NCBI GenBank assembly: GCA_038231155.1
Contig: JBBRLY010000014.1
Coordinates: forward strand, 22,792 to 86,791
DNA: 64,000 nucleotides
DNA from: Candidatus Saccharimonadales bacterium
Lineage (GTDB): Bacteria > Patescibacteriota > Saccharimonadia > Saccharimonadales > JANWIN01
Direction: 5' to 3'
Shown: positions 1 through 64,000 of the stretch, one piece after another
Numbering within the stretch: position 1 is the stretch's first letter
Layout: the number at the start of each line of letters is the position of its first letter
The notes under the pieces: model-generated
Databases searched by the model: none
What the model was told of the DNA's origin: nothing
Seen by the model: the letters and a program-made list of their open reading frames with translations, nothing else
Program-made: the position numbers and the translations under genes

Positions 1-1
1 C

Positions 2-1234
2 TGCGATACTACTGGTATTGAACCCGATCTAGGGTTAGTTAAAGTCAAGAAACTGGTAGGTGGTGGCACCATGCATATTGTCAATCAAACTGTTCCTCGA
101 GCTTTAAAAGCTCTCGGCTACAGTGATAAGCAAGTCGACGACATAGTTAACTATATCGACAAGGAAAAAACAATTCTAGATGCGCCTGATCTTAAGAAAG
201 ATCACGAAGCAGTATTTGCTTGTTCAATGGGTGATAATGCCATTCACTACCTTGGTCATGTCAAGATGATGTCAGCTGTCCAGCCATTTCTGTCTGGTGC
301 AATTAGCAAAACAGTGAATATGCCAGAAGAAGTTAGTATTGAGGATGTCGAACAACTGCATATAGATGCCTGGCGCATGGGACTAAAAGCCGTAGCCGTT
401 TACAGGGACAACTGTAAAGTAGCTCAACCACTTAGCATGGCTAAGAAGGATGTCAGCGAGGCTCCGATAGTTGAAACCAAAACTCTACCTCTTCAAACCA
501 CATCCATTCAGTCAGCTATTGAAGCTATGGTCCCAGGGAGTGCTCCCCAAAATGCTATTCGCCACGAACTTAAAACTGTTAGAAATTCTAAGACATTTAA
601 GTTTACAGTAGGCGGCATCCGCGGTTACTTTACAGTAGGCGAATACGACGATGGTACCCCGGGAGAATTATTTGTGAGTTTAGCCAAAATGGGATCGACG
701 TTGCGTGGGGTGATGGATGCTTTTGCTACAAGCGTTAGCTATGGCTTACAATACGGCGTTCCACTTAAGAAATTTGTAAGAACTTTTTCAAGCAGTAGCT
801 TTGCTCCTGCAGGTATTACTGATGATCCTAATATTCGAACGGCCAGTTCGCTGATCGATTATATCTTTAGGCGTATGGCTATAAATTATCTGTCTTTCGA
901 TGATCGTTTAGAGCTTGGTTTAGCCAACCTCGACGATATGCCAACTGATCAAACTAGCTTACTAGGTGACGAATTAATTAAAGAGGACAGATCTGAAGTG
1001 ATTATGTCTTCAGAACCTGAAGATGCAGTAGCATCAGTAGACGTAGAATTTATAGCCAAGGAAGAAGAAGGTTCGACCTACGCTGCTGCTTTAATCAGTC
1101 AATCTAAAAGCAAAAAGGTTGAGGCAGTTTTAGATCCTTCGGCACCGCTATGCTACAACTGCGGTAATCAGACCCAACGTGCAGGTAGCTGTTATGTCTG
1201 TACCGCTTGTGGATCAACTACTGGTTGTAGTTAA
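2..1234 (+). CDS. nrdJ: Class II (adenosylcobalamin-dependent) ribonucleotide reductase, C-terminal part; the 5' end lies outside the window
   Basis: The frame is open from nt 2 (CDTTGIEPDLG...) to the stop at 1232-1234. NrdJ-type blocks are present: TFKFTVGG, GYFTVGEYDDGTPGELF, LQYGVPL, SLIDYIFRRM. There is a Cys-rich C-terminal tail, CYNCG...CYVCTACG. Family call is from recalled motifs. Confidence 0.8.
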   Translation, partial: CDTTGIEPDLGLVKVKKLVGGGTMHIVNQTVPRALKALGYSDKQVDDIVNYIDKEKTILDAPDLKKDHEAVFACSMGDNAIHYLGHVKMMSAVQPFLSGAISKTVNMPEEVSIEDVEQLHIDAWRMGLKAVAVYRDNCKVAQPLSMAKKDVSEAPIVETKTLPLQTTSIQSAIEAMVPGSAPQNAIRHELKTVRNSKTFKFTVGGIRGYFTVGEYDDGTPGELFVSLAKMGSTLRGVMDAFATSVSYGLQYGVPLKKFVRTFSSSSFAPAGITDDPNIRTASSLIDYIFRRMAINYLSFDDRLELGLANLDDMPTDQTSLLGDELIKEDRSEVIMSSEPEDAVASVDVEFIAKEEEGSTYAAALISQSKSKKVEAVLDPSAPLCYNCGNQTQRAGSCYVCTACGSTTGCS

Positions 1235-1320
1235 GCTAACCAAATCATTACAGTATAACTAGAACTTATCTTTAATTGATTGCTCGCATAAAATAAGGCT
1301 AGGGTGATAGAATATGCCTA

Positions 1321-1587
1321 ATGAAAGTGCTTATACTTTATAGACCGAAGTCAGAACATGCCAGGCAAGTAGAGGAGTATATTCATGATTTTGTTCAGTC
1401 TGAACCTAGCCGTAAGTTGGACGTCCTAGATATTGACAGCCGAGAAGGTGTTGCTACAGCTGAACTTTATGACATTAATGCTTATCCAGCAGCCTTAGCG
1501 TTGAGTAATGACGGTCAAATGCTTAAGTTTTGGACGGGTAGCTTACCGCTAATGAACGAGCTAGCTTTTTATGCTCAATCTAACTAG
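1321..1587 (+). CDS. Small thioredoxin/glutaredoxin-fold-like protein without the CxxC pair (hypothetical)
   Basis: 88-aa ORF directly after nrdJ. TGaTAGAAT box at 1305-1313, 7 nt before the ATG. The N-terminus MKVLILYRPKSEHARQV resembles the NrdH/Grx start (IYxKPxCxxC) but has S and A in place of both Cys. Confidence 0.45.
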   Translation: MKVLILYRPKSEHARQVEEYIHDFVQSEPSRKLDVLDIDSREGVATAELYDINAYPAALALSNDGQMLKFWTGSLPLMNELAFYAQSN

Positions 1588-1639
1588 TTGCCTAAATATC
1601 AGAAGTTAGATATAGTTAAAATTACAATTAGGTAAATCC

Positions 1640-1848
1640 ATTTAACTCTTATAAGCGACGAAGGATAAGAGTAAAAAGTGACTATCAACCACGAGGAGCG
1701 ACCAGAACCATTCATTTTACGTTCGTAGAGTGAAGGGCGGTAGAAGTTGCCGGGGGAGGCCCGTTACAGCCGTAAGTAAGTCCTTAAATCAGGATGGTAC
1801 CGTTCACTAAGCTGTGAGCTCCTGAATCCAAGAGGGGCTTTTTATTTT
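1640..1848 (+). promoter_or_regulatory. T-box leader (tRNA-sensing riboswitch) controlling ileS
   Basis: 275-nt ORF-free leader. T-box core AAATCAGGATGGTACCGTT at 1787-1804 (consensus AAUNNGGGUGGUACCGCG). F-box CCGTTA at 1761-1766. AGTA/GA-type elements at 1655-1672. Candidate Ile specifier ATC followed by A at 1684-1687. The leader ends in a terminator hairpin plus U-tract just before the ileS SD AAGGAG. Confidence 0.65.
1817..1848 (+). terminator. Intrinsic terminator of the T-box expression platform
   Basis: Stem AGCTCCT (1817-1823) pairs with AGGGGCT (1833-1839), with one G-U pair and a 9-nt loop. It is followed by TTTTTATTTT. Confidence 0.6.
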
Positions 1849-1862
1849 AAAGGAGAAGTAAG

Positions 1863-4751
1863 GTGAAATTTAAAGCCAATAGCAGGCGCACAGCGATCGA
1901 TTACGAGAAGGATCTGGTTAAGTATTGGAAAGACAATCAGATTTTTGAAAAATCAGTTGAGCAAAGACCATCTTCTGATAGTTATGTTTTTTATGACGGT
2001 CCACCTTTTATAACTGGTGTGCCGCACCACGGTACGCTTTTGAGCAGTATTGTTAAAGATGCTGTACCGCGTTACTGGACAATGAAAGGTAAGCGCGTCG
2101 AACGGGTCTGGGGATGGGATTGTCATGGGCTGCCAGCCGAAATATATACTGAGCGCAAATTGGGCCTAAAAGATAGGCGAGACATTGGAACTAAGATTAG
2201 TCTTAAAGATTACATTATAGCTTGTCGCCAGAATATGGTTCAGACAGGTAACGAATGGGAAGATACGATTGCTAGAATCGGTCGTTGGGTAGACTTTAAA
2301 GGTGCTTATAAAACCATGGATAAGGACTACATGGAATCTGTTTGGTGGGCATTTAAAAAGCTATATGAGGCTGGTAAGATTTACGAAGGCGAAAAAGTCT
2401 TACTTTATTGTACTCATGATGCTACACCAGTTTCTAAAGCTGAGGTTGCAATGGATAACTCTTATCAAGATGTCACAGATCCATCGGTTTATGTAAAACT
2501 CAAATTAAAAGATCACGATGCATATTTACTAGCTTGGACAACTACGCCTTGGACGCTTCCTGCTAACACTGCGGCCGCTGTCAATAAAGACCTAACCTAT
2601 GCAGAAGTTCAAATTGGAAGTGATAAATTTATCCTCGCTAAAAAATTACTTGATAAAGTGTTTATAGATGACCATCATAACGTTGTACCATATACAATGT
2701 TAAATTCATTTAAAGGCTCTCAACTGATTGGTAAAGACTACGAACCATTGTTTGAAGATCGTGGTAAAAATGCCAACAAAGTCTGGGATGCCGGCTATGT
2801 TAACACTGATGAAGGTACCGGTGTAGTTCATTTAGCTCCGGCTTACGGCGAAGAAGATTATACACTAGCAAAAGAATACGATTTTCCAATTGTATCCAAC
2901 ATAGATGATAATGGTTTATTTTCATCTGGTGAATGGAAAGGGCAACTAGTTTGGGATGTAAATAAAGATATTGCTAAACTGTTGCAATCTAAAGGTATCA
3001 TATGGAAAGTAGATTATGTAACACATTCATATCCACATTGCCATCGCTGCGGTACAAGATTAATGTACAGAGCTCACCCCAGTTGGTTTATGGATGTTAA
3101 GTCTCAACAACAAGAGATGCTCAACCAGAACGCAAATATTAACTGGTTCCCCAATTACTTTAAAGAAGGCCGTTTTGCTAAAAATATACTGGCTGCACCA
3201 GATTGGAATTTATCGCGTGATCGGTTCTGGGCAACCGCTATACCAGTATGGAAAGCCAAAGATCAAGATGGTAAACAGAAAATTAAAGTAATTGGAAGCT
3301 ATGCTGAACTTAAAGATTTGTCAGGTGTAGAACTAGATGATTACCACCGGCCTTGGATAGATGACGTGACTTTTGTGATTGATGGAGTCACCTATAAGCG
3401 TGTAGATAAGGTCTTAGATAGCTGGTTTGAGGCTGGATCAATGCCTTTTGCTCAATTTCATTATCCGTTTGAAAACCAAACCAAATTTGAGCAAAATTTC
3501 CCGGGCGACTTTATTGCCGAATACGTAGGGCAGGTCAGAGCCTGGTTTTATTATCTACATACTCTGTCGGTAGGACTTTATGGCACCAACTCTTTTAAAA
3601 ACGTAATTGTGACTGGTACTTTGGCCGGTAATGACGGCCGAAAAATGAGCAAATCTTTTGGTAACTTCACAGATCCCAACGAATTAATGGATATGTTTAG
3701 TGCTGACTCCCTAAGGTTTTTGATGCTATCATCACCGGTTTTAAATGGAGAGGACTTCTCCTTACAAGATAAAGACGTATCAGACACATATCGAAAATTA
3801 AATATGATCTGGAATATGTTTGATTTCTTTACCTTATATGCATCGGTGGACGGCTGGGAATGGAGTGGAGAACTGAATGATCCCTATCAAGATTTAGAGA
3901 ATCCCTTAGATCAATGGATTGTTTCACGAGTTCACGAATTAACTGAAGAAGTTGATAAACATATGCAGGCCTATGATATACCGAATGCCCTTAAACCTGT
4001 AATGCCATTTATTGATGATGCTTCTAACTGGTATGTTAGGCGTAGTCGCAAAAGATTTTGGAAAAGCGTTAATGATAAAGACAAAGACTTAGCTTATAAG
4101 ACACTACATTACGTTCTAGTACGACTCTCATTAGTTTTAGCGCCATTTACCCCCTTTTTAGCAGAAGAGCTGTTCCAGCAGCTTACTAAGGGTCAATCGG
4201 TTCATCTCAATGTTTGGCCGGCGACTGGTCAAGTAAACGGCATTGTTATAAAGGAAATGGCTGTTATCCGAGACCTGATAAGTCAAGGACTAGCAGATCG
4301 AGCCACCGCTGGCATAAAGGTGCGTCAACCACTAGCTACAGCTAAGGTGACACTGGATTTTGATTTAAGTGCAGCTAGTCACTCTGAAATGATAGAAATA
4401 ATTAAAGAAGAGCTAAATGTTAAAGAAGTTCGAGTGAGCCGAGGTGATAAAATGGGCATTAAGCTTGACACTAAACTTAACGAGTCACTTGAACAAGAAG
4501 GTTATGCACGCGAAATAATTAGAATTGTTCAAAATGCGCGCAAAAAAGCAAACCTTAATGTAGACGATAGAATTACTTTAGGATTACGGACAGAAGATAA
4601 CAATGTTAGAAGTGCAATTGATGCATATAGAACAACAATAATGGCCGAAACACTATCGGTAGATCTGAACACTAATCTCTTACAAGAATTTAATCAAACC
4701 GTAATACTTAATAACTCTGAGCTTAGAGTCTCAATTATTAAAAATGGTTAA
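1863..4751 (+). CDS. ileS: Isoleucyl-tRNA synthetase
   Basis: 962 aa with a GTG start 6 nt after AAGGAG...AAGG. HIGH-type motif PHHGT and the KMSKS motif are present. Typical IleRS blocks: WGWDCHGLP, TTTPWTLPAN. Confidence 0.95.
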   Translation: MKFKANSRRTAIDYEKDLVKYWKDNQIFEKSVEQRPSSDSYVFYDGPPFITGVPHHGTLLSSIVKDAVPRYWTMKGKRVERVWGWDCHGLPAEIYTERKLGLKDRRDIGTKISLKDYIIACRQNMVQTGNEWEDTIARIGRWVDFKGAYKTMDKDYMESVWWAFKKLYEAGKIYEGEKVLLYCTHDATPVSKAEVAMDNSYQDVTDPSVYVKLKLKDHDAYLLAWTTTPWTLPANTAAAVNKDLTYAEVQIGSDKFILAKKLLDKVFIDDHHNVVPYTMLNSFKGSQLIGKDYEPLFEDRGKNANKVWDAGYVNTDEGTGVVHLAPAYGEEDYTLAKEYDFPIVSNIDDNGLFSSGEWKGQLVWDVNKDIAKLLQSKGIIWKVDYVTHSYPHCHRCGTRLMYRAHPSWFMDVKSQQQEMLNQNANINWFPNYFKEGRFAKNILAAPDWNLSRDRFWATAIPVWKAKDQDGKQKIKVIGSYAELKDLSGVELDDYHRPWIDDVTFVIDGVTYKRVDKVLDSWFEAGSMPFAQFHYPFENQTKFEQNFPGDFIAEYVGQVRAWFYYLHTLSVGLYGTNSFKNVIVTGTLAGNDGRKMSKSFGNFTDPNELMDMFSADSLRFLMLSSPVLNGEDFSLQDKDVSDTYRKLNMIWNMFDFFTLYASVDGWEWSGELNDPYQDLENPLDQWIVSRVHELTEEVDKHMQAYDIPNALKPVMPFIDDASNWYVRRSRKRFWKSVNDKDKDLAYKTLHYVLVRLSLVLAPFTPFLAEELFQQLTKGQSVHLNVWPATGQVNGIVIKEMAVIRDLISQGLADRATAGIKVRQPLATAKVTLDFDLSAASHSEMIEIIKEELNVKEVRVSRGDKMGIKLDTKLNESLEQEGYAREIIRIVQNARKKANLNVDDRITLGLRTEDNNVRSAIDAYRTTIMAETLSVDLNTNLLQEFNQTVILNNSELRVSIIKNG

Positions 4752-4801
4752 TCAATACTATTTAACTAAGACAAAGCAACGTAAATCGTCTCTTTGAAGG
4801 G

Positions 4802-4830
4802 TTTACATAAAAGTCTATCTCTGTTAAACT
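4802..4830 (+). promoter_or_regulatory. Sigma70-like promoter of rplU
   Basis: TTTACA (4802-4807), 17-nt spacer, TGtTAAACT (-10 at 4825-4830). The ATG is only 9 nt downstream and there is no SD. Confidence 0.5.
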
Positions 4831-4839
4831 CAGTCGGTT

Positions 4840-5148
4840 ATGAAACGAGCAGTAATTTTAGCCGGCGGTAAACAGTACTTAGTTACCGAAGGTCAAGAAC
4901 TAGAGATTGATAAATTAGCTGACCCAAAGGCTAAAACTTTAGCGGCATTATTAGTTATAAATGACGATCAAATTAGTATTGGTCAACCGACTCTAGATGG
5001 GACAACTATTGATATTGAAGTAATAGAACCGGAAATTCTGGGTGATAAAGTTACGGCTATTCGTTATAAAGCCAAAAAACGAGTGCATAAACTTCGTGGT
5101 CACCGCCAAAAACTGTCCAAAATCAAAATAACCAAAATTAGCTCGTAA
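4840..5148 (+). CDS. rplU: Ribosomal protein L21
   Basis: 102 aa. N-terminus AVILAGGKQYLVTEGQ and C-terminal GHRQKLSKIKI are typical of bL21. Confidence 0.9.
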   Translation: MKRAVILAGGKQYLVTEGQELEIDKLADPKAKTLAALLVINDDQISIGQPTLDGTTIDIEVIEPEILGDKVTAIRYKAKKRVHKLRGHRQKLSKIKITKISS

Positions 5149-5227
5149 TTATTCTACTATCTGAATCATCTAATCAGTATCCAAATAGTTTTGCTATATA
5201 ATGCTTATAGTTAAATAAGGGTAAACA

Positions 5228-6070
5228 ATGCCCCCATTTCAAAGAAAGAAAATATTTAATTTCAGTTTAATAGGTCTTATTGGACTTATTTTAAGCTGTT
5301 TAACTTGGACTTTGGTATACGCTACAGCTTTTACCGAGGGCTATCAAACAACTACTGACTTATCTGTTGGTACAGTAGTTAGCATAGCTAAAAATAGCAA
5401 TAGTCAAATAGAACCAACCAATCCTGATAATGATTCACGATTGATTGGAGTTATTGCACCTGCAAATAGTTCAATCATAGATATCCAACCTTTAGGTAGT
5501 AATATTCGAGTTGCCACGAGTGGAGATGCAACACTTTTGGTAACCGACAGTGCAGGCGATATTAAGAAAGGTGACAACCTGATAATTTCCTCCCTAGCCG
5601 GAATTGCTATGCGTGATCAAGCAAATGCTATAGCGAGTAAATACTTAGCAGTTGCAAAGGAGTCATTTTCGTCTTCATCCGTTGGAGCACAAAAAGTCAG
5701 CGTAAGTTTATCTAACGGTGGGAAACAAACTGTATCTGTTGGCAAAATTGTAGCTACAATACTTATCAGCGATCGTAAATCACCAATTGTCACACCTAAA
5801 ACTAATAATTTTTTTACAAATCTTGGTAAGCGAATTGCCGGTAAAGACGTTAGTCTGTTAAGAATGATTGTATCAATAATAGTTTTGCTAACAGCATTTT
5901 CAATTACTGGTTGGTTACTTAATGCATCCGTGAAAGGTTCTTTTAACTCCTTAGGACGTAATCCTTTAGCCAAAATAAGTATAATGACCAGTCTTATGCG
6001 AATTATTGCTCTATCGATATTTATTTTTGGAATCGGCATAAGTTTAGCGTATTTAATAATAGTTTTTTAA
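5228..6070 (+). CDS. Membrane protein, function unknown (N-terminal TM, about 170-aa external domain, 3 C-terminal TMs)
   Basis: 280-aa ORF with TATAAT at 5198-5203 and SD-like AAGGG. Hydrophobic segments FNFSLIGLIGLILSCLTWTLV, MIVSIIVLLTAFSITGWLL and IIALSIFIFGIGISLAYLIIV. It sits immediately upstream of the giant surface-protein gene. Confidence 0.6.
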   Translation: MPPFQRKKIFNFSLIGLIGLILSCLTWTLVYATAFTEGYQTTTDLSVGTVVSIAKNSNSQIEPTNPDNDSRLIGVIAPANSSIIDIQPLGSNIRVATSGDATLLVTDSAGDIKKGDNLIISSLAGIAMRDQANAIASKYLAVAKESFSSSSVGAQKVSVSLSNGGKQTVSVGKIVATILISDRKSPIVTPKTNNFFTNLGKRIAGKDVSLLRMIVSIIVLLTAFSITGWLLNASVKGSFNSLGRNPLAKISIMTSLMRIIALSIFIFGIGISLAYLIIVF

Positions 6071-6078
6071 ACTACCCC

Positions 6079-6108
6079 TTGCATTACTCTTATAAACGCG
6101 AGTATAAT
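6079..6108 (+). promoter_or_regulatory. Sigma70-like promoter of the giant surface-protein gene
   Basis: TTGCAT (6079-6084), 18-nt spacer, TATAAT (6103-6108). It is followed by an A-rich leader of about 50 nt with no SD before the ATG at 6167. Confidence 0.45.
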
Positions 6109-6166
6109 TTTTACTCGGCAACTGAACACAAAAAGAATTGCCAAAACAGATAAAAAAACATAAAAA

Positions 6167-9100
6167 ATGCAGGACAGCGACCAGCTTACAACTGACACAA
6201 CTCGTGCAGAACCTGAGATTATTACATCTCAAGGTAGTTCTGTAGCGTCAATAACCAAAAAAGGTCTAATGTGGAAATGGGTAATAGTTGCTGCAGCCTT
6301 TACTCTGTTACTAACAGGATTAATAGCCTTTACATTACGTCGAAAACCAGTAAGCCCCTCACCAACGCAAGTTACTATTAATTCTCAAACAGTTAATACC
6401 AAGACTTTAGCTCCTGCAACAAGTACGTTTCAAATTGGAATTAATAAGGTAGTTATAAACGGCCAAGTACAAGCTAACCAGGGTTTAATACTTCAACCAA
6501 CAGATCAACCCACTACTCCAACCAAGGGCCAAATTTACTTAGACGCAAATACCAATACGTTACGTTACTATGACGGCACTAAGTTCGTAACAGTAGCTGA
6601 TCAGAACGCACTTACTAGTTTGGCAGCTAACCTTAGTAATATTCCAACAAATTTAGTAAATAGCCTTCAAGGCTCTACTGGTGCTCTGACTTTATCAGGA
6701 ACAAATGGAGTTACGATATCAGCCAATGGGGTTAACATTAGTATTAAATTACCTCAAGGAATATCTGTAACAAATAGTCCAACCTTTGCCGGTTTAACTT
6801 TGAGCACACCATTGGCTATTACTAGTGGTGGTACAGGTGTGAGCAGTTTTCCAGCTAATTCATCAATCACAACAGATGATACAGGTGTATTACAATCGGC
6901 TTCGTCAGGATCAGCCGGTATGTGTCTGTTGTCAAATACAGGTGCAGCACCAAGTTTTCAAGCCTGTCCAGGTAGCGCAGGTGTAAGTAGTATCAACGGA
7001 GGTACCGGTGCAGTCACATTAGCTAACGCTACTAATCCAATTGGTATAGACGGCACCATTACAATTGATAACGCTGCCGCTGATGGAGCCACTAAGGGTA
7101 TAGCGACTTTTAACAGCACTAACTTCTTCGGCTCAACAGGTATCATCAATACAATTCAGGACATTAATACTGCCGCTTCTCCAACCTTTGCTGGTTTGAC
7201 GTTGACATCACCTCTAACAGTTGGCAATGGTGGTACTGGTGCAAGCAATGCTGTTACTGCTCGGTTCAATCTCTCCGCTGCCGCTAGTGGTGCTAACAAT
7301 GACATCACTTCCACAACAGCTTTAAATACCATCACCCCCAGTGCTGCTCTAACTGTCGGTGCAACCGGCAAGCAATTTACATTACAGGGTAATAGCAATA
7401 GTGTCATAACAGCCACAAATGGGGCAAACACCACTACATTAGGATTTGTAACACCGACAGCAAATGTTACCTTTCAACTTCCCACGGCCTCAGCTGGAAC
7501 TTATTCAATTTGTACGTCAGCCAATAATTGTAGTGTTATTGGTGGCGGCGGCACCAATGGTACGATCCCGGTATTCAGCGGTGCCCAAACAATTGCTAAT
7601 TCCATCATCACCCAGAGTGGCAGCGTAATTACTATCAATGGTTCAGAAGTCTTACAGGGAAGTGGCTCCTTAACACTCGGTACAGGCTCTACTAATACCG
7701 GCTCAGTCGCTTTCAAGAACTCCACTAATAACAATACCGTCACTCTACAATCCGGCGTAACTAGTAGCGGTAGTTTAACCTTTACCTTACCAACAGCTGA
7801 CGGTACCAGTGCTCAATGTCTTACCACCAATGGTTCCGGAGCACTTAGCTTTAGTAATTGTTTATCTGGCTCTGGTGGCTCTGGCGTGATCTCTCTAGAT
7901 GGCCTGGCTGGCACCCTAACTGTAGCTAACTCCTCCGGTGCCGGTTCAACCATTACCATTAATAACGCTGCCGCCGATGCAACCACTAAGGGTATCGCTA
8001 CTTTTAATGCTACTAACTTTAATGCTAACAGCGGCATCATTAACACAGCTCAAGACATTAACACCGCAGCTTCTCCAACCTTTGCTGGTTTGACGTTGAC
8101 TGGTGACTTAACCCAAGGCGCTACAAATAAGATCTTTAGTAATACACTTCAACAAACCGGAGCCGGACATGAACTTGATGTAACCGCCAACAACGACCAA
8201 ATTAAATTTACAGCAAATGGTTTAACATTTTTCCTGCCAACTAATGGTGGCCTTGGCCAGACTATATGTACTAGTGGAATTTCCTGTCCATCTGGCGGGG
8301 GCACAGCTGTTTTACTAGGTCCTTCGGCAGCTCAAGTTAATAGCAACTCAAATTCCTCCATTTTTATCAATGACACAGGTGGTGGAAATCTTTTACAACT
8401 TCAAACTAGCGGAGTAGATAAATTTCTAGTAGATAACAGCGGTAATGTTTCGTTATCGAGTGGAGCTACGCTAAACCTCGATAACATCAGTACTTTAAGT
8501 AGCGGTGGTGACCAGCTTACCTTCAGCGCTAACAGCCGAACATTTATATTTCCAACTACCGGTCCAGCTAGTCAGACCATTTGTACGACAGGAATTACTT
8601 GTGTGGGCGCTGGGCAGGCAGTTCTTTTGGCACCAGGGTCTGCTCAGACTAACAGTAGCGCAACCGATAGTTCGATATTTATAAACAATACTAGTACAGC
8701 TAAGTTACTCCAATTGCAAAGTACTGGATCCGACGTCTTTACAATTGACCATAGTGGAAATACTACTATTACAGGAGGTACTCTCTCTCTTACGGCTTTA
8801 TCTAGCGGTGTAGCTACAGTTGGCGGTGGTGGCACTTTATCTTCTGTTAGTCAATTGCCAATTAACTTGGGTGGCACCAACGCTACCACTGCCGCTGGCG
8901 CCAGAAGCAACCTAAGTGCAGCTGTCTTAGGTGCTAACAACGACATCACTTCTACCACTGCTCTTAACACTATTACCCCCAGTGCCGCTCTAACAATCGG
9001 TGCAACCGGCCAGCAATTTACATTACAAGGGAATGCCAGTAGCGTTATTACAGCTACAAATGGAGTAAATACCACTACGTTAGGTTTTGTAACACCTACG

Positions 9101-12100
9101 GCGGCTAATAGTGTATTAATACCCAATGAGTCTGGAACTATTTGTTTACAAAATTCAGTAAACTGTGGCTTCGCACTTTCAGGTGGATCAGGGAGCTTCA
9201 TTCAAAACCAAAACAGTGTAGATCAAGTAGCAGATTTTCGCATATCTGGAACAGGTCGGGCAAATACAAGCATCTTGACACCTTTAGTGGATACTGCCAC
9301 ATCTGTTCCGTTAAATATCGGAACGACTAACACCACTGCTATAAATCTTAATCAAAATACGACTATTGCAGCTAATAAGTCTTTTACAGCTAACGGCAAT
9401 GCCTTATTTAAAGCGGCAACTAACTCTCCTACGTCCTTACAAATTCAAAACAATTCAAGCTCAGTGCTTTTCAATGCTGACACCACTAATATGCGTATCA
9501 GCGTTGGAAGTATTGGGACAGCTACCGGACAGCTTTACGTTAGCGGTACCCAACCAACTGATTTAACTAGCGGCGGTGTTGGTACTGGGACTAACCCTCG
9601 TTCTATCTCTATTCAAGGTCGCTATGCCTATATAGTTGTTGAAGGATCCAACAAACTCCAAGTCTTTGATATCTCTAATCCAGCTAGCCCGAGTGATGTC
9701 TCGAGCGGTGGAGTTACAACTGGAGCTCAGCCGATCTCTGTCTCGGTTCAAGGGCACTTTGCTTATGTTGTAGATTTTAGCTCTGGTGTTAATAAACTCC
9801 AAGTCTTTGATATCTCTAATCCTACAAACCCAACGGAGGTAACAACTGGCGGTGGTGCAACTACAGCCTCGCAGCCAATATCTGTTTATGTCCAAGGCCG
9901 CTACGCCTACGTAGCAAGCAGTGGCGGCCTAAAACTACAAATCTTTGATATTTCTAACCCAGCAAAACCAACTGATGTCTCAAGTGGTGGAGTCACAACG
10001 ATAGCTTCACCGCAGGCCATTTACGCCCAGGGTGGCTATGTCTACATAGTAGAACTAAGTAAGCTTCAGGTTTTTGATGTCTCTAACCCGGCTAGTCCGA
10101 CAGACGTTTCCAGTGGTGGTGTTGCTACTGGGTCTCAGTCTTCATCAATTTATGTACAAGGACGATACGCCTATGTAGCAGATTTTGGAGCAAACAAACT
10201 GCAAATATTTGATATTTCTAACCCCGCTACACCTACAGATGTATCTAGTGGAGGAGTTACTACTGCAGTTGGCCCCGAATCAGTTTATGTCCAAGGTCGC
10301 TATGCCTACATAGTTGTTGAAGGATCCAACAAACTCCAAGTCTTTGATATCTCAAACCCAGCCAGCCCAAGTGAAGTTACAACTGGTGGTGGAGTTGCGA
10401 CCGGAACTCAACCAATCTCCTTATGGGTCCAAGGCCGCTACGCTTATATAGCAGATTTTGGAGGCAATAGGCTTCAGGTGTTTGATCTAGGCGGTACTTA
10501 TGATCAACAACTTCAAGCCGGTGGTGCAGAGGTAGGAACTCTAGCAGTTAGTACTAACGCCAGCATTGCAGGTGACGGCAGTATCCAGGGAGGGTTAACG
10601 GTAGGATCGACCTTAGAAGTTAATGGAAACTTCGGTGTCGGCGGTCAAGCACTATTTAAAAACCAAACTGACTCAATAGCGGCCTTACAAATTCAGAATG
10701 CTGCTGGAACATCCAATCTTTTCGTAGCAGATACCACTCATAGTCGAATAGGGATAGAAACTTCTACACCGTCCGCTGATCTGACGTTTGGTGAATCAGC
10801 AAATAGAACTATTAATGTTCTAACGCGTACAACGAATGCTGTAGGCAATACTCTAACTATTCAAGCTGGTAATGCTGGGGCCGGTGGTAGTGCTTTTGTA
10901 GGTGGTGATCTTGTTTTACAAGCCGGAAACGCAGCCGGTACCGGAAATGCCGTTGGTGGGAATGTTGTTATTAAAACTGGAACTGCAGTCGGAACAGGTT
11001 CACAAGGAAACTTTGACCTACAAGATGGGACAAATCAACCATATTTCAGAGTTTATTACGGTGCTACTACGTCAGTCTCATGTGGGTTATTTCTAACAAA
11101 TATCTGTAACTATACTTCAGGGTTGGTTAATATTCCAAATTCCAATGTAAATGTAGGTCTTGTTACACAACCCACTAACTTTACAAGTGTAGGTTCTGGC
11201 TCAATTAATATAGCTACTGGTAACGCAATAGGCTCAACTTCGAACTCGGGCAATATTAACATTGGTACCGGTACTGCAACCGCGACTCCCGGAAGCGTAA
11301 TTATAAAGAATGGCATCAATGCGACTAATTCTTTCCAAATTCAAAATGCTGCTGGTGGACAACTGTTTAATGCCGATACATCTGGCAGTAATATTACTAT
11401 CGATGGGCTCAATACAGGCGAACCACAACCTTGGCTAACCAATGCCAACGCATTACCAGCTAATCGCCAACTACAAACTACAGTTATTGCTAATGGCTAT
11501 ATTTACGCCATTGGTGGCGCTAGCCTTACCAGCTCAGGCTATACTAACACTACTTACTACGCTAAATTAAACGCCAATGGCAGTGTAGGTACTTGGCAGT
11601 CTAGTCCAAATTTGTTACCTGGAAATCGAGGCTGGCCAACTTCAGTAGTTGCTAATGGTTATATTTATGTTATTGGTGGATTTGACGGAACTTCTTATTT
11701 CCAAACCACTTTCTATGCAAAATTGAATTCCGATGGTAGCATAGGTGCCTGGAAAACTAGCACTAAACTATTGCCTCAACCTGTAGCTTATAATGTCACG
11801 GGTGTTGCCAACGGTTATGTTTATGCTATTGGCGGTCAAACAACATCAATCCTTTCAACAGTTTATTATGCTAAATTAAACCCGAACGGTGACATCGGTG
11901 CCTGGCAAACTAATGCTAACTCCTTACCAGCTGCTCGAGGTGATACTTCAGGAGTTATTGCTAATGGTTATGTTTATGTCTTTGGTGGCGGTAATGCTGG
12001 TCAACATGCAGAGGTTTACTACGCTAAGTTAAACTCCGATGGTAGTACTGGTGCCTGGCAAACTAATGTAAACTCTTTACCAAATGCCAGAGCTTACCAT

Positions 12101-14635
12101 ACTGCAGTCGCAGCTAATGGGTATGCCTATGTAATTGGGGGTCAAGGTTCTCCTGGTTCACCATATAATAACACTATATATTACGCACATCTCAATGGAG
12201 ATGGTAGCACAGGTGTTTGGCAGACTAATGCCGCCGCTGATGCCTTACCAGCAAATCTGGCCTCACCCAGCTCTGCTATAGCAAATGGTTACATGTATGT
12301 TCTTGGAGGTATAAATAATTCAAACACTGTCCGGTCAACGGTTTACTACAGCTCAACTTCGCGTATTTTAATCGGTGGTTCACTTGATTTAGTTGGTCTT
12401 GGTGGACAGAATAATGCCGATGTAGGTGGCACGGGCGGTACTTTAACAGCTGGAAATGCAACAATTGTAGGTACTTTAGATGTCCGAGAAAATGCTAATT
12501 TCACTCAGAGTGTAGGTATTGGTGGAAACCTTACAGTTAATGGAGGAGCGACAATACAAGGTACACAGGGTTCAAATAACTTTTTACAAGTACAAAATGT
12601 TGGCGGAGTTAGTGCACTTAACATTAGTACCGTTAACCAAGTGGGAAATAATAGCTTTGAATCTGGTTCTATTGGAACTACACCTGACGGCTGGATAGTT
12701 AAAGGAGCAAGCACAGTTACTACGGATAACACTATTGCTAATTTTGGCTCCAACTCAATGAAGGTCGCAACGACTACTGCAGCTAGTGATGGTGCTAAGT
12801 TTAACTATCCTCTCTTACCAAGTACTCAATATAGCCTGAGCCTTTACGCTGCAATGTCTGCAGGCAGTATTTCCGACTTTGTGGTTGGTCACCAAGAAGC
12901 GGGTAGTGATATAAACTGCTTAACAGGGCAGACAATAAATACTACTTGGACTCGGTTCACTTGTACATTTACTACTGGTTCAACTATTTCCGGCACACCC
13001 AATATCTATGTGCAAAAATCTGGCGGCAGCGCAGAGACCTTTTTTATAGATGGCGTACAGCTCGAACTAGCCAGTAGTGCAACTGCTTATAGAACATCAG
13101 ATATAAATCTAAATGGTCTAACAACATTAAGTAATGCTGGTGGTGGCACTCAATTAACAATTGACACCAGTGGTAATGCGGCCAGCTTTACAGGTGCTTC
13201 TGGTAGTACTGGTGGTGCAATAAGCTTGACCGGAGGTACAGGAAGCGGTGGATTTATATCGGGTGGTGCAGTCTCGTTACAAGGAGGATCTTCGATTAAT
13301 GGAGGTACAACTAACGGCGGCGCGACAATTACGGCAGGAGCCGCAAGTAATTTGTTTGGGTCTGGTAGTGCTTCAATAGTTGGTGGTAATGGCATCTCCG
13401 GTAATTCAAACGGTGGGAATGTAGTTTTACAGGGCGGTGCTAAAAGTGGTACCGGTTCAAACGGCAATGTAATTATTCAAAATGCAAATAGTTCATTCCT
13501 GTTTAGCGCTGATCAGAGTACATCAAACATTATCTTAAATGGTGGTTTTGAATCAACTAATTCTATAGTTCCATCTTCATGGAGTGCTAAAACCGGATCC
13601 ACTTTGTCGCTGACTTCAAGTTTTCAGCAACAAGGTAACAATGCACTTCAAATTGCCACATCCACTTCGGCTGGTTCAGGAGCTACTTATAGTACCGGTC
13701 CAAGTTTCTTAGCTTCAACTACTCAATATACCCTTAGTTTTTGGGCACGTTTGAGTTCTGGTTCAATGGCGACATTTGAAGTAGGAAGAGCCGATGACGG
13801 ATCTACTGATACAAGTTGTGCAACTGGCCAGACACTAAATACCACATGGACATACTTTACCTGTAACTTTACAACCGGTACTGTATCAGGCACCCCTTAT
13901 GTTTACTTCAAACAAACTGGCGCCGGTACTAGCCGAAATATCATTTTGGATGCAGTTCAGCTAGAGGCAGGTGCCAGTGCTAGCGTCTTTAATCCAGGTG
14001 GTCAGCTGCAATTACTAGGTACGATAAATTCGCCTTTAACTATAAAACCCAAAACTGATAGTTCGCAGGTATTCCAGGTCCAGAACTCCGCTGGATCTAC
14101 TACTTTCCTAAGTGTTGATACTACAGGTAATGGCATCGTCAATATTCAGACTGCTACTAGCGGTACGATTAATATAGGTACTATTAATAACTTAAGCGTA
14201 GTTATCGGTAAAACCGCCGGTTCCGGAACATTAACTGTCAACGGTAGCTCAACCTTTAATGGCACAATCACAGTCAACGGACATATTGTTAGCGGAAACT
14301 TAAGCGGTGGAACAACTGGACTTTCACCTGGCAATATTACAAATTGTACAGATGGCGCTGCTGTTACTGTCTTTTTAGGTTCAAGTAATGATACTTCTGG
14401 ACAGGTTGAAGTCATAACTGGAACTACATGCAGTTCAGCAGGAGTATTTGCAACCGTTACTTTTGCGAACAACTTTGGCCCAAATCCAAAGGTGTTTCTT
14501 TCTCCAGCCGATACCAACTCCGCTAAACTCCAATTCTTTAGCAGTTCTGTTACTGCTGCGCATTTTTCAATCAGTAGTAACACTATACCAGGCCCAAATA
14601 CAACTTACGTTTTTAATTACCTTGTTGTGCAATAA
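6167..14635 (+). CDS. Giant (2822 aa) membrane-anchored mosaic surface protein: fibre-like repeats, LVIVD propeller, Kelch propeller, two CBM-like domains
   Basis: One uninterrupted 8469-nt ORF. N-terminal signal-anchor WKWVIVAAAFTLLLTGLIAFTL. T/S/G/N-rich composition. Tandem repeat families are listed as separate features. All other-frame and antisense ORFs in the interval are short, low-complexity shadows. Confidence 0.85.
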   Translation: MQDSDQLTTDTTRAEPEIITSQGSSVASITKKGLMWKWVIVAAAFTLLLTGLIAFTLRRKPVSPSPTQVTINSQTVNTKTLAPATSTFQIGINKVVINGQVQANQGLILQPTDQPTTPTKGQIYLDANTNTLRYYDGTKFVTVADQNALTSLAANLSNIPTNLVNSLQGSTGALTLSGTNGVTISANGVNISIKLPQGISVTNSPTFAGLTLSTPLAITSGGTGVSSFPANSSITTDDTGVLQSASSGSAGMCLLSNTGAAPSFQACPGSAGVSSINGGTGAVTLANATNPIGIDGTITIDNAAADGATKGIATFNSTNFFGSTGIINTIQDINTAASPTFAGLTLTSPLTVGNGGTGASNAVTARFNLSAAASGANNDITSTTALNTITPSAALTVGATGKQFTLQGNSNSVITATNGANTTTLGFVTPTANVTFQLPTASAGTYSICTSANNCSVIGGGGTNGTIPVFSGAQTIANSIITQSGSVITINGSEVLQGSGSLTLGTGSTNTGSVAFKNSTNNNTVTLQSGVTSSGSLTFTLPTADGTSAQCLTTNGSGALSFSNCLSGSGGSGVISLDGLAGTLTVANSSGAGSTITINNAAADATTKGIATFNATNFNANSGIINTAQDINTAASPTFAGLTLTGDLTQGATNKIFSNTLQQTGAGHELDVTANNDQIKFTANGLTFFLPTNGGLGQTICTSGISCPSGGGTAVLLGPSAAQVNSNSNSSIFINDTGGGNLLQLQTSGVDKFLVDNSGNVSLSSGATLNLDNISTLSSGGDQLTFSANSRTFIFPTTGPASQTICTTGITCVGAGQAVLLAPGSAQTNSSATDSSIFINNTSTAKLLQLQSTGSDVFTIDHSGNTTITGGTLSLTALSSGVATVGGGGTLSSVSQLPINLGGTNATTAAGARSNLSAAVLGANNDITSTTALNTITPSAALTIGATGQQFTLQGNASSVITATNGVNTTTLGFVTPTAANSVLIPNESGTICLQNSVNCGFALSGGSGSFIQNQNSVDQVADFRISGTGRANTSILTPLVDTATSVPLNIGTTNTTAINLNQNTTIAANKSFTANGNALFKAATNSPTSLQIQNNSSSVLFNADTTNMRISVGSIGTATGQLYVSGTQPTDLTSGGVGTGTNPRSISIQGRYAYIVVEGSNKLQVFDISNPASPSDVSSGGVTTGAQPISVSVQGHFAYVVDFSSGVNKLQVFDISNPTNPTEVTTGGGATTASQPISVYVQGRYAYVASSGGLKLQIFDISNPAKPTDVSSGGVTTIASPQAIYAQGGYVYIVELSKLQVFDVSNPASPTDVSSGGVATGSQSSSIYVQGRYAYVADFGANKLQIFDISNPATPTDVSSGGVTTAVGPESVYVQGRYAYIVVEGSNKLQVFDISNPASPSEVTTGGGVATGTQPISLWVQGRYAYIADFGGNRLQVFDLGGTYDQQLQAGGAEVGTLAVSTNASIAGDGSIQGGLTVGSTLEVNGNFGVGGQALFKNQTDSIAALQIQNAAGTSNLFVADTTHSRIGIETSTPSADLTFGESANRTINVLTRTTNAVGNTLTIQAGNAGAGGSAFVGGDLVLQAGNAAGTGNAVGGNVVIKTGTAVGTGSQGNFDLQDGTNQPYFRVYYGATTSVSCGLFLTNICNYTSGLVNIPNSNVNVGLVTQPTNFTSVGSGSINIATGNAIGSTSNSGNINIGTGTATATPGSVIIKNGINATNSFQIQNAAGGQLFNADTSGSNITIDGLNTGEPQPWLTNANALPANRQLQTTVIANGYIYAIGGASLTSSGYTNTTYYAKLNANGSVGTWQSSPNLLPGNRGWPTSVVANGYIYVIGGFDGTSYFQTTFYAKLNSDGSIGAWKTSTKLLPQPVAYNVTGVANGYVYAIGGQTTSILSTVYYAKLNPNGDIGAWQTNANSLPAARGDTSGVIANGYVYVFGGGNAGQHAEVYYAKLNSDGSTGAWQTNVNSLPNARAYHTAVAANGYAYVIGGQGSPGSPYNNTIYYAHLNGDGSTGVWQTNAAADALPANLASPSSAIANGYMYVLGGINNSNTVRSTVYYSSTSRILIGGSLDLVGLGGQNNADVGGTGGTLTAGNATIVGTLDVRENANFTQSVGIGGNLTVNGGATIQGTQGSNNFLQVQNVGGVSALNISTVNQVGNNSFESGSIGTTPDGWIVKGASTVTTDNTIANFGSNSMKVATTTAASDGAKFNYPLLPSTQYSLSLYAAMSAGSISDFVVGHQEAGSDINCLTGQTINTTWTRFTCTFTTGSTISGTPNIYVQKSGGSAETFFIDGVQLELASSATAYRTSDINLNGLTTLSNAGGGTQLTIDTSGNAASFTGASGSTGGAISLTGGTGSGGFISGGAVSLQGGSSINGGTTNGGATITAGAASNLFGSGSASIVGGNGISGNSNGGNVVLQGGAKSGTGSNGNVIIQNANSSFLFSADQSTSNIILNGGFESTNSIVPSSWSAKTGSTLSLTSSFQQQGNNALQIATSTSAGSGATYSTGPSFLASTTQYTLSFWARLSSGSMATFEVGRADDGSTDTSCATGQTLNTTWTYFTCNFTTGTVSGTPYVYFKQTGAGTSRNIILDAVQLEAGASASVFNPGGQLQLLGTINSPLTIKPKTDSSQVFQVQNSAGSTTFLSVDTTGNGIVNIQTATSGTINIGTINNLSVVIGKTAGSGTLTVNGSSTFNGTITVNGHIVSGNLSGGTTGLSPGNITNCTDGAAVTVFLGSSNDTSGQVEVITGTTCSSAGVFATVTFANNFGPNPKVFLSPADTNSAKLQFFSSSVTAAHFSISSNTIPGPNTTYVFNYLVVQ
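6269..6337 (+). other. Single N-terminal transmembrane anchor of the giant protein
   Basis: aa 35-57, MWKWVIVAAAFTLLLTGLIAFTL, preceded by KK and followed by RRK. There is no other hydrophobic helix in the remaining 2760 aa. Confidence 0.7.
7058..7207 (+). repeat. Fibre-like module, copy 1 (ITIDNAAADGATKGIATFN...INTIQDINTAASPTFAGLTLT)
   Basis: 50-aa in-frame module, 41/50 identical to copy 2. The 32-nt stretch gcttctccaacctttgctggtttgacgttgac (7175-7206) is identical to 8069-8100. Confidence 0.8.
7268..7462 (+). repeat. 65-aa module NLSAA..GANNDITSTTALNTITPSAALT.GATG.QFTLQGN..SVITATNG.NTTTLGFVTPTA, copy 1
   Basis: 58/65 aa identical to the copy at 8909-9103. Confidence 0.8.
7952..8101 (+). 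repeat. Fibre-like module, copy 2 (ITINNAAADATTKGIATFN...INTAQDINTAASPTFAGLTLT)
   Basis: See copy 1. The ATKGIATF motif recalls the TxKGIxxLAT motif of phage tail-fibre proteins (recalled similarity only). Confidence 0.8.
8909..9103 (+). repeat. 65-aa module, copy 2
   Basis: See 7268-7462. Between the copies lie two further diverged modules (about 8200-8455 and 8521-8770), each with a QTICT.GI.C Cys pair. Confidence 0.8.
9599..10495 (+). repeat. Seven LVIVD-type repeats (predicted 7-bladed beta-propeller) within the giant protein
   Basis: Seven units of about 43 aa with the pattern QP.S.YVQGRYAY(I/V)...(N/L)KLQ(V/I)FD(I/V)SNP..P(T/S)(D/E)V(S/T)(S/T)GG. This matches the LVIVD repeat signature (AYVA...GL.IVDVSNP..P). 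Confidence 0.75.
11453..12355 (+). repeat. Six Kelch-type repeats (predicted 6-bladed beta-propeller) within the giant protein
   Basis: Six units of about 50 aa: LP..R.......ANGY(I/V)Y(A/V)IGG........(V/T).YYAKLN..G..G.WQ. Confidence 0.75.
12647..13066 (+). other. CBM_4_9-like carbohydrate-binding-type domain 1
   Basis: Starts NNSFESGSIGTTPDGW and ends ETFFIDGVQLE. It is paralogous to the 13538-13966 domain (shared blocks T.QY.LS..A, C.TGQT.NTTWT.FTC.FTTG, SGTP). Confidence 0.6.
13538..13966 (+). other. CBM_4_9-like carbohydrate-binding-type domain 2
   Basis: Starts NGGFESTNSIVPSSW and ends RNIILDAVQLE. The N.(G/S)FE....(G/S)W start is typical of this jelly-roll family. Confidence 0.6.
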
Positions 14636-14794
14636 GTTTACAATTAACAGTTTAATTAAATGTCATTTTTCTATTTATAAATAGCATATACAAAACTAGT
14701 ATTAAATGGCTAGTTTTCATGTTGAAAATCACTTTATTTACTAGTCTTCTTATAAATGCTAAGCTCGTATCAGAAGAGAGGGAATAACACAAAC

Positions 14795-15553
14795 ATGAGC
14801 ATTATTGCTGTTCTAAATCAAAAGGGTGGGGTAGGTAAAACAACTACCGCAATTAATCTAGGCACCTACTTGGCAAAAGCTGGTAAACAGGTTTTGCTAG
14901 TTGACATTGACCCTCAGGGAAATTCTACGAGCGGACTTGGGCTAGATAAAAATTCTTTTGACTCTACAATGTACGACGTGCTGTTTGGTGGTGCAGACAT
15001 AAGTTCCACTACGCGTGAAACCAAAATCACCGGACTTAATATTTTACCAGCTAACTCCAAATTAGCAGCCGCAGAGATTGATTTGGCAAATGAGGATAAA
15101 CGCGAATATAGGTTAAGCGAAGTTTTAATAAATCAAACTTACGACTATATTCTAATTGATTGTCCGCCAGCTCTGGGTTTACTAACGATAAATTCATTGG
15201 TAGCAGCCGATTATGTATTAATACCAGTGCAAGCTGAATATTATGCACTTGAAGGTCTAGGCCAATTACTTGATATAATTCAAAGGGTACGTGGTGGGCT
15301 AAATACTAAACTAGAAATCTTAGGGGTTTTAATAACCATGTACGATAGCCGCACTTCTTTGTCAGATCAAGTAGCGTCCGAACTTAAAAAACACTTTGGC
15401 AATAAGGTTTTTAAAACCGTTATACCACGTAATGTGCGACTTGCAGAAGCTCCTAGTTATGGTCGGCCGATAGCCGAACATGACAGATGGTCCAAAGGTG
15501 CCCGTGCCTATAAACAACTTGCTAAGGAGGTACAGAGCCGTGCCCAGCACTAA
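14795..15553 (+). CDS. parA: Chromosome partitioning ATPase ParA/Soj
   Basis: Deviant Walker A NQKGGVGKTTT with DIDPQGNS. I prefer ATG 14795 (MSIIAVLNQKGG, SD-like GAGAGGG upstream) over the longest ORF start at 14756. Confidence 0.9.
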   Translation: MSIIAVLNQKGGVGKTTTAINLGTYLAKAGKQVLLVDIDPQGNSTSGLGLDKNSFDSTMYDVLFGGADISSTTRETKITGLNILPANSKLAAAEIDLANEDKREYRLSEVLINQTYDYILIDCPPALGLLTINSLVAADYVLIPVQAEYYALEGLGQLLDIIQRVRGGLNTKLEILGVLITMYDSRTSLSDQVASELKKHFGNKVFKTVIPRNVRLAEAPSYGRPIAEHDRWSKGARAYKQLAKEVQSRAQH

Positions 15554-16415
15554 GAATGCTAAAGGTTTAGGCAAAGGTTTTGATGCATTATTACCTGGTA
15601 ATTTTGATTCCTCAATCTTAATCGATGAGTCTGAAAGGATTCAAAAGCTAGCAGTTACTTCAATTAAACCATCCAAGAATCAACCAAGGACAACTTTTGA
15701 CGAGCAAGCTTTGCAAGAACTAGCTAATTCTATTAAGCGTTTTGGAATGCTTCAACCAATTGTAGTTACACCAGCTGAAAACCAAGGCATTTACCATTTA
15801 ATAGCAGGTGAGCGCCGATGGCGAGCAGCCCAGAAAGTCGGTTTGCAAACTATTCCTGCAATTGTTCGGACTGCCCAAGAATTAGAACGTTTAGAAATTG
15901 CTTTGGTTGAAAATGTTCAACGGGTTGATCTATCTGCACTTGAACAAGCTAAGTCAATTCAACGTTTACACGATCAATTTAATATTGATTACGAACAAAT
16001 CGCAAATCGCCTAGGTAAACACTCTACCACTATAATAAATATTGTAAGATTGCTGGGTTTACCAGCTCCAGCCCAAGATGCTTTAGATTCTAAAAAAATA
16101 ACCGAAGGTCATGGACGGTCAATACTAGCTCTTAAGGAAATTAAACTTCAAACCGAACTACTAAAATTAATAATTAAAAACGGTTGGTCGGTACGCCAGG
16201 CTGAACACTATGTGACTGCTCATAAGCAGGGGGCCAAAACCAGTCAAAAAGCACGCCAACAGGTAGCCACAACAACCCCTCAAACTGAAAAGTTGGCACA
16301 AATACTTAAAACATCAGTAAGTTTACGACGGACTGCTAAGGGCGGCAAATTAGAGATTAGCTTTATTAATGATGATCACTTAAAAAACATTATTAAAAGA
16401 CTGTCAGGAAGTTAA
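15540..16415 (+). CDS. parB: Chromosome partitioning protein ParB/Spo0J
   Basis: GLGKGFDALL N-terminal box, ParB box GERRWRAA, and an HTH region. I prefer GTG 15540, 9 nt after AAGGAGG (15525-15531) and overlapping the parA end by 14 nt. The longest ORF starts at 15480. Confidence 0.85.
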   Translation: MPSTKNAKGLGKGFDALLPGNFDSSILIDESERIQKLAVTSIKPSKNQPRTTFDEQALQELANSIKRFGMLQPIVVTPAENQGIYHLIAGERRWRAAQKVGLQTIPAIVRTAQELERLEIALVENVQRVDLSALEQAKSIQRLHDQFNIDYEQIANRLGKHSTTIINIVRLLGLPAPAQDALDSKKITEGHGRSILALKEIKLQTELLKLIIKNGWSVRQAEHYVTAHKQGAKTSQKARQQVATTTPQTEKLAQILKTSVSLRRTAKGGKLEISFINDDHLKNIIKRLSGS

Positions 16416-16497
16416 GACGAGTCTAAAACTTGTCAATCATCACAGTGACCAAAAGCTAGTTTAGGATAAAACTGTAGAAGACTTTTAATTCAAAAAT

Positions 16498-17220
16498 TTA
16501 AAATACTTGAAGTTTGTTGAAGGGAAATATTCTCAGCTCAAGCTTACCAACAATACTATTGGCATCTACCGGGCCAAAAACCCGTGAATCCAAAGAATTT
16601 TGACGATTATCACCACATACGAATACCTTGTCTTTAGGAATCACCAGGTCAACATTACCATCTGTAGTTTTTATAACACTACCGTAAGATTGCGTTTGAT
16701 CGGGATTAAAGCCATTGGGGTGGGCTTGATTAATAATTGTTATACTGCCATCTTTAATAATAATATGGTCACCAGGCAGTCCTATTACTCTTTTAACTAG
16801 CTGTTTTTTACCAGGTGAGCCGAGTTCGGCTGAGGTGTCTAAGTTAAATATAATTACGTCACCTCTATGAGGAATATATGGATGACGGCTTAGTGAAGCG
16901 AAAGTCCTGGGAACTTTAAGTACAATTAATCGGTCTTGATTTTGCAGGGTAGTTTCCATGCTGGCTCCGTCAACCTCGTAGGGCTGAAAAATAAAGTGAG
17001 TTAGCATCAATGCAATTAATGGAGCCAGAATAATAATCCCTACAGTTGATAAAATACTTCTAAGACCGTCATAACTTCTATCGCTCGAAGCTTGATTTTC
17101 GGGTGGTTCCGGGCTGGCAATGTTCGGGGGTTCAGTAGTAGTGTTAGGGTTTAGAGTTGAAGGTGAAACTGGAGCAGTTTGACTATCAGATGTATGTACT
17201 GGTTCAGGATGTATATCCAT
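16498..17220 (-). CDS. lepB: Signal peptidase I
   Basis: GASMETTL (catalytic Ser box), KRVIGLPGD (Lys box) and GDNRQNSLDSR. It has a P/T/S-rich cytoplasmic N-terminal extension of about 55 aa before the TM. Confidence 0.85.
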   Translation of the reverse strand: MDIHPEPVHTSDSQTAPVSPSTLNPNTTTEPPNIASPEPPENQASSDRSYDGLRSILSTVGIIILAPLIALMLTHFIFQPYEVDGASMETTLQNQDRLIVLKVPRTFASLSRHPYIPHRGDVIIFNLDTSAELGSPGKKQLVKRVIGLPGDHIIIKDGSITIINQAHPNGFNPDQTQSYGSVIKTTDGNVDLVIPKDKVFVCGDNRQNSLDSRVFGPVDANSIVGKLELRIFPFNKLQVF

Positions 17221-17557
17221 AGCTAATCCACTATAACAGAGGAAGATGTAATATGTAATAAAAAATATGGAATATTGGTTTGAAATATAGTCTGGTAGTT
17301 AAGAGTTTATTTTCATGAAAACAGCTCTGTAATTTTCATAATTTTGTAATATCTTAACTTTAAAATCTAACATCCAAGTTGTGGGTTTACTTACATCTAT
17401 CATAAACGCTATACTATCCTCTACGTGGCCATCAAACAATCTTCATATGCATATGATGTCTTTCTAAAAAACTTTGACATTTCCATTCAACCAAAATTAC
17501 TCCCAACAGATGGAAACGAGCAAAGAATTATTAGTATAAGCAAATCTCAAATCAATC

Positions 17558-19222
17558 ATGGAAATAAATAATTTCAAAAAAAGATCCCACAAACACCATC
17601 ACAATAGCATAGATGGCTTTATCTCGGCAGACAGTTTTAAAAAAGCCTCCGGTAGTATAGAGTTTGAAAAACGCGGTCATGGTCGGTTAGGTCAAGATCA
17701 AGCTAATAAAATTGATGATTTTAATAGACCAGATGGATACCATCCAACAGTACCTACAGTTACTGGTACTGAACCGCAAACTTCACTCTTATCAGCTACA
17801 CCAAGACATAGACACCAGCCGGGAGGTATAGAAAATGGGATATCGACAAATAATAAGCCAAAGAGGCGCCGGAAGCTCAGAACATTACCACATAGGCCTA
17901 AATCTTGGCCTAAATTTATAGCTAAAACTGCTCTAACTTTAACGCTTCTAGCTTTTCTAACTGGTGGATTTTTAGCATATAAATTATATGCTACGCAAAA
18001 GCAGGTTTTTAAAGGCGGTGGTCAAGCCCCGGGGGTGTGTGATGGCAATATTCCTATAAGTAAACTTAATTCCGAAGGAGATAGCCGTGTTAACGTTTTG
18101 TTAGCCGGTATCGGTGGACCCGGCCACGACGGACCTGATCTAACTGATACTCTTATTTTAGCCAGTATCGATACAGTTAATAATAAAATTGATCTGCTCA
18201 GTATACCGCGTGATTTATGGGTGAAATCTTCTGGCTATAGCAGTAATAAGATTAATGCTGTTTATGCTTTTGCTAAACAAGCTTCATCATCAAATGCCTT
18301 AACTGTTCAAGAAAAAGATGGACTCAAAGCTTTAGATTCAACAGTGAAAAAAGTTATGGGAGTACCGATACATTATAATGTCTTAGTTGATTTTACTGCT
18401 TTTAAAGATGCAGTGAATGCTGTTGGCGGTGTAAATGTTAATGTACCTGAAACGCTTTACGATCCGACAATTGCTTGGGAAAACCATAATAATCCATATA
18501 TTGCACTTAAGGGTAATCAAACCTTTAATGGAGCCAAAGCGCTTCTATATGCAAAGTCTCGAGAAACTAGCAGTGATTTTGCTAGAGGTGAACGGCAGCG
18601 ATTATTATTAGTAGCTCTAAAAGATAAAGCACTATCACTTGGTACTTATGCTAATCCGCTTAAAGTCTCCAACTTGCTAGATAGCTTTGGCAATAATGTT
18701 TATACCGATTTTGATATAGGTAGTGTTAAATGTCTATATAAACAAATATCTCAAGTTCCATCTAGCAGTATTAAATCCCTAGATTTGGTTAAACCGCCAA
18801 ATAACTTTGTAACCACCGGTGATATTGGCGGTCAATCTGTTGTAAGGCCGATTGCCGGTTTATATGATTATAGTCAGATTCAGAATTATATACGCAATAC
18901 CTTGAAAGATAGCTTGATCGCTAAGGAAAATGCCAACATAACTATTTTAAATGGTACCAATGTAACGGCTTTAGCAACTAAAGAAGCTACGTTACTGAAG
19001 TCCTATGGCTATAACGTCGGTTTAGTTGGAGATGCACCCAACCGCAATTATCAAAAAACTGTATTAGTGGAGTTGAGAGGCGATCCTAAAAAGTATACCC
19101 AACATTATCTAGAAAATCGCTTAAGTGTAACTGCGGTAAATAAGCTACCTGATAATTCTATCAGCTCCGGCTCAGCTGACTTTGTTATAATACTTGGTGC
19201 TGATGCGGCGTATAGCAGCTAA
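17558..19222 (+). CDS. LytR-CpsA-Psr (LCP) family cell-envelope polymer transferase with a LytR_C-like C-terminal domain
   Basis: VNVLLAGIGG...DLTDTLILASID...LLSIPRDLWV...ARGERQR blocks. Long basic/His-rich cytoplasmic N-terminus, then one TM. Confidence 0.85.
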   Translation: MEINNFKKRSHKHHHNSIDGFISADSFKKASGSIEFEKRGHGRLGQDQANKIDDFNRPDGYHPTVPTVTGTEPQTSLLSATPRHRHQPGGIENGISTNNKPKRRRKLRTLPHRPKSWPKFIAKTALTLTLLAFLTGGFLAYKLYATQKQVFKGGGQAPGVCDGNIPISKLNSEGDSRVNVLLAGIGGPGHDGPDLTDTLILASIDTVNNKIDLLSIPRDLWVKSSGYSSNKINAVYAFAKQASSSNALTVQEKDGLKALDSTVKKVMGVPIHYNVLVDFTAFKDAVNAVGGVNVNVPETLYDPTIAWENHNNPYIALKGNQTFNGAKALLYAKSRETSSDFARGERQRLLLVALKDKALSLGTYANPLKVSNLLDSFGNNVYTDFDIGSVKCLYKQISQVPSSSIKSLDLVKPPNNFVTTGDIGGQSVVRPIAGLYDYSQIQNYIRNTLKDSLIAKENANITILNGTNVTALATKEATLLKSYGYNVGLVGDAPNRNYQKTVLVELRGDPKKYTQHYLENRLSVTAVNKLPDNSISSGSADFVIILGADAAYSS

Positions 19223-19952
19223 ACTAAAACCGGCCGGTGGATTTTCCTATATTATCCATATATTATTGACGGCGTTATTGCCAGTCATTGTTTTTATTTT
19301 AGTCAGATTAAACTTTATTGGCTTGGCAGTATCGGTTATTTTACTTAGTAAATGGCGTATGTTTGCCGTTAAACCGAGGCATTGGCCGGCAAATATTCGG
19401 TCCAACGCTGTAGATTTAACTGTCGGGTTATCTTTCTTAATCTTTATGATTCATAGTGATAGTCAGGTAATCCAGTTAATGTGGACTGCTTTATACATAA
19501 TTTGGCACGTATTAATCAAGCCATTGTCTAACACTTTGGGTGTGGCGGCTCAAGCTTTTATTGCTCAATTCGTTGGCTTAACGGCTCTGTTTCTAAACTG
19601 GGGTGATGCTCCCGTTTATAGCTTGGTAATATTGACTTGGCTAGTGTCTTATAGTGCTGCCAGACATTTTTTAACTACTTTTGACGAACCGTTAACCCGT
19701 TATATGGCTAATAGCTGGGCTTATTTTAGCGCTGCTTTAGTATGGGTGCTTAGTCATTGGTTGCTTTTTTATGGCAATATTGCCCAACCTACACTTATAT
19801 TAGCGGTTATCGGCTTCACACTTGCAAGCATTTACTATTTAGAACAAACAGACCGTTTATCTATTCTGCTACGTCGACAGTTGTTATTTATTATGATTGC
19901 GGTAATTATTATTGTATTAGCATTTTCCGATTGGGGAGATAAAACCATTTAA
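19203..19952 (+). CDS. Polytopic membrane protein, function unknown
   Basis: About 7 hydrophobic helices. The ORF begins at TTG 19194; the first ATG is at 19203. It overlaps the LCP gene end, which suggests co-transcription. Confidence 0.55.
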   Translation: MRRIAAKLKPAGGFSYIIHILLTALLPVIVFILVRLNFIGLAVSVILLSKWRMFAVKPRHWPANIRSNAVDLTVGLSFLIFMIHSDSQVIQLMWTALYIIWHVLIKPLSNTLGVAAQAFIAQFVGLTALFLNWGDAPVYSLVILTWLVSYSAARHFLTTFDEPLTRYMANSWAYFSAALVWVLSHWLLFYGNIAQPTLILAVIGFTLASIYYLEQTDRLSILLRRQLLFIMIAVIIIVLAFSDWGDKTI

Positions 19953-19961
19953 GGGGGTAAT

Positions 19962-21137
19962 ATGGCCAATAACTTGAACGTTCAACCGGGAGCAGCATCA
20001 CCAAGAAAATCAGCGCTAGTCTCATTAGTTTTGTTAGCCTGTTTAGGTATGGGTTATTTAGGCGGTTGGTTGAGTAGTCATAACCACAACCTTAATAATT
20101 CTAGCAACACATCGCGACAGCAAGTAGTACTAAATGAAAGCCAACTAACACGAGATATCGCTTCCCAAGTTGGCCCAAGTGTTGTTTCTATAGATGTTAC
20201 TACGCAGACTAGTCAGACAGATTTTTTTGGATTTAACCAACCAACTCAACAGCAGGGCGCAGGAACTGGCTTTATAATTAGTAGTGACGGTGTAATTTTA
20301 ACTAATCGGCACGTTGTCCCAGCTGGTGTAACTAATGTCAGGGTGACCCTGTCTGACGGTACTCAATTAAAGGATGTTAGTGTTATTGGCCGCACATCTG
20401 ATTCTGATTCTCTCGACATAGCTTTTCTTAAAATAAATAACACACAAGCTAAGAAACTCGCCCCGATTACAATTGGTGATTCCAGTAAAGTACAAGTTGG
20501 AGATAAAGTGGTAGCCATTGGTAACGCCTTAGGTCAGTTTCAAAATACAGTTACTTCAGGCATAATTTCTGGTTACGGTCGAAGCGTTCAGGCAGGCGAT
20601 AGTAGTGGTGCTGGGACTGAAACGCTGCAAGATCTATTCCAGACAGATGCAGCAATTAATGAGGGTAACTCTGGCGGTCCCCTAGTTGATATAAATAGTC
20701 AGGTAATTGGTATAAATACCGCAATTGCCGGAAATGCTCAAAGTATTGGTTTTGCTATTCCTATTAATGATGCAAAAGGCTTGATTAATAGTGTCTTAAA
20801 GCAAGGTAAACTGTTACGACCTTATCTAGGGATACATTATATTTCGTTAACTGATGACGTAGCCTCACAGCTTAATTTGAGTATAAAACGGGGGGCTTAT
20901 ATAGCACCAGCCAGTGCTGGTCAACCGTCTATTATTGACGGTAGCCCAGCTCAAAAAGCCGGTCTTCAAGAGAAAGATATTATTACAAAAGTTAATAATA
21001 TAGATGTTGGAGCGACTAATAGTTTGACGGCTGTTTTAGGTAGATTTAACGTAGGCGATAAAGTAGCACTAACAGTTATACGAAACGGTAAAACAATTAC
21101 TGTTCAAGTCGCGCTGGCTGCTGCTCCAGCTGGTTAA
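19962..21137 (+). CDS. HtrA/DegP-family serine protease with one PDZ domain
   Basis: SD AAGGGGG. Catalytic blocks TNRHVV, D..DIAFLK and GNSGGPL. A PDZ-like C-terminus and an N-terminal TM anchor are present. Confidence 0.85.
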   Translation: MANNLNVQPGAASPRKSALVSLVLLACLGMGYLGGWLSSHNHNLNNSSNTSRQQVVLNESQLTRDIASQVGPSVVSIDVTTQTSQTDFFGFNQPTQQQGAGTGFIISSDGVILTNRHVVPAGVTNVRVTLSDGTQLKDVSVIGRTSDSDSLDIAFLKINNTQAKKLAPITIGDSSKVQVGDKVVAIGNALGQFQNTVTSGIISGYGRSVQAGDSSGAGTETLQDLFQTDAAINEGNSGGPLVDINSQVIGINTAIAGNAQSIGFAIPINDAKGLINSVLKQGKLLRPYLGIHYISLTDDVASQLNLSIKRGAYIAPASAGQPSIIDGSPAQKAGLQEKDIITKVNNIDVGATNSLTAVLGRFNVGDKVALTVIRNGKTITVQVALAAAPAG

Positions 21138-21146
21138 CTTACCATC

Positions 21147-21968
21147 TTAAACCTTTTTAAAGAGTTGAATAAAATCGTCAGTTTTATATAACTGGTAATT
21201 AGCCGTACTTGCAATTGTAACCATATCCTTATGCTGAAAGGGCAGCGATTCTGTAAGTATAAATTGAGCCGGCACTCCACTGCTGTTAAGTTGTTTAAAC
21301 AGGCGTCTATATAAATCTAATCCATCCTTACCGCCAAAGATAGCTTGAGGCGGTTCTTTTTGAGCAGCTTGATTGATTTTATAGTGGTCAGGTACATAAG
21401 GTAAGTTGCAAAGAAAAGCGAAAACTGGAGCGTCCAAAGTAGATAGCGGCTCAAGCAAGTCTCCCAATAATAAATTAACCTCTACTTTATATTTTTTAGC
21501 ATTACGCTCAGCCACTTTTAAACATTTTTTATTTATGTCTGTTGCTATAATTTTTGTTTTGGCTATTTCAAGTTTAGCTGTCACTGCCAAGGCACCAGAA
21601 CCTGTACCAATGTCTACAATAGTAAGTTCTTTGCCCTCAAACTTTATGAGCAATTTCAGTAACTTTATCATTGTCTCGCTTTCTGGTCTAGGCTCCAGTA
21701 CATCTTTATTTATAAAAAATTCTCGACCATAAAATTCAGTTTTAGCCCTTATATAAGCTAGAGGTTCATGCTTAATTCGTCTTTGAATTTGTTTTTCCAA
21801 TTTGGCATAAATTGAACCTGGTACAATCTTTTCAGAATTCGCCAGAAGATAAGACCGGTCTTTACTAGTAGCATCTTCTAACAGTACTATGCTATCGAGC
21901 CTGGCTGTGCCAATTCCAGCTTCATCTAGTTTTTTATTAGCTTGCCTTAGCCATTCACTGATTTTCAT
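21147..21968 (-). CDS. prmC: Release-factor glutamine N5-methyltransferase
   Basis: SAM motif [11 protein letters not shown] and the NLPYV variant of NPPY. It overlaps the prfA stop by 14 nt. Confidence 0.85.
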
Positions 21969-23016
21969 TATTTATAAGGGTATGCTCGTACGCCAATAGT
22001 TTTTCTGTAATGTCATCAAAATTACCGTCCAAGGCTCCAGGTAAGTTGCTACGGCTATAGCTAATGCGATGATCAGTAATACGATCTTGAGGGAAGTTAT
22101 ATGTACGTATTTTTTCACTGCGATCACCAGAACCAATTAATTTTTTACGAGCATCTGATAGTTGTTGCTGATCATCTTCAATTTTCTTTTGCAGTAGGCG
22201 TGAACGAAGAACGCTCATAGCTTTTGCTTTATTTTTTATTTGAGATTTTTCATCCTGGTTAGCAACCACCAAGCCTGTGGGCAGGTGAGTAATACGAACC
22301 GCTGAATCAGTAGTATTAACACTTTGTCCACCATGGCCTCCGCTACGAAATACATCAATTCGTAAATCGGCATCTTTAATTTCAATATCAGTTTCCTCGG
22401 CCTCAGGCATTACAGCTACAGTTACGGTGCTAGTATGAACGCGACCTTGACTCTCGGTTACTGGCACGCGTTGAACTCGATGTACTCCAGCCTCGAACTT
22501 AAGATTTTTATATACATTTGGTCCATGAATTTCAAAGATTATTTCTTTGTAACCACGGGCTTCAGAAGGGCTTTCACTAACAAGTTCTGTTTTATAGTTT
22601 TTACGTTCGGCCCAGTGACTATACATGCGAAATAACTCACCAGCAAATAAACTAGATTCGTCACCACCGGCTGCTGCTCTAATTTCAATAATTGCATCTT
22701 TTTCATCATTCGGGTTTATATCTGTTAGCAGATTATTAATCTGAGCCAAGACCTCTAAGCTTCTTTTATTAATCGTTTTTAGTTCTTCGATAGCTAACTG
22801 GGTGATACCCGGATCTTTGTCTTGGGAAAGTTGTAAGGTGTCGATAGCTAACTTTTCTAACTCATCTTGCTTGTCAAATAGTGCAATTAGCTCAGTCAGT
22901 TCATTAGCTCGCTTGGCAAGCTTAGGGTAGTCTTTAGAACTAAATATAGCTGAATCTTGTAACCTAAGTTGTAAATCATCATATTCTTTACGAAGCGTTG
23001 ATTCTTTGTCTTCCAT
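21955..23016 (-). CDS. prfA: Peptide chain release factor 1
   Basis: GGQ motif ([20 protein letters not shown]) and the RF1-type tripeptide motif PVT ([10 protein letters not shown]). Confidence 0.95.
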
Positions 23017-23094
23017 GTCTATTACAAGTTTATAGGTTTTAGGCAGTAGTTTATAGTACTAAAAACTACTGACAAATAACTAATAGTTATAAAT

Positions 23095-23445
23095 TTAAGA
23101 AGCTTTAGCTTCTTGCTTAGCAGTTTGTTTTTCTTGCTTGGCTTGTTTGCGGGTAACATGTTTTTTAGCAGCTTTGGCACGTGTTTCACGTGCAGCATCA
23201 CCAGCAGCGGCCCGAGCTTTAAATTTATCTACCCGACCTTCAATATCTACAATACGTTCTTCACCGGTAAAAAAAGGATGAGAGGCGCTTGAAATATGCA
23301 CTTTAGCAAGGGGATATTCAGTGCCATCCTCCCATTTAATTGTCTCTTCAGTCTCTACTGTAGAGCGCGTCAAAAAACGGGTACCATTATTGAGATCTTC
23401 AAATACCACTAGTCTATAATTGTCTGGGTGTAGTCCTTTTTTCAT
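23095..23445 (-). CDS. rpmE: Ribosomal protein L31 (type B, no CxxC) with a basic K/A-rich C-terminal extension of about 45 aa
   Basis: [10 protein letters not shown]...HPFFTG. The ORF extends two codons further (MVM) to 23451. Confidence 0.9.
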
Positions 23446-23510
23446 AACCAATGCAGTATACCATCTGTTAAGAGGTAGTCAAGAAGTTTATGCCTGCTGA
23501 TCGGGGCGGG

Positions 23511-23636
23511 TTGAAAATATTACCCAAAAATGTTATATTTAAAGTCTATTAAATTAAACAGGCTGGGAAAGAATCCTCTCAATTACTTCCGTGCAGGAAC
23601 GATTGAGCGCACCGGTTCGAAGAGAAAGGATTATTT
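23511..23636 (+). promoter_or_regulatory. rpsB promoter and structured 5' leader
   Basis: TTGAAA (23511-23516), 17 nt, TGtTATATT (-10 at 23534-23539). The leader of about 90 nt contains the hairpin CTCAAT-TAC-TTCC-GTGCA-GGAA-CG-ATTGAG (23578-23607). AATCCTCTC (23572-23580) is partly complementary to the SD region GAGAAAGGATT (23621-23631). Confidence 0.4.
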
Positions 23637-24446
23637 ATGGCATCATTAACTGATGTAGACGGTGTTAAAAGTAAATCCAAGGTAACTACTAGCGCACCGG
23701 CTAAAAGTCGCAATTTAAGCGAAGTGGATATTAAGCAATTATTGGAAGCTGGTGCACACTTTGGTCATAAAACTAGTCGCTGGCATCCTAAAATGGCAGC
23801 CTATATCCATAGTAAGCGTGAAGGCTCTCATATTATTGACCTGACAAAAACTGTTCCGGCTTTGCAAAATGCTCTAGAGTTCTTAACTGACACTACTAAG
23901 GCAGGTAAACAAGTACTGCTAGTTGGTACTAAACGTCAGGCTAAGGATGTTATTAAAAAAATGGCTGACGATACTAACATGCCTTATGTGTCTGAACGCT
24001 GGTTAGGCGGTTTATTAACAAATCAAAAAACAATTGGTGCTAGAATCAAACACCTCAAGGATCTGGAATCCAAAATGGAATCGGGTCAATTAGCAGCCAA
24101 ATACAGTAAACTAGAATTGCAGCGATACCAAGAAGAGATAGATCATATGAACTATTTATATGGTGGAGTTAAAAATTTGATGGCTAAGCCTGGTGCGGTG
24201 TTTATCGTAGATATAGTACATGAGGCCAATGCACTTCGCGAAGCACGTAAATTAGGACTTAAAATAGTGGCAATTGTTGATACTAACGCCGATCCTAGCC
24301 TGGTAGATTACCCGATACCGGCCAATGACGATGCTATTAAAACTATTCAACTGATAGCCGATTATGTTCAATATGCTATAGAACAAGGTAAAGCTAAACA
24401 AAAACCAACCGACAAAACAGACACTAAGAAAGATGAGGAAGAGTAA
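23637..24446 (+). CDS. rpsB: Ribosomal protein S2
   Basis: LLEAGAHFGH..SRW.PKM and ERWLGG.LTN blocks. It has an N-terminal extension of about 30 aa. Confidence 0.95.
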   Translation: MASLTDVDGVKSKSKVTTSAPAKSRNLSEVDIKQLLEAGAHFGHKTSRWHPKMAAYIHSKREGSHIIDLTKTVPALQNALEFLTDTTKAGKQVLLVGTKRQAKDVIKKMADDTNMPYVSERWLGGLLTNQKTIGARIKHLKDLESKMESGQLAAKYSKLELQRYQEEIDHMNYLYGGVKNLMAKPGAVFIVDIVHEANALREARKLGLKIVAIVDTNADPSLVDYPIPANDDAIKTIQLIADYVQYAIEQGKAKQKPTDKTDTKKDEEE

Positions 24447-24546
24447 AGCAATTTTCAATTTAATAAATGGACATTAATTCTTAAACATTTGTTAATTGAT
24501 TGAAAAAAAATAAATCTGTAATATTGATAAGTGAACGGGAGTTAAA

Positions 24547-25146
24547 ATGACTGATATAAATATAGAAGACATTAAGCGGCTTAAAAACCTCACAGGTGTT
24601 GGCTTAACAGATGCTAAAAAAGCTCTTGAAGAGTCATCTGGTGATTTTGACACAGCTTTAGCGGCGATGCGTAAAAAAGGACTTACTAAGGCCGAGAAAC
24701 GCGGTGAGCGCGAAGCCCGCGCCGGTATAATCGGTACCTACAATCATGATGGTCGCATTGGTGTGTTAGTAGAAGTTAATTGCGAAACTGATTTTGTAGC
24801 ACGTAACCAAATTTTCACTAACCTTGTCAAAGATTTAGCTATGCAGGTGGCGGCTAGCGCACCTGAGTATGTATCTATTGAAGACATACCGGCAGATGTT
24901 AAAGCTAAAGCCGAAGCTGAGTTTAAAGAAAAGTTAAAATCAGAAGGGAAACCCGGCAACATGATTCCCGAAATAATTAATGGTATGATCAAAAAACATT
25001 TTGCAGAGAAGTGTTTACTGGATCAATCGTTCGTTAAGAATCCAGAACAAACTGTCGGTGATTATGTAAAAGTACACAACGCCAAGCTAGGCGAGAATAT
25101 TATTGTACGTCGATTCAATCGTATGGCTTTAGGCGAAGTTAGTTAA
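24547..25146 (+). CDS. tsf: Elongation factor Ts (short form)
   Basis: UBA-like start IKRLKNLTGVGLTDAKKALEES and the VEVNCETDFVARN block. Confidence 0.9.
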   Translation: MTDINIEDIKRLKNLTGVGLTDAKKALEESSGDFDTALAAMRKKGLTKAEKRGEREARAGIIGTYNHDGRIGVLVEVNCETDFVARNQIFTNLVKDLAMQVAASAPEYVSIEDIPADVKAKAEAEFKEKLKSEGKPGNMIPEIINGMIKKHFAEKCLLDQSFVKNPEQTVGDYVKVHNAKLGENIIVRRFNRMALGEVS

Positions 25147-25157
25147 TTATTACACAT

Positions 25158-25418
25158 ATGCCCTTCACCAATAGCTCTAGAGATATTTTTGACCCTTTAC
25201 CAATATGCGATAGTTGCCTAATCAAGGACATATCAGACAATCAGCTAGAAGTTTTAGCACAGGATGAAGTTGTTAGGCTTCTGGGTATGGACGAGCAAGG
25301 GCAGAATAGCCTAAAACTATTAGAAAATGATGACTCTTGGTCTTATCAAAATAAAAGTGCAATTCGACTTTGTTTCCGGGATCACAAAAACGGTGCTTGT
25401 ATAGTTAACTTAAGTTAA
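25158..25418 (+). CDS. Hypothetical 86-aa protein with four Cys (CxxC...C...C)
   Basis: The ORF fills the tsf-frr gap with 11-nt and 9-nt spacers. No recognisable family. Confidence 0.4.
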   Translation: MPFTNSSRDIFDPLPICDSCLIKDISDNQLEVLAQDEVVRLLGMDEQGQNSLKLLENDDSWSYQNKSAIRLCFRDHKNGACIVNLS

Positions 25419-25427
25419 AATATAGCT

Positions 25428-25991
25428 ATGAGTCCAAATCAAATTATTGACCAATCTAAAATTAAGTTCAATCAAGCAATTGATCATTTTCATGATGAAC
25501 TGCGGAAAATTCGAACGGGAAGAGCGCATCCGGGCATGCTTGACGGTTTAATGGTCGAAGCTTACGGCAGCCAAATGCCATTAGTCCAAGTTGGAAGCGT
25601 TACTGTTCCCGAAGCACAACAGCTTCAAATTACACCGTTTGATCCAGCCAATTTACAAGCTATCTCGACAGCCATACGAGATAATCATTCACTAGGTTTG
25701 AACCCTATGGATGACGGCAGGGTAGTTCGTATTCAAATTCCAGCTTTAACGGAGGAAAGACGTCGTGAATATGTGAAGGTACTGAGTAGTAAAGTAGAAG
25801 ATACGATGATAAGCTTACGCGGCTCACGACACGAAGCTCTGCACCAAGCTGAGGAAGCTAAAAAGAATCGGACACTAACCGAAGATGACCTAGGGTCCAT
25901 TAAAAAGCAACTAGACGATCTAATAACTAAGCAGAAAGTCGACATTGATAGTCTAGCTAAAGCTAAAGAACAAGAAATTCTAACAGTTTAA
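25428..25991 (+). CDS. frr: Ribosome recycling factor
   Basis: 187 aa. Blocks LRKIRTGRAHPGMLD and P.LTEERRRE.VK. Confidence 0.95.
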   Translation: MSPNQIIDQSKIKFNQAIDHFHDELRKIRTGRAHPGMLDGLMVEAYGSQMPLVQVGSVTVPEAQQLQITPFDPANLQAISTAIRDNHSLGLNPMDDGRVVRIQIPALTEERRREYVKVLSSKVEDTMISLRGSRHEALHQAEEAKKNRTLTEDDLGSIKKQLDDLITKQKVDIDSLAKAKEQEILTV

Positions 25992-26070
25992 GACTGCATA
26001 AAAATTGTATTCATAATTTATAGCTTAAACTACTTAAAATTAATGAACTAAACACGTTATAATATATCGG

Positions 26071-27198
26071 ATGTCCGTATTTTTACTAGTACTAGGTTTA
26101 TTTATGTTTGTCATGCTAGTAGTGGTTCATGAGTTTGGCCATTTTATTTTAGCTAGAAGAAACGATGTGGAAGTTCAGGAGTTTGGCATTGGTTTTCCAC
26201 CTCGAGCTTGGAGCAGAAAACTCAAAAGTGGGATGTTATTTAGTCTCAACTGGCTGCCTTTAGGTGGTTTTGTGAGATTGAAAGGTGAGCATGATGCAGA
26301 TGACGAACCAGGTAGCTATGGTGCTGCAAGTCTATGGGTTAAAACCAAAATCATGCTAGCAGGTGTAGGTATGAATTTACTAGCTGCTTTTATATTACTT
26401 ACTGGCTTAGCTTTAGTGGGCATGCCCAAGCTGATCGATAATCAATACACTGTAAAAAGCGACACTAAAGTGTTGAAAAATCAAGTACTTGTCGGTTATG
26501 TGGATGCCAACTCACCAGCCCAACAAGCCGGACTTAAGACAAAGGATCAGTTGATATCTATTGGTAAGCCAAATAATCAACCGATGACTATTATTTCAGC
26601 TGATAAATTACCGTCAATTACCAAACAATTGGCAGGGGAGCCAATAAATTTAACTATATTACGTAATGGTCGGCAGCAAACACTTAGTCTTAAGCTTCGC
26701 TCCAACAATGATGTTCAAAGCAGCCAAAAAACTGCTAAACCTAAAGGTTACTTAGGTATTTCTCCAGCTGAATTTACCTTACAACGTTCCGGTTGGTCAG
26801 CACCTGTTGTGGCTATTGGTTTAATTGCACAATTTACTGCATTGACTTTACAAGGTATAGGTCACGCTCTAGGTGCATTAATCCAAGGCCATGGTTCTCA
26901 AGCTAGTCAGCAAGTAGCTGGTCCGGTTGGCGTTTTTGCAATATTGCAAAGCGGCAGTTTGCTAGGTTATCAATTTGTTTTGATGATAATTGCGATCATT
27001 TCATTAACTCTGGCAATCATTAATGTATTGCCGATTCCGGCTTTGGATGGCGGGCGGTTATTTGTAACCTGGCTGTATAGACTTTTGCGTAAACCGCTCA
27101 GCCAAAGAACTGAAGAATGGATTCATGGCACCGGCTTTGCCGTTCTTATGGTACTATTTGTTCTAATCACGGTGGTAGATGTTAGACGGTTCTTTTAA
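26071..27198 (+). CDS. rseP: Site-2 (M50) intramembrane metalloprotease RseP with a PDZ domain
   Basis: HEFGHF (HExxH) in TM1, a central PDZ, and NVLPIPALDGG near the C-terminus. TATAAT at 26058-26063, 7 nt before the ATG. Confidence 0.85.
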   Translation: MSVFLLVLGLFMFVMLVVVHEFGHFILARRNDVEVQEFGIGFPPRAWSRKLKSGMLFSLNWLPLGGFVRLKGEHDADDEPGSYGAASLWVKTKIMLAGVGMNLLAAFILLTGLALVGMPKLIDNQYTVKSDTKVLKNQVLVGYVDANSPAQQAGLKTKDQLISIGKPNNQPMTIISADKLPSITKQLAGEPINLTILRNGRQQTLSLKLRSNNDVQSSQKTAKPKGYLGISPAEFTLQRSGWSAPVVAIGLIAQFTALTLQGIGHALGALIQGHGSQASQQVAGPVGVFAILQSGSLLGYQFVLMIIAIISLTLAIINVLPIPALDGGRLFVTWLYRLLRKPLSQRTEEWIHGTGFAVLMVLFVLITVVDVRRFF

Positions 27199-27200
27199 AT

Positions 27201-28037
27201 ATGTTAGCTAACATTGGCATTAACTGGGCCACACCACTACTTATTTTGGCCATCTATGGTGTTGTCAGATATTTCAAAAGCCCTAAAGTTACTCAAAAAG
27301 ATAGTGTAAACTGGACACCTTTAGAAACTGTAGGCATAACTTTAGCCATATATTTTGGCAGCCAATTAATTGGTCTACTGTTAATTTACGTGTTTGGCCT
27401 AATAGGTGGGTTAAGTCAAACTCAAGATAATAATTGGCTAAATAATAATGTTTATGGTCAGTTTGTAATGGTATTTGCTGTTGAAGCTTTAACTTTAAGT
27501 CTGCTTCTTGGATTCCTCAAAAAACGCAGTGCCAATCTTAAAACCATTGGCCTCGGTACACCAAAAATAAAAGATATTGGCTTTGTGCTAATCGGTTTTT
27601 TATTTTATTTTGTAACTTACTTATTGGTTTTAGCAGTCTTGCAGCGGGCTGTACCTAATCTCAATAAAGATCAAAAGCAAATGATTGGTTTCAGTGGAGC
27701 ACGTAGAGGCCAACTAGGACTAGTATTTATAAGTTTAGTGATACTACCACCATTTATAGAAGAGCTAATGATGCGCGGTTTTTTGTATAGTGGACTAAAA
27801 AAGGGTTTACCAATTATGTGGGCTGCTATTATTACCAGTCTACTTTTTGGTTTGGCACACCTAGAGGCTGGAAGCGGTCAACCACTACTCTGGACTGCCG
27901 GGATTGATACATTCATATTATCTTTTGTGCTGATATATCTTCGCGAAAAAACCGGTACACTGTGGGCTTCTATTGGACTGCATATGCTTAAAAATTGCAT
28001 TGCTTTTGCCAGTTTATTTGTATTTCACATCGTCTAA
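27201..28037 (+). CDS. CPBP (CAAX-type) intramembrane metalloprotease family protein
   Basis: EELMMRGF (EExxxR) and FGLAHL (FxxxH) motifs in a polytopic membrane protein. Confidence 0.8.
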   Translation: MLANIGINWATPLLILAIYGVVRYFKSPKVTQKDSVNWTPLETVGITLAIYFGSQLIGLLLIYVFGLIGGLSQTQDNNWLNNNVYGQFVMVFAVEALTLSLLLGFLKKRSANLKTIGLGTPKIKDIGFVLIGFLFYFVTYLLVLAVLQRAVPNLNKDQKQMIGFSGARRGQLGLVFISLVILPPFIEELMMRGFLYSGLKKGLPIMWAAIITSLLFGLAHLEAGSGQPLLWTAGIDTFILSFVLIYLREKTGTLWASIGLHMLKNCIAFASLFVFHIV

Positions 28038-28098
28038 GAATAGGTTGAGCTTTCCCTAATTTTATGGAAATAGGCTACAATGGCAGACAAGAGGAAAC

Positions 28099-29379
28099 AT
28101 GAGACTATCGGAACTTTTTACAAAAACTAGAAAGCAAGTACCTACTGATGAAACTTCTCGCAACGCTCGCTTGTTAATTCAAGCTGGATTCATTCATAAA
28201 GAAATGGCCGGTGTCTATGATTACTTACCCCTGGGAGTAAAGGTTCTTGATAATATTTCAAAGATTATCAGACAGGAGATGAATGCTGTGGGCGGACAGG
28301 AAGTACGCTTGACTGCTTTACAAAGTAAAGAACTCTGGCAGCGTACCGGTCGTTGGGACGACAAAGTTATAGATGACTGGTTTAAGACTAAGTTAGCCAG
28401 TGGTAGTGAATTAGGGCTAGGTCTGACGCATGAAGAGCCACTCACTAATTTACTAACAGACTATGTTAGCTCATATAAGGATTTACCATTGATAATTTAC
28501 CAGATTCAAACTAAGTTCCGGAATGAACTACGAGCTAAAAGCGGTATTTTTAGAGGTCGTGAGTTTTTAATGAAAGACATGTACAGCTTTGCACGTACTC
28601 AAAAAGAGCATGAACAAATCTATGGTCTAATTAGAAAAGCATATTTTAAGACCTTTAAACGCTTTGGAATTGGTGATTTAACTTATTTAACCTTTGCCAG
28701 CGGCGGCATTTTTAGTAAATTTAGCGATGAGTTTCAAACCCTTACAGAATCTGGAGAAGATAACTTATATCTGGATGAACGAAAAAAGGTTGCTGTAAAC
28801 AATGAAGTATATAATGCTAACGTACTTCATGAATTAGGTCTAAAAAAAGAGCAACTGCAGCAGAAAAAAGCAGTTGAAGTCGGCAATATTTTTAGTTTAG
28901 GAACTAAATATTCCAAGGTGCTAGGACTTGAGTTTACAAATGAAAGCGGACAACGTGAACCTGTAATAATGGGTTGTTACGGTATGGGTGTTTCACGCGT
29001 CATGGGAGTTCTGGCCGAGGTCTTATCTGACGAAAAAGGACTTGTTTGGCCCCTAGAAATAGCCCCAGCTAAAGCTATAATTATTAAGCTTGGTGAAAAT
29101 CAGATGGTAAATGAGCTATCTGAAAAATTATATAAAGGCTTGACTACTGCTGGTGTTGAGGTACTATATGATGACCGAGATTTGCGCGCTGGCAAAAAGT
29201 TTGCCGACGCTGATCTTATGGGTATACCATATAGAGTAGTAATTAGTGAAAAGACAGCGGATCAAGGTAAGTATGAACTTAAGCGGCGCACACAGGCCCA
29301 AGTACGATTGCAAGATTACAATGGTATACTCAAAGTTCTAACTGGAAAGACCGTCGGTAAGTTGAGCAATCATTCATAA
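28099..29379 (+). CDS. proS: Prolyl-tRNA synthetase, bacterial-type but only 426 aa (no room for the INS editing domain)
   Basis: The N-terminus MRLSELF.KT.K..P.DE.S.NA.LL.QAGFI resembles bacterial ProRS. Class II motifs and a C-terminal anticodon-binding domain are present. Confidence 0.9.
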   Translation: MRLSELFTKTRKQVPTDETSRNARLLIQAGFIHKEMAGVYDYLPLGVKVLDNISKIIRQEMNAVGGQEVRLTALQSKELWQRTGRWDDKVIDDWFKTKLASGSELGLGLTHEEPLTNLLTDYVSSYKDLPLIIYQIQTKFRNELRAKSGIFRGREFLMKDMYSFARTQKEHEQIYGLIRKAYFKTFKRFGIGDLTYLTFASGGIFSKFSDEFQTLTESGEDNLYLDERKKVAVNNEVYNANVLHELGLKKEQLQQKKAVEVGNIFSLGTKYSKVLGLEFTNESGQREPVIMGCYGMGVSRVMGVLAEVLSDEKGLVWPLEIAPAKAIIIKLGENQMVNELSEKLYKGLTTAGVEVLYDDRDLRAGKKFADADLMGIPYRVVISEKTADQGKYELKRRTQAQVRLQDYNGILKVLTGKTVGKLSNHS

Positions 29380-29410
29380 ATTGACAAAATTCTAAGGAGG
29401 TTTTGTTAAG

Positions 29411-29869
29411 ATGAAAAAACAATTCCACCTAACTAAAGAAGGCGTAGACGAACTGCAAGCAGAACATAAAGATTTGCTATTGCGCCGTGGCCCGATTGCT
29501 GAACGAATTAAAAGTGCCCGAGAATTTGGCGACTTAGCCGAGAACGCCGAGTATACTTCAGCTCGCCAAGAGCAAGAAAGGGTAGAAGGCCGAATTGCTG
29601 AGATTGAACACATCTTGCAAAACGTAGAAATTATTACTAGACCTCGAGGTGGCCGGCAGGTTCAACTTGGGTCTATTGTTAAACTTAGATCTGACGGAAC
29701 GACAAAACAATTTACAGTGGTTGGAACGGTTGAAGCCGACCCACTTAACGGTAAAATATCTGATGAATCACCTATCGGACAAGCATTGATGGGGAAATCT
29801 GAAGGAGATAAGGTGCAGATTAAGATCGGCGTCGATACATCCGCCTATAAAATTGCCAGTATCAGCTAA
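29411..29869 (+). CDS. greA: Transcription elongation factor GreA
   Basis: SD AAGGAGG. Blocks AREFGDLAENAEY..A..EQ and the C-terminal SDESPIGQALMGK. Confidence 0.9.
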   Translation: MKKQFHLTKEGVDELQAEHKDLLLRRGPIAERIKSAREFGDLAENAEYTSARQEQERVEGRIAEIEHILQNVEIITRPRGGRQVQLGSIVKLRSDGTTKQFTVVGTVEADPLNGKISDESPIGQALMGKSEGDKVQIKIGVDTSAYKIASIS

Positions 29870-29904
29870 AGCTGTAGCTATAATAGGCTGTATACTAGAT
29901 CATT

Positions 29905-31443
29905 ATGCAGTGGCTCAACAAAATTGTTGATGATGTTGTAAAACGTCATCCCAAGGGCGATATATTAATTGAATCAGGTGGTTCACCAAGCGGTACTTAC
30001 CACCTTGGTCATATGCGTGAACTGATCACAGCCGATGCTATTTCATTGGAACTAAATAACCGTGCTCGAAAAGCGAAGCACATATATTTTGTTGATGATC
30101 TTGACGTATTTAGGAAAGTTCCAGTTAATGTCCCGTCGGAGTTTGATAAATATTTAGGCAAGTCTCTCTGCGATGTGCCATCCCCAAATGGTGACCAAAG
30201 TCAGTCTTATGCAGACTATTTTCTAAAAGGACTGATTGAGAGCTGCCAAGCACTTAATATAGAAGTTGAGTTTATTCGTTCAAATAATAAATATCAAAAT
30301 GGATTTTTTGTTCCTGCTATAGAAAAATCTCTAGAACATTTAAAGAAGGTTCGTAAAGCTTTAGAAACAATATCTGGACGACAACTAGGAGGTGAGTGGT
30401 CACCAATCCAAGTTAATGAAGATGGTTATTTGAAAAAACGGCCATTCGTTAATTTAAATAAAACAGATAAAACAATTAGCTATTTAAATAAGGACGGCCA
30501 AGAACTAACAACTTCTTATGCAAATGGTGAAGTTAAATTAGATTGGCGATTGGACTGGCCAGCTAGATGGTGGTTATTGAAAGTAGATGTAGAACCCTAT
30601 GGTCGTGAGCATGCTAGCGCCGGCGGATCATATGATACTGGTGTTCAGCTGATGAAGGATGTCTTTGAAGCGTCACCACCATTACCCGTTCCTTATGATT
30701 CGATAAATATGGTTGGCGATACCAAGAAAATGAGTGCCAGTAAAGGGACTGCTATTAGTGCGCTTGAAGGCATAGAAATTATGCCACCGGAAGTCATACG
30801 TTACTTTATATTAAGATCTCCATTAGACAGACGACTATATTTTGATCCAGTTAACGGTGTCGTGCAGCTGATGGATGAATTTGCGGCACTAGCTGCCAAA
30901 CCCAACAAGAGCTCATCTGAGCAGCAGCTACTTTACGTATCTACAGGCGGTCAGAATAATCAACAAACAGTCAGTAGAGTTCCGTTTTCACTTCTGGTTA
31001 CAAGCTATCAAGCTTCACTTAAAGACGAAGATAAAACTCTGGATATAATAAAGCGTTCGGAATATGCCAAGTTAGCCGATGAAGACTCAGCAATTATTCG
31101 AAATGAACTAAAATTTATTGATGCTTGGCTAGATAAGCATGCTCCTGAAGACGTTAAATTTTCTCTTGCAAATAAAATAGATCTAAATTCTTTTAATGAT
31201 AAACAAAAAAGTTTTATGGCGTTATTAGCTGATAAACTCGATAAAACACCTCCAAATATTGATGGTGAAGGCTTACACCAAGTTATTTACGAATTAAAAA
31301 ATAGTAGCGAATTGGAACCTAAGGAAATGTTCAGTACTTTGTACCAAGCCTTGATTAATAAAAGTTCCGGTCCACGTGCCGGCTGGTTTTTGAGCATTTT
31401 ACCTCGTGACTGGCTAATTAAGCGACTAAGGTTTGAGGAGTAA
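29905..31443 (+). CDS. lysK: Class I lysyl-tRNA synthetase
   Basis: Rossmann-type signature SPSGTYHLGHMRE (HIGH variant) and KMSASKG (KMSKS variant). No OB-fold or class II motifs. Confidence 0.85.
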   Translation: MQWLNKIVDDVVKRHPKGDILIESGGSPSGTYHLGHMRELITADAISLELNNRARKAKHIYFVDDLDVFRKVPVNVPSEFDKYLGKSLCDVPSPNGDQSQSYADYFLKGLIESCQALNIEVEFIRSNNKYQNGFFVPAIEKSLEHLKKVRKALETISGRQLGGEWSPIQVNEDGYLKKRPFVNLNKTDKTISYLNKDGQELTTSYANGEVKLDWRLDWPARWWLLKVDVEPYGREHASAGGSYDTGVQLMKDVFEASPPLPVPYDSINMVGDTKKMSASKGTAISALEGIEIMPPEVIRYFILRSPLDRRLYFDPVNGVVQLMDEFAALAAKPNKSSSEQQLLYVSTGGQNNQQTVSRVPFSLLVTSYQASLKDEDKTLDIIKRSEYAKLADEDSAIIRNELKFIDAWLDKHAPEDVKFSLANKIDLNSFNDKQKSFMALLADKLDKTPPNIDGEGLHQVIYELKNSSELEPKEMFSTLYQALINKSSGPRAGWFLSILPRDWLIKRLRFEE

Positions 31444-31992
31444 TTAGTTGTATTGAGAGCCAGCAGTAAGTTTGTATTGGGTGTTTAACAAATATTTAGT
31501 GAATCCGGCCCCGTGAGGCACAGCTATTTTTTCTGCGAATTCTAATTCAGAATTATCTGGGCTAAAATTAGCCAAATCATCGACTACAGTATCAATAATT
31601 TTATTTAAATTTGGATCATCCTCTAAAGAACTTGCAGCAAGAGCTTCACTTTGATCGTCTTGAAAGATAGAAAGGCTAATTTGACCACCAATAGGCCCAA
31701 GTATTGGAACTTCCAAGAAAGTGCTGCTGAGAGCTAGATAGCTAATGCACGATCCTAATCTAAAAGCTTTTTCAGCTGATATTAGATCATCAATAGTCGT
31801 GCTTACTTGTATCTCGGCAATGCTCATACGGTACCGTAAAATATCATGAAGAATAGGATTTTGGTTTTTTATATCCATCCAGGTTGAAAACACCATATTA
31901 TCTATCCCAAGGTCGTGTATTCTTTCATAACAATATTCTTTAGCCATGTCACTGACTAAAAACTCAACTGTTGGTGGTACCAAAGCACTCAT
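31444..31992 (-). CDS. Hypothetical acidic 182-aa protein
   Basis: The ORF is convergent with lysK with zero intergenic nucleotides (the stop codons abut at 31443/31444). No recognisable family. Confidence 0.45.
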   Translation of the reverse strand: MSALVPPTVEFLVSDMAKEYCYERIHDLGIDNMVFSTWMDIKNQNPILHDILRYRMSIAEIQVSTTIDDLISAEKAFRLGSCISYLALSSTFLEVPILGPIGGQISLSIFQDDQSEALAASSLEDDPNLNKIIDTVVDDLANFSPDNSELEFAEKIAVPHGAGFTKYLLNTQYKLTAGSQYN

Positions 31993-32033
31993 AAGGTAAC
32001 TAAAATATTATCATAATATGTAATACTTAAACT

Positions 32034-32516
32034 ATGCAAAAAGCGATATTTGCAGCCGGCTGTTTCTGGGGAGTTCAATATTATTTTGACCAAGTTCCCG
32101 GAGTAGTTAAAACTATCGTTGGATACACCGGTGGGCTTACTAAAAATCCAAGTTATGAAGCGGTCTGCACTCATACTACCGGGCATGCTGAAGTGGTCCA
32201 AATTGAATTCGATCCCCAAAAAGTTAGCTATAAAACTTTACTTAAACAATTTTTCCGTATGCATAATCCGACGCAACTAAATAGACAGGGGCCTGATGTT
32301 GGCGATCAATACCGCTCAGCTATTTTTTATTTTAATAATGAGCAGAAAAAAGCAGCTGAGAAATCAAAACAAGAACAGCAAACAAACTATAAAGATCCAG
32401 TAGTCACGCAAATTGTGCCAGCGACTGAATTTTACGAAGCCGAAGAATATCATCAAAAATTTACTGAAAAAACCGGCCGAGGCATGTGTCATGTCGATTA
32501 CGCCCCAGTTTCATAG
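32034..32516 (+). CDS. msrA: Peptide methionine-S-sulfoxide reductase
   Basis: Active-site GCFWG with typical blocks HAEVVQIEFDP and GPDVGDQYRSAIFY. Confidence 0.9.
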   Translation: MQKAIFAAGCFWGVQYYFDQVPGVVKTIVGYTGGLTKNPSYEAVCTHTTGHAEVVQIEFDPQKVSYKTLLKQFFRMHNPTQLNRQGPDVGDQYRSAIFYFNNEQKKAAEKSKQEQQTNYKDPVVTQIVPATEFYEAEEYHQKFTEKTGRGMCHVDYAPVS

Positions 32517-32545
32517 AATTATTAAATAATGGTATAGTTCTAGCC

Positions 32546-33406
32546 ATGGCTAACAAGAAGAAATCATCTAGTGCAAAAACCAAAACATCAAACAGCAACG
32601 CTGTTAAAGTAAGTGTTGGGAAAACATCTAAAGTAGTGTCGATGGCCGGTTTAAGAAGATGGAACATGTGGCTATCTGTAGTCTTTGTGCTACAGGCAGC
32701 AGCCATTTTAATCCTTAGTAAATCTATAACCCTACCGGTAGTTTCACATTATCTTGCAACTGACAGCCTGGCATCACAAGCTGCTGGACACAATGTCATG
32801 GCCTTAGCGGTTAGGCATTTATTCGATATCTACGTGGCTTCGTTAGTAGCGGCATTATTGTTGGTTTCAGCTGCTGCTCATGGAGCTATGGCTTCAATGC
32901 AGCGACAAAGCTATGAAAAGGGATTAAGTACTAGTAAAAATAAGCTACGCTGGATTGATTTAGGAATTGGTACCAGCTTATTAATGATTGCCTTAGGACT
33001 TATTAACGGTATTTATGACTTCGCCAGTTTACTGATGATAGTTGTTTTGGTATTACTACTAAACGGCTTAGCTTATAAGACGGAGCTTTATAATCGAGAT
33101 CACAATAAACCTATTAGCTGGCGTAATTTTTGGGGAATTTTATTGGCTGGTGCAGCAGTATGGGCAACTGTTGGCTCATATCTTAAAAGCGCCATTGTAT
33201 ATGGTAACGGATTACCGCACTATATTTATTGGTTAGATATAAGTGCCTTTATTTTAATGTTGTTAATAATTTCAAATATCTGGCTAACAGCTAAAGCTCG
33301 GGGCAAATGGGCTGACTACTTATACGCTGAACGTAGCTACATGATTTTAAACTTAGTACTTTACACCGCTATAGCTTGGCAAATTTTCTTTGGCCTATTG
33401 CATTAG
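32546..33406 (+). CDS. Heliorhodopsin-like 7-TM protein lacking the Schiff-base lysine
   Basis: Seven hydrophobic helices with a Lys-rich (inside) N-terminus. Blocks align to heliorhodopsin 48C12 as I recall it: LPVVSHYL / LPMTGTYL, KLRWIDLGIGTS / IFRWVEYSLSSS, GKWADYLYAERSYMILNLVLYTAIAWQIFFG / GKWSNYLRGERAYIVLSLVAKSALAWQIFSG. I prefer ATG 32546 because TGgTATAGT (32530-32538) lies 7 nt upstream. The longest ORF starts at 32486, inside msrA. Confidence 0.7.
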   Translation: MANKKKSSSAKTKTSNSNAVKVSVGKTSKVVSMAGLRRWNMWLSVVFVLQAAAILILSKSITLPVVSHYLATDSLASQAAGHNVMALAVRHLFDIYVASLVAALLLVSAAAHGAMASMQRQSYEKGLSTSKNKLRWIDLGIGTSLLMIALGLINGIYDFASLLMIVVLVLLLNGLAYKTELYNRDHNKPISWRNFWGILLAGAAVWATVGSYLKSAIVYGNGLPHYIYWLDISAFILMLLIISNIWLTAKARGKWADYLYAERSYMILNLVLYTAIAWQIFFGLLH

Positions 33407-33412
33407 TAGCAA

Positions 33413-34030
33413 ATGAGCAACATCATTTTTGATTTTGACGGCACCTTGGCTGATAGTTTACCGGTGGTAACTGATTTATTTAATCAGTGGTTTAGGTCCA
33501 ATAACCCTTTAACTCTTGAAGAAGTAGCTAAACTGCGCAATATGAATGCTAGGCAAGCATCTAGAGAATTAAATATTTCTATTTGGCAAGTTCCAGGACT
33601 ATTGGTAAAAGGTCGTAAAGCTGTTGGACGACGCTTACATGAGATTCCGATGCATGGCGGGATTGAAAGTGTTATAAAAAATCTTCATAAAGATGGTCAT
33701 AGGTTATTTGTTGTAAGCTCTAATAGCCCAGAGAATATTCGTAAATTTTTAAAAGCACACAATGTTTATCAATACTTATCTGGTTTACAGGGTAATGCTG
33801 GACTATTTGGAAAAACAGCAGTATTGAAAAGTGTTATGCGAAAATATCATTTAGCTTCATCAGATACTTATTATATTGCAGATGAGGTACGTGATGTTGA
33901 TGCTGCAAAAAAGGCAAACGTTAAGTCGGTGGCCGTTAGTTGGGGCTACAACGGATATAAAATTCTAAAAGCCCAGAATCCGAGCTTTTTGCTGTCTGAT
34001 CCTTCTCAGATAATAGCTTTATTCAAATAA
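33413..34030 (+). CDS. HAD-superfamily phosphatase (phosphoglycolate-phosphatase-like)
   Basis: DxDxT motif FDFDGTLADS, motif II VVSSNS, and motif III/IV K...ADEVRDVDAAKKA. Confidence 0.8.
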   Translation: MSNIIFDFDGTLADSLPVVTDLFNQWFRSNNPLTLEEVAKLRNMNARQASRELNISIWQVPGLLVKGRKAVGRRLHEIPMHGGIESVIKNLHKDGHRLFVVSSNSPENIRKFLKAHNVYQYLSGLQGNAGLFGKTAVLKSVMRKYHLASSDTYYIADEVRDVDAAKKANVKSVAVSWGYNGYKILKAQNPSFLLSDPSQIIALFK

Positions 34031-34092
34031 GTAAATTAGTTAACTTTAAAGCGATGTATATCAAAAGGTGTAGCTGATACAATAGTCAGGCA

Positions 34093-34899
34093 ATGAGGGC
34101 AAATAACTATTGGACAGAACGCAACAAACCTTATCAACCAGGTCAATCTAAACCATTTAAGGTAAGCCGCAGCAAAATCGAGCTATTTATTCAATGTCCT
34201 CGATGTTTTTGGTTAGATGTGCGACTAAAGATCAAACGGCCAAACGGACCACCATTTCAAATAAATAAAGCCATCGACGAATTACTTAAAAAAGAATTTG
34301 ATAGTTATAGACTAAAAGGTCAGCCACATCCATGGATGACTGATAATGAGATTAACGCTGTACCGATGCAACATAACGATTTGGATAAATGGCGGCATAA
34401 TTTTAGCGGAGTAGCAACTTTGCACACACCATCCAATCTACACATTTTTGGAGCAATTGACGACATCTGGGTTAATCAAGCAGGCGAAGTAATAGTAGTA
34501 GACTATAAGGCCACAGCTAAGCAAAGTGATGTTTCGCTAGACGCCGATTGGCAGATGAGTTATAAGCGTCAAATAGAAATTTATCAATGGTTACTTCGCC
34601 AGAATGGTTTTAAAGTTAATGATACAGGTTATTTTGTATATACCAACGGCAGGCTTGATTTAGATGGTTTTTATGACCGTGTAGAATTTCGAACCAAGAT
34701 TATCCCTTACAAAGGCAGTGATAGCTGGATAGAACCAACGATATTAAAGATGAAAAAAGTTATGGAAGGTGATATGCCAAAAGTAGGCAAAGCTGCGATG
34801 GGCGGTGACTGCGACTACTGTAGTTACGCTAAGTCCCGTACTGAACTAACACTGAAGTCGCTACAAGCCGACAAAAAACCGAAGCAGGCTAAGGTATAA
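34093..34899 (+). CDS. PD-(D/E)XK nuclease family protein (Cas4/RecB-like fold) with 2+2 Cys
   Basis: Motifs GAIDDIWV, VVVDYKAT (D/ExK) and QIEIYQWLL (QxxxY). Cys pairs CPRC near the N-terminus and CDYC near the C-terminus. Confidence 0.65.
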   Translation: MRANNYWTERNKPYQPGQSKPFKVSRSKIELFIQCPRCFWLDVRLKIKRPNGPPFQINKAIDELLKKEFDSYRLKGQPHPWMTDNEINAVPMQHNDLDKWRHNFSGVATLHTPSNLHIFGAIDDIWVNQAGEVIVVDYKATAKQSDVSLDADWQMSYKRQIEIYQWLLRQNGFKVNDTGYFVYTNGRLDLDGFYDRVEFRTKIIPYKGSDSWIEPTILKMKKVMEGDMPKVGKAAMGGDCDYCSYAKSRTELTLKSLQADKKPKQAKV

Positions 34900-34906
34900 T
34901 AAGAAA

Positions 34907-36151
34907 ATGTTAGATATTCAATATATCAGAGAGAATCCGGAGACAGTCAAGCGAACATCACAGCAAAAAGGCTATAATATTGACGTGGCTCATCTTCTTG
35001 AGCTTGACAGCAAAAGGCGACAGCTAATTCAAAAATCAGATGAATTAAGGGCTCAACTTAATAAGGCGTCCGAGGATTTTAAGAATCAGCCGCCATCGGA
35101 AGAACAAAGAGCTAGTTTAAAACAAATCAAAGAACAGCTTGTAGTTTTAGAAGACCAACAAGAACAGATAGATAAGGTTTTTACACCACTGCTTAGGTCG
35201 GTTCCTAATGTTTTCTCGGACGATACACCTACCGGCGGCGAAGAAGCTAATCGTGAAGAAAAGAAGTGGGGAGAGATTTCAGATAAAAACTTTGAAATTA
35301 AAGACCATCTCACTTGGTTACAACAAAAAGGTTTAGTTGACTTTGAACGGGGAGCCAAAGTAGCCGGAAATAAATTTTATTTCTTAATAGGGCCCATGGT
35401 TGAGCTAGAATTAGCTGTATTTCAAATGGCCTTAACTTTGGCTAAAAAACATAATTTTACAGCTATGACGGTACCACATTTAGTTAATACCCGCATATTA
35501 GAAGGCGCTGGCTTTTCAGCACGTGGCGATGAAAAACAAATATATAAGATTGAAAACGATGACCTTAACCTTATTGCGACTTCTGAAATACCATTAACCG
35601 GTTTTCACGCTGACGAGATTCTAGATGAAAAAGAATTACCGCGGCTATATGCGGGTTTAAGTCCAGCTTACCGTATGGAAAGTGGGGCTTACGGAAAACA
35701 TAATCGTGGGCTATTTCGCACACATCAATTTAATAAGCTAGAGCTATATGTATTCTGTAAACCAGAAGATAGCGAACTACTGCACCAAAAACTAATAAAT
35801 TTTGAAGAAGAACTATGCCAAGTCTTGGAAATTCCTTATAGAATTGTCAGAATCGCGGCTGGTGACTTAGGCGCCCCGGCTTATAAAAAGTATGATATTG
35901 AATATTGGAGTCCAGTTGACAAAACTTACCGCGAACTAATGAGTTGCTCAAATGTTACCGATTACCAAGCCAGACGATTAAATATTCGCTTTAGGAGTGA
36001 AAACGGAACTAATTTTGTGCACACTTTGAATGGTACTGCCGCTGCAATGAGTCGTATCCCCATTGCCTTGATCGAAAACCATCAGCAATCAGACGGTAGT
36101 TTGCTTTTGCCTAAAGCTTTAAGATCAGTTATGGGCGAAGGGCTTATCTAA
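34907..36151 (+). CDS. serS: Seryl-tRNA synthetase
   Basis: N-terminal coiled-coil arm; class II motifs (FRTHQF.K.E, GTA.A..R). TATAAT at 34895-34900, 6 nt before the ATG. Confidence 0.95.
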   Translation: MLDIQYIRENPETVKRTSQQKGYNIDVAHLLELDSKRRQLIQKSDELRAQLNKASEDFKNQPPSEEQRASLKQIKEQLVVLEDQQEQIDKVFTPLLRSVPNVFSDDTPTGGEEANREEKKWGEISDKNFEIKDHLTWLQQKGLVDFERGAKVAGNKFYFLIGPMVELELAVFQMALTLAKKHNFTAMTVPHLVNTRILEGAGFSARGDEKQIYKIENDDLNLIATSEIPLTGFHADEILDEKELPRLYAGLSPAYRMESGAYGKHNRGLFRTHQFNKLELYVFCKPEDSELLHQKLINFEEELCQVLEIPYRIVRIAAGDLGAPAYKKYDIEYWSPVDKTYRELMSCSNVTDYQARRLNIRFRSENGTNFVHTLNGTAAAMSRIPIALIENHQQSDGSLLLPKALRSVMGEGLI

Positions 36152-36513
36152 TGATACAAAAGTTAGAGATTAGTGGTATTCATATCAATATAGAAGATGA
36201 CTTACACAAATATATTGCCAAAAAGATAGGTCGACTAGACCAGTACATGAGCTGGCACGTACGAAAAAGTGCTCATGCTGAGGTGAAATTAAAAGCTGTA
36301 AAAATTAAGCAACGTAAACAAGCCACTTGCGAAGTGATTCTATATCTTCCGCACGATACTATTACTACCAAAGAAACTACAATAAATATGTTTGCCGCTG
36401 TAGATATTGTCGAGGCTAAGCTTAAAAATCAACTTAAAAAGTATAAAGAAAAACATAGCAAAAGCCGTATTCGACGACAACTTAATAGAGTTTTAGCTCG
36501 TCACCAAGTCTAA
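36151..36513 (+). CDS. hpf: Ribosome hibernation promoting factor (short HPF/RaiA type)
   Basis: Typical start IQKLEISGIHINIEDDLHKYIAKKIGRLDQY. TAATG overlap with serS. Confidence 0.8.
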   Translation: MIQKLEISGIHINIEDDLHKYIAKKIGRLDQYMSWHVRKSAHAEVKLKAVKIKQRKQATCEVILYLPHDTITTKETTINMFAAVDIVEAKLKNQLKKYKEKHSKSRIRRQLNRVLARHQV

Positions 36514-36591
36514 CAAAAACTTTCGGCAACTCATCTATATAAGGTACAATATAATCTGTTCCGACCACCAAGGGAGTGATTTTAGGTATTT

Positions 36592-39198
36592 ATGAAGAAA
36601 CTTTTTAAACGTGTATTGGGTGATCCCCAAGCCAAGACTATTAAACGGCTCAGAAAAAGAGCTATTGAGGTTAATAAACTTGAGAGTAAATATCATAATC
36701 TAAGCGATGCCAAGCTTCATGACCAAACCAAAGTCTTAATGGATAGACTCCAAAAAGAAAGTTTAGATAAAATATTACCCGATGCTTTTGCAGTTGTCCG
36801 TGAAGCTGCTCAACGGACTTTAGGTCAGCGCCACTTTGATGTCCAATTAATTGGTGGCATGGTACTGCATGAAGGTAGTATTGCCGAAATGAAAACTGGT
36901 GAAGGTAAAACTTTGGTCGCCACATTAGCCGTTTACTTAAACGCTTTAAGTGGCAAAGGTGTACATGTAGTAACTGTAAACGATTTCCTTGCTCAGCGCG
37001 ATGCTGGCTGGATGGGACAAGTATATGACTTTTTGGGACTAAAAACAGGAGTGATTATTGCTGATGAATCCTATATTTTCGATAAACAATATACCAATCG
37101 TAAACATGATGATGAACGCTTTAGACACCTTAAGGCCTGTACTCGACAAGAGGCCTATGCTGCTGACGTAACCTACGGCACTAATAATGAGTTTGGTTTC
37201 GATTATTTGCGCGACAACATGGTGCGTGAAGTAGACCAATTGCGCCAGCGAGATCTAAATTTTGCAATTGTTGATGAGGTAGACTCAATATTAATTGATG
37301 AAGCTCGTACACCATTGATTATTAGTGCACCAGCTGTAACAAGTGGTAGTGCCTACAGTCAATTTGCTAAAATAGCCCGTCAATTAAAAGCCGAAACTGA
37401 TTATGATGTTGATGAAAAACGTAAATCTGTAATTCTAACCGACGAAGGTGTTGAACATGTCGAGAAAATACTAGGTATTACAAGTTTGTACGCCACAGAA
37501 AACATTAGGACTATTTATCATTTAGAGCAAGCACTACGGGCCCAAACTCTTTTTAAACGTGACAAAGACTATGTTGTTACCGGTGAAGGTGAAATTGTGA
37601 TTGTTGATGAGTTCACGGGTAGATTGCTGCGCGGGCGTAGATATAACGAGGGCCTGCATCAGGCTATTGAGGCTAAAGAAGGTGTAGAAGTACAAGAAGA
37701 GTCAATGACTTTGGCCACTATATCTTTTCAGAACTACTTCCGTTTATATCAAAAACTATCAGGTATGACTGGAACAGCCATGACCGAAAGCGAAGAATTC
37801 CATGAAATATATAAGCTAAATACAGTAGAGGTTCCATCAAATCGTAAAATAGTAAGAAGCGATAAACCAGATAGAATTTATAAAAGTGAAACTGCCAAAT
37901 TTCGTTCTATTGTCAGTGAAGTTAAACAATTGCATCAACGAGGCCAGCCAGTATTAATTGGTACTGTATCAATTGAAAAAAACGAGCTTTTAGCCCGGAT
38001 GTTAAAATCCGCCAATGTACCATACCAAGTTTTAAACGCTAAAAATAATGAACGTGAAGCATCTATTATTACTAATGCTGGCCAAAAAGCTGCAGTTACT
38101 TTAGCTACTAACATAGCTGGACGCGGTACCGATATTATTTTAGCTGAAGGAGTTAAAGAATTAGGGGGCTTGTTCGTTCTGGGTAGCGAACGTCATGAAT
38201 CTCGCCGAATTGATAACCAGCTGCGAGGTAGGTCTGGCCGTCAAGGTGACCCCGGAGTTACCCAATTTTTTGTTAGTACAGAAGATGATTTGATGCGAAT
38301 CTTTGGTGGTGAGCGAATAGCATCTATTATGGATCGCTTACGAGTAGACGAAGACACACCAATTGAAAACCGGATGATTTCACGTAGCTTAGAAGCTGCC
38401 CAGAAGAAAGTAGAGGGTTTTAACTTCGATCAACGAAAAAATGTGGTGCAGTATGATGACGTAATGAACCGACATCGTCGGGCTATTTATGCCATGCGTC
38501 GTGAAATATTAAATCAGCCAACCATTAGCAAAAGGATCAAACTAATGATTGAGGAAGAGGCTCAAGATCTTGCCGCTTCACCATTAATTACCAGCGAAGA
38601 GTACGAGGATATCGTTAAAGAAGTCTTTCCATTTGACGAGTCAGTGCTAGATAAATTGTTTGATACTTCCACTGATAAATTTGCAGCACTATTGAAAACC
38701 GAAGTACTAAAACTTTATGAAGATCGCGCCAAAAACTTCGATGCGGATATAATGCATAAAGTCGAAAGAGATATTTACTTACAGATTCTAGACAATCTTT
38801 GGATGCAGCATCTAGAAAATATGGATCATTTGCGTGAAGGCATCCACTGGATCAGCGTCGGACAGCGTGATCCTTTAGTAGAGTATCGCCGTCAGGGTCA
38901 GATTATATTTGACGAGATGCAGGCTAGCTTACGACATGATATTGTTCGGGCTATCTTTCATGCTGAGCCAGTTGCGGAGGAGGAATTAGATAAACCAACA
39001 GAAACTGAATTAACATTGGCTGCTCGTCAGTCGGTCGATAATGCCAATAAAATTATTGAAGCTGAGGAATTTCAAGAAACTGACTTCAAGGATTTGGATC
39101 AACCAAGCGCCACTAAAAAACACCAAACCACTGAAGGTCGTAAAAAAGCCCGAAAAGCTGAGCGTAAACGCCGAAGTAAGGGCAAAAAACGTAAATGA
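36592..39198 (+). CDS. secA: Preprotein translocase ATPase SecA
   Basis: 868 aa. Walker A MKTGEGKTL, DEVDSILIDEARTPLIIS and TNIAGRGTDI. It has a basic C-terminal tail without the Cys zinc finger. Confidence 0.95.
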   Translation: MKKLFKRVLGDPQAKTIKRLRKRAIEVNKLESKYHNLSDAKLHDQTKVLMDRLQKESLDKILPDAFAVVREAAQRTLGQRHFDVQLIGGMVLHEGSIAEMKTGEGKTLVATLAVYLNALSGKGVHVVTVNDFLAQRDAGWMGQVYDFLGLKTGVIIADESYIFDKQYTNRKHDDERFRHLKACTRQEAYAADVTYGTNNEFGFDYLRDNMVREVDQLRQRDLNFAIVDEVDSILIDEARTPLIISAPAVTSGSAYSQFAKIARQLKAETDYDVDEKRKSVILTDEGVEHVEKILGITSLYATENIRTIYHLEQALRAQTLFKRDKDYVVTGEGEIVIVDEFTGRLLRGRRYNEGLHQAIEAKEGVEVQEESMTLATISFQNYFRLYQKLSGMTGTAMTESEEFHEIYKLNTVEVPSNRKIVRSDKPDRIYKSETAKFRSIVSEVKQLHQRGQPVLIGTVSIEKNELLARMLKSANVPYQVLNAKNNEREASIITNAGQKAAVTLATNIAGRGTDIILAEGVKELGGLFVLGSERHESRRIDNQLRGRSGRQGDPGVTQFFVSTEDDLMRIFGGERIASIMDRLRVDEDTPIENRMISRSLEAAQKKVEGFNFDQRKNVVQYDDVMNRHRRAIYAMRREILNQPTISKRIKLMIEEEAQDLAASPLITSEEYEDIVKEVFPFDESVLDKLFDTSTDKFAALLKTEVLKLYEDRAKNFDADIMHKVERDIYLQILDNLWMQHLENMDHLREGIHWISVGQRDPLVEYRRQGQIIFDEMQASLRHDIVRAIFHAEPVAEEELDKPTETELTLAARQSVDNANKIIEAEEFQETDFKDLDQPSATKKHQTTEGRKKARKAERKRRSKGKKRK

Positions 39199-40478
39199 AA
39201 CATTCCGTTCATGAACTTAGTTTGCCAAATGGCACACGTGGATTGTTAGTTCATATCCCAGACGCCACGGTTATGACTTTCGATATCAACTTTAGGGCCG
39301 GTGATTGTTATGCTCCAACCGAAAAATGGGAAACAGCTCATTTAATGGAACATGTCTTGCTTGGTGCGAATAAACAAATTCCTAAAGCTAGGGCTTTTCA
39401 GGCGGAGTTTGAAAAAAACGGCGCCTATTCTAATGCTAGCACTAGCAGCTATGACATTACTTATGAATCGGAATGTGCTGATTTTGAATGGGACAGAATT
39501 CTGAATTTATTGATGGTAGCTATTACTAAACCATTGTTTTTACAAGAAGAATTTGATGCTGAATTTGGTAATGTAAGGGAGGAACTAGCTTCACGCTCCA
39601 ATAATCACTATCGCCATTTAAGTCTGGCATTAAGACAAACCTATGGCTATAAAGTTTTAACTGATCAAAAACGGCTTAAACTAATGGATAATGTAAAGTT
39701 GAATGATATCAGGCGACACTATAAAAAAACCCATTTAACATCAAATATGCGGTTTGTAATAGCCGGCCAGATCCCACCGGATCGCCGCAAACAAATACGC
39801 AAAATTTTATCAGACACCGAGCTACCAAATGGAGAAGGGCGACTAGAGTTACCTAACGAAACTCCGCATAAGCTTAAAACACCACTTTATATTCACAATG
39901 AGACCGTCGATAATCTTTATTTTTACATGGATACTTTTATGAATCGTCGATTACGCGATCCAGAAGTAGATGCCTTGAGCTTGGTAAATACAATGTTAAC
40001 CGAAACTCTTTATTCGCTAATTTTAGGTACTGCTAGAGAGCGCGGTTTGATATATGGAATGAGTTCTAGCTTTGGCCAAACCAAAACTAGCAGCGGTTGG
40101 TGGATAGGCGGTCAAGTATTACCCAAAAACGTGGAACCCTTAATGGAAATAATGATTAAAGAACTAAAAGATGTGTTTAAAAACAAACTTAAAGATGAAG
40201 ATATTGCTGCCGCTAAGCAGTATTCTTTAGGTCGGTTTCAACGCAGTGGTCAAACAGTTGGCGGAACAGCTGCTGGCTATTCTTATCGTTACTTTTTTGA
40301 CGATGTAATTGACGATTTTTATAAAGTGCCAGAACGAATTAAAGCTGTATCTAGAATTCGCATAGCTAATATAATGGAAGAATTATTTGCTGAAAAAATC
40401 TGGGGTGTTGGAGTCTTAGGGAACTGTGGTGAAAAGTTTGCTTTACAGCTCGCTAAACAACTTTCAGTTTTATGGTAA
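39195..40478 (+). CDS. M16 (pitrilysin) family zinc peptidase
   Basis: Inverted zinc motif HLMEH (HxxEH). ATGA overlap with the secA stop. Confidence 0.8.
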   Translation: MKHSVHELSLPNGTRGLLVHIPDATVMTFDINFRAGDCYAPTEKWETAHLMEHVLLGANKQIPKARAFQAEFEKNGAYSNASTSSYDITYESECADFEWDRILNLLMVAITKPLFLQEEFDAEFGNVREELASRSNNHYRHLSLALRQTYGYKVLTDQKRLKLMDNVKLNDIRRHYKKTHLTSNMRFVIAGQIPPDRRKQIRKILSDTELPNGEGRLELPNETPHKLKTPLYIHNETVDNLYFYMDTFMNRRLRDPEVDALSLVNTMLTETLYSLILGTARERGLIYGMSSSFGQTKTSSGWWIGGQVLPKNVEPLMEIMIKELKDVFKNKLKDEDIAAAKQYSLGRFQRSGQTVGGTAAGYSYRYFFDDVIDDFYKVPERIKAVSRIRIANIMEELFAEKIWGVGVLGNCGEKFALQLAKQLSVLW

Positions 40479-40571
40479 TCGGTTTAGCTTCTAGCTACTC
40501 CAAGACTTATAAAAATTGTTGGACTTTTAATCAAGTCCAGGCTGGCAGAAAGCTACTGATATAATCAGACC

Positions 40572-41657
40572 ATGCAAGAAGTTAACCAGAAAGCACAATC
40601 GTTGTCAGACGAAGTTGAAAAAGCCATAAAAAAGTTAGATATCAATTCGTCTGAAGCTGAGCTAGCTCAATTAAAGAAACTAGCCCAAAACCCTGAATTT
40701 TGGAAAGATAATTACGCTGCACAAGCTAATATGAAACAGCAATCCAAAATAGAATCCAAAATCAATCCTTGGCTAGCCCTTCAACAAGAATTAAAAGATG
40801 TCGTTGAGCTCAGTAAATCCAACGACAGTTCACTTACAGAAGATTTATCTAATCAGTTCAATCATACCGAAGAACAGTTCAATACGCTTAAAGCTCAACT
40901 TAAATTTAACGGGAAGTATGATGGTCATGATGCAATTTTGAGCATTCACGCCGGAGCCGGTGGAACTGACGCACAAGATTGGGCTCAAATGTTGATGCGG
41001 ATGTATCTGCGGTATAGTGAAGCTAATAATTTTAAAGCAAAAGTGTTAGATGAATCAGCTGGTGATGAAGCCGGTATAAAAAGTGCAACATTAGAAATTT
41101 CTGGAGAATTTGTATATGGTAAGTTAAAAGGTGAACATGGAGTACATCGTTTAGTGAGGCTAAGTCCTTTTAACGCTGATCATTTACGACAAACCAGCTT
41201 TGCTAAGGTAGAAATAATGCCTAAAGTTGAAAAACCAGAAGAAGTTAAATTTGACGAGAAGGATATAAAAATTGATGTATACCGGAGTGGTGGGCACGGC
41301 GGCCAGAGCGTAAATACAACCGACAGTGCTGTTCGTATTACTCATTTACCAAGTGGGATTAGTGTGGCAATTCAAAATGAACGCTCTCAACTTCAAAATA
41401 GGGAAACGGCCTTAACGGTATTACGTTCACGTTTGGCTCAACTTCAGTTAGAGCAACACCAAGAAAACTTACGTGAGATAAAAGGTCCTAACCAATCGGC
41501 AGAGTGGGGAAACCAAATTCGCAATTACGTCCTTCATCCGTATAAACAAGTAAAAGACCTGCGGACAGGTTATGAAACTTCTGATCCAGATAAAGTTCTT
41601 GACGGTTACCTCGACGATTTTACTGAAGCTTATCTTGAGTTTTCGATAGCTGATTAA
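40572..41657 (+). CDS. prfB: Peptide chain release factor 2 (single uninterrupted ORF, no +1 frameshift site)
   Basis: SPF motif (RLSPFNA) and GGQ motif. TGaTATAAT (40557-40565), 6 nt before the ATG. Confidence 0.95.
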   Translation: MQEVNQKAQSLSDEVEKAIKKLDINSSEAELAQLKKLAQNPEFWKDNYAAQANMKQQSKIESKINPWLALQQELKDVVELSKSNDSSLTEDLSNQFNHTEEQFNTLKAQLKFNGKYDGHDAILSIHAGAGGTDAQDWAQMLMRMYLRYSEANNFKAKVLDESAGDEAGIKSATLEISGEFVYGKLKGEHGVHRLVRLSPFNADHLRQTSFAKVEIMPKVEKPEEVKFDEKDIKIDVYRSGGHGGQSVNTTDSAVRITHLPSGISVAIQNERSQLQNRETALTVLRSRLAQLQLEQHQENLREIKGPNQSAEWGNQIRNYVLHPYKQVKDLRTGYETSDPDKVLDGYLDDFTEAYLEFSIAD

Positions 41658-41771
41658 TTGCAAATCTAGGCGAAAACTTACATCAATATTTGATAAGCAG
41701 CAGCTATATTTTTCGAAGCCATAAAGTACAACACTGGTAGAAAGCTTGCTAATGCTATAATATTAGCGCTA

Positions 41772-42455
41772 ATGATTCTTTTAGATAGAGTTACAAAAAC
41801 ATATAGCAAAGCCGCTGGGTCGGCGCTAGAACGCGTTAGTTTACATGTTGAACCTAACGAGTTTGTAATTATTGTCGGACCTAGCGGTGCTGGGAAGTCG
41901 ACTCTATTAAAACTACTAACTCGAGAGGAAAAACCAACAGCTGGTAAAATCATTGTCGGCGGTATTGATTACGATAAGCTTAAAGATAAAGAAATCCCAC
42001 TTTTACGACGTAAAATCGGTGTAGTGTTTCAAGACTTTAAACTATTAACTGGTAAAAACGTTTATGAAAACGTAGCTTTTGCACTTGAAATGGTTGGAAT
42101 AGGCAATACCGAGATACGTCATACTGTACCTAGGGTTTTGGATATTGTCGGTCTAAAAGGTAAAGAAAAACAAATGCCGATGCAACTTTCGGGTGGCGAG
42201 CGTCAAAGAGTTGCTATTGCTAGAGCGATTGTTCGTCAGCCCAAAATCTTAATTGCTGACGAACCAACTGGAAACCTTGACCCCAAACATGCTTGGGATG
42301 TAGTTAAGGTGCTGGAAAAAATTAATCGATATGGAACTACTGTACTTCTAACTACCCATAATCAAGATATTGTAAATAAGTTAAAACGTAGAGTTATAAC
42401 AATAGAAGATGGTAAGATCATCAGCGATCGTGCTGGCGGGGGATATAAACAATGA
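41772..42455 (+). CDS. ftsE: Cell-division ABC ATPase FtsE
   Basis: Walker A GPSGAGKST, signature LSGGERQRVAIARA and Walker B ILIADEPT. Confidence 0.9.
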   Translation: MILLDRVTKTYSKAAGSALERVSLHVEPNEFVIIVGPSGAGKSTLLKLLTREEKPTAGKIIVGGIDYDKLKDKEIPLLRRKIGVVFQDFKLLTGKNVYENVAFALEMVGIGNTEIRHTVPRVLDIVGLKGKEKQMPMQLSGGERQRVAIARAIVRQPKILIADEPTGNLDPKHAWDVVKVLEKINRYGTTVLLTTHNQDIVNKLKRRVITIEDGKIISDRAGGGYKQ

Positions 42456-43414
42456 ATCGCTGGGAAAGCTTTAAACGCCGACTAGTTACATTTCGTCGTA
42501 TCGTTAGATCTGGTTGTATAAATTTTGTGCGCAACTCATGGCTAAGTATTGCTGCAATGGCAGTTATGCTTATAACACTTACCATTGTGCTTTTTTCAAT
42601 CATTGCTAACGCCACATTTAATAATACTATTAACCAAATTACTGACAAAATTAATGTATCAATGTATTTAAAAGATACAGTAAGCGAAAACCAGTCAAAA
42701 GATCTCATTAATCAAATTAAGAAAGTAAATAATGTAGAATCGGTAGTTTACTTAAATCAAGACCAAGCCCTCGAAGCTTATAAAAAAGAGAATTCGGATA
42801 ATGTAAAACTTTTACTAGCAATATCTGAGGCCACCAATCCAATTCCAGCCACTATCCAAATAAAACCACAAAACTCAAACAATATTACGCCAATTAAAAA
42901 TTTCTTAGATAAACCAGAAATTAAGAAATTACAGTCTCATGCCAGTTCTTATTCTGGCAAGCGTAAAGAAGCCGTAGACAACATTACCCATGCAGCCGCT
43001 TTTTTACGCAAAGCTGGTATAGCTGGAGTGGTGGTTTTTGGAATTATATCGATGTTGATCATCTTTAATACCATCCAAATGGCAATATTTAATCGACGCG
43101 ATGAACTGACAATTATGCGACTATTAGGGGCTAGTACTTGGTATATCCGCGGCCCGTTTGTGGTAGAGAGTATGCTCTACGGTATTATTTCAGCAGTAGT
43201 GTCGATAGTTGTACTCAACTCCTTATTTATCGTTAGCTCGTCTACATTACAAGCCAGCTCGCTGGGACTATTAGATATAAACTTTGCAAACGAATATTTT
43301 GGCAACCATTTTTGGCTGTTTTTGACAATGCTAATTGTGCTTGGTATAGTCATTGGTGCCGCTTCTTCTATAATTGCCACCCGGCGGTATTTAAAGTTCA
43401 AAACAAGTAAATAA
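42452..43414 (+). CDS. ftsX: Cell-division ABC permease-like protein FtsX
   Basis: 4-nt overlap with ftsE. TM1, a large external loop, then 3 C-terminal TMs, as is typical of FtsX. Confidence 0.85.
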   Translation: MNRWESFKRRLVTFRRIVRSGCINFVRNSWLSIAAMAVMLITLTIVLFSIIANATFNNTINQITDKINVSMYLKDTVSENQSKDLINQIKKVNNVESVVYLNQDQALEAYKKENSDNVKLLLAISEATNPIPATIQIKPQNSNNITPIKNFLDKPEIKKLQSHASSYSGKRKEAVDNITHAAAFLRKAGIAGVVVFGIISMLIIFNTIQMAIFNRRDELTIMRLLGASTWYIRGPFVVESMLYGIISAVVSIVVLNSLFIVSSSTLQASSLGLLDINFANEYFGNHFWLFLTMLIVLGIVIGAASSIIATRRYLKFKTSK

Positions 43415-43563
43415 ACAATTTCTTAAATTAATAATAAATTTTATTGTTCGATCCGCAATGAAAACCGATTGTTCATTAAAGTTTGAATAAAAATTTAATA
43501 TTTTAATGCTCAGTAATTAGTATATTTAACGGGGTATTGTAAAGGGAGTGAGGGTGTGTTATA

Positions 43564-44751
43564 GTGTCAGCACAAATGCTAAAACAAAAATTAAAAGCTC
43601 AACTATCTGTTAGTTTTTCACGCGCTACTTTTATTACTATAGCTGCAGTTTTAGTATTGGCAGTTGTAGCAACAGTGAAAGTTAGAGCTGATCAGTTTGA
43701 TCAGCAAATTTCTCAACTTCAGCAACAAAATGATCAAACTAAGAGCACAATTAATCAGTTACAATCTCAAGCTAGTAGTTATCAAGATGCTATTAATAAA
43801 CTACAGACTCAAATCAATTCACTACAAGCAGATATAAATAATAACTTGGCCAGACAAGCTCAACTTAAACAACAAATAACTGATGCCGAGATAGAATTAG
43901 ATAAGCAAAAGGTAGTTTTGGGCGATAGTATTAGAGAAATGTATACCCAGGGGCAAATTAGTAATTTAGAATTGCTGGCTTCCTCACAAAACTTAAGTGA
44001 TTTTGTTGATCAGCAGGTTTATCAAGGAGCCGTTCAAGACCAAATTAAGCAAACTCTAGATAATATTACTGCACTTAAACTTAAGTTGCAGGATGAAAAA
44101 AATCAAGTGGAACAGTTATTAAAAGATCAACAAACTCAGCAGCTGCAGTTAGGTGGTGCCCAGCAACAGCAAAGTCAACTTCTGGCTTATAACCAAGGTC
44201 AGCAATCTGCCTATAACCAGCAGATTAGTGACAACCAAGCTAAAATAGTTGCGTTGCGAGTTCAACAGTTTGCTGCTAATAACCGATTATTGGGTAGTGG
44301 TAATGTATCAGTTATTTCTTCTGGAAGCTGTGGTGGTTCTTACCCTGGTGATGCAGCCGGGCCCTACGGACACTGGGGTTGTAACTATAGTTTAGATCAA
44401 GGTGTAGACAACTGGGGTATGTATAACCGTGAGTGCGTAAGTTATACAGCCTGGAAAGTATTTAAAGCCTATGGATATATGCCATATTGGGGCGGATCGG
44501 GTAACGCTAATCAGTGGCCTTCTGATGCCGATGCCTATCACATCCCAAGAGGCAACACTCCCAAAGTTGGCTCAGTAGCTATTGGTACTAATCCAAATTA
44601 TTTTGGATCTTTAGGTCATTCTATGTGGGTGGAAGCAATTTCTGGGAATAATATATTAGTCAGTCAGTTTAATTTTGGTTCACCGGGTCAATATAGCCAG
44701 ATGTGGATAAGCAGCAGCTTAATGAATACATTCATTTATTTTGGCGGTTAA
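43564..44751 (+). CDS. Secreted or anchored coiled-coil + CHAP-domain peptidoglycan hydrolase (PcsB-like architecture)
   Basis: GTG start after AAGGGAGTGAGGG. N-terminal TM/signal, about 200 aa of Q-rich heptad-like coiled coil, and a C-terminal CHAP domain (Cys in NRECVSYTAWKV, His in GHSMWVEAI). Confidence 0.8.
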   Translation: MSAQMLKQKLKAQLSVSFSRATFITIAAVLVLAVVATVKVRADQFDQQISQLQQQNDQTKSTINQLQSQASSYQDAINKLQTQINSLQADINNNLARQAQLKQQITDAEIELDKQKVVLGDSIREMYTQGQISNLELLASSQNLSDFVDQQVYQGAVQDQIKQTLDNITALKLKLQDEKNQVEQLLKDQQTQQLQLGGAQQQQSQLLAYNQGQQSAYNQQISDNQAKIVALRVQQFAANNRLLGSGNVSVISSGSCGGSYPGDAAGPYGHWGCNYSLDQGVDNWGMYNRECVSYTAWKVFKAYGYMPYWGGSGNANQWPSDADAYHIPRGNTPKVGSVAIGTNPNYFGSLGHSMWVEAISGNNILVSQFNFGSPGQYSQMWISSSLMNTFIYFGG

Positions 44752-44906
44752 GTGCCAATAATCTAAATCAAGATAGTTAATTTAGCGAGATTAGTTTTTG
44801 CTTTACTCCAAAAGATATTTTAGTTAGACCTTAAGAACTTAAATATTCGATGATCTAATACCAATGTATAATAAGCGGGTTAGCAATATCAAAATGTGAG
44901 GCTAAA

Positions 44907-46133
44907 TTGAAATTTGGTACCGATTTTAAAACTTCTAGAAAATCAAACAAATGGTTAGAGCGTATTGCTAAGCCAAGCCTTTTAATCATTGGGGCGATTA
45001 TTATATTTTGGTTTGGCCTATCAATTGGCAGCGGTCGTATACAAATTGGATTATCTCAAACTGAAAATAAGAGCTTACCTAAAAACTTAAATTATTCTTC
45101 TGTAGACCAGGTATACAATGCATTAAGACAAAATTATGACGGAAAACTCAATGTTAATAATTTACTGGATGGTTTAAAACACGGACTGGCACAATCTGTT
45201 GGCGATCCTTATACCGATTATTTTACACCTAAGGAAGCTAAAGATTTTAACAACCAACTTAATGGAACATTTGAAGGTATAGGCGCAGAGCTAAATAAAG
45301 ATGCTGACGGCAATCTGAAAGTGGTCTCACCAATTGCTGGTTACCCTGCTGAAAAAGCCGGGCTTAAAACCAATGACATAATTGTTTCGATCAATAATGC
45401 ACCAACTTCTGGAATGTCACTTGATCAGGCAGTTAGTAAAATTCATGGTCCAAAGGGAACATCAGTGATTCTAAAAATACTACGAAATAAAAGTCAATCT
45501 TTATCTCTTACTATTACTCGAACTGATATTAAAATTCCAAGTGTAGATTCTAAAATTCTTATTAACAATATTGGCTATATGAAAATAAATGAATTTTCTG
45601 ACGACACTGGTAGCCTGGCATTAAGGGCAGTTAACAACTTTAAACATAAAGCAGTAAAAGCTGTAATTTTAGATCTCCGCGGTAATCCTGGAGGTGCCTT
45701 AAATGCCGCTGTGGATGTATCAAGCTTGTGGTTACAACCTGGTAAAACCGTACTAACAACAAGACGCCAAGGAATTATTACAGACACTTATTATGCTCAA
45801 GGTGATCCGATACTCTCTGGAATACCGACAGTGGTGCTAATAGATGAAAGCAGTGCCAGTGCCAGCGAAATTACCGCTGGAGCCTTACACGACAATAAAG
45901 TAGCAACTCTTATTGGGGTAAAAAGCTACGGCAAAGGAGTTGTACAAAGCATTATCAATTTAGAGGACGGTGCAATATTAAAAGTTACTACTGCTCGCTG
46001 GTACACGCCCAGTGGCAAAAATATTGATAAAGCCGGGATTACACCCGATCAGCTAGTTAAAAATACAGATAACGATATCAAAGCCGGTAAAGATCCACAG
46101 TTAGACGCTGCTACAGCATTTCTAAATAAATAG
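44907..46133 (+). CDS. C-terminal processing (S41, tail-specific) peptidase with PDZ
   Basis: TTG start. Blocks FEGIGAEL, a PDZ, DLRGNPGG, SASASEI and SYGKG. Confidence 0.85.
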   Translation: MKFGTDFKTSRKSNKWLERIAKPSLLIIGAIIIFWFGLSIGSGRIQIGLSQTENKSLPKNLNYSSVDQVYNALRQNYDGKLNVNNLLDGLKHGLAQSVGDPYTDYFTPKEAKDFNNQLNGTFEGIGAELNKDADGNLKVVSPIAGYPAEKAGLKTNDIIVSINNAPTSGMSLDQAVSKIHGPKGTSVILKILRNKSQSLSLTITRTDIKIPSVDSKILINNIGYMKINEFSDDTGSLALRAVNNFKHKAVKAVILDLRGNPGGALNAAVDVSSLWLQPGKTVLTTRRQGIITDTYYAQGDPILSGIPTVVLIDESSASASEITAGALHDNKVATLIGVKSYGKGVVQSIINLEDGAILKVTTARWYTPSGKNIDKAGITPDQLVKNTDNDIKAGKDPQLDAATAFLNK

Positions 46134-46188
46134 ACTTCGAATTTCAGTTGTACATTTTAGATGAAATAGTCTATAACAATATTAATAA

Positions 46189-46557
46189 ATGGAACAATTC
46201 GGACCTCAACCATTAAATATTCAGCCAAGTACTCGGAACCCAGGAGCTTATGGAGTATTTTTATTTCAAGCCGTAAACGAAGTAGCTATGGAAAGTGGCG
46301 GTCAGGAGTTTAAAATTATTGTTGAGACATTAGCTCAAGGAGGTTCGCCTTTTCCAAGTTTAAGGGCCTTTGATGAACTTAGTCGTCAAAATCCAAGAGC
46401 TCCTTTAGAAGTTAAATTAAGAGCCGATTGGCTTCAATATGAAGCTGACATCAAGCAATTAGCTGAGGCTCGCCAGGCGACTCGTATGCAACTATTTCAA
46501 AATCTAATGTTTGCTACGTCACGCCTATTTAATATATTCGGTCCGGTAAAATACTAG
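46189..46557 (+). CDS. Hypothetical 122-aa protein
   Basis: ORF only. No recognisable family, signal peptide or TM. Confidence 0.4.
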   Translation: MEQFGPQPLNIQPSTRNPGAYGVFLFQAVNEVAMESGGQEFKIIVETLAQGGSPFPSLRAFDELSRQNPRAPLEVKLRADWLQYEADIKQLAEARQATRMQLFQNLMFATSRLFNIFGPVKY

Positions 46558-46689
46558 ACCTATCCATCGCTTCATACATCTTATGAAAAAATTTTAATTG
46601 TTAACTTCGTATTACATCTTGTCATAAACAAAATGATAGGGTAGCATTAGAACGATAAATCCTAGTGGTTTTAAGTAGGAGTTTATGCG

Positions 46690-48291
46690 GTGGCCAAGAA
46701 ACCGACGAAATATATATTTGTTACCGGCGGTGTTCTTTCCGGTTTGGGAAAGGGTATTACTGCCGCCTCAATTGGCAACCTACTTAATGCTCGCCGTCTT
46801 AAAGTGAATATTCAAAAATGCGATCCTTACTTAAATGTAGATGCTGGTCTATTGAACCCACGGGAACACGGCGAATGTTTTGTAACCAAAGATGGTGCTG
46901 AGACTGATCTTGACCTCGGTCATTATGAACGTTTTTTGGATAAAGAACTTAACAGCAGCAGTTCGCTGATGTCTGGTAAGGTACTTCTCCAGGTAATTCA
47001 AGATGAAAGAGCTGGTAAATATGAAGGTGATGATGTACAAATTATTCCTCATCTAACGGCCGCCATACAACGTTATATCATCGACGCTGGTGAAGGTTTT
47101 GATGTACATATTGTGGAAATTGGAGGAACTGTAGGAGACTATGAATCACTTAGTTTTATTGAGGCTATTAGAGAGCTCGGAATAGCTGTAGGACGAGAAA
47201 ACTGCTTGTATGTTCACGTTGTATACGTGCCGTTTTTAGGCGCTAGCCACGAGTTTAAAACTAAGCCTGCTCAGAATTCTGTAAGAGAACTGCGAGGTCT
47301 TGGCATAAGTCCAGATATTCTAGTGGCTAGAAGTGAAAAAACAGCCAACGGTAATGTTAAACGAAAGCTCAGTCTATTTTCTGGAGTATCCGAAGACTCT
47401 ATCGCTTTACTGCCTAATGCATCCAGCATTTATGAAGTACCACTTACTTTGGAAGATACTAACATCGCTGATGTTATTTGCAAACGATTGAACGTTAAAG
47501 CCAAAAAACCTGACCTTAAAGATTGGCGGGCTGTAGTTAAACGAGCTACAACAAAGCACAAACGCAGCGTTACTGTGGGTGTGGTGGCCAAATATATGGA
47601 TAATACCGATACTTATCTTTGTGTTTTTGAGGCATTAAACGCGGCAGCATGGTGGAATGATATTGACTTAAAAATACGCTGGATTGATGCCGAAAAACTA
47701 AAAAAAGATAGAAAAATCGAAAAAACTTTTAAAGCCGTTGACGGAATTGTGGTACCAGGTGGTTTCGGAATCCGCGGACTAGAAGGCAAAATTAAAGCTG
47801 CACAGTACTCACTAAAACACAAATTACCATATTTAGGTCTTTGCTTGGGATTACAGATGGGTGTCATAGCGGCAGCCCGAAACGCCGGACTCAAAAACGC
47901 TACCAGTTTTGAGCTTGACCCAAGTAGTCAAAATAAAGTAATTGATACCATGGTTGACCAAGTAGGTATGGCTAATACTGGCGGTACTATGCGTTTGGGC
48001 GATTATCCTTGTGAAATAGAAAAAGGCAGTTTGACTGCTAAATTATACAAATCTACTAATATTGTCGAGCGTCATCGCCATCGAGGTGAATGCAATAATT
48101 TTTATAGGGATCAATATGAAAATTGGGGCCTTAAAGCTGTAGGTACATCTCCAGATAAATCATTGGTCGAAATCATTGAAGCCATTGATCACCCATTTTT
48201 TATAGCCAGCCAATTTCACCCAGAATTTCGGTCCCGTCCTCAGCGGCCACACCCTATGTTTCTAGGATTTATTGCCAGCTTAATAAAATAG
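46690..48291 (+). CDS. pyrG: CTP synthase
   Basis: GTG start 9 nt after TAGGAG. Blocks KYIFVTGGV.SGLGKG, and a GATase domain with LGLCLG.Q and the HRHR.. Confidence 0.95.
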   Translation: MAKKPTKYIFVTGGVLSGLGKGITAASIGNLLNARRLKVNIQKCDPYLNVDAGLLNPREHGECFVTKDGAETDLDLGHYERFLDKELNSSSSLMSGKVLLQVIQDERAGKYEGDDVQIIPHLTAAIQRYIIDAGEGFDVHIVEIGGTVGDYESLSFIEAIRELGIAVGRENCLYVHVVYVPFLGASHEFKTKPAQNSVRELRGLGISPDILVARSEKTANGNVKRKLSLFSGVSEDSIALLPNASSIYEVPLTLEDTNIADVICKRLNVKAKKPDLKDWRAVVKRATTKHKRSVTVGVVAKYMDNTDTYLCVFEALNAAAWWNDIDLKIRWIDAEKLKKDRKIEKTFKAVDGIVVPGGFGIRGLEGKIKAAQYSLKHKLPYLGLCLGLQMGVIAAARNAGLKNATSFELDPSSQNKVIDTMVDQVGMANTGGTMRLGDYPCEIEKGSLTAKLYKSTNIVERHRHRGECNNFYRDQYENWGLKAVGTSPDKSLVEIIEAIDHPFFIASQFHPEFRSRPQRPHPMFLGFIASLIK

Positions 48292-48335
48292 TGCTTCTAT
48301 TGTCGCCCTAGCTAAGGGATGTTAGGATAATTCTT

Positions 48336-48749
48336 ATGGTAGAGCCTTCGTTGACAGTTCCGGCTAAACCGGCTGAGCGAGTAATGAGAATATTATTTGT
48401 AGAAGATGATGATGCTCTTGCTGCGGTTTATCTAACTCGATTGCAGGCCGAGGGGTTTGATGTTAAACGAGTACCAAATGGTGAAGATGCTCTGGCGGCA
48501 ACCTTACAATATCGACCGGACTTAATATTACTAGACGTTATGATGCCTAAAGTTAGCGGTTTTGATGTGCTTGATATACTACGAAATACTCCTGAAGTCG
48601 GTACAGTCAAAATAATAATGCTGACTGCCTTAAGCCAGGAAGGCGACGTTGCTAGAGCCAAAGCCTTAGGAGTAGATGATTATTTAGTTAAATCTCAAGT
48701 AGTAATAGCTGATGTAGTTGAGCACATAAAACATTTACTTGGTGTATAA
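48336..48749 (+). CDS. Stand-alone response-regulator receiver domain (CheY-like, canonical residues)
   Basis: EDDD acidic pocket, phospho-acceptor Asp in ILLDVMMP, Thr in IMLTA and Lys in YLVKS. No output domain, and no kinase nearby. Confidence 0.85.
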   Translation: MVEPSLTVPAKPAERVMRILFVEDDDALAAVYLTRLQAEGFDVKRVPNGEDALAATLQYRPDLILLDVMMPKVSGFDVLDILRNTPEVGTVKIIMLTALSQEGDVARAKALGVDDYLVKSQVVIADVVEHIKHLLGV

Positions 48750-48828
48750 AATTTACAACTTACGTGACAAAATATCGGACCCATGATACTGTAGCTGTGT
48801 TATATCAAGATAAATAAGGAGTAAGTAT

Positions 48829-49080
48829 ATGCCTCCAGACAATAATCCAGTTCCTCCCGCAAATCCAACACCAGATCCAGTTGGAGATGGCGGAGCAGGC
48901 GGCGGTTTAGGTGGTTCACCACCTCCAACAATGCCAACACCCCCAACGGAGTCTCCAGTTCCTCCCGCAAATCCAACACCAGATCCACTTAGTGGAGATG
49001 GCGGAGCAGGTGGTGATGGAGCAGGTGGCGGTATGGGTGGTGATAGTTCAGTCCCACCACCACAAGCACCGACTAGCTAA
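48829..49080 (+). CDS. Pro/Gly-rich low-complexity 83-aa protein with an internal duplication (hypothetical)
   Basis: SD AAGGAG at 48816-48821. Two copies of PVPPANPTPDP-x-GDGGAGG. The 33-nt stretch ccagttcctcccgcaaatccaacaccagatcca is identical at 48847-48879 and 48955-48987. Coding status is uncertain because two other frames are also open here. Confidence 0.4.
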   Translation: MPPDNNPVPPANPTPDPVGDGGAGGGLGGSPPPTMPTPPTESPVPPANPTPDPLSGDGGAGGDGAGGGMGGDSSVPPPQAPTS

Positions 49081-49147
49081 TACCAAACGTATACTTAAAA
49101 ACATCGTTTTTAATCAAAGCGGTGTTTTTATTTTTCTAAAAAGATAA

Positions 49148-49176
49148 TTGACATTTTATAAAGCTTATGATAGAAT
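49148..49176 (+). promoter_or_regulatory. Consensus sigma70-like promoter abutting a start codon (leaderless layout)
   Basis: TTGACA (49148-49153), 17 nt, TGaTAGAAT (-10 at 49171-49176), then 6 nt to the ATG at 49183. No SD. Confidence 0.55.
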
Positions 49177-49182
49177 ATTATT

Positions 49183-49527
49183 ATGGTAGAAAAAAATCCA
49201 AATCCAATACAATCAGAAGTTACCCAATTTCATCCCGAATTCACATATGAAGGTGTAGATATGGGAACACCTGATACTGCTCAAAGTAGCGGTGAATCAA
49301 GCCAACCGACGCTTCTAGCTGGTCCTCGTCGTACTGGGGAAGTAGCGTTAGGTAATGGTGCGGTCGCTATTTATGAAGTTACTTCTGATGGTATGAAACA
49401 AACTCGTATACATGGTGAACCATACAAAAGCGCAGCTGAATTCCATCGTGCTAAGGGTGTTGCACAACCCTACGAACTTGAAACAGAACCGGCTAAAAAA
49501 AGCATTCGTAAACGTTTATTTAAATAA
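49183..49527 (+). CDS. Hypothetical 114-aa protein
   Basis: ORF with a consensus promoter immediately upstream. No recognisable family. Confidence 0.45.
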   Translation: MVEKNPNPIQSEVTQFHPEFTYEGVDMGTPDTAQSSGESSQPTLLAGPRRTGEVALGNGAVAIYEVTSDGMKQTRIHGEPYKSAAEFHRAKGVAQPYELETEPAKKSIRKRLFK

Positions 49528-49598
49528 AAAGTTTGATAAATTTACAAAAACAATTATTAGTTATTTCTGTCTAATTTCAAATATAAATCAATTATAAT

Positions 49599-49871
49599 TT
49601 ACTCGACTGAGACTTCAGTTCGGCTAACACTCTTGCCACTAAACAATCTAACTTTACGTTGGTTAAATTTAACGACGCCATCTTTAGCGGCATGGATAGT
49701 AAAGTTGCGGCTAACAAATGTTCCATTACCTGAACGTTTTGTCATGCCTACTTGACGCACAATAACCTGACCGGTTTTAACGTTTTGACCACCAAATAAT
49801 TTAACACCCAAGCGTTGCCCAGGGCTATCATGAACATTTTTAGCGGCACCACCAGCTTTAACGTGTGACAT
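49599..49871 (-). CDS. rpmA: Ribosomal protein L27
   Basis: MSHVKAGGAAKNV.DS.GQRLGVK.FGGQ is typical of bL27. It lies 1 nt downstream of the methyltransferase gene and is not linked to rplU. Confidence 0.9.
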   Translation of the reverse strand: MSHVKAGGAAKNVHDSPGQRLGVKLFGGQNVKTGQVIVRQVGMTKRSGNGTFVSRNFTIHAAKDGVVKFNQRKVRLFSGKSVSRTEVSVE

Positions 49872-49872
49872 T

Positions 49873-51087
49873 CTAGATCCTTATTAGTGTTACTAGTTCA
49901 CGACCGACGAATTGGCCTTCCCGGTAATAAATTAAATCTTTATCATCGGCATGAACAAAACTTACCCGATTATAGCCTAACTTCTTAAGATTTTCAAGAG
50001 ATGAGAGGTGCTTAAATCCTGCTGAAGTCTTCCAAGCCGGTAGGGCCAAACACAATCGAAAACCAGATTTGGTTTGGCTGGCAAAGTTTTGCAAAAATTT
50101 TCTTACAATCGTGTTAACCTCATTACTAGTTTGATTAAGAATTTCTGATGTGGGCGGTGTAGTAAACGGTCTTCCTAAATATGTCTCAGCGGCGACATAA
50201 TCATAAGAATATTTTAAATCTGTCCAGACCATTGTCGTTGCATCACCTACCTCAACACTTACACTCTGAGCGGCAGCTGGGTTATATTCTTTTAGCCATT
50301 TAACATTTTCCTTGGCATAGTTAATCATTCTTTGTTCAATATCTGTACCGATGGCTTGATAGCCCATAAGGGCAGCTTCCTGCAAAATGACTCCCGTACC
50401 ACAAAAAGGGTCTAGAATAGTTTGGTTGACAGGATTTGACGGCTCACAATCGGGATTCAAAGCTTCAGAAGTAGCCATATTTATAATAATTTGCGCTAGT
50501 TTGGGCGGTAACATACCGACTCGGGCATCGCGTTTCGGTCGCTCTCTGTCGCGCTTTGAATAAGAATCAATATCTTGTACAGCTATGGTTTGAGCGACAA
50601 TTGTTTTGTTAGCATGCTTAACTAGTACTAGCTCCCATCCTAACTGTGCAGTTAGCTGATTATATAAAACTTGAGCACTATTTAGTGATAGATCATTATT
50701 TGGAACAACTCTAACACTGCGACCGCTATTTTTAAGTTCTTTTTTAATTTGCAGACCAGTTCCAGTAACCTGACGAGCTGTAACATTTAATCCGTAAACA
50801 CTCAAACCTATACGCATTTTACCAACTGGTAACATGCTAGCGTGTTCGGGCACCGCTTTAATTAAAAATTTTTGAATAGTTGGCCATTTTATAGTTTCAA
50901 GTTCAGTCAATACTTTACAAAACTTAACAGTACCACCTAAAAAAGCAAAGCTAACTTTACTTGTCGGTTTATCCAATAAGGCAGCTAGGTTACCAATAGG
51001 TTGAACAGACTCGGCACCGTACAAACTCTCAAGCTCAGCTAGTCCGATTGCCGGCTGACGTCCCAAAATACAAAGTGAAGCAAACAT
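49873..51087 (-). CDS. SAM-dependent methyltransferase, Trm11/RlmL (UPF0020)-like putative RNA methyltransferase
   Basis: Motif I LDPFCGTGVILQEAALMG is preceded by the MLPPKLAQIIINMA block typical of this family. The position of the DPPY catalytic motif reads AAETYLG. Confidence 0.7.
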   Translation of the reverse strand: MFASLCILGRQPAIGLAELESLYGAESVQPIGNLAALLDKPTSKVSFAFLGGTVKFCKVLTELETIKWPTIQKFLIKAVPEHASMLPVGKMRIGLSVYGLNVTARQVTGTGLQIKKELKNSGRSVRVVPNNDLSLNSAQVLYNQLTAQLGWELVLVKHANKTIVAQTIAVQDIDSYSKRDRERPKRDARVGMLPPKLAQIIINMATSEALNPDCEPSNPVNQTILDPFCGTGVILQEAALMGYQAIGTDIEQRMINYAKENVKWLKEYNPAAAQSVSVEVGDATTMVWTDLKYSYDYVAAETYLGRPFTTPPTSEILNQTSNEVNTIVRKFLQNFASQTKSGFRLCLALPAWKTSAGFKHLSSLENLKKLGYNRVSFVHADDKDLIYYREGQFVGRELVTLIRI

Positions 51088-51202
51088 CTATCAAACAGTA
51101 TACAGATGACAGATGACAGATATCTACTTCAAGTTCAATAAATTTGAAGGTTGGATTATATAATAAGCAGTTTACGGGTTCTAATCTTGTATAATTGGCA
51201 GC

Positions 51203-52246
51203 ATGAGTCAACGCCAGCAACGCTGGAAGTTAATCCTAACTTTTATTACGCTCGGGGCGCTATTTATATTAGTTTACGCTGTTAGACGACAAATAGGTGC
51301 TACAATTTCTAATCTTGGTAAAGTCAATACTTGGGCATTACCAGCAATGATAGTTTGGGAATCTCTTAATTACTATGCTTACGCTAATTTATATCAGAAT
51401 CTATTTAGAATTTTAGGTGAAAGAATTCGCTTTCGCCCACTACTTCGCTTAACACTTGAACTTAACTTTGTTAATAATGTGTTTCCAAGCGGTGGGGTAT
51501 CTGGAATATCATATTTTGCTCTTCGGATGCGTGAAGCCGATGTGCCAGCCACTAAATCTACAGTGGTTCAAATTGCCAAGTTCATCTTTTTGTTTATATC
51601 ATTTCAAATATTAATTGGATTTGCCTTAATTCTATTAGCCATTGGTGGAAATGTTAATGGTTTTACTTTACTGATAGCTGGTTCACTATTTACTTTGTTG
51701 TTGGTGGGTACTTTGGGACTGGGTTTTGTAATTGGCAGCCAGCAGCGTATAAACAGCTTTTTTACATATATCACTAAGATTGTTAATAAAATAATCCATG
51801 TCTTTAAACATAGTTCTCCAGAAACAATTAATATTGAAAAAGCTAGGGTTACCTTCAATGACCTACACGAACATTACATGAAATTAAAATCAGAACCGGG
51901 TAAGCTTATCAGACCATTATTTTATTCTTTTATATGCAATATGACCGAGATATTGAGTATTTATACAGTTTATGTAGCATTTGGGCACTATGTTAATCCA
52001 GGAGCTGTAATCTTAGCTTATGCAGTTGCTAATTTTTCTGGTATTGTCTCGGTATTACCAGGCGGGGTAGGTATTTATGAGGCTCTCATGACTGCCGTTT
52101 TGGCAGCCGCTGGCGTATCTCCAGGCCTAAGTATTCCTGTAACAGTTATGTATAGAGTTTTGAATATGCTTATCCAATTGCCGCCTGGATATTATTTCTA
52201 CTACAGGAATTTGCACAAGAACGACCAGCAACCTGTAACTCTATGA
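51203..52246 (+). CDS. UPF0104 / lysylphosphatidylglycerol-synthase-TM-region-like polytopic membrane protein
   Basis: 8 or more TM helices with the C-terminal block SVLPGGVGIYEALMTAVL typical of this family. TATAAT at 51190-51195, 7 nt before the ATG. Confidence 0.65.
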   Translation: MSQRQQRWKLILTFITLGALFILVYAVRRQIGATISNLGKVNTWALPAMIVWESLNYYAYANLYQNLFRILGERIRFRPLLRLTLELNFVNNVFPSGGVSGISYFALRMREADVPATKSTVVQIAKFIFLFISFQILIGFALILLAIGGNVNGFTLLIAGSLFTLLLVGTLGLGFVIGSQQRINSFFTYITKIVNKIIHVFKHSSPETINIEKARVTFNDLHEHYMKLKSEPGKLIRPLFYSFICNMTEILSIYTVYVAFGHYVNPGAVILAYAVANFSGIVSVLPGGVGIYEALMTAVLAAAGVSPGLSIPVTVMYRVLNMLIQLPPGYYFYYRNLHKNDQQPVTL

Positions 52247-53364
52247 ATAATGAGCTGCTTTTTTCAGTCAGTGAATTTGTGGCTGTATTCAACCAAACAC
52301 TTGAAACTGCATATTCCAGTGTAACTATTGTTGGAGAGTTGTCTAACTATAGAGTTAGTAAAAATCGATGGGTCTATTTTGACCTTAAAGATGAAATAGC
52401 TAGTCTTAAATTTTTTGGTTCGGTCTATAATTTACCAGGTCCTTTGGAAGACGGTTTAGTTCTGCAAGTTCGAGGACAACCTAGATTACATCCACAGTTT
52501 GGTTTTAGTGTTAATGTTATTTCAATGCAGCCAGTTGGTGAAGGTTCATTGCGTCGTGCTGTCGCTCTAGTGGAATCCAAGTTGAGAGCAGAAGGACTTT
52601 TTAATTTAGAGCGTAAACGAACATTAGCTTATCCTCCATTGCGCATAGGGTTGATTACGTCTGACGGATCAGCTGCGTATCATGATTTTATTAAAATTTT
52701 AGATGAACGCTGGGGTGGAGTGACAGTTATGTTAGCCGATGTTCAAGTCCAAGGTGAAGCTGCTCCCGAGCAGATACTGCGTGCCATAGCATATTTTAAC
52801 GAACAGGTTACTATGCCTGAAGTTCTGGTAGTTACTCGAGGAGGCGGTAGTAGTGAAGATTTAGCAGCCTTTAACACGGAGGCTGTAACAATCGCAGTTG
52901 CTACCAGTCGGATTCCGACGCTTGTAGCTATTGGCCACGAAGTAGACATTAGCTTAGCCGAAATGGCTGCTGACCTTCGAGCTTCAACCCCTAGCAATGC
53001 TGCTCAATTGCTAGTACCAGATAAGCATTCTGAAATCTCTCGATTACAAGATATAGAGCTAAGTTTAGGTCAATTTCTTTCAAACCGAGTAATCAATGAT
53101 CAAACCAAACTTAAACAACATACTTTACATCTGAACCAAATAATTACTCAACATTTATTACAGCAAAAGCTATTTTTAAGTAATAAAAAAGATCTATTAT
53201 CTGCACTTAGTCCTAAGTCTACTCTGAAGCGTGGCTACGCCATCATTAGAAAAAACCAAAAGGTTATTAAATCAGGTAAAACATTAAAAACTAACGATCT
53301 GGTTAATATTCAGCTGATTGATGCTGAAGTTAAAACCAAAATCGAAAAAGTTATATTACAATAA
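52243..53364 (+). CDS. xseA: Exodeoxyribonuclease VII large subunit
   Basis: N-terminal OB fold (SVSEFV...IVGELSN......W.YFDLKD) and the catalytic region RGGGS.EDL..FN. 4-nt overlap with the upstream gene. Confidence 0.85.
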   Translation: MNNELLFSVSEFVAVFNQTLETAYSSVTIVGELSNYRVSKNRWVYFDLKDEIASLKFFGSVYNLPGPLEDGLVLQVRGQPRLHPQFGFSVNVISMQPVGEGSLRRAVALVESKLRAEGLFNLERKRTLAYPPLRIGLITSDGSAAYHDFIKILDERWGGVTVMLADVQVQGEAAPEQILRAIAYFNEQVTMPEVLVVTRGGGSSEDLAAFNTEAVTIAVATSRIPTLVAIGHEVDISLAEMAADLRASTPSNAAQLLVPDKHSEISRLQDIELSLGQFLSNRVINDQTKLKQHTLHLNQIITQHLLQQKLFLSNKKDLLSALSPKSTLKRGYAIIRKNQKVIKSGKTLKTNDLVNIQLIDAEVKTKIEKVILQ

Positions 53365-53368
53365 ACCT

Positions 53369-53572
53369 ATGTCAACAGCTCCATCATTTGACTTTCAAAA
53401 GCTAAACGCTGAATTGGAACAGATCTTAGAAGAACTACAAAGCGAATCTATGGATATTGACAAAGCTATCAATCTCTACGAACGAGGAATGTACATAGTA
53501 GAGCAACTACAAAATTATCTTAAAGAAGCTAAGAATAAGGTAACTAAAATTAAACATAAATTTGATAAATAA
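53369..53572 (+). CDS. xseB: Exodeoxyribonuclease VII small subunit
   Basis: 67 aa from ATG 53369. Blocks F...L.ELE.I...L.....D.D.A...YERG. The longer ORF from 53318 would overlap xseA. Confidence 0.8.
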   Translation: MSTAPSFDFQKLNAELEQILEELQSESMDIDKAINLYERGMYIVEQLQNYLKEAKNKVTKIKHKFDK

Positions 53573-53621
53573 GATATTCGTCTAATTGAAAATTGTAACT
53601 AACTACCGTACCATAAGCACT

Positions 53622-54284
53622 ATGAATCGAAGTGCTGAGCGAGGTAGCTATACAATAATGCTAATCAGCTTAATTTTGCTTACGGTATTTCTTATAAGTA
53701 GTCTAACTTTCGGTTTTTGGGCTTTTGCCAGCCGCCAAGATTATAAAAACAATGTTGATCAGAAAATTACGGCAGCTGTAAAAGTGGCTGTTGATAAAAA
53801 TTCAACCGAAAAAGACAATTTGTTTGCAGAGCAAGAAAAGCAACCGCTAAAGGTTTATGCCGGACCGGACACTTATGGTAGTGTAACTATCAAATACCCT
53901 AAGACATGGGGCGCTTATGTTGTTGAGGGTGGGTCTGGTAGTCGCGTTTTAGACGGTTATTTTCAACCCAACTTCGTTCCAAGTGCGCAGTTAACTACTG
54001 CTTTTGCCTTGAGGTTGCAAGTTATTGATGGTGCTTATGACCGCCAACTAGCACAGTTTGATAGTCTAGTTAAAACCGGAAAGGTCAAGGTTACAGCTTA
54101 TCGCGCACCTTTAGTACCTTCGATTTTAGGTTCACGTATTGACGGAGCTATAGCATCTAATAAACAGGGCAGCATAGTTTTATTCCCTTTACGTGATAAA
54201 ACGTTATTAGTTTCAACCGAGGCATCTCAATTTGAACCCGACTTTAATAACAATATATTACCCAATTTGAGGTTCTCCCCATAA
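53622..54284 (+). CDS. Membrane-anchored hypothetical protein
   Basis: A single N-terminal TM (YTIMLISLILLTVFLISSLTFGFWAF) followed by a soluble domain of about 180 aa. The alternative TTG start is at 53586. Confidence 0.5.
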   Translation: MNRSAERGSYTIMLISLILLTVFLISSLTFGFWAFASRQDYKNNVDQKITAAVKVAVDKNSTEKDNLFAEQEKQPLKVYAGPDTYGSVTIKYPKTWGAYVVEGGSGSRVLDGYFQPNFVPSAQLTTAFALRLQVIDGAYDRQLAQFDSLVKTGKVKVTAYRAPLVPSILGSRIDGAIASNKQGSIVLFPLRDKTLLVSTEASQFEPDFNNNILPNLRFSP

Positions 54285-54352
54285 TAAATTCGCCGAACTC
54301 CTACCTCTTTAAAATGGTGTATACTTTAAGTATATAAAAGAGGGTATCGCTT

Positions 54353-55090
54353 GTGAGCAGGACAGCTAGTCGGCATAGTAAATTTTCTATTGAGCCGAGT
54401 GAGCGGTTATTAAATGTGGTAGCCGAACAAATTAAGATGCCACTTATGCAAATTGCCCATCGAGCAGAACTGGCTCAACAATTAGAAAATGATCTTATGG
54501 CTAGCCTCAGTCAGATAGAGTCAACTGCTAGTAGTGCCATAAAACTGCTAGATAATTATTTATTATGTGTTAGCCTGGCTCACAACAGTCAATATTTGCA
54601 GCTAGAACCGATTTCTATATCTTCTGTATTGGCAAGTGTGGCACATGAACTTGGTAATTTTGCTAGTCAAAATAATTGTGAATTAGAACTACATTTAGCA
54701 GGTAAATACGAACCGATTATGGCTCATTCTATTGGTTTACAGGCCGCGCTTACTAGCTTAGGATATGTTTTTATTGAAGCTCAGGCCGGCCTAGATAATA
54801 TTAAGCGCCCAGTACTTAAATTGGGTGCTCATCGCAGCCATGGTGGTATTGCTGCTGGTATATTTGCAGATATTGAAGGGTTAGGAGCTAATGTTTATCA
54901 GCGCGGTAGATCACTTTACGGTCGAGCTCGTCAACCTCTAAATCAAATTAGCAATTCTAGTGGTGCCGGTCTATTCGTTGCCGATTCATTATTTAATAGT
55001 ATGTCTGCTCATTTGCGTGTAGCTCGTCACCAAAGGTTATGTGGCCTAGCGGCTACTTTCGCCCCTAGTCGCCAATTGGAATTCATTTAA
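54353..55090 (+). CDS. Soluble histidine-kinase-like protein with degenerate H-box and N-box
   Basis: GTG start. DHp-like LLNVVAEQIKMPLMQIAHRAELA aligns to FLANVSHELRTPL..I.G..ELL with Glu at the His position. The CA-like domain reads LTSLGYVFIEA where the N-box (NLL.NA) should be. G1-like DIEGLG and G2-like GAGLFVA are retained. Confidence 0.55.
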   Translation: MSRTASRHSKFSIEPSERLLNVVAEQIKMPLMQIAHRAELAQQLENDLMASLSQIESTASSAIKLLDNYLLCVSLAHNSQYLQLEPISISSVLASVAHELGNFASQNNCELELHLAGKYEPIMAHSIGLQAALTSLGYVFIEAQAGLDNIKRPVLKLGAHRSHGGIAAGIFADIEGLGANVYQRGRSLYGRARQPLNQISNSSGAGLFVADSLFNSMSAHLRVARHQRLCGLAATFAPSRQLEFI

Positions 55091-55092
55091 GC

Positions 55093-55476
55093 ATGGCCAA
55101 AGTTTTGTTAGTTGAACCAGATATTCAGACTGCTCAAATTGTAGCCAATTCGCTAAAAGATAATAAGCACTCAGTGAGAGTTTGCCGAACTGCCGAACAA
55201 GCTATTTGGGACGCTGATAAAATTCGGCCAGACGTAGTTGTATTAGAACTTCAGCTACCGGTTCATAATGGTATTGAATTTTTGTACGAATTACGCAGCT
55301 ATCAGGATTGGCAGGAGCTCCCCGTAATAATACACAGTTTTGTACCATCAAGTGTCAAGGGCATAAGTCAAATGCTTTGGAATAAGCTTAAAATTGCAAA
55401 CTATCTTTATAAACCACAAACTAAACTGGCTGATTTAAGCCGTTCAATTGATGAAACATTAGCTACGGCTAAATGA
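55093..55476 (+). CDS. Receiver-like domain with Glu at the phospho-acceptor position (pseudo-receiver)
   Basis: The CheY-fold pattern reads KVLLVEPD...PDVVVLELQLP...LPVIIHSF...YLYKP. The acidic pair is EP.D, the acceptor Asp is replaced by Glu, and Ser and Lys are conserved. It starts 2 nt after the HK-like gene and overlaps recO by 4 nt. Confidence 0.7.
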   Translation: MAKVLLVEPDIQTAQIVANSLKDNKHSVRVCRTAEQAIWDADKIRPDVVVLELQLPVHNGIEFLYELRSYQDWQELPVIIHSFVPSSVKGISQMLWNKLKIANYLYKPQTKLADLSRSIDETLATAK

Positions 55477-56165
55477 GACACATTGTTACCGAAGGTATTA
55501 TTTTAAGCCGTACTAATTTTGGTGAAGCTGACCGAATCATAACAGTACTTACGCCAGATAATGGTAAAATTCGTCTAATTGCTAAAGGTGTGCGCAAAAT
55601 TAAAAGTAAGCTTGCTGGTGGAATTGAGCTATTTAGTATTAGCCATATTAGCTACATTCAAGGTAAAGGTGACATTTCTACATTAGTATCTACGCGCTTG
55701 CAAAAGCATTTTGGACGAATTGTCGAAGATATTAATCGGACGCTATTTGGTTACCAAGTTCTTAAGATTATTAATCGGGTAACCGAAGATAATACTGACC
55801 AAGACTATTTTGAATTAGTTGCCAGAACATTAAGCGGTCTAAACAAGCTGGATTTAAACCAACAAGCTATTGAGCTTTGGCTATATGCACAACTACTTAA
55901 ACTTGCCGGACACACACCTAATTTAAAAACTGACACTGCAGGTAACCGCTTAGAACTAGATAAAAAGTATAAATTTAATATCGATAAAATGGCGTTTTCA
56001 ACTGCACCTCAAGGTTCTTTTGTCTCCAATCATATTAAGTTATTACGTTTGGCAATTAGTTTGGATTCACCTGAATCACTTAATCAAGTTAATGATCTTG
56101 GAGTGGTTTTAGCAAAATGTTTAGAGCTAACCAGGTCTATGCTTAGTCAATTTGTTAGACTTTAA
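55473..56165 (+). CDS. recO: DNA repair protein RecO
   Basis: OB-fold N-terminus GIILSRTNFGEADRIITVLTPDNGKIRLIAKGVRK. Confidence 0.85.
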   Translation: MRHIVTEGIILSRTNFGEADRIITVLTPDNGKIRLIAKGVRKIKSKLAGGIELFSISHISYIQGKGDISTLVSTRLQKHFGRIVEDINRTLFGYQVLKIINRVTEDNTDQDYFELVARTLSGLNKLDLNQQAIELWLYAQLLKLAGHTPNLKTDTAGNRLELDKKYKFNIDKMAFSTAPQGSFVSNHIKLLRLAISLDSPESLNQVNDLGVVLAKCLELTRSMLSQFVRL

Positions 56166-56185
56166 GCTAGAGTATAATTAAGACA

Positions 56186-56578
56186 ATGGCAGTTAAAGGA
56201 GATACTGAGTACGTTCTGGTTGCGCATGAACAACCAACACTTAATTGGTCTGCGCTTAGGTTAGTAGTTGGCGAGTTGGAATATAATGGTTTTGTGTCGC
56301 CAGTTAAACTAGAAGACACTAGTGGCAATATTAAAACGCTGATAGAACCTTCAGAATCAAATGCCTTAGTAGAATACTTAGAGACTAATGGTGAAGTAAT
56401 TGCCAGACAATCAGCTAACCCATCTTGGCGAGAACGGATCAATTCATTTAGTGGGCCTCATGAGACTGTTACTTTTGTTTTATCTGCGCTTAAATGGTTT
56501 AGGGAATGTGTAAAATATCGAAGACAGGCAATTGTTGAAGAGCGTCCCGAATCAGAAGTTGAGATTAGTCCGCAATAG
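56186..56578 (+). CDS. Hypothetical 130-aa protein
   Basis: ORF with TATAAT at 56173-56178, 7 nt before the ATG. No recognisable family. Confidence 0.45.
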   Translation: MAVKGDTEYVLVAHEQPTLNWSALRLVVGELEYNGFVSPVKLEDTSGNIKTLIEPSESNALVEYLETNGEVIARQSANPSWRERINSFSGPHETVTFVLSALKWFRECVKYRRQAIVEERPESEVEISPQ

Positions 56579-56615
56579 AACAAACTGTCTAAATCAGATA
56601 TAATCTCAAATAATT

Positions 56616-57962
56616 ATGAGCGACGTTAAATTAGATGATATTGTCAGCTTAGCCAAGCGCCGAGGTTTTGTATTCCAATCTAGTGAAATTTATGGTGGAC
56701 TAGCTGGCTTTTATGATTATGGTTCTTTAGGTGTCGAACTAGTTAATAACTTAAAACAGTTATGGTGGCAGGCAATGGTTCGCGATCATGACAATATTTT
56801 TGGATTGGACAGTGCCATTATTCAGAATCCCAAACTTTGGGATGCTAGTGGCCATGTAGCAGGTTTTACTGATCCTCTAGTTGATTGCAAGAACTGCGGT
56901 GCTCGCCATCGAGCTGATCATTTAGCTGGCAAAGATACTAATGACTTAAAAGAACTTGCCAAACTGCTCAAAAACAAAGTCTGTCCGGTTTGTGGCAAAA
57001 AAACACTTATGCAGCCACGATTTTATAATATGATGATGAAAACTTGGGTTGGACCGGTTGAGGATGATTCAACTATGGCATATTTGCGCCCTGAAACTGC
57101 TGGACCAATGTTTACCAACTTTGCCAATGTACGAGAAACAATGCGGGCCAAACTGCCATTTGGTATTGCTCAAATAGGTAAGGTTTTCCGTAATGAAATC
57201 AGCCCCCGTGATTTTATCTTCCGTACTCGAGAGTTAGAGCAAATGGAGATGCAATATTTTATTCAGCCTAAAGACCAAAACAAAGAGTATGAACGCTGGC
57301 GAAACTTTGCTTGGGATTTTTTGATTAAAAAAGTAGGTATTTCTAAAGATCATTTACAATGGCACGAACATAATAAAGACGAACGGGCTCACTATGCCAA
57401 AACCGCCCACGATATTTACTTTAAATTTCCTCATGGATTTAAAGAGCTTTGGGGTACGCATAATCGAACAGACTTTGATTTGGGTAACCATATTAAAGCC
57501 AGCGGTAAAGACTTACATTATTTTGATGAGGAAATCGCTGAAAAATTCATACCATATGTTATTGAATCTTCAGTTGGTGTGGGCCGTATGTTGTTAGCAG
57601 TGTTAAGCGATGCTTTTCATGAAGAAGAAATTAACGGAGAGAAAAGGCTAGTACTCAAACTTAATCCGGCAATAGCCCCTGTCAAAGTTGCTGTTTTCCC
57701 ACTACTTAAAAATAAACAAGAGTTAACCAAAAAGGCTAGAGGTGTTTATGACAAACTTAAAAATGAATTTGGGAATGTTATGTGGGATGATAATGGAAAT
57801 ATCGGGAAACGTTATCGTCGACAGGACGAAATAGGAACACCTTATACAGTTACTATCGATTTCGATACATTAGAAGATGACACAGTTACTATCCGTGACC
57901 GTGATACTACTAAACAAAAGCGAACCAAAATTAAAGATATTTCAAAATTAATAAAACTCTAA
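56616..57962 (+). CDS. glyQS: Glycyl-tRNA synthetase (homodimeric alpha2 type)
   Basis: RRGFVFQSSEIYGG..G.YDYG.LG, FRNEISPR and the C-terminal anticodon-binding domain. Confidence 0.95.
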   Translation: MSDVKLDDIVSLAKRRGFVFQSSEIYGGLAGFYDYGSLGVELVNNLKQLWWQAMVRDHDNIFGLDSAIIQNPKLWDASGHVAGFTDPLVDCKNCGARHRADHLAGKDTNDLKELAKLLKNKVCPVCGKKTLMQPRFYNMMMKTWVGPVEDDSTMAYLRPETAGPMFTNFANVRETMRAKLPFGIAQIGKVFRNEISPRDFIFRTRELEQMEMQYFIQPKDQNKEYERWRNFAWDFLIKKVGISKDHLQWHEHNKDERAHYAKTAHDIYFKFPHGFKELWGTHNRTDFDLGNHIKASGKDLHYFDEEIAEKFIPYVIESSVGVGRMLLAVLSDAFHEEEINGEKRLVLKLNPAIAPVKVAVFPLLKNKQELTKKARGVYDKLKNEFGNVMWDDNGNIGKRYRRQDEIGTPYTVTIDFDTLEDDTVTIRDRDTTKQKRTKIKDISKLIKL

Positions 57963-58226
57963 TTACGCTAAGATCTAAGTTAAACATTAGTATTTAGATA
58001 CTAACTTGGCGATAGATGTTATCATCAGATGTATGCCACCAATATTGTTGATAATTTTAACACTCGAAGGTCTGGTTTTAATCTCATCGGTTGTTATTAC
58101 TATCGATAACCGATTAAGAAAAAAACGCCAAAACAAAGATAAATCGCCAACTTAGAGCCATACAGGCGTATACTAAAGGTGTAAACCAAAACTCTATATT
58201 TTATTATTACCCACAAGGAGAAGACT

Positions 58227-58604
58227 ATGTTAGGCGGAGCAGACTCAGCAGCAACTATTCCAGTTAAAGATCTGGAACAAGCTAAAAAATTTTATGGCGA
58301 GACACTAGGACTAAAAGCCGAGAAAGAAACCCCAAACGGTATAGTGTTTGCTAGCGGCAACACTAAAGTTTTTGTTTATAAAACAGAATTAGCAGGTACC
58401 AATAAAGCTACTACAGCTGGTTGGATTACAGATGAGGTAGAATCAATAGCAAGTGACCTCAAAAGTAAAGGAGTTACTTTAGAGCATTACGATTTACCGG
58501 GTGTTAGTCTAGATGGTGATATCCATAAAATGGGCGACCTAAAAGCGATTTGGTTTAAAGACCCCGACGGTAATATCTTGTCTGTTTCTACTAGCATGGG
58601 CTAG
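58227..58604 (+). CDS. VOC (glyoxalase/bleomycin-resistance/dioxygenase) family protein
   Basis: SD AAGGAG. Paired beta-alpha-beta-beta-beta modules, with VKDLEQAKKFYGETLGL and the FKDPDGN. Confidence 0.8.
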   Translation: MLGGADSAATIPVKDLEQAKKFYGETLGLKAEKETPNGIVFASGNTKVFVYKTELAGTNKATTAGWITDEVESIASDLKSKGVTLEHYDLPGVSLDGDIHKMGDLKAIWFKDPDGNILSVSTSMG

Positions 58605-58620
58605 GTTTTAGTTAATATTT

Positions 58621-59187
58621 ATGTTCAGAAACCCAAAGTCCAAAAAAGGTCAGAAACCCAATTACGCTTTTATAGATAGTCAGAATCTAAATTTAGGCAC
58701 TCAAAAAGTCGGCTGGAAGATGGACTGGCGAAAATTCAGAAAGTATTTACTTGATAAGTATCATGTAACCAAAGCTTATATGTTCATTGGTTACATGCCG
58801 GAATTTGAAGATATGTATAAACAACTTCATGAGGCCGGCTATTTAATTGTGCTTAAACCAACGCAAGATTTAAATAAGACTTCTAATAAAAATTCTGATT
58901 CGGATGTTGAAAATTCTGCCGACAAAAAAATTATTAAAGGCAATATTGATGCCGATTTAGTACTTTGGAGCATGAAAGAAATACCAAATTATGGCAAGGC
59001 TGTTATTGTCAGTGGCGATGGCGATTTTCATGGTCTGCTAGAATATCTAGTTCAGCAAAACAAATTATTACACATTATGACACCCAACTGGCAATACTCG
59101 CAGCTATTGAATGTGTTCGATAAATACTTGGTTCGTATCGATAAACTAAGAGGTGAACTGGAATATCGATCACAAAAACGAAAATAA
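58621..59187 (+). CDS. NYN-domain (LabA-like, PIN-related) putative RNase
   Basis: YAFIDSQNL start, DADLV and VIVSGDGDF acidic motifs. Confidence 0.7.
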   Translation: MFRNPKSKKGQKPNYAFIDSQNLNLGTQKVGWKMDWRKFRKYLLDKYHVTKAYMFIGYMPEFEDMYKQLHEAGYLIVLKPTQDLNKTSNKNSDSDVENSADKKIIKGNIDADLVLWSMKEIPNYGKAVIVSGDGDFHGLLEYLVQQNKLLHIMTPNWQYSQLLNVFDKYLVRIDKLRGELEYRSQKRK

Positions 59188-59226
59188 AATTCTGGTTAGC
59201 GTAAAATATTAGGGTATGGAGGGTTT

Positions 59227-60033
59227 TTGAAAACAGTTAAATTAAATACAGGATCCAAGATGCCGGCCATTGGTTTTGGAACTTGGCAAATATTATTTCA
59301 TTCCCGAAAAAGAGTTGCTCAGGCTCTAGAAATTGGTTATCGATTAATTGATACTGCAAAAATTTATGGCAACGAAGTGGGTGTAGGTGCAGCTATACGA
59401 AGCAGTAATATTCCGCGTAAGTATATATTCCTAACTACAAAATTATGGAATAGTGATCAGGGTTATGAGAATGGTCTAAAGGCCATAGATGAATCCCTAA
59501 ATCGTCTGCGCTTAGATTATATTGATTTATATCTAATACATTGGCCGGGTCATGACGCTGAACGTCGCCGAGCGTCATGGAAAGCTTTAGAAGAAATTTA
59601 CACTAGAGGTAAGACTAAGGCTATTGGTGTATCTAATTACAAAGTTGAGCATTTGGATGAACTTAAGAGATATGCCAATGTCTCACCGGCGGTTAATCAA
59701 ATTGAATTCCACCCATTTATTTATAATGAACATAAGCCGGTTGTAGATTGGTGCAAAAGACATAACGTTGTAGTTGAAGCCTATAGCCCATTGGCACATG
59801 GCCGTCATGCCGATAATCGAATAATATTGGATATTGCTCAAAAAGAAGGCATTACTTCAGCTCAAGTTATGTTAGCCTGGTGTATACATCACGGTACAGT
59901 ACCAATTCCAAAGTCAACAGATGCTCAGCGAATGTTACAAAACTTTGAAGCATTGGACATTAAATTAAAAGACTATGACATCCAGGCATTGAATAATTTA
60001 TCTCGCGGTGAACATGTAATAAGAGGACATTAA
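59227..60033 (+). CDS. Aldo/keto reductase (2,5-diketo-D-gluconate-reductase-like)
   Basis: TTG start. Blocks GFGTWQ, LIDTAKIYGNE, DLYLIHWP and IPKS. Confidence 0.9.
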   Translation: MKTVKLNTGSKMPAIGFGTWQILFHSRKRVAQALEIGYRLIDTAKIYGNEVGVGAAIRSSNIPRKYIFLTTKLWNSDQGYENGLKAIDESLNRLRLDYIDLYLIHWPGHDAERRRASWKALEEIYTRGKTKAIGVSNYKVEHLDELKRYANVSPAVNQIEFHPFIYNEHKPVVDWCKRHNVVVEAYSPLAHGRHADNRIILDIAQKEGITSAQVMLAWCIHHGTVPIPKSTDAQRMLQNFEALDIKLKDYDIQALNNLSRGEHVIRGH

Positions 60034-60045
60034 AGGAGGTGAGTA

Positions 60046-60783
60046 ATGGCAGATCAACAAACTAATAAATGGGACTTCAGTGACTTAAAAGCCATTTATT
60101 TTAATTGCACATTAAAAAAATCTCCAGAAGTCAGCCACACCGATAAACTTGTCGAAATAAGCACCAAGATTATGCAAAAACACGGTGTTAATGTTCAAGT
60201 TATCAGAGCAATTGATCGCGATATTGCCACTGGTGTTTATCCAGATATGCGCGAGCACGGTTGGAAAACAGATGAATGGCCAAGCATTTACGAACAGGTT
60301 AAAGCTGCAGATATTTTAGTCTTAACAGGCCCAATATGGTTAGGTGATAACAGCTCGATTACCAAGAAGGTAATTGAGCGGTTATATGGGGATTCGTCAG
60401 AACTTAATGACCAGGGACAGTATGCATATTACGGAAAAGTTGGCGGTTGCTTGATAACTGGCAATGAAGACGGAATTAAACATTGTGCCATGAATGTGCT
60501 TTATAGCTTACAGCACTTGGGTTGTGTAATTCCACCTCAAGCTGATGCTGGTTGGATAGGCGAAGCTGGCCCCGGTCCTAGTTACGGCGATAAACTAGAC
60601 AATGGTACTGTTGTAGGTGTTAATAACGATTTTACCAATCGTAACACTACATTTATGACATGGAACCTCATGCATTTGGCTAAATTGCTTAAGGACAATG
60701 GTGGTATACCGGCATACGGAAATCAACGCAGCAAATGGGATGCTGGTTCACGTTTTGACTTTACGAATCCCGAATATCGCTAG
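60046..60783 (+). CDS. Flavodoxin-like-fold NAD(P)H-dependent FMN reductase family protein
   Basis: SD AAGGAGG. The family pattern reads IYFNCTLKKSP.S.T, ADILVLTGPIW and the GNEDG. Confidence 0.7.
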   Translation: MADQQTNKWDFSDLKAIYFNCTLKKSPEVSHTDKLVEISTKIMQKHGVNVQVIRAIDRDIATGVYPDMREHGWKTDEWPSIYEQVKAADILVLTGPIWLGDNSSITKKVIERLYGDSSELNDQGQYAYYGKVGGCLITGNEDGIKHCAMNVLYSLQHLGCVIPPQADAGWIGEAGPGPSYGDKLDNGTVVGVNNDFTNRNTTFMTWNLMHLAKLLKDNGGIPAYGNQRSKWDAGSRFDFTNPEYR

Positions 60784-60824
60784 GCTATATAATAGAGAAG
60801 CATTAATTTAAAAAAGGATTTTGT

Positions 60825-61025
60825 ATGAATAGTCGAGAGTTCATATTATCAGATAGTCCTATATCAATTGACCGTATCGAAGAAGTCGTAAGACTTAATG
60901 CCCACGTCGAAGCAGATGAAGATATTCTAGATCAAAAATCGGGTATATGGATTATAAGACTTGCCGACGTTGATTTATATGAAGTAAGACTTTTTGAACC
61001 AAGGGCAGTTCAGAACGCATCGTAG
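60825..61025 (+). CDS. Hypothetical 66-aa acidic protein
   Basis: Short ORF with SD-like AAGGA 7 nt upstream. No family recognised. Confidence 0.3.
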   Translation: MNSREFILSDSPISIDRIEEVVRLNAHVEADEDILDQKSGIWIIRLADVDLYEVRLFEPRAVQNAS

Positions 61026-61050
61026 AAAAATCATTGTATAATGACTTCTA

Positions 61051-62307
61051 ATGGATAAAAAGAGGCTTTTCTCTAAGGATTTTTTCTGGGGAGCTAGTAC
61101 GGCGTCTCACCAAGTAGAGGGAGGCACTGTTAATCAATGGTCAGTCTGGGAATTAGCTCACGCTAGTGAACTTTCCAAAGGAGCTGAGCAACTACTAGGT
61201 CATCTGCCAGTTTGGAAAAGTATTAAAAAACAAGCTGAGCGACCGGATAATTATGTTAGCGGTAAGGGCGTTGATCACTATAATCGCTACAAACTGGACT
61301 TTGATATTGCTAAACGATTGAATATGAATGCATTTAGATTTGGTATTGAGTGGGCGCGGCTAGAACCAGAAAAAGGAATATGGGACGAGCAAGCTTTAGA
61401 ACATTATCGCCAATACATTACCGAATTAAAAAAAAGAGGTATTGAGCCATTTATGAATATTTGGCACTGGACTGTACCAATCTGGTTTGAAGAGCTAGGC
61501 GGTTTTGCCAAGCGATCTAATCTAAAGCATTTTTATAATTTTGTTGAGAAGTTAGCCGAAGAATATGGTTCAGAACTGCGCTATGCTATCACCCTGAATG
61601 AACCCAATGTATATACCAGTTTCAGCTATATTAATCGTGCCTGGCCGCCACAGCAACACAATTACCTAAAAGCTATTTGGGTATATTGGAATTTAGCAAC
61701 AGCACATAAAAAAAGTTACAAAATATTAAAAAGACTAAATCCACATCTGCAAATTGGAGTCGCAGCCCAGTTAGCCAACATTCAAGCCAAACGACCGCAC
61801 AATATAGTTGATGAAACTGTTACCAAGATTATGCGCTATTTATGGAATTGGTGGTTTTTACGGCGAATTCGTAATTATCAGGATTTCGTTGGCTTTAATT
61901 ATTACTTTACCGACTATTACAAAAACTTTCACCGCGAAAACCCTAAAGTTCCCCAAAATGACCTTGGTTGGTATATGGAACCTGAAGGACTCTATCCACT
62001 TCTGGTTAGGACTTGGGCTCATTATCATAAACCAATATTTATTACTGAAAATGGTGTAGCTGATGGTGAAGACCAATACCGACAATGGTGGCTGGAGGAA
62101 TCCATCATCGCTATGGAACGAGCTATTAGTGAAGGTGTCGACGTAGCTGGTTATTTTCACTGGAGCTTACTTGATAATTTTGAATGGGCATACGGCTGGT
62201 GGCCAAAATTTGGATTAGTTGCGGTTGACAGAAGAAATGATATGAAAAGGCAAGTCCGCCCTAGCGCTTACTGGTACGGTGAATTTATTAAAAGACAGCA
62301 GAAATAA
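61051..62307 (+). CDS. Glycoside hydrolase family 1 beta-glucosidase
   Basis: FFWGASTASHQVEG, acid/base TLNEPN and nucleophile ITENG. Confidence 0.9.
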   Translation: MDKKRLFSKDFFWGASTASHQVEGGTVNQWSVWELAHASELSKGAEQLLGHLPVWKSIKKQAERPDNYVSGKGVDHYNRYKLDFDIAKRLNMNAFRFGIEWARLEPEKGIWDEQALEHYRQYITELKKRGIEPFMNIWHWTVPIWFEELGGFAKRSNLKHFYNFVEKLAEEYGSELRYAITLNEPNVYTSFSYINRAWPPQQHNYLKAIWVYWNLATAHKKSYKILKRLNPHLQIGVAAQLANIQAKRPHNIVDETVTKIMRYLWNWWFLRRIRNYQDFVGFNYYFTDYYKNFHRENPKVPQNDLGWYMEPEGLYPLLVRTWAHYHKPIFITENGVADGEDQYRQWWLEESIIAMERAISEGVDVAGYFHWSLLDNFEWAYGWWPKFGLVAVDRRNDMKRQVRPSAYWYGEFIKRQQK

Positions 62308-62323
62308 ACAAACCTACATAATA

Positions 62324-62352
62324 TTGACAAAACGCATATGTTTTGCTATAGT
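62324..62352 (+). promoter_or_regulatory. Consensus sigma70-like promoter 10 nt upstream of a start codon
   Basis: TTGACA (62324-62329), 17 nt, TATAGT (62347-62352), with the ATG at 62363. No SD. Confidence 0.55.
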
Positions 62353-62362
62353 GTAAATCGTA

Positions 62363-63106
62363 ATGACAAACAAAACAGTTAATATAAATTCTAAAACACG
62401 ACCACAATCCGATGGCGAGGTACATCTTATTCGACGAGCTAGTAAGATTGCTAGTGAACAACGCATTCAAAAAGTCGGAGAAAGAGCAGTAGCTTTACTT
62501 GCAATTACTGGAGTAGGAGTAGGTATAGGTGTGGCTTTAAATCGTCAAGATAGTAACGCCCATAAGGCTCATTTGAAGACCGAACAACAGGCATTAGAAG
62601 CTATAAATAGTGGTGAACAAGAATCAATTTCGGCTTGGAATTCCGTGGTAGTATTGCGAGCAGGAACCGCTATACGAAATACTCCAACAGAGGGAGATGA
62701 AGTTTCGACTCACGTAAAACAAGGGGAAGTTTGGCGAATTGATCGTCCGCGTACGTACACTGATGATAGTAACCGACTTTGGTTAGCATTTACATCCGCT
62801 GATAAAGGTAGTTCTGACGGCGGAGCTACCGAAACAGAACGAACATACTGGGTTAATTACGACGCTTTACATAATCTAAATACTAGTAAACGACGCATGA
62901 TAGATGTGTATGATTACTCAGACAAAAGTTTCCCAAATCTAGCAGACAATAAACCACTTTTATCTGTAACTGTTGATAGTACAAACCATGCAGCAGCCCA
63001 AATAGGTAAGGGCGATGTACTAGTTGGTCAAGTAAGTGCTATGCCAGAACATGTCTTTCAACATATGGTGCAACAAGAAGACTTGCAAATTGATAGGACC
63101 AAATAA
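62363..63106 (+). CDS. Membrane-anchored hypothetical protein (possible SH3-like external domain)
   Basis: One TM (AVALLAITGVGVGIGVAL) followed by about 180 aa. The segment VVVLRAGTAIRNTP...GEVWRIDRP...WLAF looks SH3b-like (weak). Confidence 0.5.
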   Translation: MTNKTVNINSKTRPQSDGEVHLIRRASKIASEQRIQKVGERAVALLAITGVGVGIGVALNRQDSNAHKAHLKTEQQALEAINSGEQESISAWNSVVVLRAGTAIRNTPTEGDEVSTHVKQGEVWRIDRPRTYTDDSNRLWLAFTSADKGSSDGGATETERTYWVNYDALHNLNTSKRRMIDVYDYSDKSFPNLADNKPLLSVTVDSTNHAAAQIGKGDVLVGQVSAMPEHVFQHMVQQEDLQIDRTK

Positions 63107-63182
63107 GCTCTAGCGCCCGCTTGATTGATTTATACACTATATCTTGTGGTTTTAGGTAGTTATCTGTAAAACCTGTGGAAAA

Positions 63183-63212
63183 GTCCTCATGTAACTGAGG
63201 ACATTTTTATTT
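63183..63212 (+). terminator. Intrinsic terminator
   Basis: Perfect 7-bp stem GTCCTCA / TGAGGAC with a 6-nt loop (63183-63202), followed by ATTTTTATTT. Confidence 0.6.
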
Positions 63213-63219
63213 AAAAAGC

Positions 63220-63261
63220 TTGCTTGTGGGTGAACGTGGGTTGTATATTCATGTGAGTGGG
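63220..63261 (+). promoter_or_regulatory. mraZ promoter with three GTGGG direct repeats (candidate MraZ operator)
   Basis: TTGCTT (63220-63225), 18 nt, TATATT (63244-63249). GTGGG occurs at 63226, 63236 and 63257 (10-bp and 21-bp spacing). The boxes lie in the spacer and at the expected transcription start. Confidence 0.5.
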
Positions 63262-63334
63262 TAATCGTAGGTAAGCCAAAATTAGCTTATCCACAACGCA
63301 CAAAACAAAAATCCACTGTAAATAAGGGAGAAGG

Positions 63335-63706
63335 ATGGCCGCCGTAGACTACTTTGAACGCAAGTTGGATAGCAAGCGTCGGTTAACTATACCGTCCGAG
63401 CTAAGAGCCAAATTTGCGGACGGAGCAGTTATTACTCGTGGTTTTGGCGAATATTTACACTTATACCCTAAGGAAGTATGGGATAAGCAAGTAGAGCCAA
63501 ACCTAGCAGGTAGCATCCTTGACGAGCGCATAGCCGACCTTAATGTTCGCTTTAGGATGGGCAAGGTTGAAACAGAGCTCGACCAAAAACAGGGAAGGAT
63601 TACCCTTGAGCAGCACCTTCTAGATTACGCCGGAATTATCCGCGATGTAGTAGCAGTTGGTGTTGGACAGTATTGGCGGTTAATGAAACCTAGCCAATCC
63701 AGTTAG
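63335..63706 (+). CDS. mraZ: Transcriptional regulator MraZ
   Basis: SD AAGGGAGAAGG. Two SpoVT/AbrB-like half-domains with the diagnostic LDSKRRLTIP and LDQKQGRITL motifs. Confidence 0.85.
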   Translation: MAAVDYFERKLDSKRRLTIPSELRAKFADGAVITRGFGEYLHLYPKEVWDKQVEPNLAGSILDERIADLNVRFRMGKVETELDQKQGRITLEQHLLDYAGIIRDVVAVGVGQYWRLMKPSQSS

Positions 63707-64000
63707 TACCAGGCACCTTAACAATTCGTTAACGATTAGAAACCACAACACCCATGCTTTGATACAAGAGCATGGCTCGAGGTTGGCTAATCGGCAGTCA
63801 ACAGGTGGCATTTATAGGGCACCACCCCAAAACCCTCGTACATTACATAAAAAACACCTCCCAAAACTCCACCTCACACATAAGTCTCTCAAAACTTGAT
63901 CTTAGCCAGTGAAGGAAATTCTGACTAGTTCAAAATTTCTCTTACACACTAAAGGATAAGATCATCATTCTTAAGAGCATAAAACTCTTAAGAATAAACA

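Follow-up and report, generated by a model that had tools for sequence, protein, structure and literature searches.

The physiological function of heliorhodopsins (HeRs) has been unclear since their discovery in 2018. The gene described here raises the question of what a member of this family does when the lysine that binds retinal has been replaced. It lies on the forward strand at 32546–33406 of the window, the 64,000-nucleotide stretch of Saccharimonadales DNA that was analysed, and runs from an ATG at 32546 to a TAG at 33404–33406, encoding a 286-aa product with seven transmembrane (TM) helices. A longer version from a GTG at 32486, which overlaps msrA, is not supported, because every orthologue starts MA(N/K/T)KK where the ATG lies. 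The assignment to the HeRs, proposed in a first-pass annotation, is borne out by full-length matches to the family profiles above their curated cutoffs: Pfam PF18761 (Heliorhodopsin; E 2.7e-47, 161.6 bits against a cutoff of 26.7, profile positions 1–242 of 242) and NCBIfam NF038020 (150.1 bits against a cutoff of 100). Searches of PDB sequences with phmmer retrieved TaHeR (6is6, 2e-27) and 48C12 (6su3, 3e-19), and HMMER recovered every alignment block that had been proposed, pairing (protein/48C12) LPVVSHYL/LPMTGTYL, RWIDLG/RWVEYS and GKWADYLYAERSYMILNLVLYTAIAWQIF/GKWSNYLRGERAYIVLSLVAKSALAWQIF. The AF2 model of the protein (pLDDT 89.5) displays the 7-TM fold with a long AB β-hairpin and, in a Foldseek search of the PDB, superposes on TaHeR 6is6 with a TM score of 0.92 and an rmsd of 1.7 Å; the ten best matches are all HeRs, with type-1 rhodopsins following at TM ∼0.6. 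The first 32 residues (32546–32641) form a disordered tail (pLDDT ∼55) rich in Lys, Ser and Thr, containing eight Lys and no acidic residue. The positive-inside rule and homology to HeRs predict that this tail is cytoplasmic, giving an inverted topology. Basic tails of ∼31–35 residues with ∼9 K/R are typical of Lys-less and K-bearing relatives alike.

In addition to the family profiles, fold, hairpin and basic tail consistent with an N-in topology, the protein shares with the canonical HeRs 48C12 (6su3/6uh3) and TaHeR (6is6) the equivalents of N16, Q26, H80, Y92, N101, R104, W105, E149, Y226, E230, W246 and Q247 (48C12 numbering), and the Tyr and Asp of the dimer interface. It differs from them at the Schiff base. 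In gap-free alignments Tyr273 (TAC, 33362–33364; the position 33342–33344 given earlier was wrong) replaces the retinal-binding Lys, K241 in 48C12 and K238 in TaHeR, in agreement with the original observation on helix 7, where the motif reads NLVLY rather than SLVAK. Asn269 takes the place of the Ser of the SxxxK motif (S237), Phe47 that of His23, and Asp138 (GAT, 32957–32959) that of the counter-ion Glu (E107 in 48C12, E108 in TaHeR), this last as first proposed. The counter-ion network of E107, S76, S111, S237, H23 and H80 thus becomes D138, S108, G142, N269, F47 and H112, with S76 and H80 the only members of the hydrogen-bond network to be kept. Three pocket aromatics have also changed, Y108 to Leu, F206 to Met and F72 to Leu. 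The 17 Lys residues are confined to the N-terminal tail, the loops and the helix ends. TM7 is as free of Lys as had been stated, and the membrane core offers none from another helix to the pocket; K178, considered as a compensating residue, was dismissed because it lies where TM4 meets the cytoplasm and orthologues do not conserve it. Judged from its sequence, the protein lacks the features of a heliorhodopsin-type retinal pigment, namely the SxxxK Lys and the Glu counter-ion with most of its partners. Because the Schiff-base Lys, counter-ion Glu, His23, SxxxK Ser and pocket aromatics are all replaced, no covalent retinal pigment is predicted. Family, fold and the Lys-to-Tyr replacement support the earlier interpretation of an HeR-like scaffold incapable of Schiff-base formation.

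The Tyr codon is unlikely to be a sequencing error, since at least two bases would have to differ to turn TAC into AAA or AAG, Lys is likewise missing from the closest orthologues, and the identical protein is present on three assembled contigs, although these are possibly not independent data. Comparison of orthologues, which the first-pass annotation had recommended, revealed that the Tyr is not conserved, the nearest proteins in the window's clade having Arg, Arg and Gln, and that Lys does reappear, in the sister protein P0004. Among the best 150 of 1,015 HeR-family clusters, formed at 50% identity from 1.84 billion proteins, 96 have no Lys at the Schiff-base position, where 17 different residues, including Y, R, Q, A, V, L, T and S, are found instead. 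Read from these alignments, Tyr at this position is without special meaning. Along the clade the Schiff-base residues erode stepwise, from HHREESK through FHREESK, FHRDESK and FHRNESK to FHRDES(R/Q) and, in the window, FHRDENY. A neighbour-joining tree with Fitch parsimony supports many independent losses of the Lys, a reconstruction that is rough at such divergence and inexact as to their number. When 60 Lys-less sequences were used in a profile search of a word-indexed database, mostly canonical HeRs were returned and 11 of the 107 new proteins were Lys-less; such forms are therefore diverse, not necessarily abundant. A scan of GTDB genomes yielded canonical HHREESK HeRs at 80 of 80 loci (best match 43% identical) because its search pattern, [AV][KR][TS]..AWQ, contained the Lys, and it serves here as a canonical baseline and not as a count of Lys-less proteins. 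A literature search found no paper on Lys-less HeRs.

The stepwise erosion is what would be expected of a relic on its way to becoming a pseudogene, but several observations argue against decay. The ORFs are intact and full-length at all Lys-less loci, and many positions remain >85–95% conserved over the 96 clusters, which are mutually <50% identical. Because all informative pairs show saturation at their synonymous sites, pN was compared with pS in place of dN/dS. Between loci L002 and L091, both with Arg, pN is 0.162 and pS 0.749, and the HeR gene is under tighter constraint than its HAD phosphatase neighbour (pN 0.241); between L088 and L089 the values are 0.213 and 0.785. The promoter is also conserved (see below). 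These sequence comparisons indicate that purifying selection persists after Lys loss, and the explanation by decay is largely refuted, as is that by an error of sequencing or assembly in the Tyr codon. The protein thus has the attributes of a Lys-less opsin: a rhodopsin fold, no retinal Lys, an intact ORF and purifying selection.

Constraint has been lost locally. The largest gains in entropy in Lys-less proteins are at K241, E107, H80, S237, S111, S76 and Y108 (pocket positions versus the remainder, permutation p = 0.004), and mean column entropy is otherwise alike (2.09 versus 2.26). R104, W105, E230, Y92, E149, N16, Q26 and W246 are retained at ∼85–99%, and conservation also persists in the rest of the structure, including the polar core on the cytoplasmic side and the residues of the dimer contact. 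Loss of the Lys is coupled to loss of the counter-ion (odds ratio 24, p 2e-14, uncorrected for phylogeny). Relaxation around the Schiff base with constraint elsewhere argues against a retained specific chromophore pocket, and bears on the two options originally offered, a retinal-free derivative or a non-covalent binder of a chromophore. The first is favoured because the Schiff-base position varies freely, the counter-ion is co-lost and the relaxation is local. The second would have retinal or another pigment held non-covalently, with Tyr273 in a new binding mode, and could draw on the intact fold and on the pocket-lining W136 and W206 (W105 and W173 in 48C12), which are kept; against this, it is the pocket positions that have lost constraint, 17 residues alternate at that of the Lys and the aromatic walls are gone, making a photoreceptor of this kind very unlikely. 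We are highly confident that the protein is a retinal-free HeR homologue maintained by selection. The light-independent role might be new, as first suggested, or an ancestral one that was retained, which fits the data equally well.

An emptied pocket could also have been turned to transport, in which case lipids or small amphiphiles would pass through the pocket and the lateral fenestration between helices E and F. Lipid scrambling in the absence of retinal is known for opsin scaffolds in general, and such an activity would serve lipid-auxotrophic episymbionts. Many Lys-less relatives have small residues (A, G, S, T, V) at the Lys and counter-ion positions. In HeR crystal structures lipid tails enter between helices E and F beside the ionone ring (PMC7049168), and viral HeRs conduct protons, to judge from a reference cited in PMC10308929. 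In the protein described here, however, the large Tyr273, Leu272 and Asn269 would block the pocket instead of opening it, and none of the residues that would line the path is newly conserved; a light-independent transporter or scramblase is thus a possibility that we regard as unlikely. When residues with new conservation peculiar to the Lys-less proteins were searched for, none emerged, and nothing therefore indicates a specific new active site.

The genomic context of the gene provides candidates for its functional partners. A consensus scan identified a σ70-type promoter on the forward strand (TTCATA-17 nt-TATAGT, 32510–32538), consistent with the earlier proposal that the gene has its own; the extended −10 element TGgTATAGT (32530–32538) ends 7 nt before the ATG. 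TGnTATAGT is found 6–7 nt before the ATG in six further loci (L002, L004, L005, L006, L007 and L089), a conserved spacing that suggests a leaderless mRNA, and the HeR transcript is probably of this type. Directly upstream and on the same strand, as had been noted, is msrA (32034–32516), encoding a peptide-methionine (S)-S-oxide reductase (TIGR00401, 210 bits; PF01625). The downstream order first described, a HAD phosphatase and then a PD-(D/E)XK nuclease, is supported by matches to HAD_2 and PF12705. The HAD-IA (Gph-like) phosphatase gene (33413–34030, forward strand; PF13419, E 2.5e-31, below all NCBIfam equivalog cutoffs) begins 6 nt past the HeR stop codon. Given this 6-nt gap, and since no forward-strand terminator was found between the two genes, they are probably co-transcribed. 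The Cas4-like PD-(D/E)XK nuclease gene (34093–34899, forward strand) is downstream in all syntenic loci and, by gene order, is part of the syntenic backbone and not of the HeR unit.

All Lys-less loci with DNA share one slot in the Saccharimonadia, GreA-LysRS-(MsrA)-HeR-(HAD)-PDDEXK-SerRS-HPF-SecA, a placement that covers the Lys-less representatives for which DNA was fetched. In other genomes the HeR gene in this slot is a K-bearing orthologue. Judged by synteny, the HeR gene has been inherited vertically within a conserved housekeeping slot where the Lys has been lost repeatedly. Of the fetched slot loci, 13 of the 23 with a K-bearing HeR and 1 of the 4 with a Lys-less one have MsrA upstream, compared with 2 of 63 loci elsewhere; beyond this Lys-less count, MsrA also precedes the HeR gene in the window and on the contig of P0005. 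For a HAD gene immediately downstream, the figures for fetched slot loci are 13 of 25 (K-bearing) and 3 of 6 (Lys-less), compared with 0 of 78 elsewhere, and the window has such a gene too.

These loci also bear on the view that the Lys-less protein is a silent partner, which would heterodimerize with a K-bearing HeR from another locus of the same genome and modulate it. Canonical HHREESK-type HeRs do occur outside the slot in many Saccharibacteria MAGs, the dimer-interface residues Y212 and D158 (Y179 and D127 in 48C12) are kept, and there is a precedent in Rh-noK, a Lys-less opsin proposed to modulate an adjacent proteorhodopsin (PMC10308929). Rh-noK, however, sits in tandem with its functional paralogue, while the HeR ORF described here is the only one in the 64-kb window, and no second HeR was found within ∼8 kb of any fetched Lys-less locus. 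The presence of K-bearing orthologues in the same slot elsewhere points to an orthologue that has lost its Lys rather than to a dedicated paralogue, and a silent partner is accordingly a distinctly improbable role.

The reading we prefer, with a probability of roughly 0.5, is that of an apo-heliorhodopsin that carries no retinal and is maintained for a role independent of light, probably in binding or regulating a cytosolic partner, whose existence we infer. The protein would work without light, probably as a dimeric membrane scaffold whose conserved cytoplasmic face binds and tunes a soluble protein. This face would comprise the R135–E262 core, Y123, N132, E180, Y258, the GKWADYLY.ER loop and the basic N-terminal tail. 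The loop, at the FG junction and the start of TM7 (GKWADYLYAER, residues 253–263, 33302–33334), is strongly conserved whether Lys is present or absent, with W255, Y258 and E262 conserved, and is a candidate surface for partner binding. The best candidate partners would be the adjacent enzymes, the HAD phosphatase, probably encoded on the same transcript, and MsrA. In K-bearing ancestors the interaction may have been light-gated, and the Lys-less forms would have dropped the light switch and retained the scaffold. The mechanism itself is advanced tentatively. HAD adjacency is limited to about half of the slot loci, and the Lys-less loci L004 and L097 have neither HAD nor MsrA, so neither enzyme is indispensable as a partner; alternatively, the conserved residues of the cytoplasmic face could simply stabilize the fold.

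The model for such a mechanism is AbHeR, which binds and regulates the glutamine synthetase of its own operon through charged residues of the intracellular loops (PMC9529153). There, as here, the HeR is encoded beside a soluble enzyme, although AbHeR contains retinal, its effect requires light and its neighbour is glutamine synthetase rather than a HAD phosphatase and MsrA, for which the partnership is proposed by analogy. Retention of a rhodopsin fold without the retinal Lys, with light-independent or regulatory roles proposed, is known from type-1 opsins, among them haloarchaeal proteins (Becker 2016), Rh-noK and freshwater flotillin-associated rhodopsins (PMC10308929). In Rh-noK, reversion mutation has reportedly brought back a pigment. 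The present protein differs from these opsins in belonging to the heliorhodopsin family, whose topology is inverted, in its phylum, the Saccharibacteria, and in that the Lys has been lost many times among orthologues of a single syntenic locus.

Loss of the retinal site combined with purifying selection at a conserved locus implies that the scaffold is useful without light. A broader proposition, which we consider rather unlikely, is that Lys-less HeRs form a large, undescribed branch of the family whose persistence reveals an important light-independent activity of the scaffold, perhaps its core function. The branch would then comprise at least ∼1/10 of HeR 50%-identity clusters, inherited at a core Saccharibacteria locus, and the activity would be either scrambling or uptake of lipids or amphiphiles, or constitutive control of MsrA or HAD. 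Lys-less HeRs offer natural loss-of-photochemistry variants for experiments. They also affect surveys of the family: those based on HMMs alone will credit Saccharibacteria and other CPR genomes with too much light sensing, and those filtered for SxxxK will miss the whole Lys-less branch. A further difference from canonical HeRs lies on the extracellular side, where the AB loop is 6–8 residues longer, a property shared with Saccharimonadia relatives. The AB β-hairpin and its short helix (residues 62–96, 32729–32833, assigned by DSSP on the model) hold the clade-conserved D73, L75, A88, L92 and D94, of which D73 is kept in 91 of the 96 Lys-less relatives.

The gene at 32546–33406 (+ strand) encodes a 286-amino-acid product, from an ATG at 32546 to a TAG at 33404–33406, which by homology and predicted fold is a member of the heliorhodopsin (HeR) family. 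The protein matches the whole of Pfam profile PF18761 (E 2.7e-47), scores 150 bits against the NCBIfam HeR equivalog (cutoff 100) and, in phmmer searches of PDB sequences, retrieves the structurally characterized TaHeR (2e-27) and 48C12 (3e-19). An AlphaFold2 model, for which 36 homologues served as input, displays seven helices and a long AB β-hairpin (pLDDT 89.5, pTM 0.82). The ten best Foldseek matches in the PDB are all heliorhodopsins (6is6: TM 0.92, rmsd 1.7 Å), with type-1 rhodopsins ranking behind them at TM ∼0.6. These data bear out the first-pass annotation, which had proposed a HeR-like 7-TM protein and whose block alignments to 48C12 are all correct. The ATG is the real start, because all orthologues begin MA(N/K/T)KK at this position and a conserved promoter lies just upstream; a GTG at 32486 was rejected on the same alignment.

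To map the retinal site, the protein was aligned to three solved HeRs with HMMER and a set of 189 sequences was aligned with MAFFT; the results agree without gaps across TM7. The Schiff-base Lys (K241 of 48C12, K238 of TaHeR) is replaced by Tyr273, as first proposed, the codon being located at 33362–33364 rather than 33342–33344, the sole slip in that reading. Within TM7 the Ser of the SxxxK motif is Asn269 and Ala240 is Leu272. Elsewhere in the site the counter-ion Glu is Asp138, His23 is Phe47, the Ser111 position is occupied by Gly142, and Leu, Met and Leu take the places of the pocket aromatics Y108, F206 and F72, respectively. The protein's 17 Lys residues all lie in the N-terminal tail, loops or helix ends, with none in the membrane core; K178, considered as a substitute, is at the cytoplasmic end of TM4 and is not conserved among orthologues. 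Both the Lys and the Glu counter-ion, the two features by which a functional retinal pigment is defined, are missing. Alignment and model show a predicted HeR-fold membrane protein that has no way to form a Schiff base with retinal.

The only sequences identical to the window HeR are copies from the same genome, and the Tyr is not conserved. The nearest orthologues (50–60% identity) contain Arg (P0002 and P0003) or Gln (P0005) at the Schiff-base position, P0011 (47% identity) also has Gln, and the next relatives, P0004 and P0006–P0010, have Lys. When 1.84 billion cluster representatives were searched exhaustively with phmmer, 1015 HeR-family members were identified at E ≤ 1e-3. Among the best 150 of these, 96 lack the Lys, 52 retain it and 2 are truncated, the replacements comprising Q, A, V, L, T, S, Y, I, R, N, M, H, E, G, C and P. 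Between the invariant Glu (E230) and the AWQ motif the TM7 segments keep the same register, so alignment details do not affect these calls. A word-index sample at 90% identity gave a lower share of Lys-less proteins (11 among 107 new ones), and Lys-less HeRs are therefore very diverse but not necessarily abundant. In a rough neighbour-joining tree analysed by Fitch parsimony the two states are interleaved, with 39 changes and 53 clades that are entirely Lys-less, which, within the limits of an approximate phylogeny, suggests that the Lys was lost independently many times. The window HeR belongs to a small clade without the Lys (Y, R, R, Q), the sister of which retains it. Written as residues H23, H80, R104, E107, E230, S237 and K241 (48C12 numbering), the signature erodes stepwise within the wider clade of the window protein, from HHREESK through FHREESK, FHRDESK and FHRNESK to FHRDES(R/Q), the window protein being FHRDENY. 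Two K-bearing proteins, P0004 (locus L005, 8001–8801) and P0280, have Asn at the counter-ion (FHRNESK) and hence no carboxylate there; judged by these residues they may have unusual spectra or no longer function as pigments, and are possible intermediates on the way to losing the Lys.

A parallel phenomenon is found in the Lys-less type-1 opsins (haloarchaeal opsins, Rh-noK and freshwater FArhodopsins; PMC10308929). Our full-text literature search, with most subscription journals outside its coverage, found no description of Lys-less heliorhodopsins, so an earlier mention may exist. A structural survey of 479 HeRs does not use the word ‘lysine' in its main text. A CPR survey screened all its candidate HeRs for an SxxxK motif and, in the text available, lists just the commonest K-containing motifs (PMC9166423).

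Within the best 150 of the 1015 family members, the 96 representatives lacking the Lys were compared for conservation with the 52 carrying it. Column entropy rises most in the Lys-less set at K241, E107 (the counter-ion), H80, S237, S111, S76 and Y108, residues that encircle the protonated Schiff base and form hydrogen bonds with it in the 48C12 structure (PMC7049168). As a set, retinal-pocket positions show a larger drop in conservation than randomly drawn position sets (mean change 0.39 vs 0.16 bits, permutation p 0.004), and Lys loss is associated with loss of the acidic counter-ion (odds ratio 24, p 2e-14, uncorrected for phylogeny). Non-covalent chromophore binding, another role suggested for the window protein, would have to operate in this altered pocket and is considered highly improbable. 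Transport or lipid scrambling through the emptied pocket and fenestration is a less remote alternative, albeit a doubtful one; no residue newly conserved in the Lys-less proteins was found in the same comparison. The remaining positions are about equally conserved (mean entropy 2.26 bits in Lys-less vs 2.09 in K-bearing proteins). G124 (100%), W105 (99%), R104 (96%) and E230 (94%) persist in the Lys-less set, with Y92, W246, E149, N16 and Q26 at ∼85–92%, and the FG-loop motif GKWADYLY.ER and AB-hairpin residues D73, A88 and L92 are kept. The dimer-interface Tyr and Asp are likewise retained, as they would be in a protein that pairs silently with a canonical HeR from another locus, a role we regard as unlikely.

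Every informative pair is saturated at synonymous sites, so only the proportions pN and pS were compared. For the HeR genes of L002 and L091 (both Lys-less, with Arg) pN is 0.162 and pS 0.749, the adjoining HAD gene of these genomes having a pN of 0.241; for L088 (Ala) and L089 (Val) the HeR values are 0.213 and 0.785. Since pN is far under pS and the ORFs are intact throughout, a decaying pseudogene is ruled out, and the probability that the gene is a relic or artefact is very small. These comparisons show the window gene as selectively maintained, one of many Lys-less orthologues.

The gene occupies a slot in a conserved series of housekeeping genes, with the order RRF, RseP-like protease, Rce1-like protein, ProRS-type aminoacyl-tRNA synthetase, GreA, LysRS, (MsrA), HeR, (HAD), PD-(D/E)XK nuclease, SerRS, HPF and SecA. 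The order is shared by the identical contig L001, and is found in the Lys-less loci L002/L090 and L091/L092 (R), L004, L097 and the P0005 contig (Q), L088 (A) and L089 (V), and in K-bearing L005, L006, L007 and about 20 more. All six non-redundant Lys-less loci fetched, plus the window, are in the slot, while 25 K-bearing loci are in it and 88 elsewhere. Slot-type loci in GTDB records are named Candidatus Saccharibacteria or Saccharimonadales, which assigns the window (GC content 39%) to that class. The first-pass description of the context (msrA upstream, an own promoter, and HAD phosphatase and PD-(D/E)XK nuclease downstream) is correct throughout. MsrA is just upstream on the same strand in 13/23 K-bearing slot loci vs 2/63 elsewhere, and HAD immediately downstream in 13/25 vs 0/78. 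In the six fetched Lys-less loci the frequencies are 1/4 and 3/6, respectively, MsrA being upstream also in the window and the P0005 contig; neither gene is universal beside slot HeRs. In the window 6 nt separate the HeR stop from the HAD start, with no + strand terminator found between them. The HeR gene ends in two in-frame stops (TAG TAG, 33404–33412), the HAD start codon lies 3 nt further on, and no recognisable Shine-Dalgarno sequence precedes it in this region. Outside the slot, MsrA directly precedes canonical K-bearing HeRs in L054 (actinobacterial; Thermoleophilia MAG) and L069, neighbourhoods that hint at a wider MsrA-HeR functional link.

We infer that the window HeR acts without light. 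The role we favour, tentatively and with a probability of roughly one in three, is a light-independent partner-binding scaffold, for which HAD and MsrA would be candidate partners. A scaffold is preferred because the cytoplasmic polar core, FG loop, basic tail and dimer contacts are kept, and because AbHeR provides a precedent, binding and regulating the glutamine synthetase of its own operon through intracellular loops (PMC9529153). The MsrA link also fits the published proposal that HeRs protect against photo-oxidative stress (PMC9166423, citing Bulzu 2021).

The promoter, TTCATA-17-TATAGT, has an extended −10 element (TGgTATAGT, 32530–32538, + strand) that ends 7 nt before the ATG. TGnTATAGT is conserved 6–7 nt before the ATG in L002, L004, L005, L006, L007 and L089, where the surrounding sequence is unrelated, which implies an own promoter and a predicted leaderless or near-leaderless mRNA. 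Similar elements at 14582–14590 (−), 17230–17238 (−), 43557–43565 (+) and 62344–62352 (+) are within ∼10 nt of ORF starts, and thus start-adjacent boxes may be the usual style of this genome, with leaderless or very-short-leader mRNAs common; the total in the window is not above chance (6 found vs 3.5 expected).

The slot itself varies at LysRS. The window encodes a class I (archaeal-type) enzyme (29905–31443; TIGR00467, 374 bits), and those of L002, L005 and the P0005 contig match PF01921. Class II enzymes are present between GreA and HeR in L007 (3005–4525) and L089 (6174–7733; both TIGR00499, ∼425 bits), with PF00152 matches in L004, L006 and L088. On these family assignments, this looks like the replacement, in place, of an essential enzyme by a non-orthologous one within Saccharimonadia. 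Between lysS and msrA the window contains an orphan 182-residue ORF on the opposite strand (31444–31992, −) with no match in Pfam or NCBIfam. At this same junction L002 has a MazE/Fic toxin-antitoxin pair and the P0005 contig a 122-residue ORF, and in L005 msrA follows lysS directly; given these differences, the junction seems to be a variable insertion spot. Further upstream, a giant 2822-residue ORF (6167–14635, +) with LVIVD, Kelch and CBM_4_9 carbohydrate-binding repeats probably encodes a large cell-surface protein, as would be expected for an episymbiont.
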